Shown: piece after piece, positions 1 through 64,000 of the stretch
How positions within the stretch are numbered: position 1 is the first letter of the stretch
Layout of the letters: the number at the start of each line of letters is the position of its first letter
Virus record (IMG/VR): IMGVR_UViG_3300027082_000001
Coordinates: 1-64,000 of that record
Direction: 5' to 3' (one strand)
From: a virus
Length of the DNA: 64,000 nt
Translations under genes and position numbers: made by a program
Notes under the pieces: model-generated
Seen by the model: only the letters and a program-made list of their open reading frames with translations
Databases searched by the model: none
What the model was told of the DNA's origin: nothing

Positions 1-1
1 G

Positions 2-307
2 ATCGTCGATCAGGAAACCAACCAGCGTCTTCAAGACACTCTGGATGCAGCAGCCACTGCGGTCTCCACTGTGACCCAGAAGCTACGGATCCCTCTTCCT
101 ATGGTCGTTGCAGCCTTCGAAGCAGTTCATGATTCCAATATGAGCAAGCTCGATGACGAGGGCAAACCGATCCGTCGTGAAGATGGAAAGATCCTCAAAG
201 GTCCGAACTACAAAGCTCCGGACATGACGGGGATCGTCAGCGAATGGAAGAAATTCCAGACTGAAATGGCAGAACAGGAGACAGCAAATGCTCAAACCAC
301 TCACTGA
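2..307 (+). CDS. MazG-like/PRA-PH family NTP pyrophosphohydrolase (5'-truncated by window edge)
   Basis: Frame is open from base 2. The C-terminal motif AFEAVHDSNMSKL..GKPIRREDGKILKGPNY is typical of phage NTP-PPases. Confidence 0.8.
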   Translation: MVDQETNQRLQDTLDAAATAVSTVTQKLRIPLPMVVAAFEAVHDSNMSKLDDEGKPIRREDGKILKGPNYKAPDMTGIVSEWKKFQTEMAEQETANAQTTH

Positions 308-605
308 CACTGACTTTCGCACGAACGTTCGTGAAAATACCGATCCCATCGTCATCATGTTCACTGGGTCTTGGTGTCAGCCGTGCAAACGATTCAAACC
401 CACAGTCGAAGAGATGGCTCAACAGATGGCCGGAGATGTACGTTTCGCAGAGATGGACATCGAACATGCGGAAGAGACTGCTTCTCACCTGAACATCCGG
501 TCTGTACCTTCTGTGGTGTTGTTCTCGAACGGAATGGTGCAAAACATCCACGTTGGAACCATGACCAAAACTGAACTCCGTTTATGGATTCAGGAAAACA
601 TCTGA
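288..605 (+). CDS. trxA: Thioredoxin
   Basis: WCQPC active site, IRSVP cis-Pro motif, 105 aa, AGGAG RBS. Confidence 0.93.
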   Translation: MLKPLTDTDFRTNVRENTDPIVIMFTGSWCQPCKRFKPTVEEMAQQMAGDVRFAEMDIEHAEETASHLNIRSVPSVVLFSNGMVQNIHVGTMTKTELRLWIQENI

Positions 606-616
606 AAGGACTGACG

Positions 617-1036
617 ATGAAACGTCTTCTTCTCGGGGCTACTGCGGTAGTCTCATTCTTCGCTCTGGCTGCTTGTCAGGATGATGCAACCACCGCCAAC
701 CTCAATCTTTCCAAAGAGGCTGACAACTTCAAGATCATGAGGAACATTGTGTTTTACAACACATGGACCGATACTGAGGTTGTTCAGGTAACTGGTCTTT
801 GCAGCATCGAAGACAAAGGTGACAAGCTCTGGGCAACCTGCAAGGAGCCTGATGGCTTCAAGCGACACTCCATGGGTCGAAGTGCCAACCTAACCTACTT
901 CAGTGTCCAACTCGAATCGGCAGATGTGTCGGTGTATCACACCAAGATCATCTGGAAGCCTCAGAGCTTTATTCCCGATATCGACATTCGTAGTGATGCA
1001 GGAGAACTGCTCTCCACTGATCACATCGACAACTGA
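617..1036 (+). CDS. Putative lipoprotein, conserved phage protein
   Basis: AAGGA RBS before ATG 617. Signal peptide MKRLLLGATAVVSFFALAAC with lipobox. Confidence 0.7.
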   Translation: MKRLLLGATAVVSFFALAACQDDATTANLNLSKEADNFKIMRNIVFYNTWTDTEVVQVTGLCSIEDKGDKLWATCKEPDGFKRHSMGRSANLTYFSVQLESADVSVYHTKIIWKPQSFIPDIDIRSDAGELLSTDHIDN

Positions 1037-1109
1037 TCCCTGAGTGGAGTCGCAGTAGCAAAAGCGAAATTGCGATCCACGGCATTCTTGATGCCCTATG
1101 ACGGGATAA

Positions 1110-1141
1110 CTCCTGCCCCATTTCTTGGGGTAGGGGTTTTT
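1110..1141 (+). terminator. Rho-independent terminator
   Basis: CCTGCCCCA-tttct-TGGGGTAGG stem followed by a T-run. Confidence 0.75.
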
Positions 1142-1161
1142 GTATTTCAAACCAAGGAGAT

Positions 1162-3723
1162 ATGACCATGCAAGTCCTGAATGGCAGCGACTTCGAACAG
1201 AAAAACGTCCTGATCGGAGGCGGTGAAACTGAGGCATTCGGGGTCACAAATGACCCTGTACTGATGAACATGCTGTCCACTGGTCTCTACCAGAAACCAA
1301 TGCGGACCATGATCCAAGAAACGATGTTCAATGCTTGGGATGCCCACCGCATGGGTGATTGCCAAGATACTCCCATCGACATCTACATCAACGACACCTC
1401 GGGTCTGATCATTCGTGACTATGGTCCCGGTATCCATAAGAGCGAAATCCACCCGATTTATTGCATCTATGGCAACTCTACCAAGCGTTCCCAAGATGCT
1501 CTCACTGGTGGTTTCGGTCTTGGTTCCAAGTCCCCCTATGCCTACACAGACAGCTTCACTGTCACCTCATTCCACAAAGGAGTGAAGGGAATGTATGTGA
1601 TGAACCGTGTCTCTGACGAAAGTGCAGGTGGACCCGGACGCTCCATCATTTTCGAAGATATCCCTACTGATGAATCAGGACTTCTCGTTACCGTTCCTTT
1701 GAACTCAGAAGGAGACATGGTACGTGCTTATGAGTACGTAAAAGAAATCCTTTATCTTTCTGGAATCAAAGCAAATATTCACTATTGCAATGAAGAAGTA
1801 GAACTCATTGAAGCAGATGAAGTTTCTCCCGGTGAGTGGGTTATCGGTGATGACCAAAACAGTGGTAATCTCTATGCCGTTTACGGTGGTGTTCGCTACA
1901 AGTTGGTTCCGGATGAAGCCTATGAAGCCGAGTATCGGTTCGTCTCCAAAATGGCTCGTCGTCTTGGAACGTTGTACATCGGCTTCAAACCATCGACTTT
2001 GACACCTCTGCCTAGTCGTGAAGGTTTGAACCTGAACGCAAAGACAGTGGAAACCATCCGTAACCAACTGGAAATCATAGAAGAAAACTTTCGTTCCATG
2101 TTGATTCCCTGCGCTCGTGTCATGCTCAAGGAAGGCTTCAAATCCCTCAAGGAATCTGGAGTAGAACCAAAGTTTATGATTGAAGCATGGGTTCGAGTTG
2201 GTGATCGGAAGCCACTTCAGAAAGTAGTGGATCCAGATCATCTTGTTCTGGCTTCTGCACAAGAACAGTGTCCTGACACCATGAATCAGTCGATGTGGAA
2301 CAGCATCTGTACTTTAGTTCTGAAAGACACTGCGGAAGTCGAACGATTCATTAGCAGCAAGCGGTTTGACCAAATGAAGTATATCATTTGGGCCAAAAAC
2401 TTCCCGGAGTTCAAGCACTATCGGGATTACATCATGAATTGGGGACGCTCTTGTCGAAATATCAAGACTGTGAAAATGATCGAAATCCCCAAATCCATGA
2501 AAGAACTGATCGACGCCAAGAAGATCTGTGATGACATCACCGGACTCGACAACGATATTCGTGTTGGTGACAGTGATGATTGGCTTGTGGTGGAGAACAT
2601 CCGTCGTGCTGGTAAGGTGGGGTATATCACTAACCGTCAGAAAACCATCATCGAAAACCTCCGTGGAACCAAGGCTTTGAAAACGCCCAATCGTCGGTAT
2701 CCTGATCGTCTTTGGTTCAAGAAAAATGGTAAAGAGTACAGTAATGTACTACTGACCAAGACGGTCATTCTGGCGAAAACTCTGGGTACTCTGAAAGAGA
2801 CTCGTTTCTCATACCAGAGTATGTTCACCAAGAACTACCCAACAGTCAAAATATATCACCAGTTTCATCGGTCTGCGTTTGGCGACAACTACCACCACGC
2901 CAATGCCCACCCTATAGCTGCTATCGTGGTTCATCAGAAGAAAGGGAACTACGACAAGGCTCTCAAGGCACTAGAGGACGCTGGATACACGGTCTATGAA
3001 GCCGATGAGCCTCCGAAGCAGGTGAGATCCTCTACACCCTCTACACCCTCTACACCTCGTCCGAGAAGCACCTATCCTCTCTACGATCCTACGGAGGAGG
3101 ACTGGTGTGACTGGGACAATCCAGTAGAAAATCCCACCTGCTACATCACTCTGACAGAGCACAAGATCAAAACCGGATATCGCTCGGATCTCCCTGATCG
3201 GAAACTCATGGCTTGGGTTTATCAAAACACGCCTCGTTTCGTGGTTATCCACAACAAGTCTCGTGTGACAAAGAAATTTGATAAGATCCCAACCTACGAG
3301 CAGAAGCTCCACCAGATGATCTGTAAGATTCTGGAAGATCCGCAGAGAGTAGAGACAATGCGTTTGCATTATCTGCTTCAGAAAGAATCGGGACTACCTG
3401 AGAAAATCAGAGCACTTCCAGAGATCCAGAAGTTCTTCGGTCTTCCCTATTTACGAACTAAGCAGAAAGACAAGTTCTGGGAAGACATGACGATCCTTCA
3501 CACGGCAAAGAAATGTCGGTACACCAATACCGATACTCGGGTTCTAGTCCGTGAAAGTCTCAGCCCACACGTCGAAAGTGACGCTGTTTCTTTGGTTCGT
3601 CAGAAAATGAAGAACTTGGAGTTTTTCAACGACTACCGGATGGAGTCTCACATTCGTGGAATGAAACCGGGAGAGATAAAAGTCTTTTCCGAAAAACTCA
3701 TGCGGTTCCTGCGAACTGTTTGA
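1162..3723 (+). CDS. rIIA: rIIA-like protein
   Basis: N-terminal GHKL/Hsp90-like ATPase motifs (ETMFNAWDAH, IRDYGPGI, GGFGLGSKSP). Paired with rIIB as in N4-like phages. Confidence 0.88.
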   Translation: MTMQVLNGSDFEQKNVLIGGGETEAFGVTNDPVLMNMLSTGLYQKPMRTMIQETMFNAWDAHRMGDCQDTPIDIYINDTSGLIIRDYGPGIHKSEIHPIYCIYGNSTKRSQDALTGGFGLGSKSPYAYTDSFTVTSFHKGVKGMYVMNRVSDESAGGPGRSIIFEDIPTDESGLLVTVPLNSEGDMVRAYEYVKEILYLSGIKANIHYCNEEVELIEADEVSPGEWVIGDDQNSGNLYAVYGGVRYKLVPDEAYEAEYRFVSKMARRLGTLYIGFKPSTLTPLPSREGLNLNAKTVETIRNQLEIIEENFRSMLIPCARVMLKEGFKSLKESGVEPKFMIEAWVRVGDRKPLQKVVDPDHLVLASAQEQCPDTMNQSMWNSICTLVLKDTAEVERFISSKRFDQMKYIIWAKNFPEFKHYRDYIMNWGRSCRNIKTVKMIEIPKSMKELIDAKKICDDITGLDNDIRVGDSDDWLVVENIRRAGKVGYITNRQKTIIENLRGTKALKTPNRRYPDRLWFKKNGKEYSNVLLTKTVILAKTLGTLKETRFSYQSMFTKNYPTVKIYHQFHRSAFGDNYHHANAHPIAAIVVHQKKGNYDKALKALEDAGYTVYEADEPPKQVRSSTPSTPSTPRPRSTYPLYDPTEEDWCDWDNPVENPTCYITLTEHKIKTGYRSDLPDRKLMAWVYQNTPRFVVIHNKSRVTKKFDKIPTYEQKLHQMICKILEDPQRVETMRLHYLLQKESGLPEKIRALPEIQKFFGLPYLRTKQKDKFWEDMTILHTAKKCRYTNTDTRVLVRESLSPHVESDAVSLVRQKMKNLEFFNDYRMESHIRGMKPGEIKVFSEKLMRFLRTV
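3031..3057 (+). repeat. 9-bp tandem repeat (TCTACACCC x3) encoding an STP-STP-STP linker in rIIA
   Basis: Seen directly in the sequence; the third copy ends in CCT. Confidence 0.8.
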
Positions 3724-3742
3724 TCAAACCAAGAGGTAAACC

Positions 3743-5173
3743 ATGACCGACAATACCAAGAACGTCGTGTCCATGTTGGCTTCCGAGACGAATATCATGC
3801 TCATCACCGTTGATGGTGAAGTGCTTGATATGAAGATCGACGGCCCGTATGACACGACGGCACTTGCGGAGTTTCTGACTCCCAAACTGGACGGAAAGAC
3901 AGTCGTTCTGACTGACCTGAACCAGTTCATGACAATCTCCAAAGCCATCATTCCTGAAGGCTTTGAGAACAGTGGCATAATTGTCACACACGAAATCAAC
4001 GGCAAACAGGTTCAGGGGATCTTCTATCCTCAGAAAGTCTCTGTGGCCGTTGAACACGAGGGTGAACAGGTTGTCATCCCGAAGGTGGAGAAGCTCCAAA
4101 AGCACGCAAACCGTGCTGCTGATGAACAATCCCCTGCGGTACGTAACTTCCTTCGTCGCCTCGCTCCAGTGGCCAAAGATCGCCTTCACAGTGCTGAAGA
4201 TCTGATGGACTTCATCGAACGGTCTGAGCTTCCGCTCACCAACGACGGTCTCATCATCGGATACAAGAAGGTGAACCAACGGTCTAATGAAATGTTCGTT
4301 GATATCCACTCGGGTAAAATCGAACAACAGGTCGGGAGTCACGTCTGGATGGATGTGGATGGGGTTGATCCCAGTCGCAACCGTTCCTGCTCTCACGGCC
4401 TGCATGTGGCCAATCTTGGCTACCTTCGTTGGTTTGGTGGTTCTCACACTCTGATCGTTCTGGTGGATCCTGCAAATTTCATTGCTGTCCCTCATGGCGA
4501 GACGAACAAGGCCCGTGTCTGTGCATATGATGTCATTGGCGTCATGACTGCACAAACACATGAGATGGTTGACTCTGGTGCATTCGTCACCGGAGAACAG
4601 ACCTTCAACTCTGTCATCCAAGATGCAGTGATGGGACGAGCTATCAAGCCGTTCGAAGCTGTGCAGGTAGGTGATAAAAAGGTGGAGAGTCGAGTGGCTA
4701 TCAAAGGCCGTGAGATCCCTGCTATAGCCTTGGAAGAAGCCAAGCCTGATATACAAACCTCTGGTGAATCTCTGAATATTGATAAAGAGATTCGTCGTGA
4801 AAAGAAGGACATCGTGAAGATGGCAAAAACTTCTCAGAAAACTGCAACTGGCGCAATGCCTTGGGACTCTGCTCCAAAAGAAGTCATCGCAGTGTTCGAA
4901 GATCTCCGTCTGGAGAAAGGCTCGAAGTCGGCAATCGCTGCACTTCACAACACCTCGACCCGTACCATGGGTCGCTGGGCTGACAAGTACGACTACGACG
5001 GTTACGTGAAGTCGAAAGAAACGACTCTCACCGTCACCGAACGTGCTCGCCTAATGTTCAATCAGGGTGCTTTCGAAGCACTAGCAGCCTTCAAGAAGGC
5101 AAAGAAAAAGAGCTACAATGCGCTCGGATTCACTGCCAAAGAAGAGAAACAGATTCTGACTGCTATCAGTTAA
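3743..5173 (+). CDS. rIIB: rIIB-like protein
   Basis: LPLTNDGLIIGYKKV, CSHGLHV and VDPANFIAVP..KARVCAY motifs; C-terminal HTH-like segment. Confidence 0.88.
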   Translation: MTDNTKNVVSMLASETNIMLITVDGEVLDMKIDGPYDTTALAEFLTPKLDGKTVVLTDLNQFMTISKAIIPEGFENSGIIVTHEINGKQVQGIFYPQKVSVAVEHEGEQVVIPKVEKLQKHANRAADEQSPAVRNFLRRLAPVAKDRLHSAEDLMDFIERSELPLTNDGLIIGYKKVNQRSNEMFVDIHSGKIEQQVGSHVWMDVDGVDPSRNRSCSHGLHVANLGYLRWFGGSHTLIVLVDPANFIAVPHGETNKARVCAYDVIGVMTAQTHEMVDSGAFVTGEQTFNSVIQDAVMGRAIKPFEAVQVGDKKVESRVAIKGREIPAIALEEAKPDIQTSGESLNIDKEIRREKKDIVKMAKTSQKTATGAMPWDSAPKEVIAVFEDLRLEKGSKSAIAALHNTSTRTMGRWADKYDYDGYVKSKETTLTVTERARLMFNQGAFEALAAFKKAKKKSYNALGFTAKEEKQILTAIS

Positions 5174-5187
5174 GGCTGTTCACTACT

Positions 5188-5254
5188 TTTGGATTAATGG
5201 TCATTTTAGTCTTAAATCCCGGCTCTGGGAGACTAATTTGGCCATTAATCCAAA
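5188..5254 (+). other. Long imperfect inverted repeat / stem-loop
   Basis: TTTGGATTAATGGTCA pairs with TGGCCATTAATCCAAA; inner TTAGTC/GACTAA and TCCC/GGGA. Confidence 0.8.
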
Positions 5255-5330
5255 TCTTACTGCATGTTCACTTTTTGTTCTACATGACGCGAGTTCCGCC
5301 GCGAATATCAAATCGAAGGAGGTTTCCCAA

Positions 5331-5789
5331 ATGTGTCGCCGCTCTGAGATCCAAGAAAAAGTCTACTCCAACGTCGAGATCGTTGATCTTGGATACGAAA
5401 CTGAGTGTCACATTTGGCAAGGCTCTAATTCTGGGAACGGTCGTGGAGGTGGATACCCTCGAATGTGTCTGTCAGGTCACACTGTCGCTGTGCATCGAGT
5501 CATGTACACTCAACTTCATGGCTACATTCCGGGTAAGAAACAGATAGACCATAAGTGTCGAAACCGTATGTGTGTTAATCCTAATCATCTGGAGATGGTC
5601 ACACACAAACAAAACCAACGGAGAAGAGATGATGCCAGATTTTCTGACACCAATGATGATGACACAAGCAATCGTACTGGGATGTTTGTTTCTGGGTTTG
5701 ATCATGCAAGTGATCCATGCCCAAGCCATCGCCAAAATGGAACGGTCCATGACCCAAAAACTCGATCAACTGTTGGAGCAACAGCCTGA
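5331..5789 (+). CDS. HNH endonuclease (HNH_3-like)
   Basis: AGGAGG RBS before ATG 5331. Motifs ECHIWQG, GYPRM, VHRV, IDHKCRNRMCVNPNHLEMVTHKQN. Confidence 0.85.
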   Translation: MCRRSEIQEKVYSNVEIVDLGYETECHIWQGSNSGNGRGGGYPRMCLSGHTVAVHRVMYTQLHGYIPGKKQIDHKCRNRMCVNPNHLEMVTHKQNQRRRDDARFSDTNDDDTSNRTGMFVSGFDHASDPCPSHRQNGTVHDPKTRSTVGATA

Positions 5790-5940
5790 ATACCATGGAC
5801 CCAAACTGGAAGATTTGATTCAGAAAGACTTCCTCAAACAGATGGATTTCGATCCTGAATCGTTCACCCCTATAACCGACGAAGAGCTTGAAGAAATGCA
5901 GAATCTGCAAGAGACTCTGAGTCAAACAAAAAAGTCCTGA
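5629..5940 (+). CDS. Hypothetical membrane-anchored protein
   Basis: GGAGA RBS, N-terminal hydrophobic helix, acidic coiled C-terminus. Overlaps the HNH 3' end. Confidence 0.6.
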   Translation: MMPDFLTPMMMTQAIVLGCLFLGLIMQVIHAQAIAKMERSMTQKLDQLLEQQPEYHGPKLEDLIQKDFLKQMDFDPESFTPITDEELEEMQNLQETLSQTKKS

Positions 5941-6007
5941 TCATGATTTTTGTTTTTGGTTCCAACAAATCTGGCATTCATGGTGCCGGAGCAGCAAAGG
6001 AGCAGAC

Positions 6008-6367
6008 ATGAATATGGAGCACAAGAAGGGGATCCGATGGTGGATCTTCAGACTGTTTGGCCCCCCAACGGTCCAAAACTTGGTGAATTACATCGACGAG
6101 ATGCAATTGAATTGTCCAGAAGCTATGGACATTGCCATCTACCCGATGGGGGAGTTCAGTTTCAATGTGAAAACTTCCAGAGACAACGATTTGAAGCCTT
6201 TAGTATTCCCTACCATACAAGAAAGAACCTCTTTCCAAGCTGGTCTGAACTATGGAGTGGGTCTTATGGGTGGGACTACAGAAACCCTGTCTGAAGAAGA
6301 CTTTCAAGCCCTTGAAGCCATGGAGAAAAAAACGACCCATGGTGGAGGAGGGCAGCGAAATAACTAA
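6008..6367 (+). CDS. Hypothetical protein
   Basis: GGGAG RBS, 119-aa ORF, phage-like codon usage. Confidence 0.65.
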   Translation: MNMEHKKGIRWWIFRLFGPPTVQNLVNYIDEMQLNCPEAMDIAIYPMGEFSFNVKTSRDNDLKPLVFPTIQERTSFQAGLNYGVGLMGGTTETLSEEDFQALEAMEKKTTHGGGGQRNN

Positions 6368-6440
6368 ATGTGCTTGCTCCTCTGAAGTGACATTGGTACA
6401 TCGAACATCCGTTTTCCAACCCAAACCAAGAGGTCCAACC

Positions 6441-8795
6441 ATGAGTGAAGCTCATTTCCTTCAACCCATCAGCGAGCAGATCTGGAACCAAAAGTACCGT
6501 TTCAAAACGGATCGTGAAGGTTTCAATTCTGATCGAGATGTGGTTGATACATGGAGTCGAATTGCATCTGCCTGTGCAGATCTTCCTCCTCTCCACAACA
6601 ACTATGCAGAACGAGAAGCACTCGAACAACGCTTCTTCAAATCTTTGTATGGTTTCAAGTTCTTACCTGCTGGTCGGATCAATTCCGGTGCAGGTACAGG
6701 ACGCAACGTGACTCTGTTCAACTGCTATGTCATGGGAACCATCCCAGACAGTCTTGACGGTATCTTCGATATGCTCAAGGAAGCTGCTTTGACAATGCAG
6801 CAAGGTGGTGGAATCGGTTACGACTTTTCTACCCTTCGTCCGCAGGGGGCACCTGTGAAGGGCGTGGAGAGCTTCTCTAGCGGTCCTCTCACATTCATGG
6901 ATGTCTGGGATGCGATGTGTAAAACCATCATGTCTGCTGGTTCTCGTCGTGGAGCCATGATGGCTACCATGCGGTGTGATCATCCGGACATCATGGAATT
7001 CGTCCAAGCCAAGCAGGATCCTGCACGTCTTCGCAACTTTAACGTATCGGTGCTCTGTACTGATGAGTTCATGGAAGCGGTGGCTGCTGATTCTGACTGG
7101 GATCTCATGTTCAATGGCAAAGTCTATGAGACTATCAAAGCCAAAAAACTCTGGGATGCAATTCTGTGGAATACCTACAACTACGCTGAACCCGGTGTGA
7201 TCTTCATTGATCGCATTAACAAAGAGAACAACCTCTGGTTCCTTGAAACCATTGCCGCTACAAATCCATGCGGTGAGCAGCCGTTACCTCCTTATGGTGC
7301 ATGTTTGCTTGGTTCAGTGAATCTGGCAGCCCATGTCGTCTTTCCGTTCATCAAAGGACAGGCAGAGATAGACATGAACTCGCTGGAAGAATCTGTACGG
7401 ACTGGAGTGCGTCTTCTGGACAGTGTGGTAGAGACCAGCCTCTTCCCTCTGAAAGCACAACGAGACGAAGCACGCTTCAAGCGTCGCCAAGGCTTGGGTG
7501 TGACCGGACTGGCTGATGCTCTCTTCATGATTGGTGCAAAATATGGCAGTGAAAACGCTGTTCATTATACCAATATGATCATGAGAAATATTGCCATCTG
7601 GGCTTATGAAGAGTCCATTCAGATGGCACGGGAGATGGGTCCAGCACCTTGTCTTCAAAGCCTTGAAGCCCGTGAGAAGTTCATTCAATCTGGCTTCATG
7701 CAACGGATGCCACAGTACATCAAGGACGACATCCTTGAATGGGGTATCCGAAACTCTCACCTACTATCGGTGGCTCCCACAGGAACCATCAGCATGTATG
7801 CAGGCAATGTGAGTTCCGGGGGTGAGCCTATCTTCGCTCCTAGCTTTACTCGCAAGGTAACAAACGATGATGGAACCAAGCGAGAAGAGACAGTGTATGA
7901 CTACGCTGTTCTCAAATTCGAAGAGCACTTCGGTGAGAATGATAATCCCGACGCCATCTGGTGGTGGGAAAACTACATGGCAACGGCTCAGGATCTGACT
8001 CCTGAAGATCATATCGTCATGCAGGCTGTTCTCCAGAAGTGGGTGGACTCGTCCATTTCGAAAACTGTGAATTTGCCCAAGGATATCTCGTTCGAGAAGT
8101 TCAAAGCAGTCTACGACCATGCCTTCAAAACTGGCTGTAAAGGTTGCACAACCTACCGGCCAAATGACGTGACAGGATCCGTCTTGTCCGTTGAAACCAA
8201 AGAAAAAGAACCGGAAATTAAACCGGAAATCGTAGACAAAGAATACGATGGCGATATGCGGGTGATGGCTCGTCCTGCCGTAACTGATGGCTCTACTTAC
8301 AAGTGTCGTTGGGGTAAGGACAGCTACTATGTCACCTTCAACAACGTCGTGGACCCTGAACATGAATGGTTCATGCCTTTCGAGATCTTCATCAACAGTA
8401 AAAATGTCGAACATCACCAATGGACAATGGCTCTGACTCGAATGATCAGTGCAGTATTCCAACGAGGTGGAGATGTGAGATTTGTAGCTGAAGAACTCAA
8501 GCAAATCCATGATCCCAAAGGGGGTCAGTGGGTAGAAGGTCGGTACTGTCCTTCTTTGGTTGCTCTGATAGGCCAAAAGCTGTCAGAGCATCTAGACCTG
8601 ATCGGGTATCAATCGACCCCTGAAAGTCTACCATCTCCTGTGACCACCTCTTTCATCACGACAGAGGAAGATGCCAAGCAGTCGCCCGATACAAGCTATG
8701 TGCCTGATCAATGCTCAAACTGCAAAGGTTATAGCATGGTGAACCTTTCTGGATGCCCGACTTGTCAGGACTGTGGCTACAGCAAATGTGGCTAA
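6441..8795 (+). CDS. nrdJ: Class II (adenosylcobalamin-dependent) ribonucleotide reductase
   Basis: FLPAGRI, TLFNCYV, GGGIGYDFS, ATNPCGEQPL, APTGTIS and DSSISKT motifs; C-terminal TSCPD domain and Cys zinc ribbon. No beta-subunit gene nearby. GAGG RBS before ATG 6441. Confidence 0.95.
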   Translation: MSEAHFLQPISEQIWNQKYRFKTDREGFNSDRDVVDTWSRIASACADLPPLHNNYAEREALEQRFFKSLYGFKFLPAGRINSGAGTGRNVTLFNCYVMGTIPDSLDGIFDMLKEAALTMQQGGGIGYDFSTLRPQGAPVKGVESFSSGPLTFMDVWDAMCKTIMSAGSRRGAMMATMRCDHPDIMEFVQAKQDPARLRNFNVSVLCTDEFMEAVAADSDWDLMFNGKVYETIKAKKLWDAILWNTYNYAEPGVIFIDRINKENNLWFLETIAATNPCGEQPLPPYGACLLGSVNLAAHVVFPFIKGQAEIDMNSLEESVRTGVRLLDSVVETSLFPLKAQRDEARFKRRQGLGVTGLADALFMIGAKYGSENAVHYTNMIMRNIAIWAYEESIQMAREMGPAPCLQSLEAREKFIQSGFMQRMPQYIKDDILEWGIRNSHLLSVAPTGTISMYAGNVSSGGEPIFAPSFTRKVTNDDGTKREETVYDYAVLKFEEHFGENDNPDAIWWWENYMATAQDLTPEDHIVMQAVLQKWVDSSISKTVNLPKDISFEKFKAVYDHAFKTGCKGCTTYRPNDVTGSVLSVETKEKEPEIKPEIVDKEYDGDMRVMARPAVTDGSTYKCRWGKDSYYVTFNNVVDPEHEWFMPFEIFINSKNVEHHQWTMALTRMISAVFQRGGDVRFVAEELKQIHDPKGGQWVEGRYCPSLVALIGQKLSEHLDLIGYQSTPESLPSPVTTSFITTEEDAKQSPDTSYVPDQCSNCKGYSMVNLSGCPTCQDCGYSKCG

Positions 8796-8929
8796 GTTTG
8801 AGCTAATTCATTTAGCTCTCCGAGGAAGATTATGTTCCACCTATTCGGACGAACTTCACAAATCGTAGACGGGAATAGGGCCAGAGAAAACTGGACTTTC
8901 GTGTGAAAGCCACAAGAACCAAATCAACA

Positions 8930-8960
8930 CCCCTCATCTCTTCGGAGGTGAGGGGTTTTT
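8930..8960 (+). terminator. Rho-independent terminator
   Basis: CCCCTCATCTC-TTCG-GAGGTGAGGGG followed by TTTTT (cUUCGg loop). Confidence 0.9.
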
Positions 8961-8975
8961 CTTCAAGAGGAAACC

Positions 8976-9344
8976 ATGATCGAAATCAGCTATGACAACG
9001 TGATGAATGGCCTGAATAAAGGTCTGCACATGATATGTGTTTGTCCAACTCAATATGAATCAGATCGACTTTACCGAAATGCACGAGAACTCTGGTACGT
9101 CAAAGGCTGGGCTATTTGTAAAAATGTCGAACGTTCCATTGAGTATGGCCCGGAAGGTTTTCCCAGAGTGTCTATAAGATTCAAGTCTTTGAACTCCTGT
9201 AGACAAAATTCTTGGAAAGGTTCTCGTAGAATTTTTCTGTTACATCCCGACTTCAATTCAGAAACTCTCAGTAGTCAAGAAGAACAAATGATCTCTGAGC
9301 TTCACCAACATAACATGAGGGATCTCGAACAATGGCGAGCCTAA
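8976..9344 (+). CDS. Hypothetical protein
   Basis: GAGG RBS, 122 aa, overlaps the helicase start. Confidence 0.65.
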   Translation: MIEISYDNVMNGLNKGLHMICVCPTQYESDRLYRNARELWYVKGWAICKNVERSIEYGPEGFPRVSIRFKSLNSCRQNSWKGSRRIFLLHPDFNSETLSSQEEQMISELHQHNMRDLEQWRA

Positions 9345-10609
9345 ACCAAGAACAACGAGATGCTTTTGCAGACGTACTAGCTTTCATCAATGACCCATCA
9401 CGGAAATTCCACCGGGTTTCAGGTGGTGCTGGAACAGGCAAGAGCTTCTTCATCTCTAAAGTAGCAGATGACATCCTAAAGCACAAAGGACCACATTCCA
9501 ATCTGGTCCACGTCGCTATCACAGCCACCACAAATAAAGCAGCAGCGGTCCTCAAAGGGTCAATGCAGCACCGTCGGGCTGCCATTCAGACCATCTACAG
9601 CTATATGAATCTCCGGATTAAGAATGACTTCAACACAGGTGAGCAGCGGGTGATTCCAACTCCCAAATGGGAAGTCCATGACCGCACTCTGATCATCGTG
9701 GATGAAGCTTCAATGGTGAATCGGACTCTGTACGATTACATCGACAAAGGTACGACCAGTTCCTGTAAGATCTTGTTCGTCGGTGACAAAAACCAACTTG
9801 CCCCGGTTAAGGAAAATATCTCCCCGGTGTATGCTAAGAACAAGACAGAGAGTATGCTGATTCAGCCTGTTCGTCAGGAAAACCAACAAGCTCTAATGGA
9901 TCTCGCAGAGATAGCCAAGCAAACAGTCTTAACTGGTGAGTTCTTCCCTATTGAAGAAGTCCCCGGTGTGATTGACTTCGTGAATGGGAACCAAATGAAA
10001 GGTATTCTTGAGAGAGACTATAATCAAGAAGACTCCAAGCGTCGTATCCTCTGCTACACCAACGAACGGGTTAGGGATTACAATCTCTATGTCCGTGAAC
10101 TTCGTGGTTATACTCAACACTACGAAGTAGGTGAAATGCTCACCAACAATTCCAGTGCTGAACTGGTGGATAAAACTCGTCTCTATACCGATCAGGTTGT
10201 GGAAGTGATTGAACGTGGTGACGAATATCAGAATGATCAAATTATTCCCAATCACAGTCTGGACATGATTGATCTCGTGGTTCGAGATCCTGAGACTTTA
10301 GCTATTTATGAAGTCACAGTCACAGCAGATCCAAACGACCGTGAAGAAGTCCTGAAATACTGGAAGTCCCGGAAGAAGTGGGATCGGTTTTTCAAGTTCC
10401 GTGATCACCATCCAGATCTTCGTAGTGTAGCAGCCAGTACTACTCACAAAGCACAAGGTTCTACTTATGATGATGTCATTGTAGACCTTGGTGACATCGG
10501 AAAGTGTACCCAGCCTGAGATGGCAGCACGTCTTCAGTACGTGGCTCTTACTCGTCCCAAAAACCGCCTCTTCATCCGAGGCAAACTCCCAGAAAGGTTT
10601 TTCAAATGA
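9332..10609 (+). CDS. SF1B (Dda/RecD-like) DNA helicase
   Basis: Walker A GGAGTGKS, IVDEASM, VGDKNQLAPV, TTHKAQGSTY, YVALTR. Confidence 0.93.
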   Translation: MASLNQEQRDAFADVLAFINDPSRKFHRVSGGAGTGKSFFISKVADDILKHKGPHSNLVHVAITATTNKAAAVLKGSMQHRRAAIQTIYSYMNLRIKNDFNTGEQRVIPTPKWEVHDRTLIIVDEASMVNRTLYDYIDKGTTSSCKILFVGDKNQLAPVKENISPVYAKNKTESMLIQPVRQENQQALMDLAEIAKQTVLTGEFFPIEEVPGVIDFVNGNQMKGILERDYNQEDSKRRILCYTNERVRDYNLYVRELRGYTQHYEVGEMLTNNSSAELVDKTRLYTDQVVEVIERGDEYQNDQIIPNHSLDMIDLVVRDPETLAIYEVTVTADPNDREEVLKYWKSRKKWDRFFKFRDHHPDLRSVAASTTHKAQGSTYDDVIVDLGDIGKCTQPEMAARLQYVALTRPKNRLFIRGKLPERFFK

Positions 10610-10908
10610 GCGAAATGGAAATGTGCGTATGTCGATTCGAAGAAGCCGATGATCAAACCATCTTCCCAGAAGACACCGATGACTTCTACGACATGGAAAA
10701 AGAACACGGCTGTCATTACGTCCGTGTGAACGGGAAAATTTTCAAATTCTGGAGTGTCCTCGACGTGGACTACTACGGTTTCCAGACCACACTGCCAGCA
10801 CAGGATGGCCCTGTCATTCTGGCTGCGTGGTATAATGGTGGAGCCGGGATACATGAAGTCGTGGAAGAGACAATCAAGGATCTTCTGAATGATCAGCAAA
10901 GCGACTGA
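10606..10908 (+). CDS. Hypothetical protein
   Basis: ATGA overlap with the helicase stop; acidic, 100 aa. Confidence 0.65.
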   Translation: MSEMEMCVCRFEEADDQTIFPEDTDDFYDMEKEHGCHYVRVNGKIFKFWSVLDVDYYGFQTTLPAQDGPVILAAWYNGGAGIHEVVEETIKDLLNDQQSD

Positions 10909-11293
10909 TTCGTTTACTCAGCGAATCTGGATGGCAGGTAACTACGCCAATGCGGAAGAGATCTGTCGAACATTCTGTGAACAAGGGATGTGTGTCTCCA
11001 TCAGCCCAGCCAACTACATCTATACAAGTGGAGAAGAAGCTGGGTTTGTGGTGACTCTCATCAACTATGCCAGATTCCCAAAAGACCCTGTTTTTTTGAA
11101 GGATCTGGCATTTTGCCTTGCCCTAGATCTCATGAACGGACTACACCAACAGTCCTTCTCGATTGAAGGACCAGAGGAGACTCTGTTTTTCTCAAAAAGA
11201 CCTGAAGATGAACAGAAAGCAATGTCAGAAACAGATCGCTGTCCTTACTGTGGAAAACCCGGTCCACCTTGTTTCAATTGCTCAAAGCCATGA
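10889..11293 (+). CDS. Conserved phage hypothetical protein with C-terminal CxxC..CxxC
   Basis: YIYTSGEEAGFVVTLINYARFP motif; operonic position. Confidence 0.65.
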   Translation: MISKATDSFTQRIWMAGNYANAEEICRTFCEQGMCVSISPANYIYTSGEEAGFVVTLINYARFPKDPVFLKDLAFCLALDLMNGLHQQSFSIEGPEETLFFSKRPEDEQKAMSETDRCPYCGKPGPPCFNCSKP

Positions 11294-11301
11294 GGTAAAC
11301 T

Positions 11302-13917
11302 ATGCACTACGAAATCATTGGCAAAGGTGGTCCTGCTCGCATCGCTATCTTGGTTCCACGTATCCAGAAGAATGAGGTGATCAAACACTACATGCCAGTG
11401 CTTTCGCAGATAAATGAGGAGGTCATGATCTGTGACCTCTTCATCGACCGAAAGAAGAAAAAGACATCCAACTCCAACATCAAGGAATATCTTGATGATC
11501 TTCTGCCAAATCTGGCAGCCGCTGGGATTGAGATGCTGATTGTAACCCAGCCCGATTACTTTAAAGTACTGACAAAACAAGGAAAAACAGATGCAAACAT
11601 CGGTGATATCTTTGATTCGGTTGCTGGTTTCAAAGCAACCTACTGCCCTAACTACACCCGTATTTTCTACGACCCGGAAAAGACCAAAGCAAAGGTTGAT
11701 CAATCACTCCGGGCCGTTACCCACTACTTCGGAGGAACCCATCAGAAGGTCGGATCTTCTATCATCCATGGAGCCACGTATCCATCTACGCTGAAAGACA
11801 AGCTCGATTGGCTGGACAAGCTGATCAAGATGGATGTGGATCTCTCCTGTGATATCGAAGGCTTCTCTTTGAAGCACTACGATGCAGGGATCGGTACAAT
11901 CACATTTTGCTGGGACGAACATAACGGCATAGCCTTTGAGGTGGACAACACTCGAACCAAGAAAGAAGATCCAGTCATTCGACAGGCACTGCGGAGGTTC
12001 TTCGAGAACTTCAAGCGCAGGATGATCTATCATAATGCCTGCTACGACGTGTACGTGTTGATCTTCCAGTTGTTCATGGACAATATCTTGGATCAGGAAG
12101 GTCTCCTCGAAGGTTTGGAGGTGATGCTGAGTAACTGGGAAGACTCCCAACTCATCACCTATCTCGCTACGAACTCCTGTGCTGGCAATGAGTTAGGTCT
12201 CAAAGCTCAAGCACAGGAGTTCGCTGGTAACTATGCCGTCGAAGAGATCAACGACATCACCCAAATCCCACTGAATAATCTTTTGAAGTACAACCTCGTT
12301 GATGGTCTCAGCACTTGGTACGTGTATAACAAGCACTACCCAACCATGATTGCTGACCAGCAGATGGAGACCTACCAGCACTTCAAAGAGTGGGCAGTGG
12401 ATATCATTCAGATGCAGTTGACCGGGCTTCCGGTGAACATGGAGAAAGTCGAAGCTCTCGACAAACTCCTAAACCAAGAGTCAGATCACTGTGTCTTTAA
12501 GATGAAATACACCAAGATCGTTCAAGGGTTTGTGTATCAGCTTGAGGAAGATGCTCTCAAGAAGAAGAACGAGAAGCTGAAGACCAAAATTGTCACTCGT
12601 GCTGACCTTGGATCGACCAAAGATCTCGTGGTTGAATTCAATCCGGGATCTGCTCCACAGCTTCAAAAACTGTTGTATTCCAAGGAGTTTCTTAGTTTGC
12701 CAGTCCTCGATCTGACAGACTCTGGACTTCCATCTACAGGTGCAGACACACTGGAGAAACTGCTTCAGCAGAACATCACTGAGGAAACCAAAGAATTCCT
12801 CAACATCCTATTGAAGTACAAGGCCAGTGCAATCATCATCAGCACATTCATCCCGGCATTCCTGAAAGCATGTCCGGGACCAGATGGATGGCATTACCTG
12901 TTTGGTAATTTCCGACTGGGTGGAACTCTTTCTGGTCGGTTGTCATCAAACAACCCCAATCTCCAGAACATTCCGAGCAGTGCAGGTGGTCCGCTGAAGA
13001 GCAGACTTGCCAAGCTGATCAAAGAATGTTTTGAAGCTCCTCCCGGATGGCTCTTTGTAGGTCTGGACTTCGATTCACTCGAAGACCGGATCTCTGCATT
13101 GCAGACGAAGGATCCTGAGAAGCTGAAGGTTTATACTGACGGCTACGATGGTCACTCTCTGAGAGCCTACGGGTACTTCAGTGATCAGATGCCAGACATC
13201 GACCCTACGTCGGTGGAAAGCATCAACAGCATCGCCAAGAAGTATAAGCCACTGCGTCAGGAATCGAAGGCTCCAACCTTTGCTCTGACCTATCAGGGTA
13301 CATTCCACACGCTGATGACGAACTGTGGTTTCAGCAAGGAGAAGGCTCAAATGATCGAGTCCAAGTACAAGAAGATGTACAAAGTCTCGATTGACTACGT
13401 GAACCAGAAACTGGAGCAAGCGACTCACGATGGCTATATCACAGTGGCCTTCGGACTGCGTGTACGGACACCTCTGTTGAAGCAGACTATTCTTGGTACA
13501 GGAAAGACCCCCAAGGAGGCAGCAGCAGAGGGCAGGACAGCAGGTAACGCCATGGGCCAGAGCTACTGTATGCTCAACTCACGGGCTGCCTGTGCCTTTC
13601 TCAAGAAGGCTCGTAAGTCCAAGCACCGTCTGGACATCAAACCATGTGCTCATATTCATGATGCTCAGTATTACCTCGTTCGTGACGGAGCGTATGAAGC
13701 ACTCATGTATCTGAACACCGAACTTCCCAAAGAAGTCTCGTGGCAAGATGATCCTGAGATCTGGCACGATGAAGTAAAACTCTCTGGTTCAGTGGAGATC
13801 TTCTATCCGAACTGGAACCATGGTTTCGACATCCCCAATACAGCGAATGAGAACACGATCAAAAACAAGATCAAAGAACATCTCGCTGACCTCAAAGAGA
13901 AAGGTATCGCAGCATGA
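11302..13917 (+). CDS. polA: Family A DNA polymerase (N4 gp39-like)
   Basis: Exonuclease motifs DIEG and HNACYD; GRLSSNNPNLQNIP; motif A DFDSLE; motif B RQESKAPTFALTY; motif C HIHDA. Confidence 0.96.
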   Translation: MHYEIIGKGGPARIAILVPRIQKNEVIKHYMPVLSQINEEVMICDLFIDRKKKKTSNSNIKEYLDDLLPNLAAAGIEMLIVTQPDYFKVLTKQGKTDANIGDIFDSVAGFKATYCPNYTRIFYDPEKTKAKVDQSLRAVTHYFGGTHQKVGSSIIHGATYPSTLKDKLDWLDKLIKMDVDLSCDIEGFSLKHYDAGIGTITFCWDEHNGIAFEVDNTRTKKEDPVIRQALRRFFENFKRRMIYHNACYDVYVLIFQLFMDNILDQEGLLEGLEVMLSNWEDSQLITYLATNSCAGNELGLKAQAQEFAGNYAVEEINDITQIPLNNLLKYNLVDGLSTWYVYNKHYPTMIADQQMETYQHFKEWAVDIIQMQLTGLPVNMEKVEALDKLLNQESDHCVFKMKYTKIVQGFVYQLEEDALKKKNEKLKTKIVTRADLGSTKDLVVEFNPGSAPQLQKLLYSKEFLSLPVLDLTDSGLPSTGADTLEKLLQQNITEETKEFLNILLKYKASAIIISTFIPAFLKACPGPDGWHYLFGNFRLGGTLSGRLSSNNPNLQNIPSSAGGPLKSRLAKLIKECFEAPPGWLFVGLDFDSLEDRISALQTKDPEKLKVYTDGYDGHSLRAYGYFSDQMPDIDPTSVESINSIAKKYKPLRQESKAPTFALTYQGTFHTLMTNCGFSKEKAQMIESKYKKMYKVSIDYVNQKLEQATHDGYITVAFGLRVRTPLLKQTILGTGKTPKEAAAEGRTAGNAMGQSYCMLNSRAACAFLKKARKSKHRLDIKPCAHIHDAQYYLVRDGAYEALMYLNTELPKEVSWQDDPEIWHDEVKLSGSVEIFYPNWNHGFDIPNTANENTIKNKIKEHLADLKEKGIAA

Positions 13918-14102
13918 ATTTCATCTCTGTGGCTAACATCAAATACGTGGACTCGGAAAACTTTGAAGAAGTCAGAGGCTATGACGATCTTACCGTCCAA
14001 ACCAACTGTTTCATCTTCCAGTGGTTCGAGTCTCAACAAACCTTGGTCATCCCAATGCACCGGATTGATTACCTCACCACATCTCAGGAGGAAGATTCAT
14101 GA
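13914..14102 (+). CDS. Hypothetical protein
   Basis: ATGA overlap, AAGG RBS. Confidence 0.6.
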   Translation: MNFISVANIKYVDSENFEEVRGYDDLTVQTNCFIFQWFESQQTLVIPMHRIDYLTTSQEEDS

Positions 14103-14281
14103 GTCAGAAAGTCTATAAAAAAGGCTATATGCAAGCTCTAACTGATCTCGAAAAGAAGTTGGACAACGCCATAGCTAACGAAGGAGGTGTTCATTTCGGT
14201 AAGCACTTCGTTCTCAATGTCCACTGGGATCCTGAGATTCGTGACCAAATTGAAGAACTCAAAACGGAGTTTCGCAGATGA
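14099..14281 (+). CDS. Hypothetical protein
   Basis: GGAGG RBS; ATGA overlaps at both ends. Confidence 0.6.
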   Translation: MSQKVYKKGYMQALTDLEKKLDNAIANEGGVHFGKHFVLNVHWDPEIRDQIEELKTEFRR

Positions 14282-15273
14282 AACAGCTGACCAACAACCA
14301 TCAGATCGACCTACCCATTGCAGTCTGGCTTCTTCAGCAGGGCTACTATTCTGGAGCAGATGTCGCTCCAGAAGGAGAGTTGATCAGCGTCACAACCCTG
14401 ATGAAACCGACTCGTCGGTTGATTCTGGAACGTCAGGTAGACCAGAGCCACGAGGTAATGGACGTATCTGATCTGATTGCCTCGCGGGTGGGTCATGGTC
14501 TTCATGATTCCATCGAGCGAGCATGGACTGAGGGCGACTGGAAAGGGGCCATGCGGAGGCTTCGCTATCCCCAGTCAGTGATTGATCGTGTAAAGATCAA
14601 TCCAGATCCTTCGGAGGTTGGTGAGAACGATATTCCCATCTTCTTGGAGCAGCGCCGATTCAAGGAAATCGGGGGTATTGTTCTCACTGGCCAACTGGAT
14701 TTTGCCATCAATGGGGCATACCGTGATGTAAAGACCACTTCTACTTTCAGTTATACTTCTGGATCCAAGGATAAAGATTACATTCTCCAAGGCTCCATGT
14801 ATCGCTACATCATGCCGGAACTGATCTGGCAGGATACCATGAGGATCGAGTTCATCTTCACCGACTGGCAGAAGTATCGAGCCAAAGGAGATCAGAACTA
14901 TCCTCAAGCGAAAGTAGCTCACAAAGAATTCCCTCTAATGTCTGAAGCTGAGACAGAAGAGTGGATCCTCGACAAGCTGGCTGACATCAAGAAGAATGCC
15001 AAACACACGAACAATCAGTCTAAGATGGTTCGATGCACTGATGAAGAACTGTGGAAGCAATCGGATCAGTACAAGTATTACGCCAATTCCGAAACAGCGA
15101 AGAAGGGTGGGCGTGCTCAAAAGACATTTGCCAATCTGGCAGATGCAGAACTCCACAAAAAAGAGAAAGGCAAAGGCACTATCGTCACTGTCAAAGGTGA
15201 AGTGAAAGCCTGCGACTATTGCCCTGCTTTCTCGGTCTGTGAACAACGCAAGGAGTATTTTCCAGATGTCTAA
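14278..15273 (+). CDS. PD-(D/E)xK exonuclease, N4 gp42-like
   Basis: GHGLH, GQLDF, DVKTT, YILQGSMY motifs; C-terminal Cys cluster (RC...CDYCPAFSVC); synteny before primase. Confidence 0.82.
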   Translation: MKQLTNNHQIDLPIAVWLLQQGYYSGADVAPEGELISVTTLMKPTRRLILERQVDQSHEVMDVSDLIASRVGHGLHDSIERAWTEGDWKGAMRRLRYPQSVIDRVKINPDPSEVGENDIPIFLEQRRFKEIGGIVLTGQLDFAINGAYRDVKTTSTFSYTSGSKDKDYILQGSMYRYIMPELIWQDTMRIEFIFTDWQKYRAKGDQNYPQAKVAHKEFPLMSEAETEEWILDKLADIKKNAKHTNNQSKMVRCTDEELWKQSDQYKYYANSETAKKGGRAQKTFANLADAELHKKEKGKGTIVTVKGEVKACDYCPAFSVCEQRKEYFPDV

Positions 15274-17422
15274 CTTCTATGATCTCAGTGTCATAGAGAA
15301 CACGCCACATAACCATGCAATGCAGGAACTGACTGATCTTCTCTGTCACCGTACAGGGCAAGTCAATCGGGACTTCTTTCAGGCAGAAGTGGCGTATTTT
15401 CTCGGCCTCATTCCATCCGCAATGCGATGCAAAATCCAGTCACCTGAACGTGGTGTGCTGCCTGTGAATATCTATTCCATCGGTCTGGCTACGTCCGGCT
15501 TTGGTAAAGGCCATTCTGTGAGCCTGCTGGAAGATGTGCTCTCAGAGTTCAGAGAGATATACATGAAGAGCACTTTTGGTCAACTTTCTGAACAAAACCT
15601 CTTCAATCTCGCTGTAGACATTGCCGCTGCCAAAGGCGGTGATGAACAGAAAGAGCTTGAAGCACTCGAAACTGACTTCAAGAAGCAAGGTCATGCCCCG
15701 TTTATCTTTGACTCGGGTACTGGTCCTGCTGTAAAGCAGCTTCGCTACAAGCTCCTACTCTCAGGGGTGGGGTCCATCAATTTTCAAATGGATGAGATGG
15801 GTTCTAACCTGTTGGGAAACAACGAAGTTCTCAACACACTGTTGGAGCTTTATGACCTTGGCAAGATCAAAGCCAAGTTGGTGAAGAACACCCCGGACAA
15901 TGAAAGGGGTCTGGATATCGCTGGCTCAACACCAGCCAATGTCCTGATGTTCGGAACCAGTTCTAAGCTGTTCGACGGAGCCAAGATCGAGGAAGAGTTC
16001 TATTCCTTCCTCGCAACAGGCTACGCTCGACGCTGTTTTTTCGGGATGGGTAAGAGTGAAACCAAGTTTGCGAGTATCAATCCCGAAGATGTCTACAACG
16101 GGTTGGTGTCAAAGAATCAGTCTGCGGCACTCACCCGTTGGCAGACATTCCTCACCAAGTTTGCCGATCCTCGGTATTACAACCACACGTTGGACGTACC
16201 AAAGGACGTGGGTATCGAATTGATTAGCTATCGTCTTCAGTGTGAGGCGACAGCCAATGAAATGCCAGAGCATGAGGAAATCCGAAAAGCTGAACTGTCA
16301 CATAGGTATTTCAAATCCCTGAAACTCGCTGGAGTGTATGCTTTCCTTGATGAGTCGAGTGAAATCCAGATTCAGCATCTCCGTCAGGCCATCAAGGTCG
16401 CGGAGGAGTCAGGTGCGTCTTTTCAGAAACTGCTGAAGCGCGAACGTAACTTCGTTCGATTGGCGAAGTACATTGCGACCAGCCCGGACAACCTTACTCA
16501 TGCAGACTTGGTTGAGGATTTGCCCTACTACCCAACTTCGACTGTCGCTCGTAAAGAGATGATGGACTTGGCTATGGCGTGGGGTGTGAGCAACCATGTG
16601 GTCATCACCAAAAACGTGGTGCAACAGGTGGAATTTTTCTCTGGTTCAACTCTCACTGAGACGGATCTGAACAAACTGAAGTTCAGCTTCAGTGATCACT
16701 TTGCCTATGACTACGAGGATCAGGAACAGCCTCTGGACAAGCTGGAGATTTTACTCAAGCAACCGAATCTTCACTGGTGTAATCACTCTTTCGAGGGTGG
16801 ACACCGGAGCGAAGATAAGGTGATTCCCGGCTTCAACATGCTGGTGGTGGACGTAGATGGAGGCATTAAGCTCGATGCTGTCCATCAGCTTCTGGCTGAC
16901 TATACGTTCATCACAGCCACAACCAAGCGTCATACAGACGAGGAGAATCGCTTCCGGCTCATCATGCCTGCGAACTACCATCTCCACTTGGAAAAAAACG
17001 ACTATAAGGAATTCATGAATTCCTTTCTTTTGTGGCTTCCATTTGAGTCGGACTCGTCTGCCAATCAGCGTTCCAAGAAATGGCAAACTCATGAAGACTC
17101 TGTGGTTCACATTAACCGTGGACCGCAAGTCATTGATGTTCTGCCATTTATCCCAAAGACCAAGGCAAACTCTGAGTATGTGAAACAAGTCGCAGACCTT
17201 GGAAACCTTGAAAATCTGGAGCGATGGTTCTTGAACAACATGGAGGTTGGGGGTAGGAATAACACCCTGCTCAACTACGCCATGATGCTCAAGGATGCAG
17301 GCATGAGCTACGACGATTTGGAGAAAAAAGTTATCAAACTGAACTCTGAATCGGAGTCACCTCTCAAGAAGGACGAAATCTATTCGACCGTCCTCAAATC
17401 TGTGGCATCCAAAATACCATAA
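15266..17422 (+). CDS. DNA primase (N4 gp43/Dns-like)
   Basis: SGFGKG P-loop, MDEMG, VDVDGG AEP motif, HT..NRFR, GGRNNTL PriCT-like motif; AGGAG RBS. Confidence 0.88.
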   Translation: MSNFYDLSVIENTPHNHAMQELTDLLCHRTGQVNRDFFQAEVAYFLGLIPSAMRCKIQSPERGVLPVNIYSIGLATSGFGKGHSVSLLEDVLSEFREIYMKSTFGQLSEQNLFNLAVDIAAAKGGDEQKELEALETDFKKQGHAPFIFDSGTGPAVKQLRYKLLLSGVGSINFQMDEMGSNLLGNNEVLNTLLELYDLGKIKAKLVKNTPDNERGLDIAGSTPANVLMFGTSSKLFDGAKIEEEFYSFLATGYARRCFFGMGKSETKFASINPEDVYNGLVSKNQSAALTRWQTFLTKFADPRYYNHTLDVPKDVGIELISYRLQCEATANEMPEHEEIRKAELSHRYFKSLKLAGVYAFLDESSEIQIQHLRQAIKVAEESGASFQKLLKRERNFVRLAKYIATSPDNLTHADLVEDLPYYPTSTVARKEMMDLAMAWGVSNHVVITKNVVQQVEFFSGSTLTETDLNKLKFSFSDHFAYDYEDQEQPLDKLEILLKQPNLHWCNHSFEGGHRSEDKVIPGFNMLVVDVDGGIKLDAVHQLLADYTFITATTKRHTDEENRFRLIMPANYHLHLEKNDYKEFMNSFLLWLPFESDSSANQRSKKWQTHEDSVVHINRGPQVIDVLPFIPKTKANSEYVKQVADLGNLENLERWFLNNMEVGGRNNTLLNYAMMLKDAGMSYDDLEKKVIKLNSESESPLKKDEIYSTVLKSVASKIP

Positions 17423-17440
17423 CCACCTGAAGGAGACACA

Positions 17441-18181
17441 ATGTCTGACGCCAACAATCCTCACAGCATCCTGATCTGTGGGGAGTCTGGGGCTGGTAAA
17501 TCCATGTCCCTGTACTCTCTGCGTGATCGTACAGACGTGCTGTATCTTAACTGTGAGGGCGGGAAACCCCTGCCCTTCAAGAACAAGTTCAAGAACAAGG
17601 TGATCACCGATCCGGAAGACATCATCGACTGGCTTGCACAACTCGAAGAACTGGGATCTGAAAACCCCTATAACTTCGTTGTGATCGACACCATCAGTTT
17701 CATGATGGATATGTACGAGACGGTCTATGTGATCGACTCTGCAAACACCCAGAAGGCATGGGGCAACTATTCCCAATTCTTCAAGCGTCTGATCAACGCA
17801 TCTTCGAAAGTCAATGCTTTCTTCATTTTCATCGGTCACTTGGATCGTGAACTCGATGAAGAAGCAGGTGTCTTTCGTACCAGCGTACCCGTCAAGGGTG
17901 CTCTCAAGAAGAAAGGTCTCGAAGCCTATTTCACCACAGTGGTGAACGTCAGCAAGGAAACCATCAAGGATCTCCAGAAGTATCCTGAAAACTCGATGCT
18001 GAATATCACTGAGGAAGAAAAAGAACTGGGCTTCAAGCACGTTTTCCAAACCCGAACCACCAAGAAGACTGTCGGTGATCGGATCCGTTCTCCCATGGGA
18101 ATGTGGGATCGTTCCGAACTTTACATCGACAATGACCTTACTCCTGTAATCAAACGATTGATTGCATACTACGAGGACTGA
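17441..18181 (+). CDS. AAA ATPase, N4 gp44 / Sak4-like ssDNA annealing protein
   Basis: GESGAGKS, VVIDTIS, FIGH; position between primase and SSB. Confidence 0.85.
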   Translation: MSDANNPHSILICGESGAGKSMSLYSLRDRTDVLYLNCEGGKPLPFKNKFKNKVITDPEDIIDWLAQLEELGSENPYNFVVIDTISFMMDMYETVYVIDSANTQKAWGNYSQFFKRLINASSKVNAFFIFIGHLDRELDEEAGVFRTSVPVKGALKKKGLEAYFTTVVNVSKETIKDLQKYPENSMLNITEEEKELGFKHVFQTRTTKKTVGDRIRSPMGMWDRSELYIDNDLTPVIKRLIAYYED

Positions 18182-18236
18182 CTCTTCTCTCTTGGTTTCG
18201 ACCAAGTCAACTCATGAACCAAAAGAAGGACAAACC

Positions 18237-19055
18237 ATGAGCAACATTTTCTCGAAAGCAAAACCCGCTGCCAAGGCTGAAGTCGAAGACGACTTTCTCG
18301 GTGGTGGTGGCATACTCGACACGGATATCTATCCGGCTGAGATCAAATATGCCTACATCGGCAAAGCTGCCCACAGCGATGCCCGCAACCTGACCCTCTG
18401 CTTGAAGGTCAATGGCAAAACGGAAGTGACCCGTCAGACTTGGATGACCAACCGGAACGGTGATGTCACCTACAAGGACAAGAAGACTGGTGAAGCAAAG
18501 AACCTTCCCGGCTTCAATCAGGTGAACAGCCTGTGTATGCTCATCGCTTCAAAAGAAGTCGGTGACATGGAAGTAGAGGAGAAGACTCTGAATCTCTACG
18601 ACTTCGATGCACAGAAAGAAGTTCCTCAAGCTGTGGAGTGTTTCACCGAACTCCATGGTGAGAAGATCCAAGTCGCCATCCAGCGTCAGACGGTGGACAA
18701 GACTGAGAAAAACGAAGCCACGGGTGACTATGAACCCACTGGCGAAACTCGTGATCAGAACGAGTTCATCAAGTTCTTCCCAGAAGATCGTCTGGTGACG
18801 ATCAGCGAAGTGGCTCATTTTGTGAAGAGTCTTGGTGGTGACTTCGAAGAAGTTCTCAACGACGGTGATCTCGGCAAAGCCATCTCCAAGATGGACGAAG
18901 ACGGTGATTATGCTCACAAGTGGCTGGAAAAGAACCGTGGCCAGACCTACGACAAATCCACCGGCAAGAAAGAAGGCAAAGCCTTCAAAAATGGCAAGTC
19001 TGACTCGTCTGGTGGAGGCGAGAAAAAGCAGAAGTCCAGCTTGTTCGACGATTGA
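18237..19055 (+). CDS. ssb: Single-stranded DNA-binding protein (N4 gp45-like)
   Basis: N4 synteny, NLPGFNQVNSL motif, acidic C-tail SSLFDD, AAGGA RBS. Confidence 0.85.
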   Translation: MSNIFSKAKPAAKAEVEDDFLGGGGILDTDIYPAEIKYAYIGKAAHSDARNLTLCLKVNGKTEVTRQTWMTNRNGDVTYKDKKTGEAKNLPGFNQVNSLCMLIASKEVGDMEVEEKTLNLYDFDAQKEVPQAVECFTELHGEKIQVAIQRQTVDKTEKNEATGDYEPTGETRDQNEFIKFFPEDRLVTISEVAHFVKSLGGDFEEVLNDGDLGKAISKMDEDGDYAHKWLEKNRGQTYDKSTGKKEGKAFKNGKSDSSGGGEKKQKSSLFDD

Positions 19056-20002
19056 ACCAAGCAGACTTCATAGAGGTCTTCGGACAGGTGGTGGATTCGT
19101 ACTCATTGCGGATCCCCACCTACGTTCATGTCAGCAAGAAAAACCAGAAAGCAGTCAACCTGAACGTCTATCGAAACCTCCATCACCATCATCTCAACAC
19201 ACAAAAGAAAAACTTCGCAGATGAGGTGAAACCACTTCTGAGGGATAAGCCACGAGCAGAACGAGTGTGGATCCACTACACAGTCTTTGCCCCCAGAAAT
19301 GGCCGACTCGACACGATGAATGTCGGGTCCATCGCTGACAAGTATTTCAGTGATACGATGGTGGAAGCTGGAAAGATCCCTGATGACAACATGGATCATA
19401 TCGTGTTGTCCACTTTTTCCTTTGGTGGTGTGGTTCCAATGGATGGCCATGCTATCGCAACAGTCAATATTCTCACAAAGGAGTCCGAAGATATGCGGAT
19501 TATTCTCGACCAAGAGGACATCCAGAACGCCCTGAACGCATACGTCAAGACGCTGAATTTCCCCAATGCTGAACAAGCAGAAGTGGATCTGGACGTCGAA
19601 AACGATGAGATCGTCGCAGAGGTGGTCATGGGTGAAGCCAAGCCAAAAAACAAAGGCGGGCGTCCTCGCAAAAACACCACACGGAAGGCTCCGGCCAAGA
19701 AGCAGGAGGACACCGATGTGGAAAACACTACTTCTGGCAGCGACGAAGGAGATAGCACTGACTCTGATTCAGGAGGAAGTACAGAGACGGAGGACGCTGC
19801 TGAAACAGGAGAGAAAAACTCTTCTGAAGACGCAAAACCCAAAACCACAACCGAAGAAGTCAAAGGGAACTCCAAAAAGGGAAACCTTTTCGGGGACGAG
19901 GAAACAAAATCCTCGGACTCAGCGACGACTGAGAGTGATTCCCCCAAATCAAAAACGGTTGTGAAGCCTGCAAAAAAGTCGAGCATTTTCGATGTGGACT
20001 AA
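19052..20002 (+). CDS. RusA-like Holliday junction resolvase fused to an acidic low-complexity domain
   Basis: NLNVYRN and RLDTMNV..IADKYFSDTMVEAGKIPDDN (RusA DxxN..K..D..DD pattern); acidic/Lys-rich C-terminal half; TTG start. Confidence 0.75.
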   Translation: MNQADFIEVFGQVVDSYSLRIPTYVHVSKKNQKAVNLNVYRNLHHHHLNTQKKNFADEVKPLLRDKPRAERVWIHYTVFAPRNGRLDTMNVGSIADKYFSDTMVEAGKIPDDNMDHIVLSTFSFGGVVPMDGHAIATVNILTKESEDMRIILDQEDIQNALNAYVKTLNFPNAEQAEVDLDVENDEIVAEVVMGEAKPKNKGGRPRKNTTRKAPAKKQEDTDVENTTSGSDEGDSTDSDSGGSTETEDAAETGEKNSSEDAKPKTTTEEVKGNSKKGNLFGDEETKSSDSATTESDSPKSKTVVKPAKKSSIFDVD

Positions 20003-20189
20003 ACTTTGCAACATTTTCAAAGCACTGGCAGGGACGATAGGTATCGTCCTTGCCTTTATCATCATAGCAATCATTGGAGTTGCTGTGTCCTTTGTCGGCT
20101 TCTTTCTATTCTGGGGCCTCATCGGCATTGCTGTTGTCATGTGCATTTTCTTCGTCATCTGGGCTATGCTCGACGAAGCAAAGGATTGA
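19992..20189 (+). CDS. Small two-TM membrane protein
   Basis: 65 aa, almost entirely hydrophobic. Confidence 0.65.
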   Translation: MWTKLCNIFKALAGTIGIVLAFIIIAIIGVAVSFVGFFLFWGLIGIAVVMCIFFVIWAMLDEAKD

Positions 20190-20190
20190 T

Positions 20191-20220
20191 CTTATTGGTG
20201 TGGCAACCAATAAGGTCTTT
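20191..20220 (+). terminator. Hairpin, probable terminator of the middle operon
   Basis: CTTATTGGT-gtggca-ACCAATAAG followed by GTCTTT. Confidence 0.55.
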
Positions 20221-20368
20221 GGCCACCCGGTTGGTGCTCAACAAATTCCGGCGTTACCAGACCTGACGATAGAGAGGTCTTCCCGGCATCACAGAGTAGG
20301 TCGTAGACAGCAAGCCACTGTCATCCTGTGCGGGGATAGAGTGGTCAGGGGTCGCTCCCCTGACCCCC
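20220..20368 (+). ncRNA. Candidate structured RNA in a convergent intergenic region
   Basis: Several nested stems (see findings); no family recognised. Confidence 0.35.
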
Positions 20369-20371
20369 CTG

Positions 20372-23300
20372 TTACCTATTCATCAGATTGTACCACGGGT
20401 TGAGTTCTGGTGCGTTAAACATCATTCCAAGACCCGTGGCATAACCCAATCGGTTCTCACCAATCACAGTGAAAATGTTGTCTCCAACCGGAGAACCGAC
20501 ATCTAATGCTGAGTTCACAGCCAGAGCACGTACTGGATTGTCCCGAAGCTGCTGCATCGCAATCTTCGTGATCCGCAGTTTGAAGGCCATGAACCACAGC
20601 ATACCATACCCTTCCAAAGCGGAACGACTACGACCCGGAAGAACACTGTAGTTGACGAATTCTTCGTTCATCTGAGTCAGTGCCTTATCCTCGCTAAGTC
20701 CCTGTTCAATCAGGTGGTCGTAATAGATAGACTTAGCCAAGAAGTCCCCATACTGAGTGGCACGGTTTGCCACATGATAGATCTGCGTGGACTTCGACAC
20801 CAATCCCACTCCAGCAAGATCACCGGCTTTTGGATGCACTTTGTTTGCCATGGCTTCCATGTACTCACCAATACGACCAGAAGACACTTCAACATCCATC
20901 TCCGTGAGACCTTCAACAAGCTGTTTGTACGCACCCGCAGCCAGCACAGGAGCGATGCTCATTTTCTGGTTCAGGTCTTCAAGCACCTTGATCTTGTCAT
21001 CAATGATCTGACGCTGCTTGTCGTTCCGAGCCAGAAGCATCTTCTTGGCATCCAGTTCGATGATCTTCGTCCGGTTCTTGTTGTACTCCTCAACTTCAGC
21101 CAGTTTCCGACGGAAGCTCTTCTGAATAGTTTTCACAGGCACACCACGAGAAGCCAACTGAACGATATTGGCCTGAAGGTTCACACTCGGAACCACAAGA
21201 GACCTAATCAAAATCCAGTCTTTAGCTGTAGACACAGTATCTTGCAGAATCTCCTCACCACCTGTGAGAATACGCATGGCCTTGGTCCCAAGGAAACGCT
21301 CACTGACACCTTTCACAGTCGCTTGGAGAGCCTTGGGCAATCGAGTCTTCCCAGACCACATATCGGCCAGTGAGAACTCCCTGTAGCCTACTGAGAGGTT
21401 CACCATCGACTTAGGGACCATGACACCATCATCACCAAACAAATTCTCCATGTAGAGCTTGGTAGACTGAGGGATGAGGCTCCATGAGTCTTTGTAGATT
21501 GGATCGTCTGTTTTACTCAAATCAATGAAAGTGGCTTCTTCGCCTGCTTCTCGGTTGTCCCAGATATTCTTCAGTTCGTCAGCCAACTGTTTATTGTACT
21601 GATCTGCCAGACTTTCTTCCACCTGACGACCCTGCCAAGCACCAAGCATCACAGCAAGGTTTTCATCACGACCCATGTGAGTGTCGATCATCTCTTGAGA
21701 GATAGACCGCTCGAAACCAATGATGTCACCATCAGGACCGAAAACAGGCATCAGGGCTTCTTGATCATTTTCCAGTTCCACAGACTCATCCAGTTGGTTC
21801 TCCATGATCCGTTGAATCGCACCATCTTCACCAGAGATGAAACCAGCAGTATCACCTGTCACAGTCAGTCCCGTGTTCACATCCACACCACGATAAGTCA
21901 TAGCCACGTTCTGGACCACACCCTGAGAATAGATACCCTGACGACGGACAGTGGACACATAGTAGGACCGAGGAAAGATCGAATCAGTCTCCCCAGTGTA
22001 CGAAATATTCAGCTTCTTGTAGCCTTTCCGTTCCATATCTCCTTCAGCCTCATCCAGAGCCACAGTGATGTGTACGTTCTTGGCTCCCTCGTTCGGGATG
22101 TAGCCTTTGTATCCATTCAGACGGGCTTGCTCCGAGATGTCTTTGGCTTCTTCAGCCTCATTCAACTGTTGCAAATATGCCACAATCCCAAGGATCCCAA
22201 CGGGATCTTCCTGCCACAGACGAACAGTTTCTTCCCGAGTCTGCGAATCCATCTTGTCCACAGCTTCAAGAGTGATCCACCGATCCAGCAGATCAATCGT
22301 AGCCTGATCCACATCACCTTCGAGGTTCTTCCCGATGGCATAAGCATTGCGAACCAAGAGTTTACCGACAGACTGTCCATTCATATAGGCAGCCAGTTGA
22401 CGACCTTTTTCAATGGCAGCTTGGAAGTTCGAACCAGACAGAGATTGCTGAAGCTGGGTTTCGATACGCTGCATTTCAGCATGACGAGCACCAGACTCTT
22501 CCATGAAACGCATGGATCCCTTCATATTCTCCAGATCCACCATGCGAGAGAAGTCAGTCTTGGCCAGAGTCTGGAACATCGAAGTCCATTGTTCCTTAGT
22601 CGGAGCCTCTTTGAAGGACCGATCCAAGATCACCGGAAGATCTTGCCGGAATGCCTGACGCATACCCGACACAGAAGCGTTCACACGGTCGAGAAGAGCC
22701 ACAACATTTTTATTCTGAGCATCAGTCCCTACCATCTCCGACACCAGTTCCCGAATAGGAACCAAGGAAAGGAAGGGGATACCCATGTGAGTGACACGCT
22801 TGGCAGCCTTGTTCGTCAGATCAGTACCCGGCTTGTCCAGATAGTTAGTTGCGAACGTAGCAGCAGCCACAAGGTATTTCTGAGTATCCGAACGAATCGA
22901 AGCCTGCACCTCACGGTTCTTGGCACGCATCAAATCAGCCGACTGGGTGAATTTCCCAGACACATACTCATCAGCAGCAGTAAGAGTTTCCGTGGCTTTC
23001 TTCAGTACACGAAATTCACGCTCCACATCATGATCAATAATTGTACCAGCCACAGTTGCTAGAACATCTGCCGGAACCTTATTGGTTTCCATCGACCCAG
23101 TAAGTTTCTGCATCGTAAATGCAGCAGTCTTGGTCAGAAAATCATTTAGAGATCCATCACCAACCGGACCACTTTCCGGAGCAGGGATTTGATCCAGAGC
23201 ATTCCGGAATTTCTCAGAGGTCTGGCTCAATGCGAAGAGTACAGCCACAGCATGACTCGGTTCTTTGGACTCACGAAGAGCATTCAGAACAGCAGAGTAG

Positions 23301-26300
23301 GTGTTACCTGCTTCTGAATCTGTGCCAAACATTTCAGGAGAGAGGTTGTCTTCGATGTGACCAAAGATCTTTGTCAGACCGATCAAAGCATTGCTGTTCA
23401 GTTTCATGTCAGACAACACAATACCGTAGATCGCTTTGAAAGTGGCTTTGTCCTTGTTGTTCCGCAGCATTCCAGCTTGACGCAGGTTTTCCAAAACACG
23501 TTTAGCACGAGCTAGATCTAGAGAGGTTTTCATGAGTTTCGGATCTTGCGTCTCCGCAAGTCCTGCCATGTAGTCCTTGATGTTCTGGATCCAATAGTTC
23601 GTGAATTCACCAAACGGACCAGACGATTCCGAAGGACCACCATCTCCACCGTCATCTCCACCAGAACCATTGCCACCATTATCCACAGGAGTCGCGTTCA
23701 AAACACGAGTATTGAACACCACCTGCGAGAACATATCAGAAGGGACACCACCCATCACACGACGAAGCAACTGGATTACCTTGTTTTTCATCGAAGCAAG
23801 GATATTGGCTTGCGTACCTTCTAGCTTCTGACGGACCTGAGAAGACGACAAAGCATAAGCCATGAACTCATTGAGAGCATTGGCATTTGCTACAGGAGTG
23901 TTCTTCACCAGACGACGGTTGATGGCTGCCTGTGCTTCTCGGATCTTTTTCTCACCGTCCAGTTCCATGAACTGCGCCATAAGAGCTTCAAGTCGTTCCA
24001 CAGCAGGGTTGGTCTCACCTTTATAGTGGGCCAGAACCTTGTTGTAGGTTGCAGCATGAACCATCTCATGAAGCAGGGTTTCACCCGTAGCAGTGGTCAT
24101 GAAGACGATATCGTTTGCTGCATCGTACTGGCCTTTGGCTTTCAACACGACACCATCTTGAGCAACGTGCTCACCACGCCACTTATTCAGTTGATCAAGC
24201 GTACCAAAGACCACACGAGTCTCACCCATGAGAGGTTTCAAGATCCCCACAACCTTCTTCTGAGCTTCAGTCCACCGAGTATTTTCCAGCACAGCTTTGC
24301 CCGTCAGAACACGAACAGGAGTTTTCACTTGCTCTTGAGCATCAGGATCACGACCTTCCATCTCACGTTCGATTCGTTGGTTCACAGTATGAAAGTCCCA
24401 TTCATGACCATCACGAGTGAATCCCACATCAGAACCACCCATCTGATCGACAGACACAGCCATCTGTTTCATGACTTTCTTACGAGCACGGTTTTCTCGA
24501 AGACGACGCTGCATCTGCTCCAGAAGATCTGCCGCATTGGAAGTCTGGACAGTCTCTTTTTTGAAGTCTCCAATGACTTCAGATTCTGCTTCTTGCAAGA
24601 GATCCGGATCCGAAATGGAATTAAGGAAACCTTCAAAATTCATAATTGGCATAGCCAGAACATCACGATCCCAAGACTTCAGAACCTGTTGATTCACATA
24701 AGGAGCATATTGTTTGATTTTGCCAACAGGAACGTCCACCCCATCATGAATTCCCAACACATCATTTGGTGCGTCTTTTGAACCAAAGATGAGATTCATC
24801 ATCATCGCATCACCCGTACCAATAACAATGTATGGAATAGCTTTGACTCCAACATCATCAGGACGACGCATTCTTGCAGGCTGTTTAAGCCTTTCATTGA
24901 AATTGCTAGAAAACTTGAATGTTGTCAGTTTCTTTTGGAAACCACCAATAGCAAGAGTCTGATCATCAGACACAAATATTGGTCCTAGTTGGCTAAGTTC
25001 CTCTTCCAATTTTTTCCATTCTGCACGAGGAATTTGCCCATGAATTGGAACACCTTTCTTGTTTCGACCAATTTTACCTTCATTGGCCAGATGTTCTGCC
25101 AGTTGTTCGACACGACGATCAAAGAGTTTCTGAAGATAACGATTCTGAATGTTGGTCGATAGGACCAGCATATCATTCAGTTCCTGAATACGATTACCCA
25201 GTACTTCACGAGTCGAGTCGGTTAGAACACGACCAATGGTGAACATGATCGACTTTCGGAAATTCTCCACTTGCTCTTTTGGAAAGACGAAATTTTCATC
25301 ATATTCTTGAGGCAGTTTCAGACCCATGGTTGCCATGTCCTGCTCGAAGCCAGCATAAAACACATCATCTATAGTTGTTTCTTCAGTGAGAGTCTGAAGC
25401 TTTTCATAAAATGCCAGCAGCATGTCATCTGCCACACCAATAGCAACACCCATCACACCTGAACCATAATTGACTTTGGTTACAGGATTTTTGGCTGTTT
25501 CTCTGGTCATTTTGTAAGTGTAAGTTCCGTCAGAGTTTTTCACAATCTCGAAATTACCAATAGATGCAGCCAAACGCTGTGCAGCAGCACGCTGTTCTTT
25601 TTGCCATGGTTTCAGACGATGACCACCCAAAGCCATCATTCGATCACCAACCTTACTCACGGTTTGGTAGAGATCGACATTTGTCTTATCTTTGAAATAG
25701 TCATTTAAGGTCATTCCTTTTTTACCAAGGTAAAGACCCACACGCTTCAGATTCTCCCATTCATCTGGAGTAAACAAACCATGACCAAAGTTCACCATCA
25801 TATTGGCTGCACCATTGGTTTTACCATCCATCTCAAAGCTCTGAGACATACGAAATTCAGATTCACCATTCTCTTTGGCAATTTCCATAGAAGCAACAGA
25901 TTCAATTGCACCCAATACTTCCGGATCAACTATTCCCACAACAGTTGCGAAAGCATCTGCATCAAACGAACCTTCTTCCAATAGTTCTTTTATCATGACC
26001 ACAGCAGGACCAAAATCCTCTGCAAAGTCTTCTTGAATGTTTTTAATATGAGCTTCTTGATCAATCATCTCTGGTTTTATCAAACCAGTTGCTTGTCCAA
26101 CACCTAACCAGAACTCATCCATATCATTTTTAGAAGCAAAGCTAAGTGTATTCCACGTCGGAGTGGCAAGCATACGAAGCAGCTTGTTTGTCTGAGCATT
26201 TGGTCCTTGGTGGTGATGTCTACCTCCTTTAGAGATAGCAATAGGGTAGTAAATAGGTTGAGACACATCTCCTTCTAGAGACCCAACCAAATTCACCACA

Positions 26301-29300
26301 TCTCGAATGTTCTTATCAATAGAAGCATTTTTTCCGATAGCAGATTTTCGAAGAATGACATGAGTCATATTTTCAGCATCAGGAATCCAACCAAGCATAC
26401 GCATTAGAGGACCGTCTCCCAAAGCTTCCAATAGTTTAAGACGAGCTTCATTTACATAATGAGGAATGTTTTGTTCTTGCTTTATAGCATTACGCTCAAG
26501 CTCAGACAAAGATACATTTCCTCTGTCTTGATAAGAAGGAACGTGTTTGATCTTCTTACCAATTGAATACATCTCACGTTTTTCATTGAAAACTTTTTCA
26601 CGAACTGTGTTTGGCACACCTTTTTGAGTACTCGAACGAATACGATCCTGAAGCTCTTTAAGTCGTGTTGTATTCACTTTAATAGAATCTGCAAAAGCAG
26701 TTTCTGTTACAGTAGATTTTTCTCCTGTATCTGGATTTATCACATCATAAGTGTATTGCTCTTTACTTTCGATTTTCAAAAATTCTACGATCTTCATTTT
26801 TTGCAAAGCAGTCAAAAGTTCTGCTGCAAAACCTTGAGCAATGCCTTGAAGATCTGCTTCAGCAGATTGCTCATTAGGTTTCAAGTTCATCAGACGAATA
26901 AAATCATCTGCAAGCTGGTCTTTAAGCTGACTCACTGGCACACTGTTAAGAATGTTTTTCAACATACTTTCATCAATTTCATTGATAGTTGTGCCAAGAT
27001 CCTCAAGTGTATCATCCAACTTATTGGGATCAATTGGATTTGCAGTTGCAATGAAATCTGTAATTACAATTGCAGCCATATCCATAATACGGTTGTCATA
27101 TTGCTTTGTCTCAGGGTTTACAAACGTACCTGCTTGAAACTGAGTAAACTGAACCAGACCATCTTTGATAAAATCAATTACTCTCTTGTATCGACCACCG
27201 TTTCGTACATGTTCTTTGAGACGTTTATTCATAGTTTCTGCCAATTCAGGCAAAAGCTCACGAACTACAGAAACATGTTCCGGATTGAATTCAGCATTCT
27301 CCAGATCAGAAATACTGTTCAGAGGAGCTTCAGTCTTACGAGTCTCATAGTGCTCATCCAGCATAGGATGAGTGACCACCGGGGTTGTTCCAGTGGTTTC
27401 ACCCAAACCAGCTTCATTGTTGATTTCAACAACACCAGTATTGTAGATTTTACGACCAGTTTGGTATTGCTCTTCTAGCCACATTTGACGACCAGCAGCA
27501 TCATCTATACCAACGCGATTGATGTACTCCTCAGCAAATTGAAGCCATTTGGAATATAGATTCCTAGATCTTTCAGAATATCCTCGTTTTTTACTCCATT
27601 CGAGAGTATTTTCTGGTTTCACATTATCTGGGTAATTCCCACCATGAAATTCATCCGCAGACGTTTGCAAGGCCAAGTAATCGTATACCGTTTCTAGGTC
27701 AGCATCAGACAGATTTTCTGGATTTCTATTCAAAAGATTTACAGGTACTTCCGGGACGTGTGTTTCCAAACGATATAGGCCATTTGGAATCTCTGAAGCA
27801 TTTCCATCATAGAGTGGATAATCTTTTATTTCGGGGAAGGTTGATCCTTCAGCGGTATCTCCTCCGTCGGAGGTACTGGTGTCTTCGGTATCGGTTCCCA
27901 ATTCCTCACCCGTCGTAGTCGCGTCCGTCGCTGTCGCTCCGGTCTCGTCTACTCCGTTCTCGGAATCGCTCACCTCTTCGTCAGCCGTTGGGTTTTCACC
28001 TAACAACTGATCAATAAGTTGAATTTTTCGACTCTGTGGAATTTGATCCCAACTACGTTTTGCAGCTTTTTCAATTGTATTATCTGATAGATTGGGAAAT
28101 GCTTCAGAAAGTTCACCTTCTTTTCGTTCTTGAGACAGGTTTTCCCAAATTTCTTTTGCTTGTGTTTCTCGATCTTGATCAGAATTCTTTTCATTATTCG
28201 CTATGAACAAAGAAACATTAGGATCCCATTCCTTATTTTGAATACGATCTTGTGCAATGTCTTCCAAAAGATGAACATTATAATTTTCATCAGAATTAGG
28301 ATAAATACCTGCATTATCCATTGCTTTACGTTCTTTATTTGTAAGTTGAGAACGGTTTAGATCACCCTCTCTAGCAAGCATAAGTACACGTTGAGGAATT
28401 TTTGAATAATCTACATCCTCGCTGGTGCTCGTCGCTTCCTCCCCTTTGGGGTCGGAAGACTCCTCGACACCCGTTGGTTGCTCGGATTCATTTACAGTAT
28501 CAGCAGGTGTCAAAGACACAGGTTCAATTGCAGGCATATTTTCGAAGGTCTCAGGAAATTCTTTCCGGAGAGTGTTGTACACTTCGATCAGATCATTCTG
28601 GTCCTGTGCAACCTGTTGCGCAAATGCAACACTATTGGGGTTGTCCGGAGAGTAAAATACTCCCCGAAGGTTGTTTGAACCAAGGGAAGAGCTTTGAAAC
28701 TTGCCATTCACCAACCCTTCATAGTCTTTTTTGACTCCTTCACGGAGACCTTTCTTATTGGTAAAGCTCTCAGCAACAGAATCGTTCAATGCCTGCACTT
28801 TGTTCTTCATGTGCTGGGCAAAGTTACTCATTTGTTGAGTAACTTGTCGAACAGGAACTACCTCTCCTTTTTGGTTGATGACTGTAGCATCTGCGGGATA
28901 GGCACCTGTCTGTTCCCCGGATTGCACAGCACTCAGGATGTCCCGTGCGAAGTCATTGATGGACCGGTATTTGGCCTTTAGGTCATTGTCGGTCTTTCCT
29001 TCAGCGTGAATTTGCCGTGAAACTCCTTCCACAGTAAGATCACGTTTCTTCGGACGGGACGCCTGAGTGAGATTGATGTTCTCATTGGTCCGGATTTCCA
29101 CCTGTTTCTCAAGGTTCCGGTTCACAATACGACCGATCTTTGAAGCCACACGCACATAACGTGCTTCTTCCGGAGTGAGATCTTCACCCGACTCTTCAAG
29201 AATCTTGTCAGCCACATCTGGATTGACGTTGGCTGGATTGGTTTTCGCCACATTCACAGTGGTGGTGACATCTGCTTCTTCCGGGTTACGGTTCAGATCA

Positions 29301-31255
29301 AGTTTCTCAGCCTTGGCAGAGACATCCTTAGCCACTTTGGATGCCAAAATCCGACCAGCCTTTGTCCGAAGATCCTTCGGGAGAGAACCAACCACAGAAC
29401 GAAGTTTCTGGTATTGAGCAGCAGCATATGCTGTGTCAGCATTTGAAGCTCGGAACTTCCGAGATCCCATCTTGGCAGTGATCCCAATGATGTTGTCCAT
29501 CAGAGAGTTGTTACCACCAGCCACGTCAGTAAAGCTGGCAGACGGAGTATCTGTATCAGGCTGTGATACGATCTTAGAGACCGTATCTTCAAGCTGACCT
29601 GTTTCGACAGCTTCACGCAAACCTTCGGTAATGTTCACCGCAGCTTTCACAGACTGAGTGACTTCTTTGGATGAAGGACGATTCGCATACTCCTGAACCT
29701 GTTCAGAGACTCGTCCACCCACCTCAAAAGCCCGTGTACGAGCTTTGTTGACCATAGGGGCCACACGGTCCACGACAGGCTTGATAGCAGGCCCAGCGGC
29801 TTCAGCAGCCGTACGCAGACCTTCTCCGACAGTTCGGGCTGCATTACGAGCACGAGAATCACCAACAATATCCTGACGAGTAGAGTCATTGTAAGTGGTT
29901 TCATTAAAGAGTGCATCGGCTGCACTGCGAGCAGTATTCGCCCCAGCACGAACAGTACCTACAGTAGTGGCAGGAGCACTCATAACACCTGCCATTCCTG
30001 CACCTGCGATCAAACCAGTCGCAAATTCTTCAGGAGCATTTTCAAAAGTATTTCGATTAGGATCTACTTCTTCTTGAATTGCCAAATTACTTGTAACAGT
30101 TCCACTGAGTCCTTGAAGACTTTCTTCTCCAGCCTGAGAAGCAACTGTACGAGTAGATTTAACCAATCCATTACCTACAAAAGAACCAATTGGAGCAGCC
30201 TCAAAACGACCACCAACAACACCAATACCAGTAGCCATTGGAAAGGACATTTTAAATGACTGCCACCCAGCATCGGCTGCCAACATTTGTTTAGCTTCTT
30301 CAGATGTATGATTTTCCAGTAAATTTTGATACTGAACTGATGTCTCCATAAGTTGATCATGAGACATATTCAGAATTTCATTGACAGTTTGTGAATACAC
30401 ACCAGACGCTTCGCTAACACCAACAGAAGCTGCAATTGCTGATTTTTCTACAGCTTTGGCACCGCGTTCAATTAAACGAGTTCCACGAGTCGGATTTATG
30501 GCATTAGCAAGAATTGCTGCCTTAAATGTGTTTGTACCTGTGACTGCTTGAGAGGCAACCCCAGCAAGTTTGGCACTCGGTCCAAGAGAGCCAATACCTT
30601 GAGCAACAACATCACCAGCTATAGCAGGATCAGAAGCCAACCGTTCTAGATTATTAAGAGTGCCTCGACCAAACCAACTCAATTCATCAATAAATGAAGA
30701 GTCTTTTCCATTATCCGTATCATTATTGTATTGAGCCACATTGTCAGCAGCATCAAGTTCTGCTTCAATCAGCGAAAGCTCACGACGATCTTTGAATTCA
30801 TCAGTATAAAACTGATCCAACCAACTAACAGCGTCTTCTGTTTTCTTTGAAGTGATAGTGGCAAGATCTGAAAATCCTGTATTTTCAGGATCAAAATATT
30901 CATCAACTTTACCAGCACCAGCAAAAAGCAAAGAACCTAAAGAACCAACAGTGTTAGAAAACCCAGACGCCACCCCAATCGCAGTATCATCTAAAATTTC
31001 ACCATTTTGTCTTTTTTGTTTTTCAATCCGGTCTACCTCATTTGAGGTGTAATACTGACCCATGGAAGCAAGATAACCTTCATCTCCGTACTTAGCACGA
31101 ATCTCCAAGTCGTTCATCGACCGCATGTCTTGAATCAGTTCATCTTCGTTTCCGGTATTCCGGTTTCGAGAGACTGCGACTTGTTTTTGGAATTTGGGAT
31201 CCCAAAGACGTTGAGCGATCAATTCGGCTGCAAGAGTTTCGTCGCGTTCAGACAT
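20372..31255 (-). CDS. Virion-encapsidated RNA polymerase (N4 gp50 vRNAP)
   Basis: 3627 aa. T7-like motif A EMDGKTNG, motif B RETAKNPVTKVNYG, motif C IHDG. No Cys found by eye, an N4 vRNAP hallmark. Confidence 0.96.
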   Translation of the reverse strand: MSERDETLAAELIAQRLWDPKFQKQVAVSRNRNTGNEDELIQDMRSMNDLEIRAKYGDEGYLASMGQYYTSNEVDRIEKQKRQNGEILDDTAIGVASGFSNTVGSLGSLLFAGAGKVDEYFDPENTGFSDLATITSKKTEDAVSWLDQFYTDEFKDRRELSLIEAELDAADNVAQYNNDTDNGKDSSFIDELSWFGRGTLNNLERLASDPAIAGDVVAQGIGSLGPSAKLAGVASQAVTGTNTFKAAILANAINPTRGTRLIERGAKAVEKSAIAASVGVSEASGVYSQTVNEILNMSHDQLMETSVQYQNLLENHTSEEAKQMLAADAGWQSFKMSFPMATGIGVVGGRFEAAPIGSFVGNGLVKSTRTVASQAGEESLQGLSGTVTSNLAIQEEVDPNRNTFENAPEEFATGLIAGAGMAGVMSAPATTVGTVRAGANTARSAADALFNETTYNDSTRQDIVGDSRARNAARTVGEGLRTAAEAAGPAIKPVVDRVAPMVNKARTRAFEVGGRVSEQVQEYANRPSSKEVTQSVKAAVNITEGLREAVETGQLEDTVSKIVSQPDTDTPSASFTDVAGGNNSLMDNIIGITAKMGSRKFRASNADTAYAAAQYQKLRSVVGSLPKDLRTKAGRILASKVAKDVSAKAEKLDLNRNPEEADVTTTVNVAKTNPANVNPDVADKILEESGEDLTPEEARYVRVASKIGRIVNRNLEKQVEIRTNENINLTQASRPKKRDLTVEGVSRQIHAEGKTDNDLKAKYRSINDFARDILSAVQSGEQTGAYPADATVINQKGEVVPVRQVTQQMSNFAQHMKNKVQALNDSVAESFTNKKGLREGVKKDYEGLVNGKFQSSSLGSNNLRGVFYSPDNPNSVAFAQQVAQDQNDLIEVYNTLRKEFPETFENMPAIEPVSLTPADTVNESEQPTGVEESSDPKGEEATSTSEDVDYSKIPQRVLMLAREGDLNRSQLTNKERKAMDNAGIYPNSDENYNVHLLEDIAQDRIQNKEWDPNVSLFIANNEKNSDQDRETQAKEIWENLSQERKEGELSEAFPNLSDNTIEKAAKRSWDQIPQSRKIQLIDQLLGENPTADEEVSDSENGVDETGATATDATTTGEELGTDTEDTSTSDGGDTAEGSTFPEIKDYPLYDGNASEIPNGLYRLETHVPEVPVNLLNRNPENLSDADLETVYDYLALQTSADEFHGGNYPDNVKPENTLEWSKKRGYSERSRNLYSKWLQFAEEYINRVGIDDAAGRQMWLEEQYQTGRKIYNTGVVEINNEAGLGETTGTTPVVTHPMLDEHYETRKTEAPLNSISDLENAEFNPEHVSVVRELLPELAETMNKRLKEHVRNGGRYKRVIDFIKDGLVQFTQFQAGTFVNPETKQYDNRIMDMAAIVITDFIATANPIDPNKLDDTLEDLGTTINEIDESMLKNILNSVPVSQLKDQLADDFIRLMNLKPNEQSAEADLQGIAQGFAAELLTALQKMKIVEFLKIESKEQYTYDVINPDTGEKSTVTETAFADSIKVNTTRLKELQDRIRSSTQKGVPNTVREKVFNEKREMYSIGKKIKHVPSYQDRGNVSLSELERNAIKQEQNIPHYVNEARLKLLEALGDGPLMRMLGWIPDAENMTHVILRKSAIGKNASIDKNIRDVVNLVGSLEGDVSQPIYYPIAISKGGRHHHQGPNAQTNKLLRMLATPTWNTLSFASKNDMDEFWLGVGQATGLIKPEMIDQEAHIKNIQEDFAEDFGPAVVMIKELLEEGSFDADAFATVVGIVDPEVLGAIESVASMEIAKENGESEFRMSQSFEMDGKTNGAANMMVNFGHGLFTPDEWENLKRVGLYLGKKGMTLNDYFKDKTNVDLYQTVSKVGDRMMALGGHRLKPWQKEQRAAAQRLAASIGNFEIVKNSDGTYTYKMTRETAKNPVTKVNYGSGVMGVAIGVADDMLLAFYEKLQTLTEETTIDDVFYAGFEQDMATMGLKLPQEYDENFVFPKEQVENFRKSIMFTIGRVLTDSTREVLGNRIQELNDMLVLSTNIQNRYLQKLFDRRVEQLAEHLANEGKIGRNKKGVPIHGQIPRAEWKKLEEELSQLGPIFVSDDQTLAIGGFQKKLTTFKFSSNFNERLKQPARMRRPDDVGVKAIPYIVIGTGDAMMMNLIFGSKDAPNDVLGIHDGVDVPVGKIKQYAPYVNQQVLKSWDRDVLAMPIMNFEGFLNSISDPDLLQEAESEVIGDFKKETVQTSNAADLLEQMQRRLRENRARKKVMKQMAVSVDQMGGSDVGFTRDGHEWDFHTVNQRIEREMEGRDPDAQEQVKTPVRVLTGKAVLENTRWTEAQKKVVGILKPLMGETRVVFGTLDQLNKWRGEHVAQDGVVLKAKGQYDAANDIVFMTTATGETLLHEMVHAATYNKVLAHYKGETNPAVERLEALMAQFMELDGEKKIREAQAAINRRLVKNTPVANANALNEFMAYALSSSQVRQKLEGTQANILASMKNKVIQLLRRVMGGVPSDMFSQVVFNTRVLNATPVDNGGNGSGGDDGGDGGPSESSGPFGEFTNYWIQNIKDYMAGLAETQDPKLMKTSLDLARAKRVLENLRQAGMLRNNKDKATFKAIYGIVLSDMKLNSNALIGLTKIFGHIEDNLSPEMFGTDSEAGNTYSAVLNALRESKEPSHAVAVLFALSQTSEKFRNALDQIPAPESGPVGDGSLNDFLTKTAAFTMQKLTGSMETNKVPADVLATVAGTIIDHDVEREFRVLKKATETLTAADEYVSGKFTQSADLMRAKNREVQASIRSDTQKYLVAAATFATNYLDKPGTDLTNKAAKRVTHMGIPFLSLVPIRELVSEMVGTDAQNKNVVALLDRVNASVSGMRQAFRQDLPVILDRSFKEAPTKEQWTSMFQTLAKTDFSRMVDLENMKGSMRFMEESGARHAEMQRIETQLQQSLSGSNFQAAIEKGRQLAAYMNGQSVGKLLVRNAYAIGKNLEGDVDQATIDLLDRWITLEAVDKMDSQTREETVRLWQEDPVGILGIVAYLQQLNEAEEAKDISEQARLNGYKGYIPNEGAKNVHITVALDEAEGDMERKGYKKLNISYTGETDSIFPRSYYVSTVRRQGIYSQGVVQNVAMTYRGVDVNTGLTVTGDTAGFISGEDGAIQRIMENQLDESVELENDQEALMPVFGPDGDIIGFERSISQEMIDTHMGRDENLAVMLGAWQGRQVEESLADQYNKQLADELKNIWDNREAGEEATFIDLSKTDDPIYKDSWSLIPQSTKLYMENLFGDDGVMVPKSMVNLSVGYREFSLADMWSGKTRLPKALQATVKGVSERFLGTKAMRILTGGEEILQDTVSTAKDWILIRSLVVPSVNLQANIVQLASRGVPVKTIQKSFRRKLAEVEEYNKNRTKIIELDAKKMLLARNDKQRQIIDDKIKVLEDLNQKMSIAPVLAAGAYKQLVEGLTEMDVEVSSGRIGEYMEAMANKVHPKAGDLAGVGLVSKSTQIYHVANRATQYGDFLAKSIYYDHLIEQGLSEDKALTQMNEEFVNYSVLPGRSRSALEGYGMLWFMAFKLRITKIAMQQLRDNPVRALAVNSALDVGSPVGDNIFTVIGENRLGYATGLGMMFNAPELNPWYNLMNR

Positions 31256-31265
31256 GATATGACAC

Positions 31266-31299
31266 CTTAGAACAGGATTTGTGTGGTTCCTGCTCTAAG
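31266..31299 (-). promoter_or_regulatory. 12-bp leader hairpin overlapping the vRNAP Shine-Dalgarno
   Basis: Minus strand reads CTTAGAGCAGGA-accacacaaa-TCCTGTTCTAAG, then GTGTCATATC ATG. Confidence 0.5.
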
Positions 31300-31329
31300 T
31301 GGCATAATACTTATAAACAATCAAGAGAG

Positions 31330-33432
31330 TTAGCGAGATTGCCTGCGACCGTTGCCCCACGGGTGTCCGGGGGCGCGTGGTGCAGGTGCAGGAGAAGATT
31401 CTTCTCTGGCAGTCTCAGGGACAATTTGTGGATTCGGACGCTCAGGTTCCTCATTAGTTTTCTCAGATGTATCTTTTGAGAGTATTGCTGCATCGTTGAT
31501 CAAACGATCCAGACGTTTGCTCAGGTTCTGATAACGCGAATCATCAGTATTACCTGATGCTTCGAAACGATTCATCTGACTGAGAATCTGACGCTGTTGT
31601 AATGCGTTCTGTTCAAGACGGGTTTCAAGGATCTCAATTTCGGTACGAGCACGATCATATTCAGCCATTCGTTCAGGTGTCAGTTGGTCCGCCGCAGCCT
31701 TTACCGCAGCTTTATCAAACTGATTTCTAAGAGTGTTGAGAGTCAGGTCATTGTCGTACCAAAAGCTCGAATACGGATCATCACCCGGATCAGGATTGTA
31801 GACATCACGCATTGCCACAGCAACGACAGCAGGTTCTACTTCCATATCAACCGCATACTCATTAACCAGACGACGCAACATCTCCGGACGATAACTTCCA
31901 AGAGTTTGAGGATCTTCCGGAATACCCAGATCTGTTGCCAGTTGCAGGTGAGGTTGTTCAGCCTGACGATAGCGTTCAACATCCTGCATTGCCCGAAATT
32001 GATCATTACCTGCCAGATTACGATTGGCTTGGGTAATGGCATTCGTCAGAGCTTCATTGATCACAGTATTTTGTGCTTCAGTGGTTCGTCCACGATTGAA
32101 TTCTGCACTCATCGCAGCACTTGATTCGATGTTTTTAATAGCATCAGCAGCCAAATCAGTAGCTTTAGATGTGGAATAGTCTCCACTATCAATCAATTCC
32201 TGTCGAATTGCAGCCTCAGCACTGGCTGCATCACCCGGAATGAAATTATCAGCAGAAACTACGTTCTGCGTGATGCCAGTAACCAAATCAGCAGTATATG
32301 CTGCACGTTGACTGTCAATTTCACCTTGCCCTGCAACCGCTGCATCACGAATAGGATCAATCTTTTCAAGAATTTCTGGACCACTGAAAAGCCCAGTTTC
32401 AATAAGATACCGAGCATAATCAGAACCACCTCGATTAATCGCAGTAGGCTGAAACCCACTTTGTTGAGAGCCAGTGGTATTTCCAGCATGAGTACGAGCG
32501 TAGTCAGAAAGACTGGTTCCATTGTCATCAGCCGGGTTGTATTGACCACCGGACTTTAGATACTGACGCATACCATTAAACCCACCAAGGTGAGCCATTG
32601 CGACCATACCATCACGAGTGATTTCAACACCCCCAATGTTCTGTCCAATATACTTTTCCAAACCATTGGAAGAGATACGATCCTGAATGTCACCGAAGTG
32701 CCAGTCTTCAGCAGCGATCTGAGCACGAATAGCTTCAGGAGTATCTTGACCAAACTGTTCAATGGTCATGTCCGGAGGAACAACACCAGCAGCTTTTGCT
32801 TCTGCAAAGCGAGCACGACCAAACTGAACACGCCCAAAGTGACCTTTACCACCTGCACCTTCAGCGTTGTTACGGGCAGCAAAGTTCCCACCTGATTCAG
32901 TCCGAACCAAGGAAGCAGGAGCAAGACCTTTAGTGAAAGCATTCTGTTCACCTGTAACAAAGAGATCAGCCCCTTCACGCAGTGCATCACGACGTTCAAG
33001 AGTATCTGCACGATTTTCGTTTTTCCAATCAAATTGAGTAGCTTGGCGTCCTTCAGCAGCAGCGGCTCTCCCATCTGCATTCCATGCACGGGTATTTTGA
33101 TCACCAGCAATCTGCATACCTTGACGATTTTGAGCATAGTCCAAGACGTTGCCTTGATGACCCAACATAGTATCCAGCAGGCCAGCAGAGACATTACGGC
33201 CATTCAGACCGCCACTTTTGAACCAAGCATCCAGTTCTTCTTGGGTGTCGATTCCGGCAAGTTCTTGTGCCACTTCCGCATCAAACTTTGATTTCTGACC
33301 TTTATCATACGACTCCAGAATCCCCTGAGCAGCTTCACCTGCTTTGTTGATTCCACTCTGAGCCGTGGATAAAAGGCCAGACACGTTTGGAGACGCGATC
33401 TGAAGTGATTTCCATCCGGGTCCATATGCCAT
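31330..33432 (-). CDS. Internal virion protein with lytic transglycosylase/lysozyme-like domain (gp51 position)
   Basis: LVRTESGG..GRVQFG..MAHLGG matches the SLT-like ES / GxxQ / AYNxG motifs; adjacent to vRNAP. Confidence 0.75.
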   Translation of the reverse strand: MAYGPGWKSLQIASPNVSGLLSTAQSGINKAGEAAQGILESYDKGQKSKFDAEVAQELAGIDTQEELDAWFKSGGLNGRNVSAGLLDTMLGHQGNVLDYAQNRQGMQIAGDQNTRAWNADGRAAAAEGRQATQFDWKNENRADTLERRDALREGADLFVTGEQNAFTKGLAPASLVRTESGGNFAARNNAEGAGGKGHFGRVQFGRARFAEAKAAGVVPPDMTIEQFGQDTPEAIRAQIAAEDWHFGDIQDRISSNGLEKYIGQNIGGVEITRDGMVAMAHLGGFNGMRQYLKSGGQYNPADDNGTSLSDYARTHAGNTTGSQQSGFQPTAINRGGSDYARYLIETGLFSGPEILEKIDPIRDAAVAGQGEIDSQRAAYTADLVTGITQNVVSADNFIPGDAASAEAAIRQELIDSGDYSTSKATDLAADAIKNIESSAAMSAEFNRGRTTEAQNTVINEALTNAITQANRNLAGNDQFRAMQDVERYRQAEQPHLQLATDLGIPEDPQTLGSYRPEMLRRLVNEYAVDMEVEPAVVAVAMRDVYNPDPGDDPYSSFWYDNDLTLNTLRNQFDKAAVKAAADQLTPERMAEYDRARTEIEILETRLEQNALQQRQILSQMNRFEASGNTDDSRYQNLSKRLDRLINDAAILSKDTSEKTNEEPERPNPQIVPETAREESSPAPAPRAPGHPWGNGRRQSR

Positions 33433-33442
33433 AGTCTATTCC

Positions 33443-33913
33443 TTACAAGCTGTGCTGGTCGATTTCACCCTGAAGCTGGTCTTCAGAGCGTGTACCCGTC
33501 GCATAACGACCACGAATACGATCTTCCAGAGAGGTGTTGTACGTCTGGGTTTGGTTTTCAAGGTTCGTATCCCACTGTTCACGCGCAAAAGCCATCTTTT
33601 CTTTGGCCATCTTGTGAGCTTGGAAACTGGACCACAGATTTCCAAGAACCTTCACACCACCCAGAATCAAACCAGCACCACCATCCTTCGACCAGAAGTC
33701 ATCTTTTGACCAGAAGTTATTGGCTTCTCCAGTTTGAGCATCAACCTGTGGAGTATCGGGAGCCTGAACCGTGACATCTGCAATAGCAGGAGCACCAACT
33801 TGAATGGGTTGTCCCAAGCTCAAACTATTTGCAGCAAACCCAGTCGTTCCCAATTGAGAACCATTGGTTGTTGCATTGTTGTAATTCCCAAAGGAAAGTT
33901 TAGGTGTGGTCAT
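33443..33913 (-). CDS. Virion structural protein (N4 gp52-like)
   Basis: Synteny; NLENQTQTYNTSLEDRIRGRY motif. Confidence 0.75.
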   Translation of the reverse strand: MTTPKLSFGNYNNATTNGSQLGTTGFAANSLSLGQPIQVGAPAIADVTVQAPDTPQVDAQTGEANNFWSKDDFWSKDGGAGLILGGVKVLGNLWSSFQAHKMAKEKMAFAREQWDTNLENQTQTYNTSLEDRIRGRYATGTRSEDQLQGEIDQHSL

Positions 33914-33916
33914 GGC

Positions 33917-36643
33917 TTAATTCCTCGGCAGTGTACGGGCAATCGTCACGTATTCATACACCATGTTGTGGGTGAGTTCTACGATTTGAGTCCCAGTCAT
34001 TGTTGTTCGACGGATGTACTGTTCTGCGGTTTCCGGGAGGTATCCACGAGAATTGCCACGTTCTTTTGCCCTTGTAAGGAACATCGGATTGAAATTCAAA
34101 TTACTTTCACCATCCAAGCCGTCGATTAGATCTTGGATGTAGTCCATTTTCTCCTCGTACTCACTTCGATCAGCTTCCAAATCAGATTGCATCTCAGCAA
34201 TATCACCTTGAACCCACCCCGCATAACCATTGGCCAGAGCATTACCTAAACCAAGAAGACCTTCTGCGCTGAAGAGCGATGTACCAGAAATGGCCGCACC
34301 CAGAGCAAATCCAGCAATAGCAGAAAACAACGCACCCCACTTCTCCCCTAACAACTCGGTCCCAACGATCTTGAGAACCTCTGCAATGATGATCGACGCG
34401 ATGTAGTTGGCCACAACGCCCGCCACAAGAGCGGCTGTACCTGTCAATCCAAGGGCCGTGCCAACGGCCAGATTCCCTCCCAGAATCCCGCTTCCAGCAG
34501 AAAATGATCCCGGAAACACCACAACTGCTATGATGATGATTGCAATAACCAAAAGGATTTTGAAGATCCCTCGCTGATACCACTTTTGTTTTGTTACCTC
34601 ATATGAGTTGAACAGGATGTGCGAGTTTGCAGTACAAAGCTGCGTGTAGTCGATGATGTTCATTTCCAACATGGTTGGATAATGTAGCGGAACCAAGAAA
34701 CCAGATTCCTCATCATCTTCCAAAGCTTGTTTAGAAGTGATTGTGACAGCTTTCCCACCATAGATGTAGTTCTGAGAAACCAGTCCCCAAATGGTCAGCA
34801 CACGATAAGTGTTGTCGTCGATTTGACGATAGATCTTCATCGACGGAATTGAGTTAGAAAGCAAACGAGTCGATTCGTCATCCCGAGTATTGTACGATTC
34901 TTCAACTTGCCATGTTACATCAGGACCAACTTCCATCTTACAGTCTTTGATACGAGACTGAATTTCGGAAACAACTTCAAATGTCCCATTGAACTGTTCT
35001 TCTTCGATATGAACCCACGATAAACGATAATCAATACCAATCGAATCATCTCGAAGACGGATCGTAGTTGTAGGGGGTGGATCCAAGGAAGGAATTTTCG
35101 GACGAGGAGGAATGTCCTGCCACCAGTAATTGAAATTTCCCCCATCTTGTTGGCCATATTGAGACAACCAATTTTCAAGCTCTTGTTTGGCTTGATCATA
35201 TGCAGCAATACGAGTTTCGAAATCACTCATTACAGACCCTGAGCCAGAATCCTGAAATGGAATCATCTTCTTGAAAAAATCATAGGTGTATATTTTTGCT
35301 GAATTATCTTTGGCATTCAGGGAAGTACCCCAGCACAGATACGCATAGTCAATGTCGTCGATAGACGGATTATCTTCAACAGTCTCAACCAATTGCCCAA
35401 AACGTTTGCCGGAAAATCCTCGACGATAAATCGCTTTATTCTCTTCTAACAAATCAGCATACTGCGGTTCTTCAATCGAGACATTGTCAATCCGAACAGG
35501 AACAAATGGAAAGAATTCCTGAAAACTAGACGCATCTATATCCGAAACCAAAGTATCGAGATTGGTATTTCCAGTCCCGATTTCATAGATGAAGATCTGT
35601 TCTGGACCATACTGCTCACCAATAAACAGATCCTGAGTGTCATATCGAGTCGTCCAAGACTCAACGACTTCTTCTCCTGTAGTAGTTGAAGTCTCTGTAC
35701 GAATTACCCCATCACCAAGATCAGTCGTCGTCACTACTGTATTACTATAGGTATTAGCGACGTTATCAGTTCCGGTGAAGTTCCAGATCTGACGCTCACC
35801 TTGCATTTTCACTCCATTCTGCTCAATGGTCACGTCACGTTGATAGATATCTTCAGACGTGTTGAGAGTGTCAGCAACATCAGCATCCACTTCGTCTTCA
35901 ATGGTTTCGTCCGGATCTCCATTGTTGTAGCTGTAAACTGTGGTTCGGGTACGTTGAAGAGTCACGTTCGTGAACGTGTTGGTTTTCTGGATCTCGTTCC
36001 AACTAGAGACATCAGGAAGGGAAGTGACACCTGTTGTTAATGTACCTTCCACCAGATCTGCTTCACTGGAGGAAATAAACTCAATATACTTCGCAATGAC
36101 ATACTGTTTCTGGGAACTGAAAATAGGTCCGACAGACCCATCATTATCCCATGCAAAGAAGTCATTGTTTGGGAACTCAACCGAAAAGGTATCAGTGCTG
36201 GGTTCATATTCTCCAAGCCAGTCTTCACCAATTCGTTCTGGATAGTTTCCCAGAATCCATTTCTCAATCCATGGTTCGAAATCTCCATCACTGACGAAAG
36301 AGTTATATGCAGAGATTTCCAACCCTGAACGTGCTGAAGGAACAGAAGTCAATGGAATCTCAGCCGCCACTGCTGCTGAATCCAAAGGAGCCGTGTTCAC
36401 AATCGAAGTCGTTGGCATGATGGAATAATTCATCTGCTGACAGTATCGAAAGAACTGAAGCTGTTTCTGTCCCGGACCATTGAAATAGGCACCAGTCAAA
36501 TCTTCGGCCAGCGATGGAGCATCTGCCATCACTGAACCGAAGATAGTCCCTTTCAGGAAGTCTGGACGGTCATCCTCGTCTCCAGCCATGTTGTACAATG
36601 TACTGGAGACGGTGATGATCTTCTTTGAGGAGAACAAACCCAT
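33917..36643 (-). CDS. Structural protein (N4 gp53-like)
   Basis: MGLFSSKK start, KWYQRGIFK followed by hydrophobic helices; synteny. Confidence 0.8.
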   Translation of the reverse strand: MGLFSSKKIITVSSTLYNMAGDEDDRPDFLKGTIFGSVMADAPSLAEDLTGAYFNGPGQKQLQFFRYCQQMNYSIMPTTSIVNTAPLDSAAVAAEIPLTSVPSARSGLEISAYNSFVSDGDFEPWIEKWILGNYPERIGEDWLGEYEPSTDTFSVEFPNNDFFAWDNDGSVGPIFSSQKQYVIAKYIEFISSSEADLVEGTLTTGVTSLPDVSSWNEIQKTNTFTNVTLQRTRTTVYSYNNGDPDETIEDEVDADVADTLNTSEDIYQRDVTIEQNGVKMQGERQIWNFTGTDNVANTYSNTVVTTTDLGDGVIRTETSTTTGEEVVESWTTRYDTQDLFIGEQYGPEQIFIYEIGTGNTNLDTLVSDIDASSFQEFFPFVPVRIDNVSIEEPQYADLLEENKAIYRRGFSGKRFGQLVETVEDNPSIDDIDYAYLCWGTSLNAKDNSAKIYTYDFFKKMIPFQDSGSGSVMSDFETRIAAYDQAKQELENWLSQYGQQDGGNFNYWWQDIPPRPKIPSLDPPPTTTIRLRDDSIGIDYRLSWVHIEEEQFNGTFEVVSEIQSRIKDCKMEVGPDVTWQVEESYNTRDDESTRLLSNSIPSMKIYRQIDDNTYRVLTIWGLVSQNYIYGGKAVTITSKQALEDDEESGFLVPLHYPTMLEMNIIDYTQLCTANSHILFNSYEVTKQKWYQRGIFKILLVIAIIIIAVVVFPGSFSAGSGILGGNLAVGTALGLTGTAALVAGVVANYIASIIIAEVLKIVGTELLGEKWGALFSAIAGFALGAAISGTSLFSAEGLLGLGNALANGYAGWVQGDIAEMQSDLEADRSEYEEKMDYIQDLIDGLDGESNLNFNPMFLTRAKERGNSRGYLPETAEQYIRRTTMTGTQIVELTHNMVYEYVTIARTLPRN

Positions 36644-36655
36644 ATGGAAGTCTCC

Positions 36656-38008
36656 TTACAAGTTGTTGTTCGACTTCACGTTGCCAAACACACTAGAGAC
36701 ATTCGACTCAGAGAATTCAGCAGGAACTGGAACACCGATATCAAGAGTTTTCCGAGTGATCCACGAGTCCAGATACATCTTCGCAGTCTTGTGCTGTGCA
36801 TCTTTAATGAACGAGTCGATCTGTTGATCATACAGGTCTTTTTGCTTTCCAACTGAACCTTCGACAGTGGCTCCATCACTCCGAGTATCCAGAGTTTTAG
36901 CACGTTCTGCTTCAGTTTGTTCCTCAGTGAATTTGATCTGCTCACCAACCAGTTCGACCTGACGAGGTAGCGTGTTATCAAGGTTGTAATCCTTGATGTC
37001 AGCATCAGACACGAGATTCCGTTTCTGGAGTCCAATGACACCAGAGACCGGAGTGAGACCATCCACACGAGTGTCCAGAGTATTTGCCCGCTGAGTTTCG
37101 ATCTGTTCTTTGACAAGACTCGTTTCAGCAGGTTGACGCTGGTTGAGGATGTGCTGTTGTTGCGCCAGTTCGACAGGCAGCATGTTGTCACGACGGAACT
37201 CTTCAATATCCGCAGCTACCGGAACAATCCGATCACGTTGCAGCTTTTGAAGATCCGCCTGAAGCGGCTGGAGAACTTGATTCTCATATTCACTGATGGC
37301 AGCCTGTGCAGGAAGGATCCGATCCGTCTGAAGCTCATTCATGGCCACAGTGGAAGGCATCACAGCAGTACGTTCGTAGTGCGTGACAGCAAGATCAGCA
37401 GGTTGTTGGTAGTTCCGCTGGAACTGTTTGATCGCCACATCAGCAGTCACAGAGTCGTGGTTCGCTTCTTCTGTGGCAATCTGCATCTTGGTCAAACCAT
37501 ACTGAGCAGCAGTCAGGTTCAACTGGAAATTCGCTTGAGCAGCTTCGATCTTGGTTTTCTCAAGCTCCACCAGAGCCTGAGTTGCTTGGATCTCAGCAAT
37601 ACGGGCCTGCATCTGTGCAGTCACAGCAGCCCATCGTGCTTGGTCTTTCTGGAGAGTAAAAGAGACAGCTTGTCCCATAACTTGGTTTGCAATAGCCGTA
37701 TAGACCTCTGCATACTGGGAACCAGTAAGACGATTCCCTTTGAACTCCCGTTCAAGGTGTTTGTCCATGGCTTGCATGAACACATCAAAAGCACCCGGAC
37801 CTTCCAGAGTACCTTCACCAGCAGTTACTTCTGCAATAGTTGCACCAACAATGTCTGAATAAAGATTTGAGGTTTGATCTGGAGTGATATCAAATTTGGA
37901 ATCACTGAAGTCAGGAGAGGCGGGGATCGTAATCCCCGCCGTCAATGTGGTGAACAAATCATTCGCCAACGCAGACGAATTATCGGTGTTTACAAATTCA
38001 TTGCTCAT
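36656..38008 (-). CDS. Structural protein (N4 gp54-like)
   Basis: GAFDVFM, GSVGKQKDLYDQQIDSF; synteny. Confidence 0.8.
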   Translation of the reverse strand: MSNEFVNTDNSSALANDLFTTLTAGITIPASPDFSDSKFDITPDQTSNLYSDIVGATIAEVTAGEGTLEGPGAFDVFMQAMDKHLEREFKGNRLTGSQYAEVYTAIANQVMGQAVSFTLQKDQARWAAVTAQMQARIAEIQATQALVELEKTKIEAAQANFQLNLTAAQYGLTKMQIATEEANHDSVTADVAIKQFQRNYQQPADLAVTHYERTAVMPSTVAMNELQTDRILPAQAAISEYENQVLQPLQADLQKLQRDRIVPVAADIEEFRRDNMLPVELAQQQHILNQRQPAETSLVKEQIETQRANTLDTRVDGLTPVSGVIGLQKRNLVSDADIKDYNLDNTLPRQVELVGEQIKFTEEQTEAERAKTLDTRSDGATVEGSVGKQKDLYDQQIDSFIKDAQHKTAKMYLDSWITRKTLDIGVPVPAEFSESNVSSVFGNVKSNNNL

Positions 38009-38048
38009 CGCACTGATCTCCTTGTTTTCTCAACCCGATATAGCGGGT

Positions 38049-38774
38049 TTACTCGTGAGCGTCCACGGCTCCACGAGCTTTCTGGTCTTTCGCCAGAGAT
38101 TCGACTTCTTCTTTTGAAAGAGGAGGAAGCTCTTCGATTGAAAAACGAGGCATGAGAACAGTCTTGTACTGCTTCACACCGAAGCTCTGGCCACGTTGTT
38201 TGATCTCTTTTCGCATCGGATAGCGTTCTTCACGCATCGAATTGATGAGGATTTCGGGAACGTGATAGCCCAGTTCATTCTCTTCACCAAAGGGAATATA
38301 CTTCGAAACCTTGCCACAAAACTTGTTGTAGACGGTCTTGATGGAACCCGGCAGAGCAGAATCATTTGGATCCAGATTGGTGATCCGCACACGATGAAGA
38401 CGCATTGCCTTGGCACGAACGATGGCACGCTGTTCAGCCTGAGTCAGTCCGGGAGTATGGGGATTCAGCAGAGCCTGTGCAGTACGAGGAAGGTCCATGA
38501 CAGATTTTTTCTTCAGAACTGCTTTCGTTTCGTCCGTCGTCTGGTTCTTCAGAGCCTGCATCAAAGTCTGATCGACTTCATCATCTGGTTCATTCTCAGA
38601 CTCTTGTCGGTTCAGAAGAACCGGGAGAATCTTCTCCTTCAGAGTGCCAGCACCAGTATTGCCAGAGAACGAGACTTCGAGTTCATTGGCGATGTAACGA
38701 AGCACTTCCTTGTCATCCGTGTTGTCCACGATTTCCAGAAGCTCTTCAGTGGTTTTGTTGGAGATATCATCCAT
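38049..38774 (-). CDS. N4 gp55-like protein
   Basis: RVRITNLDPND, KYIPFGE, F.IEELPPL; synteny. Confidence 0.78.
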   Translation of the reverse strand: MDDISNKTTEELLEIVDNTDDKEVLRYIANELEVSFSGNTGAGTLKEKILPVLLNRQESENEPDDEVDQTLMQALKNQTTDETKAVLKKKSVMDLPRTAQALLNPHTPGLTQAEQRAIVRAKAMRLHRVRITNLDPNDSALPGSIKTVYNKFCGKVSKYIPFGEENELGYHVPEILINSMREERYPMRKEIKQRGQSFGVKQYKTVLMPRFSIEELPPLSKEEVESLAKDQKARGAVDAHE

Positions 38775-38808
38775 TGGGTTTTTCCTTTTGAGTTACCATG
38801 GTGCAGTC

Positions 38809-38837
38809 CGCTTAACACAGCCTAAAAACCAAGACAA
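38809..38837 (-). promoter_or_regulatory. Possible sigma70-type late promoter
   Basis: TTGTCT-17 bp-TAAGCG just after the MCP terminator and upstream of gp55. Confidence 0.35.
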
Positions 38838-38839
38838 GA

Positions 38840-38866
38840 AATGAAAGAGGCACCCGAAGGTGCCTC
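38840..38866 (-). terminator. Rho-independent terminator after MCP
   Basis: Minus strand GAGGCACC-TTCG-GGTGCCTC followed by TTTCATTT. Confidence 0.88.
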
Positions 38867-38888
38867 AATCAGTCTTATGTACCTGAGA

Positions 38889-40331
38889 TTACTCAGGGAT
38901 GGGGCTGTAGGCCACGGCCATACGTTCACCACGAAGCTTGATGAAGCCGTAGAAGAACTTGACCGAGGAGAACCCGATCTTGCCGTAGGGGTCAGTCCGG
39001 TCAGCAGTCTTCTCACCGGGCTTCTTGACGATGATGCGGAACTTGGACTTGCCTTTCCCACCCATGCCCTGAAGGCCGATGGTTGCGAATGCTTCGTCAC
39101 CGATCACAAGCAGCGGAGCAACATCATAGCGACCACCAGTGGCTTGATAGCCATCATTGGTGCTTTCAGTTGCACCAACACCCTGCCAGCGCATCATCTG
39201 CGGAACCACGATGATCCGAAGATGAGCAGTCGGAATTGCACCGATCTCACCATTCATGATCGTTGCAGCATCTGCATACTTCTCAACGGGTATGAAGTCT
39301 GCCCAATCACTGATCATGATTTGCAGTTCAGAACCGATGTAAGCGATACGCGATGCCGAGATCACACGGGTGTCAGTCATCCGCGAACCCTTGATGATAC
39401 GGGTTTTCTTCGGAGTCCGGTTGTCATCGAGGATGACGCTCAGACGCTTCAGATCACCGACATCGAGAGCCGTGACAGAACCATCTTCACCAGAGACTTC
39501 AGCCACCGAAGTTGCAGTACCGGGGAAGATCTTCACGTCCGCAGCCGACAGGAGGTCAGCTTGCAGAAGGTCTTCGTAGATCTCGTTCGCACCACGGAGC
39601 ATCTCACGCGAGAGATGGCCGTAGAGGTCCGAGTCGGTATCGAACATCAGCGAATCTTCAGTCCATTCCATGAAGAAGCCGTGCTCTTGGATTTCACCCT
39701 TGCGCTCCAAACGGGTAAAGCCGACGCGGTTCACACGACCACCTTGTTCCGTCAGAGTCGGCATTTTGCCGAGGATCGTACCCACGTCACGCGAACCACC
39801 GTACAGAGAACCAGCGTTCTCCATCTTCACACCGGCACCAGCAGCAGAGATTGCTGCGTCAGCATCGGTTTCGTTCGCGTAGTGAACCACATAGTCGGTC
39901 ATACCAATCAGGGTCAGACCAGTACCACCAGTGTCGTCAGCAGCATCGGTCGCAACCGTTTCTGCCGTACCAGTGGCCGAGTTCACGTTGTCGTTGATAG
40001 CAGTTACGGCAGCAGCCGAGCCAGCATTGGCGACAGTCAGCGGGTTGGGGAACGTCACAGTGAACGTGCCGGGGACACGGGCCACACCATTGGCGTCGAT
40101 GCCTTGGTCGTTGATGTTCAGTTCGTCCAGAAGCGGCACGTAGTAGTATACGCGCAGTTCTTTACCGTAGTGCTTCGGCATAGACTTCGCATCCGCCAGC
40201 GGCGAGAAATACATCTCTTCGGCAGCGTCGATCAGCGATTTTCGATCCCAGTAGTGGGTGTTGAACTGGGGGCCAACGCTGGACTGGTTGCCAGCCTCGT
40301 TGACCTTCGGGGCGTTATAGATCTGAGCCAT
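38889..40331 (-). CDS. Major capsid protein (N4 gp56 family)
   Basis: MPKHYGK..YYYVPLLD..NDQGIDA, GGRVNRVGFTR, DPYGKIGFSS; strong codon bias. Confidence 0.95.
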   Translation of the reverse strand: MAQIYNAPKVNEAGNQSSVGPQFNTHYWDRKSLIDAAEEMYFSPLADAKSMPKHYGKELRVYYYVPLLDELNINDQGIDANGVARVPGTFTVTFPNPLTVANAGSAAAVTAINDNVNSATGTAETVATDAADDTGGTGLTLIGMTDYVVHYANETDADAAISAAGAGVKMENAGSLYGGSRDVGTILGKMPTLTEQGGRVNRVGFTRLERKGEIQEHGFFMEWTEDSLMFDTDSDLYGHLSREMLRGANEIYEDLLQADLLSAADVKIFPGTATSVAEVSGEDGSVTALDVGDLKRLSVILDDNRTPKKTRIIKGSRMTDTRVISASRIAYIGSELQIMISDWADFIPVEKYADAATIMNGEIGAIPTAHLRIIVVPQMMRWQGVGATESTNDGYQATGGRYDVAPLLVIGDEAFATIGLQGMGGKGKSKFRIIVKKPGEKTADRTDPYGKIGFSSVKFFYGFIKLRGERMAVAYSPIPE

Positions 40332-40359
40332 GGTGTTTTCCTTTCAGTGTCTCAGAGTT

Positions 40360-41745
40360 TCACTCGGGAGGAGCCATCTTCAGGAATTCCTCATCCGACA
40401 TTTTATCGAAGTCAGGTTCTTTCGGGGTCATATTCCCGGTCTGCTTCGAGGGAGGTGTCGAAGAAAGATGTGGATTGGCAGCAGGCTTCTTCGTACCTGT
40501 CTGCTTCCTCGCCCCCTGTGCAACTGGCTGATTCTGAGGTTGGCCCGATTGGAGCGGAGCCATAGAATTACCACCTTGCGCGGGATTTTGTTGAGGTTGA
40601 TTGAATACTCCAGCGTTCTTCATGGCTTCTCCGACTTGATCGAAGGCTTGAAGGAAGGGAACTCCCTGCAAATAACCAATCGAGCGTTGATAATTCAACT
40701 CCTCTACCACCTTGTCGTAGATCCCACTCGCTTTCATTTCAGAGAGATTGCCGATAATTCCCGGATTCTCTCGAAGTTTGGCTTTGGACGGTTTGTCCCA
40801 GTCTTTGTGGATATGCGATACCAGAGCCTGACCTTCAGGTGTAGCAAGTGCATTATCCAACGCATCCCGGAACTCGTTATCCTGTGGGTCGCCTTGGTAG
40901 TTACTAGCCTGATAACCCGAATCTTTTTCCGTATCAAGGTCCATTGGGTCGATATTGTGACTTTTTAGCAACTGTGTGATTGCGCCTTTGTCACCTTTCG
41001 ATAGGTCGATAAGGAAATTCAACTTGTTTGGATCGTTCAAACCTTGGTCTGTCAGCATCCGATTCAGTTGCTTCATTGGCTTGATTTCCTGCATCCGACG
41101 CGAATAATTCACGCCTTGCTGCATCAAGCGAATTGCATCTTCCGGAGAACGCACAGTGAAATCTTTCCCATCCGCTTTGAATGGTTTGGTAATCTCTTGA
41201 TAAAAACCAAGAGCAGTATCCATCTGTGCAGTGTCCATGCCATCAGGGAGTTTGTAGTATCCAGCTTTGGCAGGAGTTTCTTTACCTTTTACAGATTTTT
41301 CTTCTCCGGTTTCGCCATCGGGAGTCTTCCCTTCTTCCCCGGTGTCTGTTTGGGATTGCTTACCTTTCGATGAATCTTCCTCGCCGGTAGCTTCTTTTCC
41401 TTCACCGGCCATGGGGTCAGTGTTGTTTTCGGTATTTTCCGGGTCTTCTTCTTCGGACCCGTCAGTGATGCCGGAATCAGAACCATCGTCGGACTCGCCA
41501 GACTTATCAGTGTCAGTAGATGCGTCAGACCCGTCAGGATCATTGCTATCATCTTCTTCTTTTCCATCTTGTGGTTCGTCTTCTGGGTCGTTCGATCCTT
41601 GTACTGGAGCATCGTAGTCTTCCTCGCTAGTCAGAGATGTTTCACCGTCCGGAACATTTCCCGAATAGTCTTCTTCTGACAGCTTGAGGAAATCCTCATC
41701 GCTCATGTTTTCAAAATCGTTGCGTGTGGTAGGTTCTTTAGCCAT
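40360..41745 (-). CDS. N4 gp57-like protein (scaffold / 'tape measure' annotation)
   Basis: Acidic N-terminus, PFKADGK, LMQQGVNYSRRM, MSDE(D/E)FLK at both ends. Confidence 0.8.
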   Translation of the reverse strand: MAKEPTTRNDFENMSDEDFLKLSEEDYSGNVPDGETSLTSEEDYDAPVQGSNDPEDEPQDGKEEDDSNDPDGSDASTDTDKSGESDDGSDSGITDGSEEEDPENTENNTDPMAGEGKEATGEEDSSKGKQSQTDTGEEGKTPDGETGEEKSVKGKETPAKAGYYKLPDGMDTAQMDTALGFYQEITKPFKADGKDFTVRSPEDAIRLMQQGVNYSRRMQEIKPMKQLNRMLTDQGLNDPNKLNFLIDLSKGDKGAITQLLKSHNIDPMDLDTEKDSGYQASNYQGDPQDNEFRDALDNALATPEGQALVSHIHKDWDKPSKAKLRENPGIIGNLSEMKASGIYDKVVEELNYQRSIGYLQGVPFLQAFDQVGEAMKNAGVFNQPQQNPAQGGNSMAPLQSGQPQNQPVAQGARKQTGTKKPAANPHLSSTPPSKQTGNMTPKEPDFDKMSDEEFLKMAPPE

Positions 41746-41790
41746 GATTCTTCTCCATCATTGGGCTTAGGGAAATGACGAAAGCCGGGA

Positions 41791-42180
41791 TTATCCGGCT
41801 GCCGCTTCTTCTGCTTTGATTGCTTCGTCACGAGCCTCTTCGAGAGCAACCATCTCATCACGGGCCATGTTACCCTGTTCGATGATATTCTTCATGTAGG
41901 TTCGGAAATCACCAATCGAAACCAATTGACGAGAACAGTCTTCTCGAACTTTCTCATTCAGACGACCAGAAGCAACCAGTTCTGCCAGTCGTTGCGGTTC
42001 ATCGGTAAGATAACCTTCCATTACGAGAGCCTTGAAATCTGCATTATCTGCAAGACGACGGGCTGCATCAGCACGTTCAATGATCGTACTGTAATGAGCT
42101 TTGGCTTCTTCGTATTGTTCGAGGGTCAGTTCAATGGGGGATTCGTCTTCTTCCCCCATGGATGCGTTGTATAGATCCAT
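41791..42180 (-). CDS. N4 gp58-like protein
   Basis: Synteny between portal and gp57; DFKALVMEGY. Confidence 0.72.
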   Translation of the reverse strand: MDLYNASMGEEDESPIELTLEQYEEAKAHYSTIIERADAARRLADNADFKALVMEGYLTDEPQRLAELVASGRLNEKVREDCSRQLVSIGDFRTYMKNIIEQGNMARDEMVALEEARDEAIKAEEAAAG

Positions 42181-42202
42181 TTGCAGTCTCCAGTATTGGA
42201 CC

Positions 42203-42226
42203 GGGGGACCGAGGTTTCAGTCCCCC
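42203..42226 (-). other. GC-rich hairpin after the portal stop
   Basis: GGGGGACTGA-aacc-TCGGTCCCCC on the minus strand, with no U-tract. Confidence 0.55.
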
Positions 42227-42233
42227 TTCAGTC

Positions 42234-44609
42234 TTATTGGCTGCTTAATGGCCCCATTGGAACTCTTTGTCCACCCCCTTGGCTAAATTCCGGGACCATG
42301 GAAGGGTCTGAAAACCCTGAACCAAGAGCAGGAGCACCTGAAGGTTGACCCGGTGCAGGACCACTGGCAACCGGAGGAACAACCCCTGCTCCAGCTTTCA
42401 CGTCGTCCTTGGCATCCGACAGAGCGTTGTATCCGACGGCTGCCTCAATATTCTGCGGAGGAGTTTCACCTTCCAGCAGAGCCTTGGTAACTTCCAGACT
42501 ACGATTGCCAGCAGCTTGAGCACCCATCTTCTCAACTTCTCGCTGATGAGAGACACCAGAGACATCATTAGTGACTTCTTCCAGTAGTTTTGCAGCACGA
42601 GCACGAGCTTCTTCTGCACGGGCTTCGTCCAGAGCAACTTCACTTTGAAGTTTGGCCAGTTCTGCCTTGGCAGTTTCTACAGCAATCGGATCAGGTTGAG
42701 GCTCATAAGAACGAATCTGTTCGGCAAGGTCAGGCATACGCTTGAGATCTGCAATCTTGCCAAGCACGATTTTCCGAAGATTGGGATCCATATCCGGACC
42801 CACAGTCTGAAGAACCATACCAAGATCATTGGCTTTTTGTTCATCAACAGAAGCAGTTGAGATATCAACTTTGAGGTCGAAGTTACCTTCGAGTTCTGCA
42901 CGAGAAACTTCAACGAACTCTTCGTTTGTGACTCGAACAATTTCTTGCTCACTCAAGAATTTAGCGTTCATGGCAATGATCTTGGTGCCAATATCTTGCA
43001 TACCTTTGGCAAGACGACGAAGAATCGACATCTCACGAGTTGCAGCCGAATCCAGAGCACCACGGATACCCGTAGCAACTGAACCATAGGCATCACCAGA
43101 AATACCTCCACTGAACGATTTCACACCTGTAAGTGCTTCAGCTTCAGCATTCTGCATCTGAATGGTTTCATGAGCAGAGCGAGGAATCTCCGGATATTCC
43201 ATCTGACGGATGTTGGTTTTCGGATCATTATTTGGATTGAATTCGAAATCCTCACCATTCACAAACCGACGTTTGTTGATTGGATCGAGAAAGCCTTTGG
43301 CATAACCAGTCTGAGAATTGGCAGAGCGACCCATGAGGTCAATGACTCCACGAGTGACAGCACCAATGATACGCTGGTTGTCTTGGAGCAGCGATGCATC
43401 GGCCTCACCAAAAACCGATTTGAGAATGGGCATATAAGGAATGATGACGAACGGAGGCTTGTTGTCCGGAAATGGGTTTTCACGCATCTCGATGATAGTT
43501 TCACCAACCCATGTCACGACAATAGGAACCATGACACCAGTTTCGTAGATGTCGTAATAACCCCAGTATTCGTAAACCAGAATCTTCTGTTTATCAGCAG
43601 AACCAGATTCAGCCCCTGTACGCATGTCGTTGTTCGGTGTGTTGGATTCGTGATCTGGGTTCCCATGTTGAGATTGAATCTTTGCAGACTCCCAATTCAC
43701 TTGATCCAGATTCTGATACTGATCCTTCCGAGCCTTCAGTTCAGACGAAGTGGCTTCATAGGTATGAATCATATACTGGGCATTCTCCCAGTCACCATCA
43801 CACGACGGATCAACGAACAGGTTTGCCACGTTGATGATACGAATAGACGGACAGTTCTTCACCATCCGCTCTTCTACAGTTTCAATCACCCCATCTGCTT
43901 CAGCAGTGACAGGTTGACCAAGTTCAGCACTCATCTCAGCAGCAGCTTTCAAAGATTCAGGCAGGGATTCCCAATCAGGAACCTGTGCCTGCATCATTTG
44001 TACAGCTTGCATGATCAACTGAGCTTCACGTTCATCTTGAACCGGGAAATAATTGAAATTCGTGGTTTCGACCTTTTCAGTCCGGTATTCCTGTTCCCAA
44101 CCAACACGAACCACCACAGAACCTTCATCCACAGCAGTTCGAACATAGCGGTCGATGAAGTCCACTTTGTTGATCTTGGTATCAAACTGCCAGTTCAGAA
44201 GGATCTGGTTTTGCTTGGCTTTGGGTGCATCTTCGTGCGTACGTGGAAGCACTTGAAACATCCGGTCGGTATTGAGGAAAGGCTCACTCAAAGCCGGATA
44301 GCGCCATTCGTTGTGTTTGCGGATCAGTTTGGGCTGAACAGCGGATCGACCCGGTTTCGCTTTTTTGGGAGCTTCTGCTCCTGTTGCGTTCCGGAGATCC
44401 AGCCATCCTTCGACGTTGCTTTTCTGATCGTCAGTTTCCTGACGTGCAAATTCAAGATCCTGACGCAAATCTGCAAGATCAGGTTCTTTTTTCCACTTTG
44501 TCAGTTTTGGTTTGGGCTGCACATCCAATTGTTCAGGGTCCACGTCTTGAGCACCGGACATCTCGTTCCGGTCTTCCGACTGTACCTTGTATTCGTCATT
44601 CATTTCCAT
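42234..44609 (-). CDS. Portal protein (N4 gp59)
   Basis: VQPKLIRKHNEWRYPALSEPFL, AEALTGVKSF; size and synteny. Confidence 0.93.
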   Translation of the reverse strand: MEMNDEYKVQSEDRNEMSGAQDVDPEQLDVQPKPKLTKWKKEPDLADLRQDLEFARQETDDQKSNVEGWLDLRNATGAEAPKKAKPGRSAVQPKLIRKHNEWRYPALSEPFLNTDRMFQVLPRTHEDAPKAKQNQILLNWQFDTKINKVDFIDRYVRTAVDEGSVVVRVGWEQEYRTEKVETTNFNYFPVQDEREAQLIMQAVQMMQAQVPDWESLPESLKAAAEMSAELGQPVTAEADGVIETVEERMVKNCPSIRIINVANLFVDPSCDGDWENAQYMIHTYEATSSELKARKDQYQNLDQVNWESAKIQSQHGNPDHESNTPNNDMRTGAESGSADKQKILVYEYWGYYDIYETGVMVPIVVTWVGETIIEMRENPFPDNKPPFVIIPYMPILKSVFGEADASLLQDNQRIIGAVTRGVIDLMGRSANSQTGYAKGFLDPINKRRFVNGEDFEFNPNNDPKTNIRQMEYPEIPRSAHETIQMQNAEAEALTGVKSFSGGISGDAYGSVATGIRGALDSAATREMSILRRLAKGMQDIGTKIIAMNAKFLSEQEIVRVTNEEFVEVSRAELEGNFDLKVDISTASVDEQKANDLGMVLQTVGPDMDPNLRKIVLGKIADLKRMPDLAEQIRSYEPQPDPIAVETAKAELAKLQSEVALDEARAEEARARAAKLLEEVTNDVSGVSHQREVEKMGAQAAGNRSLEVTKALLEGETPPQNIEAAVGYNALSDAKDDVKAGAGVVPPVASGPAPGQPSGAPALGSGFSDPSMVPEFSQGGGQRVPMGPLSSQ

Positions 44610-44619
44610 GGTCGGACCC

Positions 44620-44910
44620 TTATTTCAGGATTTCAGTCAGTTGCTGATAACCCTCTACAGCAATATCCTTTTCTTGACCACACTCGATAAGAGCATCACC
44701 AAGACGGCCCATCCGGAGTTCATCTGAACCAACGGAAGTACCAGAGACAGTTCTGATCACATCCAAAGGATGAGGACAAGGATCAGATACATTCTCAGGG
44801 AGTGGTTGAACTTTCACTCCATCTGCGTTCCAACCGGCGCAACCCGCCAGTAGTAGCAACGCCGGGATTATCAGCACCTTCGGCTGCCAGAGCTTGTTGT
44901 TCAAGGTCAT
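44620..44910 (-). CDS. o-spanin (Rz1-like lipoprotein)
   Basis: LLLLAGC lipobox, Pro-rich PCPHP, overlaps the i-spanin 3' end. Exact start uncertain. Confidence 0.75.
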   Translation of the reverse strand: MTLNNKLWQPKVLIIPALLLLAGCAGWNADGVKVQPLPENVSDPCPHPLDVIRTVSGTSVGSDELRMGRLGDALIECGQEKDIAVEGYQQLTEILK

Positions 44911-45127
44911 TGATTAACCCTTCCTTTTCACGGTTCAGCCGAAGAATCTCTGTGTTCTTCTGATTGAGATCGAGATTCAAATCAAGGATTTCATCTTGAA
45001 GCTTTTGCTTGGCTTCCAAATTCTTTTCAATTTGCCAAACTGTACCTTTGTGGACTCCAAAGGCAAAAGCCCCACCAATCATGGCGAGGCTGATACCCAA
45101 CGCAATCAATTTACGTTTTACAATCAT
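44795..45127 (-). CDS. i-spanin (Rz-like)
   Basis: N-terminal TM helix plus coiled coil; downstream of the endolysin. Confidence 0.75.
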   Translation of the reverse strand: MIVKRKLIALGISLAMIGGAFAFGVHKGTVWQIEKNLEAKQKLQDEILDLNLDLNQKNTEILRLNREKEGLINDLEQQALAAEGADNPGVATTGGLRRLERRWSESSTTP

Positions 45128-45783
45128 AGAAATCGCTCCAGCAGTCGTTCTCGAAGAATATTCCCAATGGCCACAGGGTCTTGGAAACCATTGGTATCAC
45201 CGGGAAGTACAGTGTAATCCCATTTCCAGCGTTGCTTCACACCCAGAGTGGGTTCGACTTCTGCATGAGTGAGAGTGGTCCATTTCGAGACCGGAATGCC
45301 GTATTCCTCAACCAGTTCAGCAGACTGTTCCAGCATTGCATCAATGCCTACCCAAGTAATGGGGTTGGATCCCCAAACCATGGGATTCGCTTGCTTCGAA
45401 CCAGCCATAGCATCGACAGATTGACCGATCCATCCAGTGTTCATCGACTTGGTGTGAGAGGCACCAATACCACGACGCCAATCATACATGACTTGTTCAG
45501 CCACAGTGGCATCGCCTTGAATGGTATCACCCGTCGTAGAGTGGAGAAAGTTGTAGGCTTTCGTTTCAAGGTCAATGAAGCCTTTGGCTCCAGCCGTCCA
45601 ATGCCAGACAATCCCTCGAACTCCTCGATCAAAGAGATCTTGCTGACGAGAGACTCCACGTTTTCGCATGGCTTTCTCGATACCCTTTCGAGTGTTCGGA
45701 CCCATGATCCCATCAACTGTTAGAACGGCACCCCGAAGAATGCCGTTCACTCGCCCTTGGTAGTCTCGTACTGTGATGCTCAT
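45124..45783 (-). CDS. Endolysin, N-acetylmuramoyl-L-alanine amidase (Amidase_2) with N-terminal PG-binding motif
   Basis: VDGIMGPNT, IVWHWTAG, SHTKSMNTG, LTHAEV, KWD. Confidence 0.85.
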   Translation of the reverse strand: MSITVRDYQGRVNGILRGAVLTVDGIMGPNTRKGIEKAMRKRGVSRQQDLFDRGVRGIVWHWTAGAKGFIDLETKAYNFLHSTTGDTIQGDATVAEQVMYDWRRGIGASHTKSMNTGWIGQSVDAMAGSKQANPMVWGSNPITWVGIDAMLEQSAELVEEYGIPVSKWTTLTHAEVEPTLGVKQRWKWDYTVLPGDTNGFQDPVAIGNILRERLLERFL

Positions 45784-46337
45784 CGGATGATATCCTCATT
45801 GGTTAGGTTGTAGATCAAAGTGTTTCGTTCTGGTTCATTGGGGTAGAAAACATTGGAACAAAAGTTCTTCGTAGAATCATCAACTCCAGAGTCGTTTGCT
45901 TTCACATCATATCGAACACAGACATAAAATGATTCCGTTGGAACATCCGGAGGATCTGAGTTTTCATTGTCAAACCATGCAGCCCAACTCCAGTATTTAG
46001 GTTCGTCTTTCGCGTCAGTATAGTTTCCCTTTCCTTTCCGGGAAGTCAACCGAGTGCCATTTGCCTGATACACAGCAGCAGTCCATGTTCCAGATACAGG
46101 TTGAAGCGCATCAGCGTCATACTTGACCAAAGGTGCCAGATTGGAATCCACGTAGACAAGCTCTACAGTGGCACTGACAAAAGGACGATCAGCCAAAAAG
46201 GCATCATAAAATTTGGTGTATGCTCCGTGCAGCATAATCAACAAAATGCAGAACACAGAACCTGCAATCATCACACGAAGATCGTCTCGATTCCTCGTGG
46301 TCTTTTCGGCGCGAATTTGTGGGACATATAAAGTCAT
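45780..46337 (-). CDS. Hypothetical single-TM protein in the lysis cassette
   Basis: N-terminal TM; predicted periplasmic domain with two Cys; between holin and endolysin. Confidence 0.65.
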   Translation of the reverse strand: MTLYVPQIRAEKTTRNRDDLRVMIAGSVFCILLIMLHGAYTKFYDAFLADRPFVSATVELVYVDSNLAPLVKYDADALQPVSGTWTAAVYQANGTRLTSRKGKGNYTDAKDEPKYWSWAAWFDNENSDPPDVPTESFYVCVRYDVKANDSGVDDSTKNFCSNVFYPNEPERNTLIYNLTNEDIIR

Positions 46338-46744
46338 TGGTTTTCCTCCGGGGTAGGAACTTGTTCCTCCTCTTCCAAACGACCATCAGGGCCATATTGG
46401 CGAATAGTAGGTGCAGTCGGTTCATTGGCTTCGCCTGAGATTAACCGCTCAACCAATGTCACAGCCACAAGGCCGATCAGAAACGAAGCAGCGGTGAGAG
46501 TTCCCATCGCTCCTGCCATCTCATCAGGAAGATCTCCAATCCAGGGTCGCATAATCACAGGCCCAAGTACACCAACGCCAAATGCGACGGCTCCACCTAC
46601 GAATACAACTCGAAGACCCTCACGCCAAGTGGTCTTCAAGACTGCGGCACGTACAGATCCACCCAATGTACCAAAAAACGTAAGAATCGCAGCACGTTGG
46701 TTGAAAACTTCGAAAAATAGATTCGGATCCTTACTATCGCTCAT
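46334..46744 (-). CDS. Putative holin (3 TM)
   Basis: Three hydrophobic segments, charged C-tail, upstream of the endolysin. Confidence 0.65.
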   Translation of the reverse strand: MSDSKDPNLFFEVFNQRAAILTFFGTLGGSVRAAVLKTTWREGLRVVFVGGAVAFGVGVLGPVIMRPWIGDLPDEMAGAMGTLTAASFLIGLVAVTLVERLISGEANEPTAPTIRQYGPDGRLEEEEQVPTPEENQ

Positions 46745-47412
46745 TAGACAAATCCTCGGTCTTGGAAGCGAGTATCCTCATCCATAACCTCTGATGTCTG
46801 AGATTTGTTCTCAATGACATCATCACCCATCATTTTTAGATAAAGGCCATAGTAGGAATCTCCCTTTGCAGTGTGTTCTTCACCACCCATGTGGCTGAGA
46901 TATATCCCTGAGACATAAAGTACCAGCACTTCATAAAGATGATACGGAAGTTCCATTGCGTCATTCAGTCCAATCTTCGGATGACGGGTTTGGAATTTGA
47001 GATCAACCGCAGGTGTGTAATCAGCCATGAAGGCATCGGTGAATCGCACAGTGCTGGGGGATGGAATTGTGATTTGGTTGTTCGTTTTTGGAATGAAGGT
47101 TTTCTCGTTTTCTGGAATCACTTTCATGTTTTTGTGAACACCGTGTACGGACAAGAGCCGTACATAGTTGGTGAAGACAGGATCGAGATTTTCATCGAGA
47201 GTGTAGATGTTCTGTCCGGGGATAAAGGACAGTGCATACGTCGTCTCGAACAACTTCAACCGGGTACTGATGTCAGCCAGTCCCTGATTAGTCAGTTCAA
47301 GTAGTTGATCTTCGTGTCCCGGATGCAGTTCACCCAGATCTTGATCGGCTACGGCTCCCGTGTTCTTGAGTTGACCCCAAGCCAGCTTGGTAATGAAATC
47401 TGTGAATTGCAT
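46744..47412 (-). CDS. Head-tail adaptor / N4 gp67-like virion protein
   Basis: Synteny after terL; C-terminal RFQDRGFV. Confidence 0.72.
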   Translation of the reverse strand: MQFTDFITKLAWGQLKNTGAVADQDLGELHPGHEDQLLELTNQGLADISTRLKLFETTYALSFIPGQNIYTLDENLDPVFTNYVRLLSVHGVHKNMKVIPENEKTFIPKTNNQITIPSPSTVRFTDAFMADYTPAVDLKFQTRHPKIGLNDAMELPYHLYEVLVLYVSGIYLSHMGGEEHTAKGDSYYGLYLKMMGDDVIENKSQTSEVMDEDTRFQDRGFV

Positions 47413-47422
47413 GTATCATTCC

Positions 47423-49036
47423 TCATACCACATAGGCGTCAATGCCAACTTCTTCATCCATTTCGGCCTCTGTACCCCAAATAGGGTCAGTAGTCGATAC
47501 TTCTTCCGGTGTTTGCTCTTCTTCCGGGTTTGGTTTCCATGGGTTCATAACAGACAGCATTGAGATTGTATCTAGGCAGTCATCCTTGCCCATAATACCG
47601 TCCCGAGTTGCAAGACTGATCTGTTCCATGAATAGACCAAGCGTTTTCGTCTCTTTCAGTTCCAACGCAAAATGGATCTTTCCAGCTTTGAAAAATGGAA
47701 CCACAAGATTGAACCGCGACAGTTTGTCTGTCATCGGACGAATTCCGGGTTTGTTGGTTTTTGGATCATGGGTCAAATTGAAGTAGACACCCCGACGATC
47801 CATCTCGGCCATGATCCATGGAATGAAACCACCCTGCTGACCAGTGACTTCGATACCGACACCTTGAGGTTCATACTCCTGTGCAAAATTGAACAGATCG
47901 TTGATAGTTTTGCCCATCTGTTGACGTTCGCACAGACCATCCACCCATGTCCAATGACCGTCTTTGTCATAGGCCCAGACCGAAATTACAGTGTAATCAG
48001 CGGTTTGTTTGGACGACGTAGCAAAGTCAGTGGTGATGTAGAAGTTGTAATCCTTTTTGCGCTGAAGGATTTGCTGTCGAGACTTCCAACCAATTTCTGC
48101 TTCCTGAACCAAACGAGATTCATCAGAGGTAATCCGAAGCATAAGCTCCTGACGGAACGACTTTTCTTTGCCTTCTTGTACAGCCGACTCATACATATCC
48201 TTGACGTATTCAAAGGTGAATCGGTCTTCCCAAGCGCCCGAGAACTCTGCTTCAGTACAAGGAAATTCTTTACAAATAGGCCAGACGTTCACTTCCCATG
48301 CACCAGACTCAATTGCCTGATACACGATGTCGTCTTTGTTGAATGGAGTTCCGTTGAGGATCATCTTGTGACGGGTGGGGTCCAGAGCATACTGCACACC
48401 CGAGTAGACCGTATCATTTATTGCTTCCATCGCAGTGGGAGACTTAGAGTCAGCATCTGAGATCAAGTCATCCATAACTGCAAGCACAGGACGACGGTTG
48501 AAAATCTTTGTACCTCGGATACCAGACTTGGCACCAAACATCTTTACACCAAAACGACCACCGCTTTTATTGAAGAATTCCATATACTTCTCAGTGAAAC
48601 GAACATTTTCTTCTGGCAACCAATACTGAAGAAACTCCGAAGAAAAGTATCGTGACTTCACTGATTCACGCATCGACTGAACACCGTTATCCATCGAATC
48701 TGAAATATACAACATTCCCGAGACTGATCCAAAACCGGGAATGTGATTGAACATTGCCAAATACAGAATCAGATATTCAGCCATCAATGTGGTCTTTGCC
48801 GTACCACGAGCACAGAGATTCGTGATCTTCTTTTTCTTGGTGGGTAGTTTATCAAGCATAGCTAAGTGCATTGTAGGGGTCTTGTTGTCTTCACCACGAC
48901 CATCATTGCACAGTTTAATGAAGTTCATGAATTCGAGACTGAACTTTGAAGGAATGTAACCCCCGTTGTTCAGCCAATCGAAATCCACTTCATTCAGATA
49001 ATCATCTACCGTCTTATTTCCGAAAAACTTACTCAT
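47423..49036 (-). CDS. terL: Terminase large subunit (N4 gp68)
   Basis: ARGTAKTT Walker A, VMDD Walker B, GTPF, TTDFATS and DDCLD nuclease motifs. Confidence 0.95.
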   Translation of the reverse strand: MSKFFGNKTVDDYLNEVDFDWLNNGGYIPSKFSLEFMNFIKLCNDGRGEDNKTPTMHLAMLDKLPTKKKKITNLCARGTAKTTLMAEYLILYLAMFNHIPGFGSVSGMLYISDSMDNGVQSMRESVKSRYFSSEFLQYWLPEENVRFTEKYMEFFNKSGGRFGVKMFGAKSGIRGTKIFNRRPVLAVMDDLISDADSKSPTAMEAINDTVYSGVQYALDPTRHKMILNGTPFNKDDIVYQAIESGAWEVNVWPICKEFPCTEAEFSGAWEDRFTFEYVKDMYESAVQEGKEKSFRQELMLRITSDESRLVQEAEIGWKSRQQILQRKKDYNFYITTDFATSSKQTADYTVISVWAYDKDGHWTWVDGLCERQQMGKTINDLFNFAQEYEPQGVGIEVTGQQGGFIPWIMAEMDRRGVYFNLTHDPKTNKPGIRPMTDKLSRFNLVVPFFKAGKIHFALELKETKTLGLFMEQISLATRDGIMGKDDCLDTISMLSVMNPWKPNPEEEQTPEEVSTTDPIWGTEAEMDEEVGIDAYVV

Positions 49037-49733
49037 CCACAGTCTCCGCTTCCGGAATGTTTAAGGGCATTCCTGCAACATCTTCCACGGACATGGCTTT
49101 TCCTTCGATGGTTTTCATCTGCATCTCAGCCATTTCACTCAGACGTTGTTCCAGAGCTTTCATACCATCGTTCAGACCAATCTCGACTTTCAGTTCAGCT
49201 TTGTTGGATTCAGGCTTTTTCAGATGAGTTAGAATCGAGTTTGCAGCTTCCACACGCACTTTATCACTCACGCTCACGTCGTTCATGATCTCATACTGGG
49301 TGTTCAGCGCAGATTGGAACATATCCTGATTCAGAACCCATGTTGGAATCATGGCTCGTTCATAAACCATGTTGACCAGCTTGCCTTTGTTGTACGCGGA
49401 AACATAACTGGCAATGTCTTTGGGCTGCCGTCCGTTGGCTACCATTTGTTGATGTCGATCTGGAAATGTTGCCTTGTAGGCTTCGAGATTCGATTTCCCC
49501 ATAACCTTGTGAGACACGTACATGACTGCACGCACATAATCTCCCAGTTTGAAACGACCTTCAGACAAAACTTGACTGAATGAGATAAAATTCTCTCTAA
49601 TGTACCGAGCTTCTTCTGGATCTTTAGATAGAGCATTTAGTTGGTTGACCATATCCTGCGTAATATGACCTTTTTGGCCAGCGGGCAGGCTGTCTTGAAC
49701 TTCTTTTAATGTCAGCATTGTTTTCAGCTCCAT
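49029..49733 (-). CDS. N4 gp69-like protein (putative terminase small subunit)
   Basis: Directly upstream of terL; AYNKGKLVN, VRVEAANSILTHLK. Confidence 0.8.
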   Translation of the reverse strand: MELKTMLTLKEVQDSLPAGQKGHITQDMVNQLNALSKDPEEARYIRENFISFSQVLSEGRFKLGDYVRAVMYVSHKVMGKSNLEAYKATFPDRHQQMVANGRQPKDIASYVSAYNKGKLVNMVYERAMIPTWVLNQDMFQSALNTQYEIMNDVSVSDKVRVEAANSILTHLKKPESNKAELKVEIGLNDGMKALEQRLSEMAEMQMKTIEGKAMSVEDVAGMPLNIPEAETVDE

Positions 49734-49840
49734 AACCTTAGAATAAGAGTTTTTCTAACACTCCTATAACCTAAACAAAGACTAAAAAACAAATACTGCT
49801 TACAGGTCGAGCGAAACAGTCTTCATGGCTGGTGCGCCTG

Positions 49841-50353
49841 TTACTTTGACAGAGTGCCGCTCCACGACAAAATCTCATCCATCACAGCCAGCAGACACGC
49901 AAACGTGTCACGGGCCTGTTGGGTGTGCTGGATCTTGCCCCTCACCGATTTCACCCACGCCTGCGCCTCATCGGGATTTCGGTAGCAGATATGACCACAG
50001 GGCAATCCGCGCTTGACCAGCGTTGGGGCCAACACTCGCCCACCGCTGCGATGTGCTCCGTGCAGAACGTAGGCAGATCCCGTGATATCCTGATCTTTGA
50101 GAGTTTCCGCAAACCGAACAGCCGACTCGCTCGTTTCAGCCAAGGGCAGAACAGACAGGTCGGCTTGCAGCAACACCTCCCGATTCATATGATCTGGAAG
50201 ACCGAGATCAATCACTGCGTGCAGGGTTTGAAAGGCGGTCAGCCAATATGCCCACTCCGCGCGGGTGACGTTTCCGGCAAACATCCGTTGTCCGACCGGG
50301 TGTGCCTCACAGGCATGATGTAGATCGCGGGTAGCTTCATAAAGTGTCTTCAT
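49841..50353 (-). CDS. Heme oxygenase-like protein
   Basis: ATRDLHHACE proximal-His helix and AYVLHGAHRSGG distal-helix motif; 170 aa. Confidence 0.75.
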   Translation of the reverse strand: MKTLYEATRDLHHACEAHPVGQRMFAGNVTRAEWAYWLTAFQTLHAVIDLGLPDHMNREVLLQADLSVLPLAETSESAVRFAETLKDQDITGSAYVLHGAHRSGGRVLAPTLVKRGLPCGHICYRNPDEAQAWVKSVRGKIQHTQQARDTFACLLAVMDEILSWSGTLSK

Positions 50354-50634
50354 ATCTTTTCCAGTCTGTTGTTGTGTTCCAAGGTTTTCAAAGCATCGGA
50401 AACTTCAACGGTCCATGCGTTCGCGCAGTGATCCTCTTCCCACCAGAGTGGTAGGTGTCGAAAAAAGGAGTCGATCCGACGTTCAGCCACCGGCCATTCC
50501 AGATGTGCTCTTGCGCTGACGCTCTGTCGGGTCGAGCCACCGAGAAAGGCGGCGTTGGCAAACCGTGACGCCACCTGCCCCAGCGCCTCGAAGACCCGCA
50601 GAACGATGTAGACGGGACGCGGCAGACGCATCAC
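50350..50634 (-). CDS. Hypothetical protein
   Basis: ATGA overlaps on both sides; N..LGG...SVSAR...ID..F....DHC pattern seen in tail-associated phage proteins. Confidence 0.65.
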   Translation of the reverse strand: MMRLPRPVYIVLRVFEALGQVASRFANAAFLGGSTRQSVSARAHLEWPVAERRIDSFFRHLPLWWEEDHCANAWTVEVSDALKTLEHNNRLEKI

Positions 50635-51173
50635 CCCATCACCTCGATATAGGCTGCGTCAAAAGCCGCTTCGACGTTAACAGTTGGGTCAGCCGTTAGC
50701 ATGGCCGCAACAGCTTCCTCAGCCTCGAAACACGCTCTGACGTGACCTGCGATAGCACCGGCCACCTGCATCAGTTGCTCGGAAGACAGTTCCACCCAGC
50801 CGCTCTCGGCCTTCCAGCGCACCGGTAGTTCGATTAAACCAAGGTTGGCGCTCAATACCGTGGCTGTGATCTGAGATTGCGACTCCCGTGAGGTCAGAAG
50901 GGAAAGGCCGTTTGGAAGAATTAGCCCCCCAACCTCCCGCTGCCAACGGACCCACGCCAAACGGGCAAACGGCTCTGTCGGAGCGGCGGTCTTTTGTGCT
51001 GCCTCGGGGTTGGCTTTGATCTCGCGCAGCCGGGACTGAAAGTTGCTTTCGACCGAGAAGGTTTCAAAGAACTTTGCACCCGTGGAAAGGGTGGCCCCGG
51101 CAGACAGAAAACCACTGCCCACCGTTTCACCATGCGCGATCCACCACGTTGGTTCAGTTGCCGTGTAATTCAT
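50631..51173 (-). CDS. DUF4376-like tail fibre-associated protein
   Basis: RWQREVGG, TSRESQ, WKAESGWVEL, HVRACFEAE. Confidence 0.75.
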   Translation of the reverse strand: MNYTATEPTWWIAHGETVGSGFLSAGATLSTGAKFFETFSVESNFQSRLREIKANPEAAQKTAAPTEPFARLAWVRWQREVGGLILPNGLSLLTSRESQSQITATVLSANLGLIELPVRWKAESGWVELSSEQLMQVAGAIAGHVRACFEAEEAVAAMLTADPTVNVEAAFDAAYIEVMG

Positions 51174-53776
51174 CAGACCAGCCCTCCATCAGATATGGTC
51201 CAGCCCGCACCACCGGGAGTGCTCCCCGTCAGATAGGTGCGACCTTCAACAGCGTCTTCGTAAGTTTCGCCAACAAAATAATCGGTGGCATCATATGTGC
51301 GGAAACTGAAATCCGCCGAAAGCCCGAACGGTCCGCTATTCAATGTTATGTTATTCGCCCAGCCAGCCAGCAACTTGGAATAATTCTCGGTAGAGAAGCC
51401 GTGGGTTGTTTCACTACCGCCACCCATGAACCCTTCCAAATTAACTCCAGCAGGGTTTAACTGCCAACTGGAAATGTCTTGGTTAAAAGGAATCACATTG
51501 GGTCGATTAGTGCCGTCAATACACCCGAACATGTAACTCATATCCACGACATTTGAAACGTCCCAACCGGCAAGAGGCTGATTGAAACTTGATTTTCGCT
51601 CACTAGCACTCGCTTTAGTTTTTGAAAACATGCCTTTCATTGTTACGACACTCGACACATCCCAACTCTCGATAGGTTGATTGAACGCATAGGCAATGTT
51701 GGTCCCTTGAAACATGTAACTCATATTCGTTACGTTCGATGTGTTCCAGTTCCCGATGGGCTGGTTGAAGACGTTTGCACCTAGAAACAAATCAGCCATA
51801 TTAGTGACGCCGGATGTGTCCCATGTCGTGATGGAAGGATGGTTGAACGCGAAAGCATATTTGAACATCCCACTTATATTTGCTGGCAACACCCATCCGC
51901 TGACATCGTTGTTAAATTGCGAAACAGAAAACATGCGATCAACATTTGTAGCCGATGACAGGTTCCAGTCAGTTAAGGGCTGGTTGAAAGATGTGTTAGC
52001 AAACATCCAGTCAAAACTTGTGACATTGGACACGTCCCATCCGGCTATGGGCTGATTAAACTCATTTGCTGCTTTGAACATGCCTTCCATCGTGACCGCG
52101 CTTGAAACATCCCAGCCGGATATATCCTCGTTCCAGTAGCGCCCCCGGTTGCTGTCGCTGTCTCCAAACATGTACGAGAAGTCAGTGACCTTAGAGACGT
52201 TCCAGCCGGTCACACCATACTGAAAAAGACCGCCGCCGTTATAGGTGTCTCCGTCGATAGCAGCACTGTCGCTATTGGTGCCAAACATGTGGGACATGGT
52301 TGTGGCACTGCTGGTGTCCCACGCGCTCAGATCCTGATTGAATACCGGGTTGCGGATAAACATGCCGCTGAAGGTCGTGACGTTCGACACATCCCAGACG
52401 CCTATGGATGGGTGGTTGAACTTGGTCCGGTCCACATAGCCATAGAACATCTCGCGCATATTTGTCGCGCTGCCCGTGTTCCATTCCAGCGGGCCGTTGT
52501 AGTCCGAGTAAAAGAACATACGCTCGAAGGTCTGGACATTCGACATGTCGAGTGCAGAGACGTTGAAGCCGGGGTTGGCCTCCCAAAACATGCCGGTGCA
52601 ATCCGTCACCTGCGGTGGCAAAGCCGGGTTCACATAAGTCGTATTACTGGTGCAGTTGCGGAACATTTCGCGCAGTGAAGTCAGCCCCAGTTTGAAGCCG
52701 ATGTTGTCCACCCGCACCAAACCCTGAAGGTTCGCATTGCCACCATATTGTTCAAGCTGCCCACTAATCGTGACCACGCGCAAGCTGTCGTCGCCTTCTG
52801 CGTAGGTGTGGCTGACGTTGCCGCTAGACTGAACAGTTTGCGTGGACCCGTCACCCCATGCGATCAGCACATCAACGATGCCGCCGTAGATACCCAGCGG
52901 AAGAGTAATCGTCCGATTCTGCGCCTTTACAGGATCATAGACCATGATCATGGACGCAGCACCGTTCAAGATCGTGCGAACAGATGACCAATCGGTGTAA
53001 GTGATCGCACCTGCCCCACCTACACGCCCGCCGTAGCGACCGCGCCAAAGGTAAGCGTTACCATCAACCAACGTATCAGGTAGAAAAACAGACGCACCAA
53101 CAACCGATGTGACCGTTTCCAACGGCGGATCGACTTCGGGATCAGACCCTTCATCCCAAAGTTCGATCTGGGTTTCGACATAGGACAGCCCAAAAGCGGA
53201 ATTGAACGCGGTAAGTTCAACGGCACCACTGGTAGCACCCTCGGCAGTCACGGCGCTAGGATCGTCAATCAGATCAGGGTAAACCTGACGGAACGGCAAG
53301 GAAAACTCCGACTGCCCACCCTCGGTGCCAGTGTATAAACCACGCCACCAAAACTCTTGGCCGGGGGTTAGGCCGTCTCCGGGGTAGATCGTCTCATATT
53401 CACTGGCCGTGGTACTGGTTATATCGCGCGTCAATATAGGATTGTCGAACCCGTCCTGAGAAGCCGCCACTTCAAAATACACCCCGGTTTGTGTCAAACC
53501 GCGTGGGCTGAAAAACTGCGTCAAACGCAGCTTCTTTGCTTCTTCGCTATTTGTAGGGGGCAGCGCACTCGGTCTCCCGATGTCCACGACTCCCGTGGGG
53601 ATTCGCCATTGAACACCATCCGAGTAGTAAAACTGGCCATCAGAGCCGTAGATCGCCGCGCCCTCATAAAGCGTGGCATCGAGAGATTCTTCTACGGGCG
53701 ACTGGACGGGCCTACCGCGACCAAGAAATTGCGGCTGTCCAAGAAAACGAAGGCCGGTATTCAGAAATCTGCTCAT
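51173..53776 (-). CDS. DUF285/BspA-type repeat protein with N-terminal Ig/PKD-like domains; putative receptor-binding protein
   Basis: WGDGS..SHTY PKD-like motif; more than ten repeats of FNQ(P/D)xxxW(D/N)(V/T)SxVTxMxxMF. Confidence 0.85.
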   Translation of the reverse strand: MSRFLNTGLRFLGQPQFLGRGRPVQSPVEESLDATLYEGAAIYGSDGQFYYSDGVQWRIPTGVVDIGRPSALPPTNSEEAKKLRLTQFFSPRGLTQTGVYFEVAASQDGFDNPILTRDITSTTASEYETIYPGDGLTPGQEFWWRGLYTGTEGGQSEFSLPFRQVYPDLIDDPSAVTAEGATSGAVELTAFNSAFGLSYVETQIELWDEGSDPEVDPPLETVTSVVGASVFLPDTLVDGNAYLWRGRYGGRVGGAGAITYTDWSSVRTILNGAASMIMVYDPVKAQNRTITLPLGIYGGIVDVLIAWGDGSTQTVQSSGNVSHTYAEGDDSLRVVTISGQLEQYGGNANLQGLVRVDNIGFKLGLTSLREMFRNCTSNTTYVNPALPPQVTDCTGMFWEANPGFNVSALDMSNVQTFERMFFYSDYNGPLEWNTGSATNMREMFYGYVDRTKFNHPSIGVWDVSNVTTFSGMFIRNPVFNQDLSAWDTSSATTMSHMFGTNSDSAAIDGDTYNGGGLFQYGVTGWNVSKVTDFSYMFGDSDSNRGRYWNEDISGWDVSSAVTMEGMFKAANEFNQPIAGWDVSNVTSFDWMFANTSFNQPLTDWNLSSATNVDRMFSVSQFNNDVSGWVLPANISGMFKYAFAFNHPSITTWDTSGVTNMADLFLGANVFNQPIGNWNTSNVTNMSYMFQGTNIAYAFNQPIESWDVSSVVTMKGMFSKTKASASERKSSFNQPLAGWDVSNVVDMSYMFGCIDGTNRPNVIPFNQDISSWQLNPAGVNLEGFMGGGSETTHGFSTENYSKLLAGWANNITLNSGPFGLSADFSFRTYDATDYFVGETYEDAVEGRTYLTGSTPGGAGWTISDGGLV

Positions 53777-54243
53777 TATGATGCCTCCGGCTCGTGTTGT
53801 TCTGCGGCCCCTTCGGAGCCTGTGCTGGTGACGCTCACTACGCCCGCTGTGGAGGCTTTGACCTGAAGCCGATCTCCGTTGGTGGAGTCTTTGTCCAGCT
53901 TCAAAAGACGTTGTCCCGGCGAAGGATGCAAGTAGGTTTCTAGTGTCGTGATCTGGATGACAGCCTGAACGACACGGGTTCCGTCTTCCTGCAAGATGCT
54001 GATTTCCACTGTCACCGTGTCGAGACTGCGGTTGTGAAACATAATTGGAGCTTCAACTAGAGCAAAACCCGGTTGAACGCGGCGCTCATTGTCCGCTGGA
54101 TCACGATCAGTAGGCCACCGTAGCTGCGGGTCCGGCACTGAAAAATCCGGCGCTTCCAAGATTGTCTCCCATACCGTTCCGATGGATTCGATTGCGATGG
54201 ACTTCGGGACTGCTGCCCCAGCTTGACGAACAGTGTATCTCAT
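53776..54243 (-). CDS. Tail fibre accessory / structural protein
   Basis: Translationally coupled between two tail genes; GDRLQVKAS motif. Confidence 0.6.
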   Translation of the reverse strand: MRYTVRQAGAAVPKSIAIESIGTVWETILEAPDFSVPDPQLRWPTDRDPADNERRVQPGFALVEAPIMFHNRSLDTVTVEISILQEDGTRVVQAVIQITTLETYLHPSPGQRLLKLDKDSTNGDRLQVKASTAGVVSVTSTGSEGAAEQHEPEAS

Positions 54244-57134
54244 GTCTGGCCTCCAGTAATCATGGCAGCGCGACGGGCACGCGGCAGAATGGTGCGGTCA
54301 ATCGGGGGGCCTTCAAGCTGCCCTGTTAGCGGGTTCACCAGCGCGCCACCTGTGAAGTATTGCTTGCCGTTCTCATCAACGCCAGAGTAAACCACACGAC
54401 CCAAGTTTTTTTCGACGATGCTCTGTGGAACTTCTTGAGAGGGGCGCGAAAAGGCTCGTCCGTTAACTCCACTCAAGGTCTGGTTCCACTGGTGATTCTG
54501 GGCGCTCACGACGCTGGGGATGCGCTTGGTGGGAATTGTGGAAGCATTGGTGGTCCCAATCAGAACATCGTCGATCAAAGTTGTCACCATCGCTTGCGCC
54601 CCAGCCGAAACCAGAGCGTTGATCTCGTCCCTGATCTTCTCCCAAGCCATCGTGAACCACGACAAGTCTCCCGAACTCCAAACGGGAACAGCGTTCCAGT
54701 TGAACATACCTTGGGTGAATAGCTTTACCGAGTTTTGTTGCCCGGCCTCCAGATCGTAGCGCAGCGACAAGAGCAAAAAGGTAGCATCTTTGCGTGTATG
54801 CGCCTCAAGAGACGCCGCTGATTCCGTGGAAAGCCCGTTCGTGTATCCTTCCGCGACAAGGTGACTCCACATGGCGTCCTGAATCGCGGTTTCATTGCTC
54901 TCGATAGCAGAAGCCGCCGTTGGGTAGGCGCTGATCGCCGCCGTGTTGGCGTCGTAGGATTCGACTTGATTGCGATAACCCTCTGACCACAAAGACCAGT
55001 CCCCAGCTTGAGAGGCGCAGCCCGAGGCAATGATAAGACCACCGTTCAAGGCCATATACTGCTTATGGGACCACAAGGCGATGGCATTAATGGCGTTAAT
55101 GAAAGCGCCGTTCTTGGCGCAGTAACCAATACCGTTGGGGTTGCTGGGCGTGGCTCCCCACGCCATGATCTGCGGGAATACCGAGTAGGGGCTGACCACA
55201 TCGCGGTCGGCAAGAATGACTCCACCACCGCGCCCGACCATCGGGTTCTGATTGGCTCGGTCAAGCGGTGGTGGGATCAGCACCGGATTCCCCGTGCGAT
55301 ACATCACGATGTTATGGGCGTAAACCGTGCGGTTGATGACGGCTCCGGGACGAAAGGATATGGCGAAACCTTCGGTGGGATTATCGAGGTCATCGACGCG
55401 CCAGCCACCTTCGAAGCTGAAGCCCTGCACATAACCACCATTACCCATGCGGAACACATTACGCTCCTCATAACCCGGCGCGGGGATGATTTTGGTGGAG
55501 CGCGCCGCAGTGGCAGAAATGACGCCCGTGCAATTATCGGGAAAATCAATATGCCCCTGTGTCTGGTAGGTTCCCGGCCACACTTGGATCGACCACAGCG
55601 TTGTATCGTCGGCTGCGGCAATGTCTCTGGCTTGCTCGATACTTCGTACTGCGTTTCGTAAGCTTCGGCCATTATTTGAATCATCGCCTCCCTCGGAAAC
55701 AAAAATTGTCCGAGCTACAGGTTCTCCCGGAATCCATTCCGACGGCCATTCAAACTCAGGTTCCGAGGTATAGACGCCTTCAGCTCTGACTTTAACCGTT
55801 TCTTTGCTCCATTGAGGAACTGTTCGCAGCATAAGTAAATCTACAGCAGTCGAATGATCTACACCAAAAAACTCAACTTCAACAGTCGCGTATTTTGCAC
55901 CAGTAGGTGGAATAATCTTATCCGCAATTGAAGCATTCCAAGAAATGATTTTGATGACTGTTTTATAGCCATCAGCAACAGTTAGACTGCTATCATTTAC
56001 AATTTGTTCTGCACCAATCCATGTTTTGGATTGATCAAAATAACGAATTCGAACTTGCACTGCATCGTTTGCTGGATCGAGAGATTCAACAGTACGGTAG
56101 TATCCAACTTTCAGTTCAAGCGATGAACCTTCTTCAATTGCTACAAGTTCTAAAGGTTTCACAATTGTTGCAGTAGATGTTACCGCAGCAGTTCCATGTG
56201 GAGTAACTTGAACAGTTGCTTCACCAAGATCAAATACACCCGGAACATCACCCGGACGAAATCGCATTTCCGCGCGTTTATAGTATGTTTCGTTTGTGAC
56301 ACCTGCATCTACAACATTATCTTCAAGCGCAACAATTCTTTGTTGCCAATCTGCTTCAAGATTATTCACTAATGCAGCTTCTCGGATCAGATTGCTCGAA
56401 GCATCTCGTGCAATTTCTGCATCTGTTTTGGCTGCAATAACTTCTGTTTTTGTTGCAACAACAATATCTTTATCTGTTTCCACTTGAGAAGCTAGGGACG
56501 TAACAGTATTTTTATCAGTTGCAGCTTGGGATGCAGAAGCATTCGCCAGTTTTTGACTATTCAAACTTTGTTCTGAATAATTTTTCGACGTTTCAGAATA
56601 AGTTTTTGCTGAATCCTTATAGGATTTACTATTTTGTTCTGCTTGTTGAGATTGCTCAACAGCAGTATCCAAAGCACCCAGATCAACTCGATTTGCTGCT
56701 TCTTCAGCATTAGCTGCATTTGTTTCGGCAGAAGAAACCAAACCCAGCATAGTTGCATATAGATCAAAAGATCCCGGACTATACTCAGACGTGATATTCA
56801 AATCTGCAATACAAAATGGTCCTGAACCAGTAAGAGAAACTGTACCAAGAAATTTTTTAATCCTCGGATCATACAATCTATGTTTCGAGTTTTGATCAAT
56901 GTACGAAACATAAATCTCGTACACGGTCTGATTAATGCCGTTTGTGTTGGTAAACAAAGTTACTTCAAAATTACCTTGTGCATCCACATCTGCAACATAA
57001 GGACCAGCGACAAAAACATCATCATTTGGATTGGCATCCCAAGATGTCAGATCAAATATGATTTTAGCATCTTCAAGAGCAACAAGTCCGGGAGAATACA
57101 AAGGACCATGAACAACTGTCGATTGAATTGGCAT
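54240..57134 (-). CDS. Tail fibre/spike protein with pectin-lyase-like domain
   Basis: N-terminal anchor and coiled coil, then IFVSEGGDDSNNGRS..RSIEQA..VWPGTY beta-helix cap. Confidence 0.75.
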   Translation of the reverse strand: MPIQSTVVHGPLYSPGLVALEDAKIIFDLTSWDANPNDDVFVAGPYVADVDAQGNFEVTLFTNTNGINQTVYEIYVSYIDQNSKHRLYDPRIKKFLGTVSLTGSGPFCIADLNITSEYSPGSFDLYATMLGLVSSAETNAANAEEAANRVDLGALDTAVEQSQQAEQNSKSYKDSAKTYSETSKNYSEQSLNSQKLANASASQAATDKNTVTSLASQVETDKDIVVATKTEVIAAKTDAEIARDASSNLIREAALVNNLEADWQQRIVALEDNVVDAGVTNETYYKRAEMRFRPGDVPGVFDLGEATVQVTPHGTAAVTSTATIVKPLELVAIEEGSSLELKVGYYRTVESLDPANDAVQVRIRYFDQSKTWIGAEQIVNDSSLTVADGYKTVIKIISWNASIADKIIPPTGAKYATVEVEFFGVDHSTAVDLLMLRTVPQWSKETVKVRAEGVYTSEPEFEWPSEWIPGEPVARTIFVSEGGDDSNNGRSLRNAVRSIEQARDIAAADDTTLWSIQVWPGTYQTQGHIDFPDNCTGVISATAARSTKIIPAPGYEERNVFRMGNGGYVQGFSFEGGWRVDDLDNPTEGFAISFRPGAVINRTVYAHNIVMYRTGNPVLIPPPLDRANQNPMVGRGGGVILADRDVVSPYSVFPQIMAWGATPSNPNGIGYCAKNGAFINAINAIALWSHKQYMALNGGLIIASGCASQAGDWSLWSEGYRNQVESYDANTAAISAYPTAASAIESNETAIQDAMWSHLVAEGYTNGLSTESAASLEAHTRKDATFLLLSLRYDLEAGQQNSVKLFTQGMFNWNAVPVWSSGDLSWFTMAWEKIRDEINALVSAGAQAMVTTLIDDVLIGTTNASTIPTKRIPSVVSAQNHQWNQTLSGVNGRAFSRPSQEVPQSIVEKNLGRVVYSGVDENGKQYFTGGALVNPLTGQLEGPPIDRTILPRARRAAMITGGQT

Positions 57135-57175
57135 GATTTTAGACCTTTTTGTAGAGTCACTTTGGCGCTTTGGTC

Positions 57176-57204
57176 TCTGTAGGTTACCAGTCTGATACTG
57201 TCAA
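57176..57204 (-). promoter_or_regulatory. Sigma70-type late promoter for the tail/packaging operon
   Basis: TTGACA-17 bp-TACAGA on the minus strand, about 40 bp upstream of ATG 57134. Confidence 0.6.
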
Positions 57205-57274
57205 CTGACTTTTCTTTTGTGATATCTCATAGGTCATGAGTCTGACGACACAATATCAACAAAAAGGAAAACCC

Positions 57275-57613
57275 ATGCCTGACTTCAAAGTTTACATTGC
57301 CGGTCCCATGAGTGGGATCAAAGACCACAACAAATCTGCATTTCTCAAGGCTGAAGAAGATATCGTGGCTATGCTCGAAGGGGAAACCAAGGAAGTCTTC
57401 AACCCGATCTCCCACGAGGCTTCTCTCATGGTTCAGACGGGTCAAGTCCGGGATACACAGGAAGCCTACCGTATGTGTATGGCCATCGACTGTGAGTATA
57501 TCTGCAAGCACGCCACGCACATCTATATGCTCAAAGGCTGGGAATACTCCAAGGGTGCCATGGCAGAATGGACGCTGGCCAAGTGTCTGAGGCTGGAGAT
57601 CTGGTATGAGTAG
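57275..57613 (+). CDS. DUF4406 / nucleoside 2-deoxyribosyltransferase-like protein
   Basis: VYIAGPMSG, FNP, IYMLKGWEYSKGAMAE; AAGGA RBS before ATG 57275. Confidence 0.82.
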   Translation: MPDFKVYIAGPMSGIKDHNKSAFLKAEEDIVAMLEGETKEVFNPISHEASLMVQTGQVRDTQEAYRMCMAIDCEYICKHATHIYMLKGWEYSKGAMAEWTLAKCLRLEIWYE

Positions 57614-57836
57614 GTTTCCATATACCCATGCTGCGGACTTCATTCGACAGATCGTCAGTCTACAGGTATCTCGATCTGAGGCTTCCCAGCTTCGTCAGAA
57701 GATTGCTGAAGCTCTTGACATGGAAGATTCTGAACTCGCAGCCAAACTGGCTATCATTTTCATGCGAGAGAATGATCTCCTGCCTAAACCAACGATGACA
57801 TCAGACGAACTCATGGCTCTCACACGAGAGAAATAG
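57606..57836 (+). CDS. Hypothetical protein
   Basis: GGAG RBS; overlaps the upstream stop. Confidence 0.62.
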   Translation: MSRFPYTHAADFIRQIVSLQVSRSEASQLRQKIAEALDMEDSELAAKLAIIFMRENDLLPKPTMTSDELMALTREK

Positions 57837-57853
57837 CGTGCCTCTTCTGCAAC

Positions 57854-57921
57854 TGTGCAAAAATACACACCCCTTGTGCAAAAATGCAGATCTTGACAGG
57901 CTGATTTGAAAAATCTACCTC
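57854..57921 (+). promoter_or_regulatory. Sigma70-type promoter with upstream direct repeats
   Basis: TGTGCAAAAAT at 57854 and 57875; TTGACA(57893)-17 bp-TACCTC. Confidence 0.55.
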
Positions 57922-58141
57922 GTAGGGCAGGGCTGCGGCCTTGGGGGCAAGCCAGGGTGAAATCCGTTCTCACTACAGTGATAACCAGACCGGCCCCGTT
58001 CCCTTACTGTATCCCTCCAGTACACTCACCCCTCACCCGAAAGGGAACAGAGTTACTGATCCTGCACCCCTCCTGAGAAGATCCTTTACCTATACCCATC
58101 GGTTATCGACGAACAAACGCCAGTTTGTGAGGAGCATATCT

Positions 58142-58273
58142 ATGTCTAAACCAAGTCTGACAGATCTCATGAACCAGATCGAAAACTGGAAGATTCAAAC
58201 CATGAAAGAGATTGAGCTTTATGACCGTCGAGAGTTAGCTCGTGGAGTAGCTTCTGCATTACTCTCAAAATAG
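58142..58273 (+). CDS. Small hypothetical protein (43 aa)
   Basis: GAGGAG RBS before ATG 58142. Confidence 0.5.
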   Translation: MSKPSLTDLMNQIENWKIQTMKEIELYDRRELARGVASALLSK

Positions 58274-58279
58274 CTCTTA

Positions 58280-58530
58280 AAATGGGGGTCTGGGAGATTA
58301 ATAACCCCACTAATCTGAGAGTAAGTTTCTGTTCTCAGTTTGTTCCCCTATATGGTGACAGCCTCAGCATAAAATTTCCATTGGTGATTTTCGCTATACT
58401 GTCGAGGGTGGAGGGGTTTCTGTGTGTGGAGTTACACACCCTGACCCCACCCCCCCACCTTCAAATTACACACATTGGACTGCCCCCCATTTATTACACA
58501 CCCTGATACACACCCAGATCATTACACTCC
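58280..58530. repeat. Non-coding repeat-rich region; probable genome terminus / terminal repeat junction
   Basis: TTACACACCCTGA at 58432 and 58494, TACACACCC at 58507, G/C runs. Lies between the last N4-order genes and the first early promoter. Confidence 0.55.
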
Positions 58531-58537
58531 AGTTATG

Positions 58538-58555
58538 CAGGCTTCGCCTGTCTTG
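58538..58555 (+). promoter_or_regulatory. vRNAP hairpin promoter 1
   Basis: CAGGC-TTC-GCCTG-TCTTG; the template strand forms a C-GAA-G triloop hairpin as in N4 early promoters. Confidence 0.8.
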
Positions 58556-58586
58556 GCACTTCAACCCAGTCATAGGAGATCATACC

Positions 58587-58874
58587 ATGGGAATCTTTGC
58601 CTCAACTCGCAATGCCATCTGCTCCGTCCTCGATACCGTCACCGATGTGGCTGATACCGCAGGAAAAAGCGTCAGCATGGCAACCACTTATGTGGACAAT
58701 CGTGCATTCGTCTTCGAAGATGAAGATGCTGCCGTAGTTGCTACTGCCTCTGCTAAACGTCAAGCTGAACTCAAGCGTGAACTGGAAGCCGACGAGGATG
58801 CAACCGAGATCTACAACGACCTCATCAAGCGCATGGAAACTCGTCGTGAAGCACGTCGCTCCAACCGCACCTAA
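58587..58874 (+). CDS. First early gene (gp1 position), hypothetical
   Basis: AGGAG RBS, ATG 58587, directly after promoter 1. Confidence 0.72.
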   Translation: MGIFASTRNAICSVLDTVTDVADTAGKSVSMATTYVDNRAFVFEDEDAAVVATASAKRQAELKRELEADEDATEIYNDLIKRMETRREARRSNRT

Positions 58875-58880
58875 CCAACT

Positions 58881-58908
58881 GGCTCTCCCTACCACCATAG
58901 GGGGAGTC
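58881..58908 (+). terminator. Hairpin after the first early gene
   Basis: GGCTCTCCCTA-ccacca-TAGGGGGAGTC; weak U-tract. Confidence 0.5.
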
Positions 58909-59009
58909 GGAACCGTTTCCCAGATAGACTGACTGATAGACCACTATACTCAGACTAAAGTCTAGCTTGGTAACTGAATTCAACTTTCCCTCAACTCAGG
59001 AGAACTCAG

Positions 59010-59297
59010 ATGACACCTGTCATGCCCTCTGTCACGTATGTCTACGCTCAACTGCTCCAAGGTCGTGACATCCTCTCTCAGAAGATCTCAGACCAAGCCA
59101 ATTGGATTCACTGCATGATTGGAGTCATGAGCAATATCAAACCAACCAGCTTAGATATTGCTCAACTCGAAGACGCGAAAACCAGAAGAGATCAGATGAT
59201 CCAAGACCTTGACTGGTGCGAGAAGTTCATCACTGAAATCGAAACCTGTGGCTGTCTTGAAAAAGACATAGAAGCTCAACCTCTCAACATCCCCTAA
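59010..59297 (+). CDS. Early hypothetical protein
   Basis: AGGAG RBS. Confidence 0.65.
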   Translation: MTPVMPSVTYVYAQLLQGRDILSQKISDQANWIHCMIGVMSNIKPTSLDIAQLEDAKTRRDQMIQDLDWCEKFITEIETCGCLEKDIEAQPLNIP

Positions 59298-59319
59298 ATT
59301 TCTGTGAAAGGATACCAGC

Positions 59320-59478
59320 ATGAAACTGTTCTGGAACCTCATCACCATCATTGGACTGCTGCTTGTAGTGGGGGCAATCCTTACCTTTCCACCTCTGCTA
59401 CTGACTCTCACCCTATTCCACGAAGGCAAAATGCCTTGGAACAGAGAGAAAGAAGCAGGAATCTCAGGAGATATCTGA
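59320..59478 (+). CDS. Small early membrane protein (52 aa; not in ORF track)
   Basis: AAGGA RBS; MKLFWNLITIIGLLLVVGAILTFPPLLLTLTLF... Confidence 0.55.
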   Translation: MKLFWNLITIIGLLLVVGAILTFPPLLLTLTLFHEGKMPWNREKEAGISGDI

Positions 59479-59479
59479 A

Positions 59480-59788
59480 ATGACAACATCAAACGTCATC
59501 CACACAATGGATGCACAACAACAGAACCAACTGATCGAACAAGATCGGGTAAACTACCAATTCACCATTGGTGGTGAACTGTTCCGTGCATCCTATCTGC
59601 CTTTCCTCAAGACCATCGTCTTCACACAGATCACACACAATCACAGTGAAGAGGCTAAGATGGAGGCAGGTCAATTCGTCCTGACCAGACGGTTCATAAA
59701 TCCTACACCTCACCAATCCTTGGTCTGGAACGAAGTCGTCAATTACCTCGATCACACACCCGCAGAAAGGGAGAAATACTATGCTTGA
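59480..59788 (+). CDS. Early hypothetical protein
   Basis: AGGAG RBS. Confidence 0.65.
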   Translation: MTTSNVIHTMDAQQQNQLIEQDRVNYQFTIGGELFRASYLPFLKTIVFTQITHNHSEEAKMEAGQFVLTRRFINPTPHQSLVWNEVVNYLDHTPAEREKYYA

Positions 59789-59987
59789 AATCATCCTCTA
59801 CGTCCTTATGGCAGCACCTTCTGCCACTGATGATCACGTCATGAACTATGCTGTTCCTCTGGGAATCTACTCCTCAGCTTTGGACTGTGCTGAAGCAGCA
59901 AGCTGGATTGACGAACATGGCATGACACTGCCGCGTCATCTGTTCTGTATGCCAATGCAGATCATCCCGGAAGGGGAAGCTTTGTGA
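59781..59987 (+). CDS. Early hypothetical protein with hydrophobic N-terminus
   Basis: GGGAG RBS; overlap with the upstream gene. Confidence 0.55.
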   Translation: MLEIILYVLMAAPSATDDHVMNYAVPLGIYSSALDCAEAASWIDEHGMTLPRHLFCMPMQIIPEGEAL

Positions 59988-60116
59988 CTTCACCTGTGAA
60001 ATCTCATGGCAACAAAGCACATCTCTTTCCCCCATTGATGACCCAAGAAAAGATAGATGCTGACGTATCTGTGACTCTCTGTTCTCGGTGCATTCAATGG
60101 ACCATCAACCTCAGAA

Positions 60117-60135
60117 ACCGGCTTCGCCGGTCTTG
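60117..60135 (+). promoter_or_regulatory. vRNAP hairpin promoter 2
   Basis: ACCGGC-TTC-GCCGGT-CTTG upstream of gp2. Confidence 0.82.
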
Positions 60136-60187
60136 GGAATAATCCCAAACATCAACCAACTAACCATGCAATGAAGGAGAAATCATC

Positions 60188-60592
60188 ATGGCTTTCAAAC
60201 CCGCAGCAAGTAAGACTGTTCCGACCTCGAAGAAGCGTTCCAACGTCGATGAAGACGAGTTCGCAGGTCTGTGGATCAACGTCGGCGTCGTTACCGCACC
60301 GGAAGGTGAAGAAGGTGCCGAGAAGTTCAACCGTCTGCCTCGTGGCATCGCAGTGAGCGACCTCGAACAGCACCGTATCTATGCGAACGCGCATGAGCGG
60401 AATCCCGAATGGGCCGAAGAGGCTCAGATCGTGAACGCTCTGATCCAGAAGATCCGCGAGAAATCGGCTACGTTGGGTGAAGGTGAGTCCATGCCGCTGA
60501 ACTTCAGCGTTCAACTCTACCGTCGTCAGGAGCAGGTCGAATCCGTGGCCGCTCCGGAGGTCAGCGTGGACCTCGACTCTCTGTTCGGCTAA
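60188..60592 (+). CDS. N4 gp2-like ssDNA-binding activator of RNAP II
   Basis: LWINVG, RLPRGI, LGEGES, VQLYRR motifs; early position; AAGGAG RBS. Confidence 0.78.
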   Translation: MAFKPAASKTVPTSKKRSNVDEDEFAGLWINVGVVTAPEGEEGAEKFNRLPRGIAVSDLEQHRIYANAHERNPEWAEEAQIVNALIQKIREKSATLGEGESMPLNFSVQLYRRQEQVESVAAPEVSVDLDSLFG

Positions 60593-60669
60593 GGCTCGAA
60601 CCCATGTCCTGAGCATGACATAAAACTGCTCATCGTCATCATCATCATCCTCATCTGGAGATATATCTC

Positions 60670-60846
60670 ATGCCGATGAACCCCAACATCACTCCTGCCA
60701 TGAAACCTGAAGTCCAGAATCCTCAGATTCCGGATCTTCAACAGTATATCAAGGACAAACTCAAAGAAATTATTCACATGAAGGCGTCGAAGTCGCAAGA
60801 CTACGACACCTCGTTTACGTGGGCATTCGTGAAAGCACTTCACTGA
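60670..60846 (+). CDS. Small hypothetical protein (58 aa; not in ORF track)
   Basis: GGAG RBS; ends just before a terminator. Confidence 0.5.
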   Translation: MPMNPNITPAMKPEVQNPQIPDLQQYIKDKLKEIIHMKASKSQDYDTSFTWAFVKALH

Positions 60847-60867
60847 ACCATGTTCATACGACTAAAG

Positions 60868-60909
60868 ACTGGCTTCTCAACTTCATGTTGGGAAGCCAGT
60901 TCTTTTTTT
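60868..60909 (+). terminator. Rho-independent terminator
   Basis: ACTGGCTTCTCAAC-ttcat-GTTGGGAAGCCAGT followed by TCTTTTTTT. Confidence 0.88.
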
Positions 60910-60974
60910 CCAACTCAAGTTCTTGTTTTTTGGAGAGCAGATAGACCTGAGATCTGACTCACACCTATATGGTG

Positions 60975-60992
60975 GCGGCTTCGCCGCTCTTG
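60975..60992 (+). promoter_or_regulatory. vRNAP hairpin promoter 3
   Basis: GCGGC-TTC-GCCGC-TCTTG upstream of RNAP1. Confidence 0.8.
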
Positions 60993-61096
60993 CGCTTTGC
61001 GCCTAACTCGGGATTCCAACATCTATAAACTGAAAGTTCCGAAATGTGGCTGAAGTGACTAAACTAAACCCAACACTAACCACAGGAGAAAACCCC

Positions 61097-61888
61097 ATGG
61101 AAATGACTGAAAACATGGTCGAAACTCAGCGAAATCTTGAGGAACTGTTCCATCGGAATCAGTTGCTGGATGTACTGCGTGAGCAATTCCAGCCTCTGAC
61201 TGATGACCCGTTCAAACTCGACTGTGTGGTACAGATCTACCTGCACAAGCAGGCTGATGTACCAACCATGGTGGGACTGTTCAGCCCGAAGTGGGGAACA
61301 CCACAAGAAGTGGCTGAGATGCTCAAGGAAGTCGTGGAAGATGACCTCATCGACTTCAACATGGAACACATGAAGTTCGTGTTAAAGTACGAGATCACTG
61401 CTGATGTGGAAGAACAACTGGCCAACTACCAGTTTCCTCTGCCAATGGTGGTTCCACCTCGCAAGGTGCAGAACAATCACATGGGCAGTGGCTACATCGA
61501 CCGTCGTGGGAAAATCATCCTTAATGGATCTGATGTCTTCGACGACGAAGACGTATGTCTCGACCATATAAACCGAGCCAACAGTGTCGGTCTGTCTCTG
61601 AACATGAATGTCATCGCATCTGAAGAAGGTCACATGATCCTACCCAAGAGAAAGATCGGTGAGAGCTTCGACGAATTCCAGAAGCGTCAGAAACAAGCCA
61701 AGGTGTTCTATGAGAACTCTATGAATGTCATGCAGGGACTGCTGACTCTCGGAAACGAGTTCTGGCTGACATGGAAATATGATAGACGTGGAAGGTCATA
61801 CTGTGTAGGATATCACGTAAACGCACAAGGAACGGAATATAACAAAGCGGTCCTTGAGCTTCACAACAAAGAGGTCATTACAGGATGA
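61097..61888 (+). CDS. RNA polymerase II subunit 1 (N4 gp15, RNAP1)
   Basis: FPLPMVVPP and YDRRGRSY (DxRGR) motifs; AGGAG RBS before ATG 61097. Confidence 0.9.
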   Translation: MEMTENMVETQRNLEELFHRNQLLDVLREQFQPLTDDPFKLDCVVQIYLHKQADVPTMVGLFSPKWGTPQEVAEMLKEVVEDDLIDFNMEHMKFVLKYEITADVEEQLANYQFPLPMVVPPRKVQNNHMGSGYIDRRGKIILNGSDVFDDEDVCLDHINRANSVGLSLNMNVIASEEGHMILPKRKIGESFDEFQKRQKQAKVFYENSMNVMQGLLTLGNEFWLTWKYDRRGRSYCVGYHVNAQGTEYNKAVLELHNKEVITG

Positions 61889-62412
61889 AAACAAAACCAC
61901 TTCCATCACAAGCTGAGTTATGTGAACTGCTTGAGTATGATCCAGTCACTGGATCTCTCAAGTGGAAACCAAGATCTGACAAATACTCAGATTATTTGAG
62001 GTTCAATAAACGACATGCAGGACGTGAAGCATTTACTTGTGTCTCACGAGGGTATCGCACAGGATCGATTTATGGAACTAACTACAAAGCTGCACGAGTG
62101 ATTTGGAAAATGATTCATGGACATGATCCAGAAATCATTGACCATACTGATGGCAATAAGCTCAACAATCGATTGAGCAATCTCATCAACACTACACAAG
62201 CTCAAAATACCAAAAACCGAGCCAACTACAAAAACAATACATCCGGTTATTCGGGTGTATCTTGGATTACTCGACTTCAGAAATGGCAAGTGACGACTGG
62301 TGGTGCGAAGAATCGCAAATACCATGGCACGTATGCTGATCTTGATGAAGCAATCAAAGTTAAACAACAAGCAGAAAAGGATGAACAATACCATGCAAAC
62401 CATGGACGATAA
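61885..62412 (+). CDS. HNH homing endonuclease with AP2-like C-terminus
   Basis: YDPVTGSLKW, IDHTDGNKLNNRLSNL, NNTSGYSGVSW; AT-richer than its neighbours. Confidence 0.9.
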   Translation: MKTKPLPSQAELCELLEYDPVTGSLKWKPRSDKYSDYLRFNKRHAGREAFTCVSRGYRTGSIYGTNYKAARVIWKMIHGHDPEIIDHTDGNKLNNRLSNLINTTQAQNTKNRANYKNNTSGYSGVSWITRLQKWQVTTGGAKNRKYHGTYADLDEAIKVKQQAEKDEQYHANHGR

Positions 62413-62458
62413 CAAAGCTGTGCTCGAACTGAGCAGAAAGGAAGTCATCAATGGCTGA
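62411..62458 (+). pseudogene. Displaced second copy of the RNAP1 3' end
   Basis: Encodes NKAVLELSRKEVING*, versus NKAVLELHNKEVITG* at 61841-61888. Confidence 0.8.
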
Positions 62459-62780
62459 TCGTAGCTATTTCCCGATGGACGATCTTCGTAAACTCATGGA
62501 CGTAGAGTTTGTGAACAAAAGCAAGATCACCTGCATCAAACATCTACGTTCAATGACAGGAGAAAATCTGAGGGAAATCAAAGACTTCTTCGAACAAGAG
62601 TGGTTGCCATTCATCAATGGCACTCGCACACCACCGAAAGAGATCAAAACCTACATCAGTGAAACTCCTGAATTTGAAGCACTTGTGCAGCAGGTTCGGA
62701 AACTCTCTGAAGAGGTCGATTCTCTCAAGTCCATGAACACACGTTCACGGACAGCAACCATCTTCAACGATGAGGAGTAA
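62451..62780 (+). CDS. Ribosomal protein bL12 C-terminal-domain-like protein
   Basis: KITCIKHLRSMTGENLREIKDFFE resembles the L7/L12 CTD consensus KIxxIKxVRxxTGLGLKEAKDxVE. Confidence 0.6.
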   Translation: MADRSYFPMDDLRKLMDVEFVNKSKITCIKHLRSMTGENLREIKDFFEQEWLPFINGTRTPPKEIKTYISETPEFEALVQQVRKLSEEVDSLKSMNTRSRTATIFNDEE

Positions 62781-62784
62781 ACCA

Positions 62785-62889
62785 ATGAAATGGCCTTTGA
62801 ATTCATTCTGGTATGATCTCTGGGAGAAGATCCTTGGATCTGATCACATGCAGCGAAACTATATCCGCTGTTCCACTGTGAAGTATTGA
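62785..62889 (+). CDS. Possible 34-aa peptide
   Basis: GAGGAG RBS; MKWPLNSFWYDLWEKILGS... Confidence 0.35.
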   Translation: MKWPLNSFWYDLWEKILGSDHMQRNYIRCSTVKY

Positions 62890-62891
62890 TC

Positions 62892-63020
62892 ATGATTATC
62901 GTCAATGGTCAGACCAAATCCTTGGTCATCTTCGGGGAAGTCACACCCAATGACTTCCAAAAATTCATGGCTCAAATGGCTCATGCCATCAGCCTACATC
63001 ATGGAGGAGATCCAGCATGA
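62892..63020 (+). CDS. Possible 42-aa peptide
   Basis: Starts 2 nt after the previous stop; ATGA overlap with the next gene. Confidence 0.4.
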   Translation: MIIVNGQTKSLVIFGEVTPNDFQKFMAQMAHAISLHHGGDPA

Positions 63021-63262
63021 TTACTGGAGAAGACGTACAACGCTGCAAAGAAGAGAAGCAAGGAGTGAAACTCGTTGTCGTCGATACGATGCAGTTCTTC
63101 GAATTCGAGATTCCTGAAACCATGGATCCCGAAGAGTTCGTAGATTCTGATACCTGTCGCATGGAGTGTGCGATGAGGATCATGAATCAAACCACTGATC
63201 TCATTATCGACCGTGTTTGCACTCAGTATGATACGGAAAATGAAATGTGGCATGACATATGA
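63017..63262 (+). CDS. Hypothetical acidic protein
   Basis: GGAGG RBS; ATGA overlaps. Confidence 0.62.
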   Translation: MITGEDVQRCKEEKQGVKLVVVDTMQFFEFEIPETMDPEEFVDSDTCRMECAMRIMNQTTDLIIDRVCTQYDTENEMWHDI

Positions 63263-63543
63263 GCCACGAAATCCCAAAGACAGCATTGGAGGACAGGCAC
63301 TATCTGTGTCTGTCCATTTCAGAGTACAAAGCATTCGCTGAAGCCTTGGCGAACAACTGCTTTCTGAATCGTGATGCACAACCGTGCTCCATTCGAAAGG
63401 CTAGAACCAAAAAGCTCAAGAATATCCGTGCAAACATTCGCAAGCATAAATTCCTGATGAACTCTCTCATCTGGAAGGAGCAATTGCGTCGGATTGAAAT
63501 GGAGCTTGTCAAAAGACAGAAGGAACCTCGTCATGCCCGGTAA
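63259..63543 (+). CDS. Hypothetical basic protein
   Basis: ATGA overlap; 94 aa. Confidence 0.55.
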   Translation: MSHEIPKTALEDRHYLCLSISEYKAFAEALANNCFLNRDAQPCSIRKARTKKLKNIRANIRKHKFLMNSLIWKEQLRRIEMELVKRQKEPRHAR

Positions 63544-63729
63544 CAGGGAAACTTTTCTATGGTGGTCATAAGCCAACGCAGCAAAGCACCTAGTCGTGCC
63601 TGAGTCTGCCAGCAAAGCCGAGATCCACAGAGATTCTGAAGGCTACTGGCTCAACGTCTGGTGGTTATGTGGAGTCATTGCTCCCCTCACCATTCAAGAA
63701 CACATACAAGCATCTGAAGGAGAAGTATC

Positions 63730-64000
63730 ATGCTGAAGGTCCAGCAATTTCGTGAACTAACAGGCAAAGAGTATCTCATGGCTGACATCGCCTGTAAGCA
63801 CGACAAAGCCTATGAAAAACTGGGCTGGGATGAGCGACTGGCTCACTTCGCAGAGATCGACTTCAAGGACAAAAAGACGTTCAAGGAAGCATCAAACCCC
63901 GTGGGACTGCGTGCAGCTTATCTGGCTATGGAAGATGCCATGAACCAAAAACCCAGTGGTTACATGATCAGCCTCGACGCCGCATCGTCAGGACTGCAAC
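63730..64000 (+). CDS. RNA polymerase II subunit 2 (N4 gp16, RNAP2), 3'-truncated by window edge
   Basis: AAGGAG RBS. Translates MLKVQQFRELTGKEYLMADIA...GYMISLDAASSGLQ (motif A DAxxSGLQ). Not in the ORF track. Confidence 0.88.
   Translation, partial: MLKVQQFRELTGKEYLMADIACKHDKAYEKLGWDERLAHFAEIDFKDKKTFKEASNPVGLRAAYLAMEDAMNQKPSGYMISLDAASSGLQ

Follow-up and report, generated by a model that had tools for sequence, protein, structure and literature searches.

How can an endonuclease gene settle at the end of a gene for an essential RNA polymerase subunit and leave that subunit whole, and why is the end of the subunit found twice, on either side of the endonuclease? An N4-like roseophage with a genome of 73.6 kb, of which we analyzed a stretch of 64 kb (hereafter the window), raises this question at the 3′ end of RNAP1 (Table 1). 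The RNAP1 reading frame starts at the ATG at 61097 or at a GTG at 61046, and its product is full length relative to the N4 RNAP1 crystal chain (PDB 6dt7, “RNAP1”): a profile of 12 RNAP1 sequences aligned to chain residues 3-268 of 269 with an E-value of 7.4e-67. A first-pass annotation of this locus had proposed that an HNH gene invaded RNAP1 without splicing by bringing a cleavage-resistant 3′ end, the original end being retained downstream. Our analysis supports this interpretation overall. We consider it quite probable that a free-standing homing-endonuclease cassette inserted in the essential RNAP1 gene with its own re-spelled end and left the native end behind.

Table 1. Features of the RNAP1 3′ region, in coordinates of the window.
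Feature	Position	Strand	Evidence or remark
Complete RNAP1 (N4 gp15-like; the small subunit in the phage's middle RNA polymerase)	61097..61888	+	phrog_2166 “N4-like RNA polymerase”, E 1.2e-92
Replacement tail block A (T-W-K-Y-D-R-R-G-R ... T-E-Y, spanning the DxxGR motif)	61769..61840	+	Re-spelled vs all HNH-less alleles
Exact 10-nt repeat ATAACAAAGC, upstream copy	61839..61848	+	Exact match
Replacement tail block B (NKAVLELHNKEVITG, then stop), in-use copy of the duplicated end	61841..61888	+	End of the RNAP1 reading frame
Free-standing HNH_3 endonuclease ORF, 175 aa, with AP2-like C-terminal DNA-binding domain (weak match)	61885..62412	+	PF13392, E 1.8e-10; phrog_99, E 1.8e-52
Right-hand recombination boundary, last 55 nt of the HNH ORF	62358..62412	+	100% identical to L029; rest of the HNH genes ~42-63%
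Exact 10-nt repeat ATAACAAAGC, downstream copy, across the HNH stop/remnant junction	62409..62418	+	Exact match
Native RNAP1 3′ end remnant (NKAVLELSRKEVING, then stop), without start codon	62411..62458	+	Nucleotide identity to HNH-less tails
Next gene, 109 aa, bL12 C-terminal-domain-like	62451..62780	+	phrog_23470, E 7.6e-41 (unknown function); PF00542, E 5e-4
RNAP2 start (N4 gp16-like), leaves the window	63730..64000	+	phrog_2051, E 3.2e-26

Both copies of the duplicated end lie where the annotation had placed them (61841-61888 and 62411-62458). Their last 15 codons agree in 12 of 15 residues, as it had counted, and nine of these 12 codons are synonymously different (30/45 nt identical). The exact repeat that it had noted at 61839 and 62409, ATAACAAAGC, occurs nowhere else in the 64-kb window; the chance expectation is 0.10 occurrences, and 0 of 100 shuffles gave at least two. 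As a chance control for the protein ends, the last 12 RNAP1 residues were compared with the three-frame translation of the following 1600 nt in a set of 135 locus rows that contains duplicates. The score was 9/12 for the window and never more than 6/12 for reverse-strand controls, while the only 7/12 among the 122 rows without HNH came from L131, a locus bearing a different endonuclease-like ORF. A sequence farther downstream in DSS3phi2 and V12 (RKEMING followed by a stop, 6/12) was considered as a second remnant and rejected, since it is better explained as a ribosome-binding and start region of similar make-up that precedes a different gene.

The downstream copy shares 2 nt with the HNH stop and uses the usual codons of the phage, as claimed, with a GC3 of 0.60 compared to 0.61 for RNAP1. 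It also supplies the start of the next gene: the ATG at 62451 lies inside it, as ATGGCTGA, and is preceded by AAGGAA at a distance of 7 nt; the native 8-nt stop/start overlap is preserved as well. The PF00542 match of this next gene scores 20.7 bits, under the cut-off of 25.9. At the other junction, a Shine-Dalgarno-like AAAGAGG in block B precedes the HNH start codon, and the HNH ATG overlaps the RNAP1 stop (GGATGA).

It had been set in advance that relatives lacking the HNH gene should end RNAP1 like the downstream copy and abut the bL12-like gene. In the first 12 HNH-less roseophage relatives, RNAP1 ends with remnant-like codons without exception, never with a tail resembling the upstream copy. 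Four of them (DSS3phi2, V12, R2C and R7L) carry a homologous bL12-like gene that overlaps RNAP1 by the same 8 bases, and in the remaining eight other genes follow RNAP1. When extended to 24 HNH-less alleles, the comparison placed 19 nearer to the remnant than to the in-use tail, in agreement with the proposed retention of the original end, and neither the upstream-type block nor a downstream duplicate was found in any of the 24. Nucleotide identity between the remnant and HNH-less tails reaches 0.90 (median 0.75), compared to 0.64 for the in-use tail. The remnant is thus the native end of RNAP1.

The in-use tail is spelled differently over the last 40 codons of RNAP1 (61768/61769-61888). The switch to A/T-ending codons that had been described from about 61770 across the DRRGR motif is borne out by GC3, which falls from 0.61 at 61097-61768 to 0.25 at 61769-61840 and is 0.36 over 61769-61885. 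Compared to the HNH-less consensus, block A differs at 26 of 72 nt, corresponding to 12 synonymous and six non-synonymous codon changes, and the window and the roseophage EE36phi1 show the two highest block A divergences among 27 alleles (HNH-less median 0.097, maximum 0.264). The last 15 codons of the in-use tail are no outlier, since the HNH-less L031 and L021 are at least as far from the consensus. In the 24 HNH-less alleles, the equivalent of block A is the most nucleotide-conserved stretch (0.82-0.89) of the last 200 codons, so the re-spelled zone coincides with the best-conserved one. Extra synonymous conservation of this presumed target in the HNH-less alleles is modest (0.656 vs 0.536, permutation p = 0.013).

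The HNH ORF scores 40.7 bits against PF13392 (cut-off 24.8), and residues D86, H87, N99 and N111 are invariant across 11 HNH homologues. Its GC3 of 0.32 is the lowest among the 47 window ORFs of at least 150 aa, and the GC3 of the replacement tail (0.36) fits this value, not that of RNAP1 or the remnant. The AP2 match of the window protein (E 0.11, 13.2 bits) lies under the cut-off of 33.3, and that of its homologue in L145 (41.7 bits) above threshold. A structure model of the protein (pLDDT 82) had no match in the PDB at E ≤ 0.001. Its top fold match was I-HmuI (1u3e; E 0.017, probability 0.99, TM 0.41), an enzyme that nicks one strand, followed by AP2 domains (probability 0.89-1.00, E > 0.01). 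Searching the PDB chains by sequence returned nothing at E ≤ 0.01, I-HmuI included, and a single-protein scan of IMG/VR with the window HNH gave no match. The invariant motif residues and the top fold match are in favor of a putative homing endonuclease.

Exchange of this block is visible among near-identical genomes. Over 61291-61767 and 62358-62610, the metagenome contig L029 shares 92-100% identity with the window, compared to only 42-63% in between (61768-62357). Within this interval, L029 carries another HNH, with 51% amino acid identity to that of the window (alignment A2), and a differently re-spelled RNAP1 tail (GDDYRKAVLQLAHKEVITG, then stop) with a natively spelled DRRGR stretch, and the remnant that follows is identical to that of the window. 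In contigs from runs of three other studies, the match to the window ends exactly at 61767 and continues with the native CAC(C/T)CACAAGTATGACCGTCGTGG; those of runs X3 and X4 match the window again from 62373. Runs X2-X4 consist of contigs, in which absent cover between 61810 and 62370 carries no meaning of its own. The left edge of the replaced block is therefore at 61768/61769 and the right edge within the HNH 3′ end, near 62358. Our results show that a sharp-edged swap, confined to exactly this block, sets otherwise nearly identical phages apart. Homing would account for the swap, which would then be one-way and dependent on the nuclease. The re-spelled zones are also staggered, the window type spanning DRRGR and the L029 type only the last ~19 codons. 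As L029-type genomes retain the native DRRGR stretch, the nucleases of rival cassettes may displace one another, a reading to which we give a low probability.

The cassette is not restricted to these genomes. The window and EE36phi1 belong to separate, fully supported clades (100/100) that both hold HNH-less members, and an HNH at the RNAP1 end is present in three of 27 distinct roseophage alleles, in these two clades. Their HNHs are 74% identical and their blocks A share 94% nucleotide identity, showing that HNH and re-spelled block travel together. The HNH genes (~72% nucleotide identity) are about as diverged as the backbones (~76%), so this pair alone is no proof of recent transfer. Synonymous divergence of block A is lower, although not significantly so (4/24 vs 47/127 codons, p = 0.06). 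Among 111 distinct N4-like loci with at least 700 nt downstream of RNAP1, HNH_3 genes at the RNAP1 end are sporadic, occupying one conserved site in 11. The layout of tail, HNH and remnant is shared by six of these 11 (the window, EE36phi1, L029, OLIVR1, L108 and L145), and a clear remnant is absent from the other five. OLIVR1 is a distant Agrobacterium phage, and L131 has the same layout with another nuclease type, so the layout recurs in distant N4-like phages. L108 repeats the pattern of the window: in comparison with HNH-less relatives' tails, identity is 0.86-0.90 for its remnant and only 0.68-0.71 for its in-use tail.

We propose that the mobile unit would consist of the replacement RNAP1 tail (61768/9-61888) and the HNH ORF (61885-62412), inserted about 16 codons ahead of the RNAP1 stop of an N4-like roseophage. 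Because the insertion point is intragenic and is accompanied by neither intron nor intein, the missing end of RNAP1 would come from the cassette itself. With a tail spelled unlike the native one, the resident genome would be without the native, highly conserved target sequence, and the re-spelled tail is predicted to resist cleavage. During mixed infection, a nick or cut that the nuclease makes in a cassette-less RNAP1 tail would be repaired off the cassette-bearing genome, and the cassette would thereby be copied in. The remnant would be kept because it carries the ribosome-binding site, ATG and stop/start overlap of the next gene, and it may additionally give downstream homology.

The spelling of the tail could also be unselected. 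If the tail were no more than what a diverged donor phage has at the end of its RNAP1, carried along with the endonuclease gene by co-conversion, immunity would come solely from the split target. The low GC3 common to tail and HNH ORF is compatible with such passive hitch-hiking, as are the resemblance of the last 15 codons to the native tail of phiCB2047-B (0.81-0.83) and the mitochondrial precedents in Allomyces and Glomus, which the passages describing them interpret as co-conversion from a diverged donor. Against it, a donor sought among the 24 HNH-less roseophage alleles gave best identities of only 0.75 for the whole tail and 0.74 for block A, whereas these alleles agree among themselves at 0.82-0.89, and the degenerate pattern of the re-spelled DRRGR block matched only EE36phi1 in an IMG/VR scan in which the window's own record was possibly not included. 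It would also have to account for two-base synonymous arginine switches at a codon invariant in 24/24 alleles, for a His to Trp change where, by eye, all alignable rows except L074 have His, and for the differently placed re-spelled zone that accompanies the different HNH of L029. We regard an unselected tail as rather unlikely.

We find it decidedly unlikely that the HNH is an ancient gene, transmitted vertically and by now immobile or domesticated, with a patchiness that reflects repeated loss by recombination with HNH-less phages instead of gain. The similar divergence of HNH genes and backbones between the window and EE36phi1 is compatible with such a history, but this history fits poorly with the swap between the near-identical L029 and window genomes and with the same breakpoint in the contigs of three further studies. 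ORF and motif are moreover intact in all 11 homologues, and no HNH-less allele is the chimera of re-spelled block A and native end that deletion between the repeats would leave. HNH genes are common within phage introns, and the fold match to I-HmuI points to an intron-type enzyme; were the HNH the internal ORF of a spliced element (a group I or II intron, or an intein), the downstream copy would be the true last exon. We give this almost no credence and rejected it: RNAP1 attains its normal end and stop codon before the HNH, which has a reading frame and a start codon of its own, and 60900-63000 has no intron family match at E ≤ 1. As RNAP1 is full length and no intron family matched, splicing is both unnecessary and unsupported, in line with the annotation. 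Insertion of a cassette with its own re-spelled end thus remains our preferred interpretation.

These findings show a way for a selfish nuclease gene to establish itself within an essential phage gene in the absence of an intron or intein, by bringing a re-spelled substitute for the displaced part. They also imply that the end of RNAP1, a core gene of N4-like phylogeny, can be foreign, and that small “orphan” ORFs behind endonuclease genes may be gene remnants. Roseophage alleles that lack the cassette or carry its window, EE36 or L029 type form a natural series that makes target, resistance and cassette competition testable, with EE36phi1 and DSS3phi2 available as cultured phages. A broader idea, which we hold to be unlikely, is that homing has long had a hot spot at the 3′ end of RNAP1 across the whole N4-like family and that the gp15/gp16 split of a T7-like polymerase, the hallmark of this family, may be the scar of an endonuclease insertion. 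Of the 111 distinct loci, 16 have an endonuclease-like ORF at the RNAP1 end, from two unrelated families (HNH_3 in 11, Zn-finger/NUMOD1-type in five), and in five of the 16 the ORF makes up nearly all of the RNAP1-RNAP2 gap (533-652 nt). T7 RNAP residue ~450 aligns at the RNAP1 end, with weak E-values, and RNAP2 is known to be interrupted by an ORF insertion in two Achromobacter phages. On the N4-type polymerase heterodimer, a review notes in its passage on the subject that the origin “remains unclear”, with no mention of homing. If true, the scar reading would be a testable idea for the two-piece RNA polymerase of N4-like phages.

Several known systems share parts of this organization. The HNH_3 family enzyme I-HmuI, from Bacillus phage introns, is the best fold match to the modeled window HNH; it differs in being intron-encoded, in its DNA-binding tail and in having no detectable sequence match. 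The passages on intron-less homing by T4-like seg and mob genes (Edgell et al. 2010, PMC2988022) likewise describe free-standing nucleases beside their target, sporadic in relatives and expected to spread via break repair with co-conversion of flanks. These genes lie between or split other genes, and a replacement coding end with a native remnant is not described there. Genes in pieces, such as Aeh1 nrdA/mobE and T4 gene 39/60/mobA (PMC2988022) or RNAP2 interrupted by an inserted ORF in JWAlpha and JWDelta, two phages of Achromobacter (Wittmann 2014, PMC3915230; Chan 2014, PMC4193335), are reported in the relevant passages as similarly having an endonuclease-type ORF that interrupts an essential enzyme's coding sequence with no intron or intein involved. 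Their host gene yields two polypeptides, whereas the new end brought by the cassette keeps RNAP1 of the window whole, and the remnant has no start codon. Engineered “home-and-rescue” gene drives combine a nuclease aimed at an essential gene with an uncuttable rescue copy, a likening that is our own; the reported system is synthetic, Cas9-based and in a diploid animal (Kandul et al. 2021, PMC7968924).

The same logic as in these drives is found in mitochondrial mobile ORFs. In the matching passages of the searched literature, we found no earlier description of a replacement tail with a native remnant in a phage, and the layout itself is already known from fungal mitochondria. Mobile ORFs (mORFs) with a foreign C-terminus are described for Glomus atp6, atp9, cox2 and nad3 (Beaudet et al. 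2013, PMC3630166) and likewise for Allomyces atp6 (Paquin et al. 1994, as cited in PMC3630166). According to these passages, they resemble the window in the order of host core, inserted C-terminus, endonuclease ORF and downstream duplicate of the native C-terminus, and in having copies that are similar in protein and diverged in DNA (63.5% nucleotide vs 91% amino acid identity for Glomus atp6, PMC3630166), the native copy matching insert-less relatives. Unlike the organellar mORFs, the window cassette resides in a phage and its host gene encodes an RNA polymerase subunit. Its nuclease is HNH_3/AP2-like instead of LAGLIDADG or GIY-YIG and is a separate, translationally coupled ORF instead of an in-phase fusion, and its remnant continues to provide the next gene's start. 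The window cassette is therefore mORF-like in its working and not a member of the LAGLIDADG or GIY-YIG element families.

IMG/VR record IMGVR_UViG_3300027082_000001 is 73,612 bases long, of which the window holds the first 64,000. The nearest named relatives of the window are N4-like phages of marine Roseobacter-group bacteria (Schitoviridae, Rhodovirinae), and 27 GenBank records match it at 69-76% nucleotide identity. A profile built from 12 RNAP1 sequences matched PDB chain 6dt7 'RNAP1' (E 7.4e-67), and the endonuclease ORF that follows RNAP1 is the single HNH_3 family member in this genome.

Genes at the RNAP1 3' end in the window
Feature	Position	Assignment
RNAP1 (N4 gp15-like), small subunit of middle RNA polymerase	61097-61888	phrog_2166 E 1.2e-92
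HNH_3 endonuclease ORF	61885-62412	PF13392 E 1.8e-10; phrog_99 E 1.8e-52
Next gene (bL12-like)	62451-62780	phrog_23470 (unknown function); sub-threshold likeness to bL12 C-terminal domain
RNAP2 start	63730	

Residues D86, H87, N99 and N111 of the endonuclease are invariant among 11 HNH homologues. Its AlphaFold model (mean pLDDT 82) had no match among PDB folds at E ≤ 0.001; the best match was the homing endonuclease I-HmuI (E 0.017, probability 0.99, TM 0.41), with AP2 DNA-binding domains next. By Pfam, AP2 is matched below threshold by the window protein (E 0.11) and above threshold by the homologue at the N4-like locus L145. An exact 13-nt direct repeat, AAACCGAGCCAAC, lies in RNAP1 (61570-61582) and in the HNH ORF (62214-62226), and may be due to chance.

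The first-pass annotation had reported that the coding end of RNAP1 is present on both sides of the HNH gene, and all its statements on the sequence proved correct in content and position. The two 15-codon copies, the in-use tail (61841-61888) and the downstream copy (62411-62458), have residues in common at 12 of 15 positions, nine of these 12 being specified by different codons. The 10-mer ATAACAAAGC occurs in the window at 61839 and 62409 only (chance expectation 0.10), and the ATG of the next gene lies inside the downstream copy. The reported codon switch was also recovered, with GC3 falling from 0.61 before 61769 to 0.25 over 61769-61840. The GC3 of the HNH ORF (0.32) is the lowest among the 47 window ORFs of at least 150 aa; that of the downstream copy is 0.60. 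As a chance control, the last 12 residues of each RNAP1 were sought downstream of it in 135 N4-like locus rows, duplicates included. Matches of at least 7/12 were found in 8 of 13 rows with an HNH gene adjoining RNAP1, in one of the 122 rows that lack such a gene, and in none of the 135 reverse-strand controls.

Relatives without the HNH gene had been expected to end RNAP1 like the downstream copy and to have RNAP1 abutting the bL12-like gene. The first expectation held in all 12 HNH-less relatives first examined (DSS3phi2, V12, R2C, R7L, RPP1, AX, V13, DS-1410Ws-06, phiCB2047-B, RD-1410W1-01, RD-1410Ws-07 and the IMG/VR genome L007), a representative end being AAC AAA GCA GTG CTC GAA CTC ... 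AAG GAA GTG ATC AAT GGC TGA. The second held only for DSS3phi2, V12, R2C and R7L, which have the same 8-base overlap; other genes come next in the remaining eight. Among 24 distinct HNH-less alleles, 19 are nearer to the downstream copy than to the in-use tail, with median nucleotide identities of 0.75 and 0.64, respectively, and a best identity of 0.90 for the downstream copy. The downstream copy is thus the native RNAP1 end, surviving as a remnant. In L007, the closest HNH-less relative of the window, an unannotated 57-aa ORF (3285-3458) without a Pfam match separates RNAP1 from the bL12-like gene; the ATG of this ORF overlaps the RNAP1 stop region.

The re-spelled block at the RNAP1 end belongs to the cassette, and the tail is linked to the nuclease. 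Over 61769-61840, 26 of 72 bases of the window differ from the HNH-less consensus, compared with a median divergence of 0.097 and a maximum of 0.264 among the HNH-less alleles; of all 27 alleles, those of the window and roseophage EE36phi1 diverge most. In HNH-less alleles, no other part of the last 200 codons is as conserved in nucleotide sequence as this stretch, which crosses the DRRGR motif (mean pairwise identity 0.82-0.89). The changes include CGT to AGA at a codon spelled CGT in 24/24 HNH-less alleles, CGT/CGC/CGG to AGG, and six amino-acid replacements, one of them His to Trp (61772-61774). This His of LTHKYD is near-invariant in N4-like RNAP1 (read by eye, it is present in all alignable rows except L074), and is Trp in both the window and EE36phi1. 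The only close HNH homologue in GenBank phages is that of EE36phi1 (73.7% aa; next best 42.5%). This phage also shares the block (94% nucleotide identity) and the ATGA overlap, and has a 17-codon remnant of its own. A tree built from the upstream part of RNAP1 places the window with metagenome contig L029 and HNH-less L007, and EE36phi1 with HNH-less V12 and DSS3phi2, each group with support of 100/100. Comparison of EE36phi1 (about 2935-3010) with DSS3phi2 (2276-3100) revealed that the bL12-like gene and two small ORFs are absent after EE36phi1 RNAP1, leaving a 23-codon fused ORF that starts inside the remnant; similar start regions, AAAGGAA-N-TGATCAATGGCT, lie at both ends of the deletion and may have mediated it.

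Over 61291-61767 and 62358-about 62610, contig L029 (2,346 nt) and the window are 92-100% identical; in between, identity is only 42-63%. In this interval L029 carries another HNH_3/AP2 gene (51% protein identity), which has a spacer and a start codon of its own, together with a different replacement tail (GDDYRKAVLQLAHKEVITG*) and a natively spelled DRRGR stretch. The two sequences agree completely in the remnant and in the final 55 bases of the HNH ORF. Three additional runs, belonging to three other studies, contain contigs that match the window at 95-100% as far as exactly 61767 and continue from there with the native CAC(C/T)CACAAGTATGACCGTCGTGG, and contigs of two of these runs match again from 62373; this count leaves out a run containing the whole stretch, which is maybe the window's own source. 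Because L029 and these contigs diverge just there, block 61768-about 62357 is an exchangeable unit, in which a change of nuclease gene goes with a change of re-spelled tail. Positions 62636-62722, within the bL12-like gene, form a strongly diverged patch of equal length relative to otherwise about 95%-identical relatives: identity to L029 falls to 0.57, and contigs from two sequencing runs (X3 and X4) skip 87 nt, being diverged at the same length. The patch could be a hypervariable or exchanged segment.

The layout recurs across N4-like loci. Among 111 distinct loci that extend for at least 700 nt beyond RNAP1, an HNH_3 homologue begins at most 400 nt from the RNAP1 stop in 11, and six of these have both tail and remnant (the window, EE36phi1, L029, OLIVR1, L108 and L145); a clear remnant was not found at the other five, with a short trace in L115. 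In OLIVR1, an Agrobacterium phage of a different genus, tail IEFAHGELVED* and remnant VEFAHGELLED* have 9/11 residues in common, with 8/9 codons differing. In L108, identity to the tails of its HNH-less relatives L097, L107 and L117 is 0.86-0.90 for the remnant and only 0.68-0.71 for the in-use tail. A second endonuclease-like ORF family, unrelated to HNH_3, occupies the same place at five distinct loci (L131, L125, L113/L050, L118 and L049); its ORFs are about 205 aa long, have a Cys cluster at the N terminus and match NUMOD1 weakly (E 0.01). In L131 (ORF 3348-3965), a 24-codon remnant of the RNAP1 end lies 690 nt downstream.

The best reading of the locus is a homing cassette inserted in the coding end of RNAP1. 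The sequence data show its anatomy, the native origin of the remnant, the association of tail with nuclease, the exchange of the block and the recurrence of the layout; nuclease activity, a target site, resistance and homing as the cause are inferred. On this reading, the substitute end keeps RNAP1 whole and no longer presents the native target, and the native end has been retained for the sake of the next gene's translation start, which lies in it. Against a strong version of homing, divergence between the window and EE36phi1 is as high in their HNH genes as in their backbones, synonymous-site tests are weak (p = 0.06 and p = 0.013), and the in-use tail is no outlier in the last 15 codons. 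The re-spelling may either have been selected or have come ready-made from an unsampled donor; a donor of the window-type tail was not found among HNH-less roseophage alleles or by an IMG/VR pattern search.

The RNAP1 end aligns, weakly, at about residue 450 of T7 RNA polymerase (T7 E 0.27, mitochondrial RNAP E 0.013). According to a review, gp15 contains the DX2GR region and gp16 the palm and fingers, and the origin of the heterodimer 'remains unclear'; homing is nowhere raised in the accessible portions of this review (PMC4496689). At five distinct loci, an endonuclease ORF, of the HNH_3 type (L124, L144, L101) or of the second type (L118, L125), is essentially the sole occupant of the 533-652 nt that separate the RNAP1 stop from the RNAP2 start, and therefore lies exactly at the split point of the T7-like polymerase. 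RNAP2 of two Achromobacter phages is itself split by an inserted ORF (PMC3915230; PMC4193335). One may therefore speculate that the two-piece polymerase of N4-like phages is a scar of endonuclease insertion, which we consider improbable. Across the N4-like family, such elements seem to settle preferentially at polymerase genes. In the N4-like Pectobacterium phage Horatius (503-3034 of its locus), the small RNAP subunit is separated from RNAP2 by an annotated 'DNA-binding domain protein', and RNAP2 is directly followed by an HNH homologue (40% aa).

Free-standing phage endonucleases are described as lying between genes or in genes split in two (PMC2988022; PMC10448857), and the EE36phi1 paper merely lists ORF 8 as an additional endonuclease (PMC2784036). 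Our literature search, including the available portions of those two papers, found no description for phages of a replacement end with a remnant. To judge from the sections of the papers available, the layout is already known from fungal mitochondria, where mobile endonuclease ORFs show it. In Endoconidiophora, C-terminal duplications of atp6 and cob are flanked by endonuclease ORFs (PMC6279837), and Allomyces atp6 is given as the first reported case of the layout (PMC3630166). The same layout as in the window is found in Glomus atp6, atp9, cox2 and nad3, where the native C-terminus stands as a duplicate behind an inserted C-terminus and an ORF of the LAGLIDADG or GIY-YIG type (PMC3630166).
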